Shown here one piece after another: positions 1-24,949 of a DNA stretch of 24,949 nucleotides (its first letter is position 1; every line of letters starts with the position of its first letter). The stretch covers positions 1-24,949 of IMG/VR virus record IMGVR_UViG_3300035438_000486; one strand, 5' to 3'. The notes beneath the pieces were generated by a model, which saw only the letters and a program-made list of their open reading frames with translations, was not told where the DNA came from and did no database searches. The DNA comes from a virus (lineage: Duplodnaviria; Caudoviricetes). The translations under genes were made by a program, and so were the position numbers.

Positions 1-1051
1 GGATTACCGTGCTTTGCAACCCGCCGTTCATGTAATTCCTCGGGCCTTTCGCGTCTCGCGCCATAATCGGCGGCAGCGTTTCAGGCCACACAACAGCCTG
101 GTCTAGCACCCCCATGCCATCGGTCGGACGACCGATGGCGGGCGACACGTCACCGCTGATCGGCGTCTGCGTGTGGTGGAAGGCGAGGACACCGTTGCGA
201 CCCCCGCCGCTCTTGCCACGGGCCATTGATGGCCCGTGGGTTTCCGTGCTCGCGTTCAGTTCGCTGTCCCACGCGATGACGCCCGCTTCGGAACTGCTGT
301 TAACGCGGACGGTTGAGGAAGTCGTTTCAACCGTCCGCTGGTAGCTGTTGTACGCGGTTACACCGCCCTCAACGCCGCCTCCAGTGCTGGCGGCAGCGAT
401 TTCCCTCGACTGCTGGCGCGGCGAATGATGCCCGCACACGCCTTCGCGGAGAGCCAGAACTTCGGCGGGATCGACGCCGCCGGTTCGAGCAGCGAGGATA
501 AAGACACGCACCCGGCGCTGGGGAGGCCCAAAGTGCTGCAAGTCAAGCACACGCCACGCGGCCACGGCGGTAGGTCCCACTGCTCGACCGCCCCGAAGGT
601 ATTTGACCTTTCCGTGCTTGTCGGCTCGAAGAGCGCCGTCTGCGACCAGATCGCGCCCGACGATGGTAGAGAGAACTTCGGCAAAGTCATGCCCGTTGTT
701 GGAAGAGAACGCCCCGGCCACATTCTCCCAGAGCAGGTACGGCGCGTCAGATTCGCGCCAAATGCGGACTTGCTCGTGGAACAGTGATGACCGTGCGCCG
801 GTCAACCCTGCGCGTTTGCCAGCGACGGACAAGTCCTGGCACGGCGAACCGCCCGAGAGCAGCGTAATCCCGCGATAGTCAGCCCCGTTGATCTGTGTCA
901 CGTCGCCATCAAGCCGCGTGTCAGGCCAGAGATGGCGCAGCACGGCGCGGGCGTGTGGCTCAATCTCGGCGTGTGCCGCCGCATGGAATCCCGCGGCCTC
1001 TAGGCCAAGCGAGAGCCCCCCAGCGCCAGCGAATAGCTCGGCGTAGGTCAC
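1..1051 (-). CDS. DNA (cytosine-5) methyltransferase, 3' end outside the window
   Basis: Not in the ORF track because no stop lies in the window. Hand translation from GTG 1051 (GTGA overlap with the upstream stop) is open to the window edge: motif I ELFAGAGG, motif IV GGSPCQDLS, motif VI WENV, motif VIII PQRRVRVF, then a modular variable region. Confidence 0.95.
   Translation of the reverse strand, partial: MTYAELFAGAGGLSLGLEAAGFHAAAHAEIEPHARAVLRHLWPDTRLDGDVTQINGADYRGITLLSGGSPCQDLSVAGKRAGLTGARSSLFHEQVRIWRESDAPYLLWENVAGAFSSNNGHDFAEVLSTIVGRDLVADGALRADKHGKVKYLRGGRAVGPTAVAAWRVLDLQHFGPPQRRVRVFILAARTGGVDPAEVLALREGVCGHHSPRQQSREIAAASTGGGVEGGVTAYNSYQRTVETTSSTVRVNSSSEAGVIAWDSELNASTETHGPSMARGKSGGGRNGVLAFHHTQTPISGDVSPAIGRPTDGMGVLDQAVVWPETLPPIMARDAKGPRNYMNGGLQSTVI
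116..139. repeat. Perfect inverted repeat inside the MTase variable region
   Basis: GCCATCGGTCG-ga-CGACCGATGGC, 11-bp arms. Confidence 0.9.
216..239. repeat. Perfect inverted repeat inside the MTase variable region
   Basis: CCACGGGCCAT-tg-ATGGCCCGTGG, 11-bp arms. Confidence 0.9.
305..338. repeat. Perfect inverted repeat inside the MTase variable region
   Basis: GCGGACGGTTGA-ggaagtcgtt-TCAACCGTCCGC, 12-bp arms. Confidence 0.9.
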
Positions 1052-1359
1052 GATGCCATCTCCGCTGCTTTGAGCGCTGTGACAGCGGACAACAACATGT
1101 CTTGTCGGCGCACGATCTCTGCCCACCGAAACCCGTCGTCCCACGTCTCTGCGTACGCGACGGCAGCGGTAAGGACCACCTTCTCGGCGTGATCGACTGC
1201 CGCCCCGCGCTCGGCCTCCGTGCCCGCGCTTGCCCGGTGCATCGCGGCCCACTCGTCTTTGGTCATCCGCTCTGGCAGCCCGCCCGCCTCTGCCTCGGCC
1301 AGCGTCAGCGGGCGGCGAGCGTCACCCGTGCCCGTTGCGACTCGGTCGCCGGACTTCAT
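1048..1359 (-). CDS. hypothetical phage protein (103 aa)
   Basis: GAGGAGGTG RBS, overlaps both neighbours by 4 nt, helical Ala/Glu-rich sequence. Confidence 0.8.
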   Translation of the reverse strand: MKSGDRVATGTGDARRPLTLAEAEAGGLPERMTKDEWAAMHRASAGTEAERGAAVDHAEKVVLTAAVAYAETWDDGFRWAEIVRRQDMLLSAVTALKAAEMAS

Positions 1360-1682
1360 GCGCTCACCTCCTCACACGGGTTGGCGATCAGGTCCGCGAT
1401 CACGGCGAGGTGCCGACCGTGGACCCACACTGTCTCACGCCATTCACCGTCGCCCTGCCGGTACTCGACCACCCCCGCCACACAGCGGTAGCTGTGCCCC
1501 GACACGGTGACCACGCGCCAGACCGGCGGCAGCGGCGGGACCACGGCTTCAGCGTTTCTTCGTGTGTCCGTGCGGCCCGAGTAATAGCCCGCCTTTGCAA
1601 TAGCCTGACAGCACAAGTCCACCACCGCCGCACGCAGCTCGGCGGGCGTGGTGGCGTCGTAGATGGATAGGGTCGAGTTCAT
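1356..1682 (-). CDS. hypothetical phage protein (108 aa)
   Basis: GAGGA RBS upstream of ATG; ATGA coupling to the next gene. Confidence 0.8.
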   Translation of the reverse strand: MNSTLSIYDATTPAELRAAVVDLCCQAIAKAGYYSGRTDTRRNAEAVVPPLPPVWRVVTVSGHSYRCVAGVVEYRQGDGEWRETVWVHGRHLAVIADLIANPCEEVSA

Positions 1683-1757
1683 TCTGTGTCCTCTGGTGGC
1701 GGGGTGGGTGGTTATCTCGGGGTGTCTTGCAGCGCAGCGTTGGCAGCACGGAGGCGG

Positions 1758-1877
1758 TCAATCTCCTCTATCAACGCCCAGCCCTCGCCGCAGTACCCTT
1801 CGCGTCCGTCGCACCACCGCTGCCAACGCTGACAACAGTAGTAGGGCAGCGGCGAGGCGTTCGTAGGTGTTAGTCAT
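1758..1877 (-). CDS. small hypothetical protein (39 aa), possibly the 5' half of a frameshifted gene
   Basis: ATG 1877 overlaps the end of the upstream gene; MTNTYERLAAALLLLSALAAVV. An alternative frame continues to 1712. Confidence 0.45.
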   Translation of the reverse strand: MTNTYERLAAALLLLSALAAVVRRTRRVLRRGLGVDRGD

Positions 1878-2181
1878 GGCTTGTGTCCGGTGGTATCTCT
1901 GCTGCCCGTTCTCGACACGCTCGGGCGTAGGTATCGCGTATCTGTGTCGCACTCACGCCGACGATGGCCCCAATTTTGGCATAGGACAAGCCAGTGTGCC
2001 GCAACTCCCACACCCGATCAACGCGAGCCTGTGTCCGTGGCGAACGAGACTTTCTCCCGCCCCGCCAACGAGCGTCCTTCGCGGCAGGATATAGCGTGAT
2101 GGACTGGCTGGAAAAATCAATGACGTACAGCCGACAGTCTGTTAGATTCGGCTCCCCGATAATCAGTTCTGCGTTGGTCAT
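1870..2181 (-). CDS. HTH DNA-binding protein (sigma-70 region 4 / homeodomain-like C-terminus)
   Basis: Start moved to ATG 2181 after GGAGGGAG; RVWELRHTGLSYAKIGAIVGVSATQIRDTY is a typical helix-turn-helix. Confidence 0.8.
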   Translation of the reverse strand: MTNAELIIGEPNLTDCRLYVIDFSSQSITLYPAAKDARWRGGRKSRSPRTQARVDRVWELRHTGLSYAKIGAIVGVSATQIRDTYARACRERAAEIPPDTSHD

Positions 2182-2182
2182 G

Positions 2183-2323
2183 CTACTCCCTCCATCGCTG
2201 CACTGCGTCGATAGACCTATGCACGATATGGTGCAGCAAGTCTTCGATGAAGAACACGGCATGAACCAGCCCGATCATCGCTAGGCAACCAAGCGGCCAG
2301 AGGTACGGGGTAGGGATGGTCAT
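2183..2323 (-). CDS. small predicted membrane protein (46 aa)
   Basis: Below the ORF-track cutoff; MTIPTPYLWPLGCLAMIGLVHAVFFIEDLL..., GGAGG RBS, ATGA overlap with the upstream gene. Confidence 0.65.
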   Translation of the reverse strand: MTIPTPYLWPLGCLAMIGLVHAVFFIEDLLHHIVHRSIDAVQRWRE

Positions 2324-2493
2324 GCCTCCTCCTCCTCTAGCGGCTCCTCAAACAGCAGCGGGTCCAACTCCATGCCCGTGTCCCGATCTTCCAGCGCTTG
2401 CATCTTCGCGTGACGTTTGATTGCGGCGTCCTGCGCCCGCTCGTACGCGAACTCGTCGTCCTCTAAGCGGATGTCCCAATCGTCGTAGCTCAT
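2320..2493 (-). CDS. small highly acidic protein (57 aa)
   Basis: Below the ORF-track cutoff; MSYDDWDIRLEDDEFAYERAQDAAIKRHAKMQALEDRDTGMELDPLLFEEPLEEEEA, GGAGA RBS, ATGA overlaps at both ends. Confidence 0.75.
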   Translation of the reverse strand: MSYDDWDIRLEDDEFAYERAQDAAIKRHAKMQALEDRDTGMELDPLLFEEPLEEEEA

Positions 2494-2648
2494 GTCTCCA
2501 CTCCCAGTAACGCCACGATCAAGTGCGTGGCAAGGTGCGCCCGCTGCACGTGCAGCGAGCGGAGTTCTGCCGTCAGCACGGCAATGCGCGTGTCGATGTC
2601 TTGTAGCGCCTGCGGTGCGTGATCTTCAATAGCTCGCGCAATGTTCAC
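2490..2648 (-). CDS. small coiled-coil hypothetical protein (52 aa)
   Basis: GTG 2648 preceded by GGAGGGG; MNIARAIEDHAPQALQDIDTRIAVLTAELRSL. Confidence 0.7.
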   Translation of the reverse strand: MNIARAIEDHAPQALQDIDTRIAVLTAELRSLHVQRAHLATHLIVALLGVET

Positions 2649-2675
2649 CGCCCCTCCAGTATCCAGATGTGACAA

Positions 2676-3491
2676 CTAGCTTTCCCAAAACGGGATGATG
2701 CTAGACAGTTTTTTGGCGATCTCTTTGTACGCTTTTTCTCCGACCAACCTGACGTCAACAGATGGGTGATACTTTTTCATGCGCTTCAGCTTCGTGGCGC
2801 TTTTCTTGTCCATCCACCCCTTCACCTCATCGTACCACACGCTGCCATCTATGCCGTACACCTTGAAGTCTGGCGTGTACGAACGCACCCCGCGACGTAT
2901 CTTCTCAAACCAGAACGTGTCTACCTCAAACTCCCACCGCAAGATGTGCCCCTGCGCGATCAGCAGGTTGAGATACCGCGCATAGTTCGCTTCCCATCGC
3001 GACCTAAAAAAGATTTTGCCAAGGTCGTCTCGGTATCCACGCTTGGCGTGAGAGTAAATGGAGTTTGGCGCGAATTTCACACGCTCGATTAATCGTCGCG
3101 ATGCGGCGGTAAGCTGCTTCTGTGTCTTCTTCAGGAAATGGTGCGTCCCATCCTGCACTTTCTGACGACTTCGGCGGCTTTGCTCCGCACAGAACTCAGC
3201 ACTGTGCTTTTTGCCAAGCATCCCCCTCGCGTGTTGCTGCTCACCGGATGCCAGCCGCTCGGCGTATGCTTTCCCGCGCTTCTTGGCAACTTCAGGACTA
3301 GGCTTGACGATCTTCCCTTCCAGCCAATTCTTTTTCATCACTGCACTCTGATCGTGCAGCCTTGCCTTCCCCTTGCGAACCCACTTGACCTTGTTCCGGT
3401 ACGCCCACATCACAAGGCCGCGATACGAGAACGGAGGGCCAAGCATATCGGCGCACAATGTCGGCCCGAAATCTCCGTAATGTTCACGCAA
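2676..3491 (-). CDS. PD-(D/E)xK endonuclease (phage endonuclease I / DUF1064-like C-terminus) with basic NUMOD3-like DNA-binding region; homing-endonuclease-like; true start possibly ATT at 3551
   Basis: FRSRWEANYARYL...YTPDF...DEVKG catalytic motifs; GMLGKKHSAE NUMOD3-like motif; more AT-rich than its flanks. Confidence 0.85.
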   Translation of the reverse strand: MREHYGDFGPTLCADMLGPPFSYRGLVMWAYRNKVKWVRKGKARLHDQSAVMKKNWLEGKIVKPSPEVAKKRGKAYAERLASGEQQHARGMLGKKHSAEFCAEQSRRSRQKVQDGTHHFLKKTQKQLTAASRRLIERVKFAPNSIYSHAKRGYRDDLGKIFFRSRWEANYARYLNLLIAQGHILRWEFEVDTFWFEKIRRGVRSYTPDFKVYGIDGSVWYDEVKGWMDKKSATKLKRMKKYHPSVDVRLVGEKAYKEIAKKLSSIIPFWES

Positions 3492-3586
3492 CCATTGCGC
3501 GACTTCTGGTGGGTACGTGGCCTTACTTTGTTGCTTCTCTTCTTCAGTAATACTGCCTCCGTGTGTTTTTAAGTGTCCACGGCTAC

Positions 3587-3615
3587 ACAGTACAGTAAAT
3601 TAAAGTCCCGCGCAA
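3587..3615 (-). promoter_or_regulatory. sigma70-type promoter for the endonuclease and downstream genes
   Basis: TTGCGC-17 nt-TACTGT; the same hexamers and spacing recur at 9202-9230. Confidence 0.7.
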
Positions 3616-3634
3616 TCCCCAAGTTCAAGTATCA

Positions 3635-5383
3635 TCAATTCCGCTCCTTCCATCGTGGAATCATCGGGCCATGCACTTCTTCGGCTTCCCGAATGCTGAC
3701 CGTGCGCTGTGTCAAGCGCAGGGTGCGGAAGTCCCACTGGACAGGGATGTCGCACACGCCGCCCATGCGATTCTTGTCCACGATCAGCCAAGTGTCGGCC
3801 AAGTTGCCAGCGCGAGTAAAGCGCGAGTGATCGAACAGCAGCACCTGGTGTGAATCGTTCTCAATCGCACTGCCACCCATCAACCCCTGACTAATCGGGC
3901 GCTCCGATCTCGCCGCGCTGGTCTGGCGGTTGAACTGGCTTAACGTCACCATCCGCACGTTCAAGCTCTGCGCCAACTCCCGTAGTTGGTGCGATACCGC
4001 TTCGATGCGGTCATGGATGCTGACCAGATTGCTCACCGACGCGAGTTGGATGTAGTCCATGATGAAGTAGCTGGACCCACTCACCTCGGCATGATGTTTG
4101 ATACACGCGGCGACATCGGCCATGCGCGACAAGGGGCGACGGTTGACCAGCACATGACCACCCGTGCGCTCGCGGATCTCGTTCAGCGAGCGAGCGGCCC
4201 TGCCGTACGCCGCTTGGTCAAACGACGGCCCCTGCTCCAGCAGCGTCACCGACTCGTTGCTCACCACCGACAGCAGCCGTGTTGCCAACTCACTGCGCCC
4301 CATCTCCAGCGACAGGAACGTCACCGTCTCACCGTGTTCGATGGCGCGAGCGGCGAGGTTGATGCCGATCAACGACTTGCCAGTGCCCGTGTTGGCCCCG
4401 ATGGTAATCAGCCAACTCTTGGCGATGCCCACGCCGCCACCGCTGGACCCGCACACACGGTTCCACTGATCGAGCGGCGTCGGCACGGCGTCCACAGGAG
4501 CCAGCTTCTCGGTCAGCATCTGGTCCAGCGTGTCGCCCGTGATGCTGTCAAACGCCACGGCTGGCGGCTCGGCTCCAATAGGGGTGGTGGTGCTGATGAT
4601 CCCCTGCCACACCGTCGCCCAGTCATCCCCATGCGCCTGCACCGACTGGTGCAAATCACAGAGGTCTTTCATGATCTGCTCGCGGTGCTTCACGTCGCGC
4701 AGGATGCGGGCCTTGGGGAGGGATGCGGAGATCGCCGCCACCATCGTCGCGCCTCCCTCGTCAGGCTCCTGCCACACGATCACCTCACGCCCTGACAACA
4801 GCGCAGCGTAGTCTGGCTTCCACTGCGAAGCGCCAGGGAGGCCCACCACCGTCACGCCACGCTGCCAGCCGGCATGACAGTCAGACTCCCCTTCTACGAT
4901 CAACACGGGGCCGGTAGATGCGGCCAGCACGTCCTGCCCGTACAGCGGCGTCCCTTCCCCGTCCCGATCCCAGAACGTGCCCTTGCGGGTGCGGCACTTG
5001 GTGCGGATGGTGGTGCCATCGGCGCGACGGTACGGCATGGCGACAATCGCATCGCCATACTTTCCGATTCTCTCTTCAACGCCTGCCTTTGCCAGCCCTG
5101 CCAGCGCCAACCCCTTCCGCTCGGCGTACTCATGCAGCGTCAAGCCGCTCGGCGCGGCATCGTCTGGCAACGCCACGCCCAACGCCTCGCCCAAGGTCGC
5201 CAGCGGCTCGGTGAAGCCACAGGCCGCACAGCCCCATGCATGGTCGCCAAGCCATGCGCTGCTGGTGCTGTCGTTGTGCCGAGTGCAGCGGAAGGCAATG
5301 GCTTTCCCGCTCTTCTTCGCGCCATGACGGCCACGAAGGAGAGCAGACTTGAGAAGGCCGTGCGCGTCGAGCGTGTTCACCAC
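3635..5383 (-). CDS. bifunctional primase-helicase (Zn finger + TOPRIM + DnaB-like SF4 helicase)
   Basis: CTRH...CAAC Zn finger; IVEGESD and EPDEGG TOPRIM motifs; GANTGTGKS Walker A, FLSLEM, IMDYIQL, LSQFNR, IENDSH, DKNRMG. Confidence 0.95.
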   Translation of the reverse strand: MVNTLDAHGLLKSALLRGRHGAKKSGKAIAFRCTRHNDSTSSAWLGDHAWGCAACGFTEPLATLGEALGVALPDDAAPSGLTLHEYAERKGLALAGLAKAGVEERIGKYGDAIVAMPYRRADGTTIRTKCRTRKGTFWDRDGEGTPLYGQDVLAASTGPVLIVEGESDCHAGWQRGVTVVGLPGASQWKPDYAALLSGREVIVWQEPDEGGATMVAAISASLPKARILRDVKHREQIMKDLCDLHQSVQAHGDDWATVWQGIISTTTPIGAEPPAVAFDSITGDTLDQMLTEKLAPVDAVPTPLDQWNRVCGSSGGGVGIAKSWLITIGANTGTGKSLIGINLAARAIEHGETVTFLSLEMGRSELATRLLSVVSNESVTLLEQGPSFDQAAYGRAARSLNEIRERTGGHVLVNRRPLSRMADVAACIKHHAEVSGSSYFIMDYIQLASVSNLVSIHDRIEAVSHQLRELAQSLNVRMVTLSQFNRQTSAARSERPISQGLMGGSAIENDSHQVLLFDHSRFTRAGNLADTWLIVDKNRMGGVCDIPVQWDFRTLRLTQRTVSIREAEEVHGPMIPRWKERN

Positions 5384-5595
5384 TCCTCTTGCAGCAGCAG
5401 TTCAGGGGAACGGTGGGCAAATCGCTGCATCAGTTCTGTGTAGGTCGTTGCACAGAAATTGAAATGGTATCCCCCGAATGGCGGATCAACTTCCACCACA
5501 GCAGACCACCCATGCCCGTGCATGAACGACACATGAAGCAAGGTGTTGGTATCCGGCAGCCAGAACAGCCGCTCAGTGAAGTATCTCTCGTTCAT
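5377..5595 (-). CDS. hypothetical protein (72 aa)
   Basis: ATG 5595 forms an ATGA overlap with the upstream stop; fills the gap to the primase-helicase. Confidence 0.7.
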   Translation of the reverse strand: MNERYFTERLFWLPDTNTLLHVSFMHGHGWSAVVEVDPPFGGYHFNFCATTYTELMQRFAHRSPELLLQEEW

Positions 5596-6149
5596 TCGGC
5601 GTACCAAATTTGGGCTTGCCGCTTGATCGGCGGGATGCCGTCAATCACGGTGAAGCTGGAGTCTTCGATCAGCATCCGGTCTTGCGGCAGCAGCATGAGC
5701 GCATGGTCCGCTTCTCTCTCCACGATCCACAGGTGCTTGTGCTGCTCTGGGGCCATGCTGTACCCATCGCCCATGTGGTCGATGCAGAACCACAGGGTGC
5801 CCTTCCCTATGATCTGCTTGTGATCGGGGCTCAGAATGGCGCAGGAGAGCCCAGACAGCACTTCTGGCTGCCATGCCTCGGCGCTCCAGCCGTAGCAGTC
5901 CCACGAAACAATATCCGAAAGCTGGAGCGGGCTGTGTTCCACCATCGCGCCACGCAGGGCATGGAGCGGGACATCAACGACCAGCGCCCCGTTCTCCAGC
6001 AGGACGTGACAGCCGATAGAGCGACCGGGGGTGACGCTGACGCCCACCCAGACAGCGGGGATCAGCGCCGTACGGAACGGGTCGCGCAAGACGAACCTCG
6101 GCACGACGTACACGTAGCGGTGGGTGGGCAAGCTGATGTTATGGCTCAT
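5592..6149 (-). CDS. hypothetical phage protein (185 aa)
   Basis: Start moved to ATG 6149 (GAGGA RBS, ATGA overlap); globular beta-rich sequence (SWDCYG, FCIDH, PEQHKH) resembling unannotated aquatic-phage proteins. Confidence 0.8.
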   Translation of the reverse strand: MSHNISLPTHRYVYVVPRFVLRDPFRTALIPAVWVGVSVTPGRSIGCHVLLENGALVVDVPLHALRGAMVEHSPLQLSDIVSWDCYGWSAEAWQPEVLSGLSCAILSPDHKQIIGKGTLWFCIDHMGDGYSMAPEQHKHLWIVEREADHALMLLPQDRMLIEDSSFTVIDGIPPIKRQAQIWYAE

Positions 6150-6289
6150 CGACGGTTCCTCTTGTGTCGTTCCCATGCGTCCAGAAACAGCACCCCTATA
6201 GCAACGGGAATGGCAAGTGCCAGAAAAAACAGCAAGACCATGGCTTCAAATTCCAGAAACACCGTAAGCCAGCGAGGGAGTTCAAGCAT
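6146..6289 (-). CDS. small single-pass membrane protein (47 aa)
   Basis: Below the ORF-track cutoff; MLELPRWLTVFLEFEAMVLLFFLALAIPVAIGVLFLDAWERHKRNRR, a hydrophobic helix with a basic tail, overlapping both neighbours. Confidence 0.75.
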   Translation of the reverse strand: MLELPRWLTVFLEFEAMVLLFFLALAIPVAIGVLFLDAWERHKRNRR

Positions 6290-6995
6290 TGCTCACCCCC
6301 GCCAGTCGATCAAACTCTGCCACATCCTGCCCAGAACGTGCCCACTCGTCGCGGGTACGGCCACCGACGATGTGAACGCAGAACGCCTTCCACGACTCGT
6401 CCATATAGAAGCGGTGGATCGTCTTCACGAACTTCGGCTCGGTGCCACTCTTGGCGGCGTAGGCGGCATAGCCCTGCGCGGATTGGGCGATGTCATCGCA
6501 CGGCACGCCAGCCATGCGGAGCGCCGTGAAGGCGGCAATGAACGCCGGGTACGGGCTTGGCACATCGCGCTTCGGGAAGGTCTCCCAGCAATACTTCATG
6601 CACTGCGTGTCGTCACTCGTTAGGATATACCGTTCCTTTACTCGTTTGGGTGACTGCGTAGTCAGGGGTGTGGTGACTCCTGTGTCACCCCCCAGTGACT
6701 CCTGCGTCACCCCCTGCTCGTGGGAGTGATGCCCTTGCAGCACCACTTCATACACGGTCGTCCGTCCGATGCGGGGCATATTCCGCAGGTAGCCTCGCGC
6801 AATCAGCACGGGCAAGGCCCGCTGCACGGAGCGCGGGTTGAGGTTGCACTGCTTTGCCAGCGTTGCCACAGATGCCCAGACGTTGCCGCCGAGCCTATTC
6901 GTGAAGGTGCCAATGGCGCACAGCACGCGAACCTGTGTGTCGCTCAGGTCTGGGTCCGCTATCGCGGCGGCAGGGATGATGCAGAGGGAGGACAT
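6282..6995 (-). CDS. phage replication initiator / replisome organiser (N-terminal winged HTH, HTH_36-like)
   Basis: DPDLSDTQVRVLCAI...WASVATLAKQCNLNPRSVQRALPVLIARGYL wHTH; C-terminal CWETFPKR...TEPKFVKTIHRF domain; repeats in the linker. Confidence 0.85.
   Translation of the reverse strand: MSSLCIIPAAAIADPDLSDTQVRVLCAIGTFTNRLGGNVWASVATLAKQCNLNPRSVQRALPVLIARGYLRNMPRIGRTTVYEVVLQGHHSHEQGVTQESLGGDTGVTTPLTTQSPKRVKERYILTSDDTQCMKYCWETFPKRDVPSPYPAFIAAFTALRMAGVPCDDIAQSAQGYAAYAAKSGTEPKFVKTIHRFYMDESWKAFCVHIVGGRTRDEWARSGQDVAEFDRLAGVSNA
6620..6714. promoter_or_regulatory. putative replication origin: three palindromic iterons plus an AT-richer flank
   Basis: GTGAC-N6-GTCA(C/G) at 6650-6665, 6673-6688 and 6695-6710 (23- and 22-bp periods); 6620-6647 is 18/28 A+T. 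Confidence 0.75.
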
Positions 6996-7016
6996 GGCGG
7001 GGGAGAGGGTGGAAGG

Positions 7017-7250
7017 TTATTTCTTGCGACGGCTGTGCGACCCAGTGGAGCCGCCGTGCCCACGAAGCTGAACGCCGGATCGTCGGAGCATGGAATGGAC
7101 GGCTTGGAAGGTGACCCCCATGCGCTCTGCCACCTTCCTGGTGGACAACCCCGTGTTGTACAGCATCCGCACAATCTGTCGCTTCTCTTCGTTCGGCTTG
7201 TTCCCCGTATTCGGGAAGTAGCCGAACCGCACTACTTTCTTCTCGGTCAT
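7017..7250 (-). CDS. HTH DNA-binding protein (77 aa)
   Basis: Start ATG 7250 after AAGGAG; IVRMLYNTGLSTRKVAERMGVTFQAVHSMLRR. Confidence 0.85.
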   Translation of the reverse strand: MTEKKVVRFGYFPNTGNKPNEEKRQIVRMLYNTGLSTRKVAERMGVTFQAVHSMLRRSGVQLRGHGGSTGSHSRRKK

Positions 7251-8080
7251 GGCTTCTCCTTGGCCCACTGGGCACAAAAGGCCGACACATCGCAGTACAT
7301 GGTGCATCGCTTCGCTTCGCCCTTCCGCTCAACGATCTCGTAGCCTTCGCCAGCTTCGCCCAAGTCCTCCTCACGATCCGCCACCCGCACGGCCCGCTTC
7401 GCTCCCGGCTTCATCAGCGCAAACTTGGATGAGGACATCCACCGCTCCTCGTCCGTACACTGAATGTCCACGCCATTGCTCGCAGCCCGATGGATCGCCA
7501 CACGCTCCATGACGTACTCCTCGGCCTCCTCAAGCGTCCACAGTGGGACGTGGATAGACTGGATCGCCGCCTGCGGGTAGCCTGGATCGCGCAGTGCCTC
7601 TGACTTGCGCCAGTCGCGGAAGATGCCGATCACCTCCAGCGTGTTGATCGTGTGCCCGTTCTTGTGGGCCAGCCAGCGCAGGACGTTCAACTGGCGCGTC
7701 CACGAGTCGCTGCCGTTCTTCTTGAACACCGTCGTCACCTTGTAGTCCGACAGCTTGTGCATCTCAAGGTGCATGGAGTCCACCTGACCAGAAAGCTGCC
7801 ACCCGCCAACGTCGGCGTACAAACGCTCCTCGACGACCATGCCATGCTGACGCAACCCTGCTCGCTCAAGGATGGTATGCACCGCTTGACCAAGCAACGC
7901 CCAGACACGCTCGGAAACGTCCACCGAGATCGCGTCCTTGTGCTTGGATGACAGCACGCGGATGCGCGGACTGTCGATGAGCTTGGTGACACTGACATCG
8001 CCGCCCCCGATGTAGGGGTCATTCTGCACAGCCGCAACGATCGCGGCTGGCAGGTTGTGCACGTTCGTGATATTCGCCAT
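7247..8080 (-). CDS. PD-(D/E)xK exonuclease, Cas4/RecB-like (277 aa)
   Basis: Start ATG 8080 (TAATG overlap); SVTKLIDSPR, LGQAVHTILE, LSGQVD, LSDYKVT, QLNVL, C-terminal CxxYCxVxxFC cluster. Confidence 0.85.
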   Translation of the reverse strand: MANITNVHNLPAAIVAAVQNDPYIGGGDVSVTKLIDSPRIRVLSSKHKDAISVDVSERVWALLGQAVHTILERAGLRQHGMVVEERLYADVGGWQLSGQVDSMHLEMHKLSDYKVTTVFKKNGSDSWTRQLNVLRWLAHKNGHTINTLEVIGIFRDWRKSEALRDPGYPQAAIQSIHVPLWTLEEAEEYVMERVAIHRAASNGVDIQCTDEERWMSSSKFALMKPGAKRAVRVADREEDLGEAGEGYEIVERKGEAKRCTMYCDVSAFCAQWAKEKP

Positions 8081-8313
8081 TAGCTGATGATCTCCAGCTT
8101 CCGTGGGGTGTCCTGCTCGGCAGCCTTCGCACTGACCGCCGAGAGCATATCCATCGTTTCCTTCGCCATCGCCTCTACCTCGGGGGCACTCAACATAGTG
8201 GCGAACCCTTGGGCCGACTCCTTGTCGTTCTGCATAACGGCCACACCCAAGCCCGCCAACCCCGACAGCACTGCGAACATATGCGGGGACATGGTTACCG
8301 TGATCGGCTGCAT
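8080..8313 (-). CDS. hypothetical protein (77 aa)
   Basis: TAATG coupling at both ends. Confidence 0.75.
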   Translation of the reverse strand: MQPITVTMSPHMFAVLSGLAGLGVAVMQNDKESAQGFATMLSAPEVEAMAKETMDMLSAVSAKAAEQDTPRKLEIIS

Positions 8314-8507
8314 TACTTCGCCTCTGGGGAAACGGCCCCAGCATTCACGAACGCCTCAAGGTCCGCAGGCTTGTAGAACACCATGCGGCCAATCTTGACG
8401 TAGGACGGGCCTTCCTTCTGGCACCGCCACTTGTTCAAGGTCTGGGGCTTCATGCGGAGGTAGGCCGCTGCTTCGTGCGTCGTGAGCAGGTTCTGATTCG
8501 TAGACAT
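8313..8507 (-). CDS. excisionase/AlpA-like winged-helix DNA-binding protein (HTH_17)
   Basis: LLTTHEAAAYLRMKPQTLNKWRCQKEGPSYVKIGRMVFYKPADLEAFV is the typical pattern. Confidence 0.9.
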   Translation of the reverse strand: MSTNQNLLTTHEAAAYLRMKPQTLNKWRCQKEGPSYVKIGRMVFYKPADLEAFVNAGAVSPEAK

Positions 8508-8971
8508 TATCGAGTCGCCTTAATGAAGAGGGTGGCCGCAGCGGCCTGAATGGCCGACGCATCAAACGGCACGCCCGCTTCCTCGCACTTCATGCCCAAC
8601 GTCGCCATCGCAATGCTGACGCACTCGCTGTACAGCACGGCCAACGCGGCGAGATCAACGGGAGCCTTCGGAGCCGCGACCGGAGCCGATGCGGTGGCAA
8701 CCGGCGTCTCTGCTGCGCCTTCGCCGGCGCGGTCCAGATTCGTGAAGGTCTTGCCATCCTTCTTGACCTGCGAGAAGCGGATCGTCATGCCGATCACCGA
8801 CTCCATGTCCAGCGACAACCGCTCCAGCCCACGCTGCGCCGGTGACTCGTTGACGTACACGCTGGTGCCGTCAATGCCCGTGAAGCACACCTGTGGACCG
8901 AAGTTCCCCATGCTCTCGACCGCAGACTCGATCTTCAACACGCACGGGCCATTTGCGAGCTTGTGAATCAT
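8507..8971 (-). CDS. hypothetical protein, possible OB-fold ssDNA-binding protein
   Basis: AAGGAG RBS; beta-rich N-domain (GNFGPQ...IRFSQVKKDGKTFTNL), Ala/Pro linker, helical C-domain; the function is inferred from context only. Confidence 0.7.
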   Translation of the reverse strand: MIHKLANGPCVLKIESAVESMGNFGPQVCFTGIDGTSVYVNESPAQRGLERLSLDMESVIGMTIRFSQVKKDGKTFTNLDRAGEGAAETPVATASAPVAAPKAPVDLAALAVLYSECVSIAMATLGMKCEEAGVPFDASAIQAAAATLFIKATR

Positions 8972-8981
8972 GTGCTGCTCC

Positions 8982-9167
8982 TTAGTTGACGTACTTGATA
9001 ACGGCTACTCCCGACGCATTCGCGCCGGAAAGGTCTTGCACCAGGGTCGCTAGCTCGTCCACGACCTTGCTCTGCTCGTACATCACCAGCAACAGCGCCT
9101 CAAGTTTCTGTTTCATGATGAGGGTTTGCGCTTCTAGCGCGTGAATCCGCTCAGAGTCAGTCATCAT
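8982..9167 (-). CDS. small coiled-coil protein (about 61 aa)
   Basis: MMTDSERIHALEAQTLIMKQKLEALL; the longer ORF-track start would run through the promoter and terminator. Confidence 0.7.
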   Translation of the reverse strand: MMTDSERIHALEAQTLIMKQKLEALLLVMYEQSKVVDELATLVQDLSGANASGVAVIKYVN

Positions 9168-9196
9168 AGTGGCAGGCGGTAAGTATGGCGGGTGAG

Positions 9197-9230
9197 AGTC
9201 AACAGTAACTAGCGTTGACTTGGGGCGCAA
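9197..9230 (-). promoter_or_regulatory. sigma70-type early promoter with overlapping operator-like palindrome
   Basis: TTGCGC (9225-9230)-17 nt-TACTGT (9202-9207); AGTCAAC-N10-GTTGACT at 9197-9220. Confidence 0.7.
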
Positions 9231-9234
9231 GTAG

Positions 9235-9269
9235 CAAAAAGCCACTGAGATCATCCCAGTGGCTTTTTG
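9235..9269. terminator. bidirectional intrinsic terminator
   Basis: CAAAAAGCCACTG-agatcatcc-CAGTGGCTTTTTG, a perfect 13-bp inverted repeat with a T-tract on either strand, just downstream of the glycosyltransferase. Confidence 0.9.
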
Positions 9270-9285
9270 TCATGTTTTGGTAGGG

Positions 9286-10257
9286 CTACGGCATATGTGG
9301 CCCTATTGCCCTCGCAATGCCGTGGTCAATCGTCCTTGCTCTGTAATCGACACCGCTGGCCTTGGCGTAGTCGTCAAGGGACCGAGCGGTCCCAAGCCCG
9401 TACACGCCGCAGGAAGCGTCCTGCTCGCACATCTGGCGCTGACGGATATAGGACCGCTTGTCACGCTCCCACCAGCGAACCGCCCGTGCGGCATCAAGGT
9501 CGTCATCCCAGTGCAGGGGTCGAGTACCCCCAGCGTTGTACAGATGCGCGATCGGCATCCCAACGGGGTGCCAGATGTCCCACCCATGCGTGAAGATGCG
9601 GAGCGCCAAGCTCTGCTCTTCGCCAGCGAAGTACATAAAGGGATCGCACGGGAACGCTTCCACGAAACGACCTGGCGCAATGAGGACCGCCGCCGAGAGG
9701 TGATAGCCACGGATCGGGGCAGCACGTTCCGTGATAAGGCAGCCCTCGTAGGTCAGGACCATGCCTTTGCCGTCCTCGAACGCCGCTTCCTTGTGCGGAG
9801 CGTGGTGGACCACAGAGTCCTCCTGCCACTGCTCAATCACCGGGACATCATCGGTCATGGCAAACGACGGCGGGTAGCTGGACAGCACGACGTTGCTGTT
9901 CGTTGCCATGCGGTCAAACAACGACCACTCAACCCAGTTATCCCATCCCTGCTTGAATGCCATGTGAGCATCAAACTGGACGTAAATTTCTTCGCCTTCC
10001 CAAAGCGATTGAGCAACGTTGCGTGCCCAGCATACGCCTCGGGCAGAGGCCGCATCTACCGCGCAATAGGTGATTGACGCGGACAATGCCGTGTCCAGCG
10101 CCGGCCACGCCTTCTGTGGGTCGCACTGGTCAACGATCCCGAACCGTACCCGTTCTGGGTGCGCCGCCATGTGGAAAGCGTGCAGGACGGTCTGGACTAG
10201 CATCGCATCGCGGTACGAAGCAATGGCAACAAAAATGCGCGGGCGGCGGGTTGGCAT
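9286..10257 (-). CDS. GlcNAc-transferase of the Skp1-hydroxyproline/polypeptide alpha-GlcNAc-T family (CAZy GT60, Pfam GlcNAc-like)
   Basis: IFVAIASYRD, RGVCWAR, QFDAHMAF (DxH), FAGEEQ...FTHGWD, YGLGTARSLDDY; AAGGAG RBS. Confidence 0.9.
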   Translation of the reverse strand: MPTRRPRIFVAIASYRDAMLVQTVLHAFHMAAHPERVRFGIVDQCDPQKAWPALDTALSASITYCAVDAASARGVCWARNVAQSLWEGEEIYVQFDAHMAFKQGWDNWVEWSLFDRMATNSNVVLSSYPPSFAMTDDVPVIEQWQEDSVVHHAPHKEAAFEDGKGMVLTYEGCLITERAAPIRGYHLSAAVLIAPGRFVEAFPCDPFMYFAGEEQSLALRIFTHGWDIWHPVGMPIAHLYNAGGTRPLHWDDDLDAARAVRWWERDKRSYIRQRQMCEQDASCGVYGLGTARSLDDYAKASGVDYRARTIDHGIARAIGPHMP

Positions 10258-10281
10258 ACGGCTCCTTATGCGGGGAACCGT

Positions 10282-10310
10282 AGACTACGCAACCTTGCCG
10301 CCGCCGTCAA
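10282..10310 (-). promoter_or_regulatory. sigma70-type promoter of the glycosyltransferase
   Basis: TTGACG-17 nt-TAGTCT in the 64-bp gap after the endolysin. Confidence 0.7.
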
Positions 10311-10321
10311 CGCATGGGAAT

Positions 10322-10837
10322 TTACAGCGCGCTTACTGCGTGCCAGACGGCGACCAGCCCGCCGCTTTTGTTGAGTTCAATCGCCTTGCTGGAAGGGCTT
10401 CTTCGCATGGCTCCCCACTGGATGTGCGGGCGGTCCATGAACGTTTCGTCGCTGATCGACCAGTCGCCATTCCAGTCGCCACCCCACACCAGCCCGTGCC
10501 GCCGAGCACTGCACCCCAGCACGTGCCAGAAGTCTGGCGCAGCAGACCACTTCCTTCGCATACAGATGATGTCCACGGCCAAGCCGTAGCCGTGCCAGGT
10601 GTCATGCGCGGTGGCGCTCTGGGTGACCATCCCACGGCCATCGTCGTAGTCCCGCCCAAAGCCGTACAGGAACGTCTGCCGTTCGTTGGTGCGGAGGGTC
10701 TCAAAGACCTGCGGGGTGTATCCCCACGCCTTCATGTCTGCAATGACCCGGTTGACGGCGTCCTTGAATCGAGGAGCCAGCGCGAGGATATCCGACTGCA
10801 CCGGCACTTCGGCAGGAGGAAAGGGGAGTTTACTCAC
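10322..10837 (-). CDS. endolysin, peptidase M15C (L-Ala-D-Glu endopeptidase-like), 171 aa
   Basis: Start GTG 10837 (GTGA overlap); ETLRTNERQTFLY, WHGYGLAVD, WGGDW, DRPHIQ Zn-peptidase motifs. Confidence 0.92.
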   Translation of the reverse strand: MSKLPFPPAEVPVQSDILALAPRFKDAVNRVIADMKAWGYTPQVFETLRTNERQTFLYGFGRDYDDGRGMVTQSATAHDTWHGYGLAVDIICMRRKWSAAPDFWHVLGCSARRHGLVWGGDWNGDWSISDETFMDRPHIQWGAMRRSPSSKAIELNKSGGLVAVWHAVSAL

Positions 10838-11103
10838 CGCTCGATCCTCCCTTCCATCTTGGACACGCGGTCGCTGATCTCGCGGCTGAGATTGTAGATG
10901 TCGCGGATGTCCTCTCTCATGCCCTTTACGTCCCGCTCGACGACCTTCACCGTGACCCGCATCATCCCCCACGACACGGCGATGCCAATGATGCCTGACA
11001 CGATAGGCATGGTCATGCTGCCTGCTGGGCTGGTCTGAGCAAAGGCCGTCCCAGCGGCAGATGCGGCACCGATCAGCAGTGCGGTACTGGTTTCAGCGGT
11101 CAT
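10834..11103 (-). CDS. holin-like membrane protein (89 aa)
   Basis: Two hydrophobic segments then a charged coiled coil; directly coupled to the endolysin. Confidence 0.65.
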   Translation of the reverse strand: MTAETSTALLIGAASAAGTAFAQTSPAGSMTMPIVSGIIGIAVSWGMMRVTVKVVERDVKGMREDIRDIYNLSREISDRVSKMEGRIER

Positions 11104-11104
11104 G

Positions 11105-12493
11105 TTATTTCTTCCCGCGAGACGCGCCAAAGCCCGTTCCAGTACGCTGCATCATCGTCTGGGCGAATGAAGGGGAACCACCAAGCTGGGCTACGGTCGA
11201 TGCAATATCGCCAACACCCTTTGTCGCCGTCAGCAATGACTTCAGCACCCCACCGCCCATCTCTGAGCGACCTTCGCGGATGGAGGAGATCAATGCCTGT
11301 GCTGCCGCTTGTCGCGCTTCAGGAGATGTGAACTGACCAGACATCTTTTGTATCAGCATTTCAGGGGACACCTTGAGTGGGTTGCCAGCCCCAGTACGCA
11401 GGTACTTCCCAGTCGCTGCCCCAGCTTCAGCCCCCTTCAGCTTTGACCCAGCCTTTGCATAGGCTTGAATGCCAGGAGACAGTGGGTACTTCTTCACAAC
11501 ACCGTTTGGCAGTGTGACCGACGACGCATTGTCGATCTCTTTCAGGAACGGCTTGAGAATTTGATCTCGGAAGACAGGCGTTGCTTCGCTAGTCATTTTG
11601 CTGTATGCCTCAGCCAAGACACTGGGGTCTGTTGCCGGAAGCCCCAAGGCTTCAGCCGTTTCATTGACGGCATCACGCAGCACCTTGGACCGAGAGTACA
11701 GATTGGCAAGCCCTGTGGAAAGCGTCACTGTGGCATTCTCTCGATATGCGTTGATCTGCTTGCCAGCTTCAGCCATCTCGTTTTTGGCTTGTGCGCCAAG
11801 AGATCCAAGTGTCGGGCCAAGCTTCCCTGCCGCATAGGTGCCAACCACTTCACCAGCCTTGCCAAAAGCCAGTCCTTTCCCAACGCGCTCTAAGGCGTTC
11901 TGTGCGGGATTAGTCGTTGAATCGGCAGAGACTGCACCGCGTGCCCCTTCAATAGCCGCAATTTCTGCGGCTGTCTTTGCGGAAGACGGCAACAGCTTCC
12001 CAAGCAATGGGACTTTCTGCGCCATCTTATAGGCGGCACCAGTCGCTTCTGCGGCTCTGGCAACCTTGGGTATTCCTGCCATCGCACCACCCATCGCACC
12101 ACCCATCACTCGACCAAGGGGGGCAACATACGGCAACACATCGCCAACAGTCGAGGCAACGCGAGACGCGCCTGGCTGTCTGCTCTTGTACTCCGCAATG
12201 TACGACGCCAGCTTTTCTGCTTCCGCCTTCCCGTCGCCACCAAACATCCCACTCAGTGCGCCAACGGCTTTGGGATATGTCCCGCCCATCAGCGCATCTG
12301 CCGCCACCCGCGTCATGCCAGTGACATTGCCCATTAGCGTCATGGGCTGTTCCTTCGCTTCGGATACTGGCTGTTTGGTTTGCGCTAAAGCCGTTTGCTG
12401 TGCGTCATGTGCCGCTTTGTCTTTTTGATACTGCTCATACAACGCCTTGTCCTTTTCGTATTGCTTCCTCAGTAAATCATCCTGTTCTGACAT
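11105..12493 (-). CDS. putative internal virion / DNA ejection protein (462 aa)
   Basis: Large Ala/Gly-rich helical protein at the end of a podovirus-like structural operon. Confidence 0.7.
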   Translation of the reverse strand: MSEQDDLLRKQYEKDKALYEQYQKDKAAHDAQQTALAQTKQPVSEAKEQPMTLMGNVTGMTRVAADALMGGTYPKAVGALSGMFGGDGKAEAEKLASYIAEYKSRQPGASRVASTVGDVLPYVAPLGRVMGGAMGGAMAGIPKVARAAEATGAAYKMAQKVPLLGKLLPSSAKTAAEIAAIEGARGAVSADSTTNPAQNALERVGKGLAFGKAGEVVGTYAAGKLGPTLGSLGAQAKNEMAEAGKQINAYRENATVTLSTGLANLYSRSKVLRDAVNETAEALGLPATDPSVLAEAYSKMTSEATPVFRDQILKPFLKEIDNASSVTLPNGVVKKYPLSPGIQAYAKAGSKLKGAEAGAATGKYLRTGAGNPLKVSPEMLIQKMSGQFTSPEARQAAAQALISSIREGRSEMGGGVLKSLLTATKGVGDIASTVAQLGGSPSFAQTMMQRTGTGFGASRGKK

Positions 12494-13932
12494 TACTGGC
12501 CTCTGGATTTTTTGTATTCGTCAAATGACATATATGACGAAGATGCCGAGGGGGAAGGCTTTACAGATGGCAACAGTGTCTTCGTTGCATCAGACGGTTG
12601 TGTCGCAGGAGATGGGGTTAACTGTTTTCTTTGTTCTGCTGCTCGTTGCAGTTTTACATCAATGCCAGAAGCAGCCAATGCGTCTTGCAAAGACTCGTTA
12701 ATGGTCTTTCGCATGATTCTTGCCCGCGCAATGTCCGCAGGGTCTCCACCGCCCCATGCTGAACTCACAAGCTGCTGCTCTGCTTGTTGCAGCAAGTTGC
12801 TACCACCACGCGCTGCCACCATGCGGATCGCTGTAGAGTGCTGTTTAGCAAAAGACATGTAATCCTGAAGTTCTTGCATAGTCTTCGCATCCACAGATGC
12901 TGGATTGTACGAACTCCCCCATACAGCAGCTAATGCTTTGTTCAGACTAAGACCTTTCCCTTCCATGAGTTCTTGGACTGCGCCAACATCCATCGCCCCA
13001 ATCTGTGGCTTTTTCTTTAGCCATTTTTCTTCGATAGCAGACATATTTGTTTCAGCAGTCGTAGCCGCAGCTATACCTTCTGAAAGCCTTGCCAGTTCAG
13101 GACCACTAAGAGGCTTTTGCGTATCAGATTTATCCAGCATGGCTTTGATCTGTGCGTTCTTTAATCGCACATCAAGCGCATCAAGCCTTTGCTGACGCTT
13201 GTTCGCTGCAATCTGTGATGGCGTAAGAATCTCAAGGCCAATGTCTTCTGGATTAATCCCAGAAGCGAGTGCATCAACCTGCTGTGTCGTTGCCTTTGGA
13301 TATGCGCCAGCATACACGCTTTTCATGCGTGTCCGTTCTATGTCTGCGGTGCTTGTGTCAAACGACCGTTCAAACTCTTTATCTGCTCGTTTCTCATCAA
13401 GCCTCCTTTTTGCTATCTGCTGTTGCGATTCAGGCGCATTAAACCGCATCGCGCCCATGCCTCCCGGCAGATCAACAGACGCCGCAATCGCTTCCTGTGC
13501 TGGGCGAGTAGACGCAGCGCGTTCAAACATCCCCGTCATGGGCGTAGCCTTGCTGTCCAACGCCAGCGGCTCTGCGCCGAAGCCGGGGCGCGACATGGAC
13601 GGCTGGGTGGTGTCCACGCCCATCCCACGGCTCAGCGCAGCCGACAGCGCCCCTCCCGCCCGTGCGCCTGACGACGGGGCGGCTGACGGCATCTCCAGCG
13701 GCGGCAAGACAGATCGTGCCGCAGGGTCTTCTGTGGTGTATGCCTCTGGCGCAATGCGGAAATTTGACTGCATCAAGAACCGCGCTCGGTCCATTGCGTC
13801 GATGCCCTGCTGCCGTATCAGCGCATCGTTCAGCCGCTTCTTCTCATCTTCGGCGGCCCGCTGCTGGGATAGACCTTCTAGCCCACCAACGGCACCGCCG
13901 AGGACGTAATCAAGTATCCCTCGGCGAGCCAT
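12493..13932 (-). CDS. putative internal virion / DNA ejection protein (479 aa)
   Basis: GGAVGGLEG amphipathic N-terminus, coiled-coil segments, AAGGAG RBS, position in the operon. Confidence 0.7.
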   Translation of the reverse strand: MARRGILDYVLGGAVGGLEGLSQQRAAEDEKKRLNDALIRQQGIDAMDRARFLMQSNFRIAPEAYTTEDPAARSVLPPLEMPSAAPSSGARAGGALSAALSRGMGVDTTQPSMSRPGFGAEPLALDSKATPMTGMFERAASTRPAQEAIAASVDLPGGMGAMRFNAPESQQQIAKRRLDEKRADKEFERSFDTSTADIERTRMKSVYAGAYPKATTQQVDALASGINPEDIGLEILTPSQIAANKRQQRLDALDVRLKNAQIKAMLDKSDTQKPLSGPELARLSEGIAAATTAETNMSAIEEKWLKKKPQIGAMDVGAVQELMEGKGLSLNKALAAVWGSSYNPASVDAKTMQELQDYMSFAKQHSTAIRMVAARGGSNLLQQAEQQLVSSAWGGGDPADIARARIMRKTINESLQDALAASGIDVKLQRAAEQRKQLTPSPATQPSDATKTLLPSVKPSPSASSSYMSFDEYKKSRGQ

Positions 13933-13944
13933 GTGGTTCTCTCC

Positions 13945-15666
13945 TTATTTCTTCGTGGGAGCCTTGTACCCAAGACGGCGCAGCGCGTCTGGGTCCATGC
14001 CAGACTGTCTTACCAGCATATCCCAATCTTCCGCGTCAACCGCTCCACTGCCGATTTTCTCCGCAAGACCCTGCAAGAAGTTGCCTTGGTTAATCGACAG
14101 CGTGCCACTGGCAATCAACTCGCTTGCCTTGTTTGAGCGGGCTGCCTCGTCCGCTTCCCTGTTCCGAAGATCAAGCTGGGCATCGTCGTACGCCTTCTTG
14201 TCGTCGATCTCAATGCCGCGCAACCGTGCGTCGGCCTTGATCTGCTCGGCCTTGACCTGAATCTCGTACAAGCTAAGGCCGGACTCAATGGCAAGACGGT
14301 TCTGCTCTTGCGTCATGTTGGCCCGAGCAATGTTCTCACGCGACGAAATCTCGGCGTAGCCTTGTCGCAACTGTCCGTTCTGGTACTGTGCTGTCGCCTC
14401 ATCTCGGGCCTGCTGCAAGTTTAGAGAGCGGCCTTGGATTGCGGCTTCCTGCTGAAGCTCGGCAGCCCTGAACTCAATATCGGCCTGCGCTTGCTGTGCT
14501 TGCGTGTTCGCCTGGAACGTCCCTAAGTCCTGTGTCCCGGCCAACCCAGCCAAGTCGGACATGGTGGTCAAGTACAACTGACGGTTCTTCGCTTCTGCGT
14601 CAGCCTGCTGCTGCATCAGCTCTGCTTCAAACGATGCAATGGCTCGCGCCTGCTGACCCGCTAGGTCACCGTATCTGCCGCCACCGATAGACGAGGCGCT
14701 CAAGCCGCGTGCGGCCAGTTCCTCTTCCAGCTTTGACCGCTCTGCCCCATACTGCGCGGACAAGTCAGCGGACTTTGCGGCTCTCGCCGCTTCGTACGCT
14801 TGATTCTGAATCTCAGCCGGACCCTTGGCAATCACACCAAGCTGCTCCTCAAGCATCTTCCGAAGCGCCATCGCCTGCTCGCTGCCCATGTACTTCTCAA
14901 AGTCTGGGATCGACTTCCGAAGTTCGTCAATGTTCGGCAACCCAGACAGCGGCGGCGGGGCCTTGTACGTAACGCTATCGCCCGTAGGGATTGCCGTTCC
15001 CGGCAACGTGACCGCCTTCGTCACCGCAACCGTAAGCGTCGGGATGTTTACCGTCGTATCCGTAGGCTTCCGTGTGGTGACCGGAGGGCGTGTCGTAGCG
15101 ACAACCGTTGGCGTGGTCGTAGGAGGAAGCGTCTGAATAGGATTGGTAACGCGAGGCGTTCCCGTTCCTGTCGGAGTAGGGGTTGGTATTGGAGTCACAA
15201 CTGGGCGAGAAACCTTATCGTCCGTTCCTTTGTCCCAATCTCCGTCGCTTTTAAGCGGGGCCACCTGCGCTTGCACTTTATCCAAGAACGACGCCCCTGT
15301 TGGGGGAGCCGCGCCTTGAGGCGGCGTTTCGCCACCTTGATACGAGAACGACGACGGCGCACCGCTAAAGTCGATGCCGCCAAGAGCGTTTGGCGCAACG
15401 TTCTCTGCGGGAATGTTCAACTGCTGCGCGAGTCTTTGCGCGAGCGTTGGCTCGCCAAGGACAGGCGCGGTCGTCACAGGCGCAGGGCGAGCAATCCCCT
15501 GCTTCTGCATATCCGCAAAGTTCTGCGTGCCACCCATAATCGGGGCTGATTTTGGCTTTGCTCCAGCAGCCTTCGGGCCCCCAAGGGCGGCACTGGCCCC
15601 CTTGTTCCCGTATAGCTGCTGCTCTGGGCTCGGCAGTGAACCGAAGGCGGTGTTAAAGGTTGCCAT
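13945..15666 (-). CDS. putative internal virion / ejection protein with Pro/Thr-rich tract (573 aa)
   Basis: EELAARGLSASSIGG motif and long Gln/Ala coiled coil typical of ejection proteins; disordered N-half. Confidence 0.7.
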   Translation of the reverse strand: MATFNTAFGSLPSPEQQLYGNKGASAALGGPKAAGAKPKSAPIMGGTQNFADMQKQGIARPAPVTTAPVLGEPTLAQRLAQQLNIPAENVAPNALGGIDFSGAPSSFSYQGGETPPQGAAPPTGASFLDKVQAQVAPLKSDGDWDKGTDDKVSRPVVTPIPTPTPTGTGTPRVTNPIQTLPPTTTPTVVATTRPPVTTRKPTDTTVNIPTLTVAVTKAVTLPGTAIPTGDSVTYKAPPPLSGLPNIDELRKSIPDFEKYMGSEQAMALRKMLEEQLGVIAKGPAEIQNQAYEAARAAKSADLSAQYGAERSKLEEELAARGLSASSIGGGRYGDLAGQQARAIASFEAELMQQQADAEAKNRQLYLTTMSDLAGLAGTQDLGTFQANTQAQQAQADIEFRAAELQQEAAIQGRSLNLQQARDEATAQYQNGQLRQGYAEISSRENIARANMTQEQNRLAIESGLSLYEIQVKAEQIKADARLRGIEIDDKKAYDDAQLDLRNREADEAARSNKASELIASGTLSINQGNFLQGLAEKIGSGAVDAEDWDMLVRQSGMDPDALRRLGYKAPTKK

Positions 15667-16439
15667 TATGCGACCGCTCCACCCGTGAACATGGCGCGAT
15701 ACTTTGCGCGGTTCGCACGGATGCGCTCGGCTTCCTTCTGCTTCCGCTCTTCTTCAGCCGCGTCAAGCCCATAGTTCCGGCCAAACTCGCTCTCGCGCTG
15801 CTGCATCGTTTCGCTGAACTGACGCTTGTTTTCCGCTGCGGCCTCATCGGCGGCTTGCTGGGCAATATCTTCGCTTCGCACGCCCATAATGCCTTTGCCA
15901 AGGCCAGTCAGCAGCGTCTTGTTCTGCTCGATCTTCCCTTCTTTGCCAAACAGCCCGCCAAGGCTTTCAAGGCTAAACCGCTTGCCAGGCACAGAGATAT
16001 TCCCAGCGCCACCCAAGGTCGGCTGATAGCTGCCAATTGCGCCGTAAGACGACGGCCCACCAGATGTCATCGCAACCTTTGGTGCGCCGGTAATCGGGTT
16101 CAGCATGGCAGGAGAAGCGGATGCACCAGCAGCGGGGGCGACCCCGCTAGACGCAGCCCCAGTAAACAGCTTGGAGAGGCCACCCTGCGCGGATTCGCCC
16201 ATCTTGCCGCCCGCGTACCCAGAAAGGCCACCAAGGGCCGCGCCTTTTACGTCAAGCCCGATGCCTCTCTTGCCAGGGCGATCCAAGCCGCCCATCGCCG
16301 CGCCAAGACTAGCACCGATCCACGGAGCCATGGCAGCATTCACGCCAGGGATAAAAGCAGCGGCCATTGGCGCAACCGCCTTAATCACTTTCTTGTTGCG
16401 GTCCCACATCCCCGCCAACCCACCACGCTTCCGTGCCAT
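15666..16439 (-). CDS. putative pilot/ejection protein (257 aa)
   Basis: APMAAAFIPGV...IGASLGAAMGG Gly/Ala hydrophobic helices, charged C-terminal helix, GAGGAG RBS. Confidence 0.7.
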   Translation of the reverse strand: MARKRGGLAGMWDRNKKVIKAVAPMAAAFIPGVNAAMAPWIGASLGAAMGGLDRPGKRGIGLDVKGAALGGLSGYAGGKMGESAQGGLSKLFTGAASSGVAPAAGASASPAMLNPITGAPKVAMTSGGPSSYGAIGSYQPTLGGAGNISVPGKRFSLESLGGLFGKEGKIEQNKTLLTGLGKGIMGVRSEDIAQQAADEAAAENKRQFSETMQQRESEFGRNYGLDAAEEERKQKEAERIRANRAKYRAMFTGGAVA

Positions 16440-16457
16440 GTGCGCTCTCCTCTTCGG

Positions 16458-17183
16458 TTAAATCTTTTCGATGGTCGCAATGATCGACGCCGTTGACGGC
16501 GCGAATGCTGGAGCAGGAACCGCCTGCAACGAAACGGACAAGTTTCCAACGGCCCAGTACAGTTGGATGTAGTCGTTGGCGTTCAACGGCAGATAATAAT
16601 TCCAGCTTGGCAAGCTGTGCCCGTCTGCTGACCCATGACGCTTTGGCACAGAAACCTGACCGGCTGACCCAACGACATTCGCGCCGTTCTTGCGAATCCA
16701 AACCCACACGTCCTGCTCGCTGGAGTCCGTGTTGGTAAACTGGCCGCTCCACTGAAGGTTGTAGGTGCCTCCAGATGGCACGATAATCCTTGAGCTAGAC
16801 GCCAGCGTTACGCCAGACTCCACGTCAATCGTGTTGAACGTGAACAGTGTCGGGGTATTGATTGCTGAAACCACTTGATCTGTGGTGTCTTGCCATGCGC
16901 CGTACGAAGATGGCGTTCCGCCAACTTGGTGCCAGCTTCCCCCAGAGTAAAAATACAACTCGTCTGTATCCGTAGCGACATACATCCCCCCGTCTGGCAA
17001 ACTTACCGGACGAGCAGAAAGTAGCCCAGACTGGACGTGGATAGACGGGTCAGCGTCATGCGCGTTGTACGCGGTGCGGAGGGTGTTGTCGTTCCCCCGC
17101 ACCACGTTGGCATCAACTAGCCCAGACGCCGCAATGACCGGCCCAACAAACGTGTTGACTGCGTGTGAGCCGACCGTTGCCAT
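16458..17183 (-). CDS. short tail spike/fibre with C1q/TNF-like (BclA-type) C-terminal head
   Basis: N-terminus paralogous to 19489-20445; FTFNTID...IIVPSGGTYNLQWS...WIRKNG...LNANDYIQLYW jelly-roll pattern. Confidence 0.75.
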   Translation of the reverse strand: MATVGSHAVNTFVGPVIAASGLVDANVVRGNDNTLRTAYNAHDADPSIHVQSGLLSARPVSLPDGGMYVATDTDELYFYSGGSWHQVGGTPSSYGAWQDTTDQVVSAINTPTLFTFNTIDVESGVTLASSSRIIVPSGGTYNLQWSGQFTNTDSSEQDVWVWIRKNGANVVGSAGQVSVPKRHGSADGHSLPSWNYYLPLNANDYIQLYWAVGNLSVSLQAVPAPAFAPSTASIIATIEKI

Positions 17184-17185
17184 CG

Positions 17186-17422
17186 TTACGCGGGCACCGC
17201 AGCAACCGCCACATCCTCAACCGGGACACTCAGCGCCACCGCAACCGCCGCACAGAGTTCCGCGTCAGTCCAGTTGTTCGGAAGCGTCGAGGATACCAGC
17301 GACACCACCTGCTGTACGGTCGTCGCACCAGCCACCGTGTCGGCCACAATCACGCAATGCGCGTCCGTCGTGCCAGTGCCGTACTGAATCGAAGCCGTCT
17401 GAATCGTAATCGGGGCGCTCAT
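17186..17422 (-). CDS. small tail-fibre-associated protein (78 aa)
   Basis: Start ATG 17422 (ATGA overlap with the fibre gene stop). Confidence 0.7.
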   Translation of the reverse strand: MSAPITIQTASIQYGTGTTDAHCVIVADTVAGATTVQQVVSLVSSTLPNNWTDAELCAAVAVALSVPVEDVAVAAVPA

Positions 17423-18603
17423 CGTCCTAGCTCCTGCTTCAGGGTTTCCACCGTGGCGCTCAACTGCTGCACCGCATTCACTAGATACCACAACACCGCG
17501 TCCGTGCTCACGCTCTTCACGCCGTCGCTCGTCTCATTCACGCACTCGGGCAGCATCTCTTGTGCGATGACGCCCAGCTGTACGCCCGGCTTGTCAATCG
17601 CGGCAGAGGCGGGAAGCTCGGTGACTTCACTCGCGGGACGATACGTGAAGTTCCGCACACGGATCGCGTTGATCTTATCCAAACCATCGTGGTTGTCCGC
17701 GATGTCGCGCTTGAGTCGCTCGTCCGACGTGACTTCCCACGTCGTCACGTTCTTCTCGTTGTACGCGCCCGCAGTGCCACCGATAAACGCCGTATTGTCG
17801 CCCTTGCTCACCAGCGCCTCACCGATCACAATTTGGTCAACGGCCCCGACTGCCGACACGCCGGCCTGCCTGCCAATGATTGTGTTGCGGCTGCCAGTCG
17901 TCAGCGTGCTTGCTGCGCTACGGCCAATGATGGTGTTTTCCCCACCAGTTGTAACGGCTACGCCAGCCGACCGACCAATCGCGGTGTTGTCGTTGCCAGA
18001 AGTCGCAACATTTAACGCAGCAGCTCCCAAGGCAGTGCAGGCATTCCCTCCGTTTAACCCGGACAATGCGCCCGCCCCAATAGCTGTTGCGCTGCCTGTC
18101 GCGCTAGAGTTTGTCAGCAGTGCGTTGTTGCCGACTGCTGTACACCCCGTTGCTGTAACGTTTGACTGCATCGCGCCAGCGCCAATCGCAATGTTTTCGT
18201 TGCCCGTCGTATTTGCGTTTAACGCGTTTGGGCCAACTGCCACGTTGGTGGCAATAGCCCCTGCCCCTCGCCCAACACGAACGCCAGCCGCAAACACGTC
18301 AGCAGACGTGTACACGTTGCGCGGTCGAGCCGACGCCACTGCGCCGATGTCGTGCGTCGCGTCAGCCAAGAACGACACCGCGCCGCGCAATGTGGTCGTG
18401 CCCGTCACGTTGAGCGTGGCGCAGGTCAGGTCGTCAAAGACGGGATCAATCGTGCCACCCGCCAGTACATAGTCCTGCAACTGCGAAAGCGTCAGCGAGT
18501 AGGTGTTACTGTCTGCGGTGTTGTAAAACGCCACCTTGTCGGCTGCTGAGATCAGCGCGGTAGGCGTAGGGTTTAGGCTATCAATGTCACTAGCGTTGTT
18601 CAT
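17419..18603 (-). CDS. tail fibre with YadA/Hep_Hag-like repeats and C-terminal intramolecular chaperone (peptidase S74)
   Basis: About 14-residue NxAIGxxA repeats; SDERLKRDI autocleavage motif, GVIAQE, LVNAVQQLS coiled coil. Confidence 0.9.
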   Translation of the reverse strand: MNNASDIDSLNPTPTALISAADKVAFYNTADSNTYSLTLSQLQDYVLAGGTIDPVFDDLTCATLNVTGTTTLRGAVSFLADATHDIGAVASARPRNVYTSADVFAAGVRVGRGAGAIATNVAVGPNALNANTTGNENIAIGAGAMQSNVTATGCTAVGNNALLTNSSATGSATAIGAGALSGLNGGNACTALGAAALNVATSGNDNTAIGRSAGVAVTTGGENTIIGRSAASTLTTGSRNTIIGRQAGVSAVGAVDQIVIGEALVSKGDNTAFIGGTAGAYNEKNVTTWEVTSDERLKRDIADNHDGLDKINAIRVRNFTYRPASEVTELPASAAIDKPGVQLGVIAQEMLPECVNETSDGVKSVSTDAVLWYLVNAVQQLSATVETLKQELGR

Positions 18604-18625
18604 CTGTCCTCCTTGGGTGCCAAGG

Positions 18626-19492
18626 TTAAAGATTGCCTACGTTCGTAGACGGGAACGACCGACCACTCCCCCACAGAATGCGAACGGCTCCACCCGCTCC
18701 GCTGCCGCCAGCGTAGTCGGTAGCTGTACTGTCGTCATATGCGCCACGCCCGCCGCCTCCGCCATATAAGCCTCCAGCGCCTCCTAAGAAGTCATCTGGC
18801 GCACTCCCTCCGCTTGCTCCACTTGACCCACCACCACCACCACCACCGCCTGCTGCGCCAGCGACACCGTTGCTGCCTTGCCCAAGCAGTCCAACGCCAC
18901 CACCACCGCCGCCGGGGTAGTTGTAGTTCGGCGCAGTCCCTCGATCTCCACTCCCGCCACCACCGCCACTCCCACCAGTGCCAGCAAATCCAGCTTCTCC
19001 GGGGTCACCATAAGACGGGGGGTTATCTCCACCCGCCCCACCGTTCCCAGCGTAGCCTGCCGCACCACCTCCACCGCCGTTGCCAGTGCCTGCGCCTCCG
19101 ACGTAGCTCACCGAGCCCACGTTGGCACTGGCACTGCCACCGCCCTTGGCGCGGAGCAGGGCAGTCCCCCCGCGAGCAATGCTTGAATCGCCGCCATTAA
19201 CGCGGGTTCCAGTAGCCCCAGCCCCACCAGCGCCAACTGCAATGGTCAAGGACTCGCCAGGGGTGACGGAAAGCGCGTTGTTGTACGACAACGACCCGCC
19301 AGCGCCGCCCTCGTACGTCCTCCCGCCCTGACCACCGCCAACCGCAAGCACGATCAGCGACGTGGCGCTATTCGGCACAAGCACCGTGTAGGTGCCAGCG
19401 GTGGTGTACGCGAACTGCCCAGAGGCTGCATCATCCAACGAGCGGAACCCGTTGGCCGATGCTGCCGCAAACGTCCCGACAACAGGGCTCAC
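18626..19492 (-). CDS. glycine-rich adhesin / fibre-tip protein
   Basis: YTTAGTYT...AVGGGQGG...VTPGESLTIAVGAGG...GGAVRILW Gly-rich domain; GTGA coupling to the fibre gene. Confidence 0.85.
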   Translation of the reverse strand: MSPVVGTFAAASANGFRSLDDAASGQFAYTTAGTYTVLVPNSATSLIVLAVGGGQGGRTYEGGAGGSLSYNNALSVTPGESLTIAVGAGGAGATGTRVNGGDSSIARGGTALLRAKGGGSASANVGSVSYVGGAGTGNGGGGGAAGYAGNGGAGGDNPPSYGDPGEAGFAGTGGSGGGGGSGDRGTAPNYNYPGGGGGGVGLLGQGSNGVAGAAGGGGGGGGSSGASGGSAPDDFLGGAGGLYGGGGGRGAYDDSTATDYAGGSGAGGAVRILWGSGRSFPSTNVGNL

Positions 19493-20445
19493 TTGTACTG
19501 GCTCCGAGACGCCAGCAGCGTAAACCCGCCAGACGTGCGAATAGCCGTGTAGGTGTATGCGTCAATGGCGCTGGGGTTGCCAGCGATAACCGCGACCCCG
19601 CCAACCCACTTTGGCGTGATGGACGACCCGTCGATCTGGTGGGCAGACGGGTAGTATGCCGTGGCTCCGTTTGTGGCGAGGAACACCACCGTCAGGCTCT
19701 GCCCGACCGACATCATGGTTGATAGTGCCACGCCAGACGACCCGCGCAGATTGAACGTCCAGTTGCCAGAGGCGTCGGTCGTGTAGTACAACACCGCCTG
19801 CGTCAGCGCATCGTAGTTGATGGTGCCTGTTGCTGCCGTTGCCGACACCGTGACCTTCTCTAGCGCCTGCTGCAACGTCAGCGTGTTGGACAGCGACGTG
19901 GCTGCCAGCGTTGACGCTCCGCTGACAGCTAGAGACGTGAGCGTCCCAGTGCTCGTCAGAGAGGACGTGACGATACTCGAAGGGAGCGTCGTCCCCGTCA
20001 GGCTTGAGGAAGCCAATGTGCCAGCCAAGCTGGTTGCGGTCACAGACCCAGCAATGGTGGCGTTGCCCGACAGGAACAGATTGCGCCATCGCGTAGCCGT
20101 CACGCCAACGTCATACGTGGCAGTTGCTGACGGCAGGATGTCTGACGCAATGACGGCAAAGTACCCGGCGTTGAGATATGAAATTTCTTGCCACGCCGAC
20201 CCGTTGTCGTACCACAGCTTCACGCTGCCCGTGTCGGTGGTCAGCCACTTCCGGCCAATTGTGCCCGCCGCAGGGCGAGAGGCGAGGGCAGACGACTGAA
20301 GGTGAATGCCTCCGTCGTCGTCATGCGAAATGTACGCCGCTCGCATCGTGTTGTCGTTGCCTTTGACAATCCCGGCGTCTAGCGGGTCACCGTTTGTTGG
20401 GTTAACAAATGCAGCCAACCCGTGCTGCCCAATTGTTTCTGCCAT
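19489..20445 (-). CDS. tail fibre protein (318 aa)
   Basis: Follows the nozzle gene; DILPSATATYDVG...RWRNLF fibre motif, Thr/Ser-rich shaft, C-terminal beta domain. Confidence 0.8.
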   Translation of the reverse strand: MAETIGQHGLAAFVNPTNGDPLDAGIVKGNDNTMRAAYISHDDDGGIHLQSSALASRPAAGTIGRKWLTTDTGSVKLWYDNGSAWQEISYLNAGYFAVIASDILPSATATYDVGVTATRWRNLFLSGNATIAGSVTATSLAGTLASSSLTGTTLPSSIVTSSLTSTGTLTSLAVSGASTLAATSLSNTLTLQQALEKVTVSATAATGTINYDALTQAVLYYTTDASGNWTFNLRGSSGVALSTMMSVGQSLTVVFLATNGATAYYPSAHQIDGSSITPKWVGGVAVIAGNPSAIDAYTYTAIRTSGGFTLLASRSQYK

Positions 20446-20447
20446 CG

Positions 20448-21971
20448 TTAACGCCTCCCAAGGGCAAAGGTCTGAAGCTGAAAGCGGCTAAACGTCGGCA
20501 GGTACGTGCTTGTGTCGATAATGCTGATGTCCACGTAATACCCTGTCCCGCCCATCTGCACGCGATAATTTTGGCTGCTTGCTCCGCTCCACGATGCGCC
20601 TGTGGTCCATGTGCCAACTCCCCACGTTCCAGACGTTGAAGGGGGCAAGGTTTGGCTTTCGGCAATCGTCCCGGTGCTCCACCCGACCGAGCAGGACGCA
20701 GACCCGTTTAACTGCGCGGTGAGGTACGCATAGCGATACGCTTTTGCCATCGCTTCGTCCCCGCAGTACATCCGACGAAGCTGGGCCACCATGCTGTACG
20801 CTGTCCCGCCCGTGCCGTCTGCGCTGACGTTATCCATGTTGATCGACGGCGCGTCACAGCGGCTCACCCAGCCAGACGCATCGCCACGCAGCATGATTGG
20901 CAAGCCCGAGGTATCGGACGCCTCAAACAGGGCCGTCGTGTCAGGACTGATCCATCCCGTATTCCACGGGCCGCTCCACGATTGCAGCAGCGTGTGGTAC
21001 TGGTAGCAGCCAACCGTGGGGATCGTGATCCACAGCTCACGGGTTGCGCGATTAATGCCAGCGCGAATCTGGCTAAACTGTGTGGTGCTTAACGAGCGCA
21101 GAATCGGGAGCAGCGGGTCTGGCGTCTGCACGGTGGCGACTGGAGCGACTTCTGCTTCGTTGCAGCGGTACATCCCGCGCTCCGAGATAAAGTACGCCAC
21201 CGATCCCACGGGGACGATGCTCTTTGGCGCGATCAGCCCCACGTCTGACGCAATGCCAGCCGGCGAAACGGTGATGTCGTCCTGGCCGTATCCGGTCAAA
21301 CGGGACACGCCGCGACGGTGGAAGATCAGCAGCGACGTGGCAAGACTGACAAGCCCGACCACCCCTTCGTTGCCAAACGTCCGTACCACGATCTGCCCGC
21401 CGCCAGACGAGCCGTTGCCCAGCGTGTCGCCATTGTTGAGCGACGAGTAGAAGATGCTATTGGGGAACGAGGCGTTGCCAGCAGACCACAGGCGTTGATT
21501 GTGAACGACACAGATGTCGCTGTTGACCGTGTCAGCAATGTCCACCGTTAGCGTCGTGCCGTTCCACTTATTGAGCAACCCGCCGTCGCTGATGTACACC
21601 ACGTCGGCAGAGCTATCGCGGAACTGCGAGAAGGCAGGCTGCGTTGAGGTGGAGAGCGCCCCAGATCGTGCCGTCCACGCCATTGGCAAACTGGCAAAGG
21701 TCGTCGTGTACAGACCGCCGTTGACCACGGCCATGATCTGCGACGTACCGTCGGCCTTGTTCCACGTAAACCCGTTTGCCACGGGGAACGCCGCAATAGC
21801 CGCCGTAGACAGGCGCTGCGTCCCTCCACGCTTGGTAATCGCGCCAACGTCTGTCAGTCGCGCATTCTCGGTACGGCGAAGCTGGTTTGGCTGAAGGGCT
21901 GACACGTCACTGACCGTGTTCAGCCCACCATCCATGCTCATCTGCGCGTCCTGAACCACCTCACGCGCCAT
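20448..21971 (-). CDS. tail nozzle / stabilisation protein (tubular protein B or P22 gp10-like beta-propeller), 507 aa
   Basis: Start ATG 21971 (TAATG); GGLN...ENARL...GAITKRGG N-terminus, HNQRLW, GLIAPKSIV, YFISERGMY. Confidence 0.8.
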   Translation of the reverse strand: MAREVVQDAQMSMDGGLNTVSDVSALQPNQLRRTENARLTDVGAITKRGGTQRLSTAAIAAFPVANGFTWNKADGTSQIMAVVNGGLYTTTFASLPMAWTARSGALSTSTQPAFSQFRDSSADVVYISDGGLLNKWNGTTLTVDIADTVNSDICVVHNQRLWSAGNASFPNSIFYSSLNNGDTLGNGSSGGGQIVVRTFGNEGVVGLVSLATSLLIFHRRGVSRLTGYGQDDITVSPAGIASDVGLIAPKSIVPVGSVAYFISERGMYRCNEAEVAPVATVQTPDPLLPILRSLSTTQFSQIRAGINRATRELWITIPTVGCYQYHTLLQSWSGPWNTGWISPDTTALFEASDTSGLPIMLRGDASGWVSRCDAPSINMDNVSADGTGGTAYSMVAQLRRMYCGDEAMAKAYRYAYLTAQLNGSASCSVGWSTGTIAESQTLPPSTSGTWGVGTWTTGASWSGASSQNYRVQMGGTGYYVDISIIDTSTYLPTFSRFQLQTFALGRR

Positions 21972-22654
21972 TAGCCGCCACCCCACTCGTACATACTGTC
22001 AGGGTAGGCCATGCGCGTCGGGCTAATCGTACGACGACGAATATCGTCCAGTAGAGCCTTCCGCTCATCGTCGGCCAGGCGCTTCAAGTCTGCCGCTGCG
22101 CGAGACTCTGCGCCGCCCTTCAGCAGCAACTGCGCTGCCGCTGCCCAGATAAGGATGTACTCGGCGTTGTCCGGGTAATCCACCGTAGACGTGACGCTTG
22201 CCAACTGCGTTAACGTTGTTGGCTTGTAGTTCACGGCAACGTACACCGATGTCCCGGTTGCCACGGGCAACAACTGAATCGCCTGCCCAGCGACGTAGTA
22301 CAGTCGCGGGTAGGTTGGCAAATAGGTGGTCGTCGTCGCCAGCGGGACACTTCGGAAATCCGTTTCCGTGTACAACACACTCCCGTCGTTGACCGACAGG
22401 ATGCGGTACATATTCTGCTGTGTGTCGCCGCTGCCGCTGTTCATGGTGCTAAACGCAATCTTCCCGTCTGCGTCAGTGGACAGCAAACGCTGAGAAAACG
22501 TGTAGTACGGAGCCGCGTTAAGGATGTTTGACCATTCTGCGTCAAACACCGAGTTGAGCACCGCTTTGACAGTGCTGGTGGACCAGCGAGGGGACGACTC
22601 TGCGTCCATGTACTCGACTGTCCCGTCTATCAACGTCTGAAACGTGACCGCCAT
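21971..22654 (-). CDS. head-tail adaptor (tail tubular protein A-like), 227 aa
   Basis: Start ATG 22654 after AGGAGAG; helix / beta-sandwich / helix layout (PRLYYVAG..IQLLP, YPDNAEYILIWAAAAQL), directly upstream of the nozzle. Confidence 0.75.
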   Translation of the reverse strand: MAVTFQTLIDGTVEYMDAESSPRWSTSTVKAVLNSVFDAEWSNILNAAPYYTFSQRLLSTDADGKIAFSTMNSGSGDTQQNMYRILSVNDGSVLYTETDFRSVPLATTTTYLPTYPRLYYVAGQAIQLLPVATGTSVYVAVNYKPTTLTQLASVTSTVDYPDNAEYILIWAAAAQLLLKGGAESRAAADLKRLADDERKALLDDIRRRTISPTRMAYPDSMYEWGGG

Positions 22655-22664
22655 GCGCTCTCTC

Positions 22665-23111
22665 CTACGAGATGATCTTGCGAGGACGGCCTCGACCACG
22701 CCGAGCCGTGGACGGGTCGGCGCTATCCAGCATATCGCCAATGGCTTCTTCCACGGCGCTGTTCACCACGCTGGTGTTGTAGCTCTCCACCGAGTTTGAC
22801 AGCCGCTGGATGTCCTCCCGTGGGAAGGCGCGGACCATCTTGCTCAAGTACGCTGGCGCTTCGTCTACGGAGCAGCCAAGCGGAAGATACCCGATAATGT
22901 CGTACGCCATCTGGGCGTCATAACTCTCGTTCTGTACCCACTCCCAGCGACGGTCGTCAGGCTGCCACTCCATGCAGACGCCCCATGTGGGGACACCTGT
23001 GTCAATCAGTCGCAACTTCAACCCGCCATGCACCTCCCGAAGCCGCCGCTGAATTTCAGGCGACGGCTCGGGGATGCCCGCAGGATTCACCAGAATCACG
23101 GGCGACGGCAT
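22665..23111 (-). CDS. hypothetical protein with C-terminal AT-hook (148 aa)
   Basis: Start ATG 23111 just after the upstream stop; ends RRGRGRPRKIIS. Confidence 0.8.
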   Translation of the reverse strand: MPSPVILVNPAGIPEPSPEIQRRLREVHGGLKLRLIDTGVPTWGVCMEWQPDDRRWEWVQNESYDAQMAYDIIGYLPLGCSVDEAPAYLSKMVRAFPREDIQRLSNSVESYNTSVVNSAVEEAIGDMLDSADPSTARRGRGRPRKIIS

Positions 23112-23112
23112 C

Positions 23113-23544
23113 TTACTCGGCAACCAGCAGTTCAACCACGACAACAACGTCATCGGGCTGCACCGTCACGGACCCCACGGTCACCATCGCAACGCGAAGG
23201 CTGTCAGCCTGCGTTAACGTGCGCTGGGCATCCGTGGTCGTGGTTAGGAACACAAACTGCAACGGCGTGTCCGCCGTCTTCGTGTTGATGTCCAGCCCAG
23301 CCGTCAAAGCTACCGCCGTTGCGCCAGTCATCTTAAACAGCGTAACCACGCACGACGTAGCTGCTGTCGGGAACGTCCCAGCGCACAACGACGCACGGTT
23401 GATGTACGACTTGGCAGGGAACCCGCCAATGTTGTGATTGTCCGTACCCGCCGACAGCGTTCCCGTATTGAGACGCCCGCTTGTCAAGGGAACAGGCAGC
23501 GTCCCCAGCCGTCCGGGCTTCGGCGCAAAAAAGTTATAAGCCAT
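23113..23544 (-). CDS. putative capsid decoration/cement protein (143 aa)
   Basis: Start ATG 23544 after GGAGA; small Thr/Val-rich beta protein immediately after the capsid gene. Confidence 0.65.
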   Translation of the reverse strand: MAYNFFAPKPGRLGTLPVPLTSGRLNTGTLSAGTDNHNIGGFPAKSYINRASLCAGTFPTAATSCVVTLFKMTGATAVALTAGLDINTKTADTPLQFVFLTTTTDAQRTLTQADSLRVAMVTVGSVTVQPDDVVVVVELLVAE

Positions 23545-23569
23545 CTGAAGTCTCCGTAGTGATCCCAAT

Positions 23570-23601
23570 GGGGGGCAGCAGCCGAAGTGCTGCCACCCCC
23601 C
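23570..23601 (-). terminator. GC-rich stem-loop after the capsid gene (weak terminator or mRNA stabiliser)
   Basis: Minus strand GGGGGGTGGCAGCAC-TTCG-GCTGCTGCCCCCC with a cUUCGg tetraloop and no U-tract. Confidence 0.6.
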
Positions 23602-23609
23602 ACCGCGAC

Positions 23610-24920
23610 TTAGATGTGGCTGTAGCGAGCCGTATCGGTGTAGCCTACAATCGAGCCGTGCGCGTTACGCGCCAGACACGCGAGGTTGCCGTACCAGCCG
23701 TACGTCGTTTCGAACGCGTCGCGGCCCTGCAACCAGCGCCACGGACCCGCGCCTTCGAACTCGACGAAGCCCCAGTCCTTCGCGTCCACCCACGCCAGCG
23801 ACGGGATGTGCAGGAGGTAGATCGTGCCAGCCGGGACGTAGTAGTCCGTCACGCACGGGATACCACAGACTTCGATGGCCTTGTAGCCGCCCTTGATCGT
23901 GGTGCCAAACTCGCCAGCGGTAAACCGGCGCTGCGACACCATCGACTCCATGAGCTTCTTGGCAAGACCGGGGGTGGTCATGAGCAGGAAGTCCTTGGGC
24001 TTGACGTTGGCGTCCTTGCCAGAGCGGCCAGAGATACGCTGGATCAAGTCCCAGATGTCCGATTCGGTCGGCTGCGTCGCATCCGGCGTGTCGGTGCCAG
24101 CCGTCAGGCGCGTCGCATCCCAGATAGAATAGGTCGCGTTGCTGATGTTGTGCAGCGAAGCGTAGGCGTTGCCACGGTTCGTGATGTTAATCAGACCGTT
24201 CATCGCGCCATTAAACGACGTGTCGCTCGCGGTCGCCTTGACGATCTTGTCCGTCGCCGCCATGCCAGAGATGGCCGTGCCCAGCGTCAGCGTCGCGTTG
24301 TCGCCGCTATTGGTGATCGCCGTGATCGACGAACGGCCAAGCACCGCGTTGGATACCGACGTATCCAGTACCGCGATATAGTCGCCCACCGAGAGGAGCA
24401 GCGCACCCTGACCCGCGTTCGCCACGCCGTACGGCGAGGACACGATGATCTCGGTCGTGCTGGTCACTGTGCCAATCAAGGCCACTACGCCGTCAGCCTT
24501 GTTGTGGAGCGCCTGCTGCATGAGCAGCATGGAGGCGTCCTTGATTTCTTCCATCGTCTTGGTGGCGATGGTCGTAAAGGCCGCATCCTTGGACTGCGTG
24601 CCGACAAACGCCAAGCCGTCCACCTGACGGGTCGTGTAGGCACGAACCACGCCGACGTTAGCCTGCACTTCCGTCGCCGTCGTATCGGGCGGGAAGTAGC
24701 CACCAGCCGAGAACGTCGCGCCAGACGGACGACCAGTTACCACGTCGAAGAACACGTTGTTGCCGCCCCAACGCATATTGCGCGGGCCACCAGCACGTCC
24801 CTTCTCCAACTGCGCGAGCAAGGGCGTCACGAGGTTCTGCACCTTCTCACGGAACTGCGAATACACGTTCTTGAGCAGACCAGTCAGCTCGGTATCGGTA
24901 ATCAGAGTGGGGTTAGCCAC
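23610..24920 (-). CDS. major capsid protein (HK97-fold, 436 aa)
   Basis: GTG start with GAGGT RBS; LKNVY...TPLLAQL N-arm, MNGLINI, GGYKAIEVCGIPCVTDYYVP, YGNLACLARNAHG; size and position typical. Confidence 0.85.
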   Translation of the reverse strand: MANPTLITDTELTGLLKNVYSQFREKVQNLVTPLLAQLEKGRAGGPRNMRWGGNNVFFDVVTGRPSGATFSAGGYFPPDTTATEVQANVGVVRAYTTRQVDGLAFVGTQSKDAAFTTIATKTMEEIKDASMLLMQQALHNKADGVVALIGTVTSTTEIIVSSPYGVANAGQGALLLSVGDYIAVLDTSVSNAVLGRSSITAITNSGDNATLTLGTAISGMAATDKIVKATASDTSFNGAMNGLINITNRGNAYASLHNISNATYSIWDATRLTAGTDTPDATQPTESDIWDLIQRISGRSGKDANVKPKDFLLMTTPGLAKKLMESMVSQRRFTAGEFGTTIKGGYKAIEVCGIPCVTDYYVPAGTIYLLHIPSLAWVDAKDWGFVEFEGAGPWRWLQGRDAFETTYGWYGNLACLARNAHGSIVGYTDTARYSHI

Positions 24921-24949
24921 GGTAAACCTCTAGTGTCAAATTATCGGAA

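Follow-up and report, generated by a model that had tools for sequence, protein, structure and literature searches.

The window analysed here, a stretch of 24,949 nt of phage DNA, begins within a C5 cytosine methyltransferase gene (1..1051, minus strand, cut by the window edge; PF00145, E 2.8e-35) whose variable region reads as a row of small modules. Since three of these modules each contain a perfect inverted repeat, the locus raises the question of whether the hairpins are working parts of a cassette system that shuffles recognition modules, as the first-pass annotation had proposed, or have another origin. Module 1 (281..361, minus strand, 27 aa; also found in P0003, P0011/L002 and P0019) holds a strandless repeat with 12-bp arms and a 10-nt loop at 305..338. 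The repeat of module 2 (191..280, minus strand, 30 aa) lies at 216..239 with 11-bp arms and a 2-nt loop (227-228), and that of module 3 (110..190, minus strand, 27 aa) at 116..139, again with 11-bp arms and a 2-nt loop (127-128), which is the site of a Pro/Thr flip. Module 4 (1..109, minus strand) runs on to motif IX beyond the edge and has an imperfect repeat only. All three perfect repeats, one apiece for modules 1 to 3, were thus found where they had been described.

The complete gene was recovered at locus L001, which is 100% identical to the window copy and encodes 416 aa with motifs I-VIII, the array, and motifs IX and X in this order. Motifs I-X in canonical order and the catalytic Pro-Cys identify the product as a C5 cytosine DNA methyltransferase; M.HhaI was the top PDB match, and residues 349-373 align with the motif IX region of M.HhaI. 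The complete phage record that carries L001 (G001, 38,212 bp) differs from the window by one base. The window sequence is present in lake-water metagenomes (24 runs among the matches listed, four of which may be its source), and contigs of two Gemmatimonadaceae MAGs carry related genes. The window also encodes a GlcNAc-transferase-like protein (PF11397; 9286-10257, minus strand). In many distant freshwater-phage homologues of the methyltransferase, the gene is split after about 250 residues, with the array and motifs IX-X in a separate frame (for example L011, L013, L014, L016, L018-L020, L023 and many of L007-L166); a catalytic frame without motif IX occurred in 104 of 166 loci, some of which are contig ends. 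Two such split homologues, L040 and L107, have a 13-bp palindrome with a 1-nt loop just before motif IX. Downstream of the methyltransferase in L003, short direct repeats and palindromes are clustered at 7266-8054, possibly an origin or terminal region.

A second reading frame is nested in the gene (358..723, minus strand, other frame; 121 aa from ATG, 147 aa from stop to stop). Read from 723 to 358, it has its stop codon at the first Gly-Val junction, the start of the module array. The frame is open, with a conserved C-terminal motif, in 19/19 methyltransferase loci (22 loci examined, duplicates included). It matches unnamed viral clusters in the ESM Atlas, and no match was found in PHROG or PDB. 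By layout, the arrangement resembles M.EcoHK31I, where, in the part of the description used here (PMC2836561), a second polypeptide is likewise encoded in a frame nested inside a C5 methyltransferase gene. The nested chain of M.EcoHK31I, however, supplies motif IX, whereas here the main frame retains a motif IX-like stretch. Motif IX is not confined to the nested chain, as it would be in a two-chain enzyme of this type, since main-frame residues 349-373 align with the motif IX region of M.HhaI.

A search with the variable region yielded 44 proteins, and 15 further arrays were added from DNA loci. These 59 arrays, of 39-282 residues each, fell into 52 architectures when modules were assigned by hand-made signatures, and 16 of the 139 co-occurring module pairs were found in both orders. 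Modules comprise 27-33 residues, and an array contains up to about nine of them. Module 3 alone has at least ten different neighbours on either side, and P0005 contains modules 3 and 4 of the window while modules 1 and 2 are absent. The same variability was seen in two lake runs, X5 and X7, in which the contig of a relative has 281 nt in place of 182 nt, in frame, from the first linker to the module-3 linker; a second set of runs (X1, X9, X11 and X15) gave the reference form only, at a coverage with holes. The proposed gain, loss and reordering of modules within an in-frame array is therefore borne out: order and number vary among relatives, and natural variation, rather than engineered swaps, demonstrates that the units are exchangeable between enzymes. 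The borders had been described as Gly-Val junctions. These are present in the window at 361, 280, 190 and 109, but Gly-Val is not general (before module 3, Gly occurs in 19/45 and Ala in 13/45 cases), and the border feature common to modules is a V-x-A-F/W/Y start. The DNA at the window junctions shows mutual similarity at the codon level only. By-eye assignment placed a Thr-Leu-like (TL-like) pair in most modules; in modules 2 and 3 of the window this pair is altered, while the tandem units are clear. In the sections of PMC2413257 available to us, the TL motif in M.HhaI and M.HaeIII is flanked by DNA-contacting residues and served to define multispecific target-recognition domains (TRDs). By analogy, each module may recognise a sequence of its own.

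The three hairpins exceed chance, as had been estimated. When the 121 codons of the region were resampled synonymously, one hairpin arose in 277 of 20,000 runs and two in none of 20,000, and shuffled windows averaged 0.05 such hairpins. Throughout the 24.9-kb window, a single further hairpin (arms of at least 10 bp, loop of at most 30 nt) was detected, at 9235-9269. This 13-bp hairpin is terminator-like and, with its A/T tails, is likely a bidirectional terminator. The imperfect repeat that had been noted in module 4 (21-32 with 62-73, 10/12 pairs) is present, but its quality is at chance level, being equalled in 20 of 223 other 110-nt tiles of the window.

To place the hairpins among relatives, which in all counts across arrays are related rather than independent samples, we used 17 clade genes with DNA, with duplicates and the non-methyltransferases L181, L197 and L199 excluded, and scored perfect repeats with arms of at least 10 bp and loops of at most 12 nt. 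The arrays (7,074 nt) contained 18 hairpins and the flanks (37.8 kb) five, whereas the conserved parts of the genes (14.4 kb) were free of them; the synonymous null for the 17 arrays had a mean of 0.18 and a maximum of 2 in 1,000. They occurred in 8 of the 17 genes and were lacking in 9. Across nine phage records, 20 hairpins in 4,656 nt of array compared with 8 in 222 kb elsewhere, which corresponds to 4.3 versus 0.036 per kb, an approximately 120-fold concentration. The expected excess over synonymous shuffles thus holds for the clade but not for homologues at large, as 127 variable regions of mostly distant homologues had 5 hairpins in 78.9 kb, equal to background. A genome-wide palindrome excess was ruled out by the density of 0.036 per kb in the phages and of 0.08-0.13 per kb in 278 kb of the two Gemmatimonadaceae MAGs. 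For one widespread module, W, we fetched 120 loci, 91 of them distinct. A hairpin of 10-11 bp was present in 9 of the 91, and in the other 82 nothing exceeded 8 bp, indicating that hairpins are an acquired, lineage-linked state of modules and not their definition. Further hairpins occurred nearby in 6 of the 9 hairpinned but in 2 of the 82 hairpin-free loci, the loci being related and of unequal length. A rule of one hairpin per module is excluded by the hairpin-free copies of W, the nine clade genes without a hairpin and the distant arrays at background.

This distribution bears directly on the proposed cassette system, in which a recombinase would recognise each hairpin as folded single-stranded DNA and excise or insert modules, as in integrons. 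One hairpin in each of the first three window modules, diverse hairpin sequences and shuffled module order would all suit such a system. The hairpin centres, however, are 40, 37 and 18 nt away from the nearest junction and hence inside modules; a single hairpin centred on a junction was noted, in L005. According to the portion of PMC3053210 at hand, attC sites are imperfect repeats of 57-141 bp with core boxes at cassette borders. At the module ends we found no such palindrome, the repeats here being perfect, 23-34 bp long and internal, and neither GTTRRRY nor RYYYAAC boxes occur on either strand of window positions 1-400. Among phage-encoded functions, five phage records, two of them complete, contained neither a tyrosine integrase (PF00589) nor a reverse transcriptase (PF00078) as expected of a diversity-generating retroelement, and a Pfam scan of the 103 ORFs of G001 likewise returned no integrase and no reverse transcriptase. 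Most modules lack hairpins altogether, and the same module was seen with, without, or with a different hairpin, so that neither the supposed bond between module and hairpin nor a role of hairpins as attC-like marks defining each cassette finds support. The integron-like reading is largely refuted, and we regard it as very improbable.

Comparison of the same modules between lineages pointed to another origin. The L002 copy of module 1 pairs at 7 of 12 arm positions, and its loop matches the reverse complement of the window loop at 8 of 10 bases (counted directly on the sequences). For module 3, L173 and L008 are hairpin-free, L170 carries a different hairpin at a shifted position, and the L005 copy combines an inverted loop with paired Ile-to-Val and Asp-to-Asn changes in the arms; the same pair of differences separates P0037 from P0049 and P0053. 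Compensatory arm changes were found in L005, L273 and L302/L307, and repeats that are imperfect in one lineage are perfect in another (module 1 in L002 versus L001, module 3 in L173 versus L001, and module W). Exact loop inversion was observed in DNA in five pairs (L001/L005, L234/L266, L211/L273, L250/L285 and L302/L273). Arm homogenisation and spacer inversion are the outcomes of template switching in the accounts we drew on (extracts of PMC5453318 and PMC8604942). The 26 distinct hairpins have arms of 10-14 bp, and 8 of the 26 have loops of 1-2 nt, which are too short to fold, so that the symmetry comes from copying. Arm lengths are bimodal, null-like up to 8 bp, with none at 9 and a peak at 10-14, and this matches yeast coding DNA, in which spacer inversions were reported only with arms over 9 bp in the part of PMC8604942 consulted. 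Two other sources of the repeats were rejected. Weak repeat seeds encoded by the protein were ruled out by the lack of an excess of 5-8 bp arms in the arrays, and a shared hairpin core as target for the enzyme's own crosslinks (compare PMC6357072, in excerpt) by the best 4-mer occurring in 14/26 only, a raw count without a null.

Loop flips appear to be fast. At the protein level, P0009 and P0054 (474 residues) differ, start codon aside, solely at the Pro/Thr flip site, and P0043 differs from P0057 and P0060 solely at an Asp/Val site, which in L005 forms the 1-nt loop; other near-identical protein pairs had differences elsewhere or none. Both exchanges can also be reached by single-base changes. 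Pro and Thr were each seen on five module-3 backgrounds, and the loop codon of module 2 in homologues is Ser or Leu, as loop inversion predicts (the Leu state at protein level only). Peptides compatible with a perfect hairpin made up 58/63 for module 3, 15/19 for module 2 and 19/19 for the junction, as compared to 5 of 1,290 background trials; the counts include cluster members and hence are not independent. The 19 junction peptides, which are those at the 1-nt-loop site of L005, are of 9 types, and the hairpin that they all fit has 13 bp. In run X5, reference-identical contigs stop at L001 position 4923 and resume at 4926, on either side of the module-3 loop, and a 54-nt piece has two other letters; X7 forks at the same base. 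This hints that both loop states coexist in X5 and X7, while the four other runs gave the reference form only. The flips convert Ser-Leu to Gln-Arg or Val-Val to Asp-Asp just before the TL-like pair, and by-eye scoring placed 12 of 17 hairpins within four codons of such a pair (binomial p about 0.001), while several lie away from any TL. Two further observations were made at protein level only. Residue 245 of the P0043 cluster shows a second recurrent Val/Asp difference, and its flanking peptide could be another 1-nt-loop palindrome. In P0029 and P0035, module 2 breaks off immediately before its hairpin and another module follows, the outcome expected of a deletion stimulated by the hairpin.

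Judged from sequence comparison, the locus encodes an in-frame array of 27-33-residue modules that are likely small target-recognition units, and its hairpins are probably template-switch products and not recombinase sites. Co-infecting phages would exchange modules by recombination at the short, similar V-x-A-F linkers, with the frame kept; G001 also encodes a primase-helicase, an exonuclease and a resolvase-like nuclease, which is compatible with ordinary recombination. In a weak inverted repeat, a template switch would then overwrite one arm with a copy of its partner; those switches that leave the TL-like motif intact would survive. Once the arms reach about 10 bp, the palindrome may re-perfect itself, and its loop may invert repeatedly, each time with one or two codons altered; such flips would change residues near the TL-like motif, which is predicted to read DNA. 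Hairpins may pile up in the array where changes are tolerated, where recombination-linked DNA synthesis is probably frequent, and where hairpinned modules are passed between phages. In yeast, quasipalindrome mutations accompany break repair (bioRxiv 2023.08.09.552703, in part). Tolerance alone does not readily explain the difference in density between array and remaining genome, nor the 127 distant arrays at background. In combination with arms over 9 bp that renew themselves, hairpins that spread as modules are exchanged, and repair synthesis that is mutagenic, it could suffice for the concentration.

Selection for switchable or exchange-prone modules is a live alternative to this account by tolerance and self-renewal. 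The hairpins would then be a selected, recombinase-free contingency device that either switches modules reversibly between two states or promotes their loss and exchange, and that is retained for diversifying methylation specificity against host restriction. The strong local concentration, the narrow arm range, the nearness to TL-like pairs, the presence of flips among the few differences between near-identical proteins, the recurrence of both loop states on five module-3 backgrounds and the unitig ends of X5 and X7 exactly at the module-3 loop, with their hint of coexisting states, are all consistent with such a device. Parallel flips, on the other hand, arise by template switching without selection and can mimic it (PMC8604942, extracts), most modules and 9/17 genes do without hairpins, and length variation is also seen among distant arrays that have none. 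On balance we consider a selected device possible but doubtful, and the same holds for the fuller form of the idea, a recombinase-free diversity generator in which shuffled mini-recognition modules would each act as a reversible two-state switch, owing to a self-renewing palindrome (10-14 bp) at the DNA-reading loop, and the array would reprogramme methylation combinatorially.

Two readings that dispense with such a role appear much weaker. Folded as DNA, the region does better than its shuffles (z -3.07), which would agree with selection for mRNA stems that set the pace at which each module is translated or folds, but perfect Watson-Crick symmetry at 1-2 nt loops and exact loop inversion are unexpected of RNA stems and the stems are patchily present; we hold this to be very unlikely. 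It is similarly hard to credit a functionless array, with modules that serve as inert filler or arrived as mobile palindromic inserts and with hairpins that persist only for lack of a function. Drastic flips such as Val-Val to Asp-Asp and Ser-Leu to Gln-Arg do persist in several genomes and array length ranges from 39 to 282 residues, but modules are kept in frame with their TL-like pair, usually with the other arm being the one overwritten, and hairpin-free versions of the same modules in many phages indicate that the hairpins are not the inserted unit.

Multispecific C5 methyltransferases are known from the Bacillus phages SPR and phi3T, with TRDs of about 40-50 residues, and were reportedly treated by Trautner et al. 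in 1996. The window enzyme shares with them its phage origin and a tandem arrangement of exchangeable units, here with putative TL-like pairs, that lies between motifs VIII and IX (via PMC2413257, in part), but its units are shorter (27-33 residues), drawn from a large pool reordered in nature and marked by palindromes, and its multispecificity is a prediction. Template switching in coding DNA, as far as described in the portions of PMC8604942 and PMC5453318 used, likewise involves arms of over 9 bp that become perfect, spacers that invert, and amino-acid changes that are reversible and occur in parallel; there, however, the events are scattered over the genome (39 yeast genes), whereas here a single array in a single phage lineage shows an approximately 120-fold concentration. 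In the domain movement (DoMo) of Helicobacter pylori S subunits, recognition domains also shift position and number within a gene, probably via recombination at flanking repeats (PMC3077401, in part), but there large TRDs occupy two or three slots between real flanking repeats, as opposed to up to about nine small modules with linker microhomology only and internal palindromes. Integron attC cassettes (PMC3053210, partial text) likewise form arrays with palindromes of variable sequence, and differ in that neither core boxes (positions 1-400) nor an integrase (five phage records) were found here and the hairpins are internal, too short and too perfect. The coding palindromes of Nematomorpha mitochondria (PMC6649704, excerpt) are also perfect inverted repeats with both arms coding, but are up to 284 bp long and occur in conserved regions throughout the genome. 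In the open-licence literature, we found no paper on palindrome-laden phage methyltransferase arrays. Each ingredient is known, namely multispecific phage enzymes, domain movement (PMC3077401, in part) and template switching.

The arrays offer, as a natural library, dozens of swappable candidate recognition modules of very small size for C5 methyltransferases, which could help to decode and engineer specificity. In addition, they provide a case of probable template switching that is concentrated in a single region of a protein and flips defined codons reversibly, and thereby make it testable whether selection can maintain template-switch hotspots as contingency loci or whether these are mere mutational scars. 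Should the flips alter specificity, this would be phase variation without repeat tracts or a recombinase.
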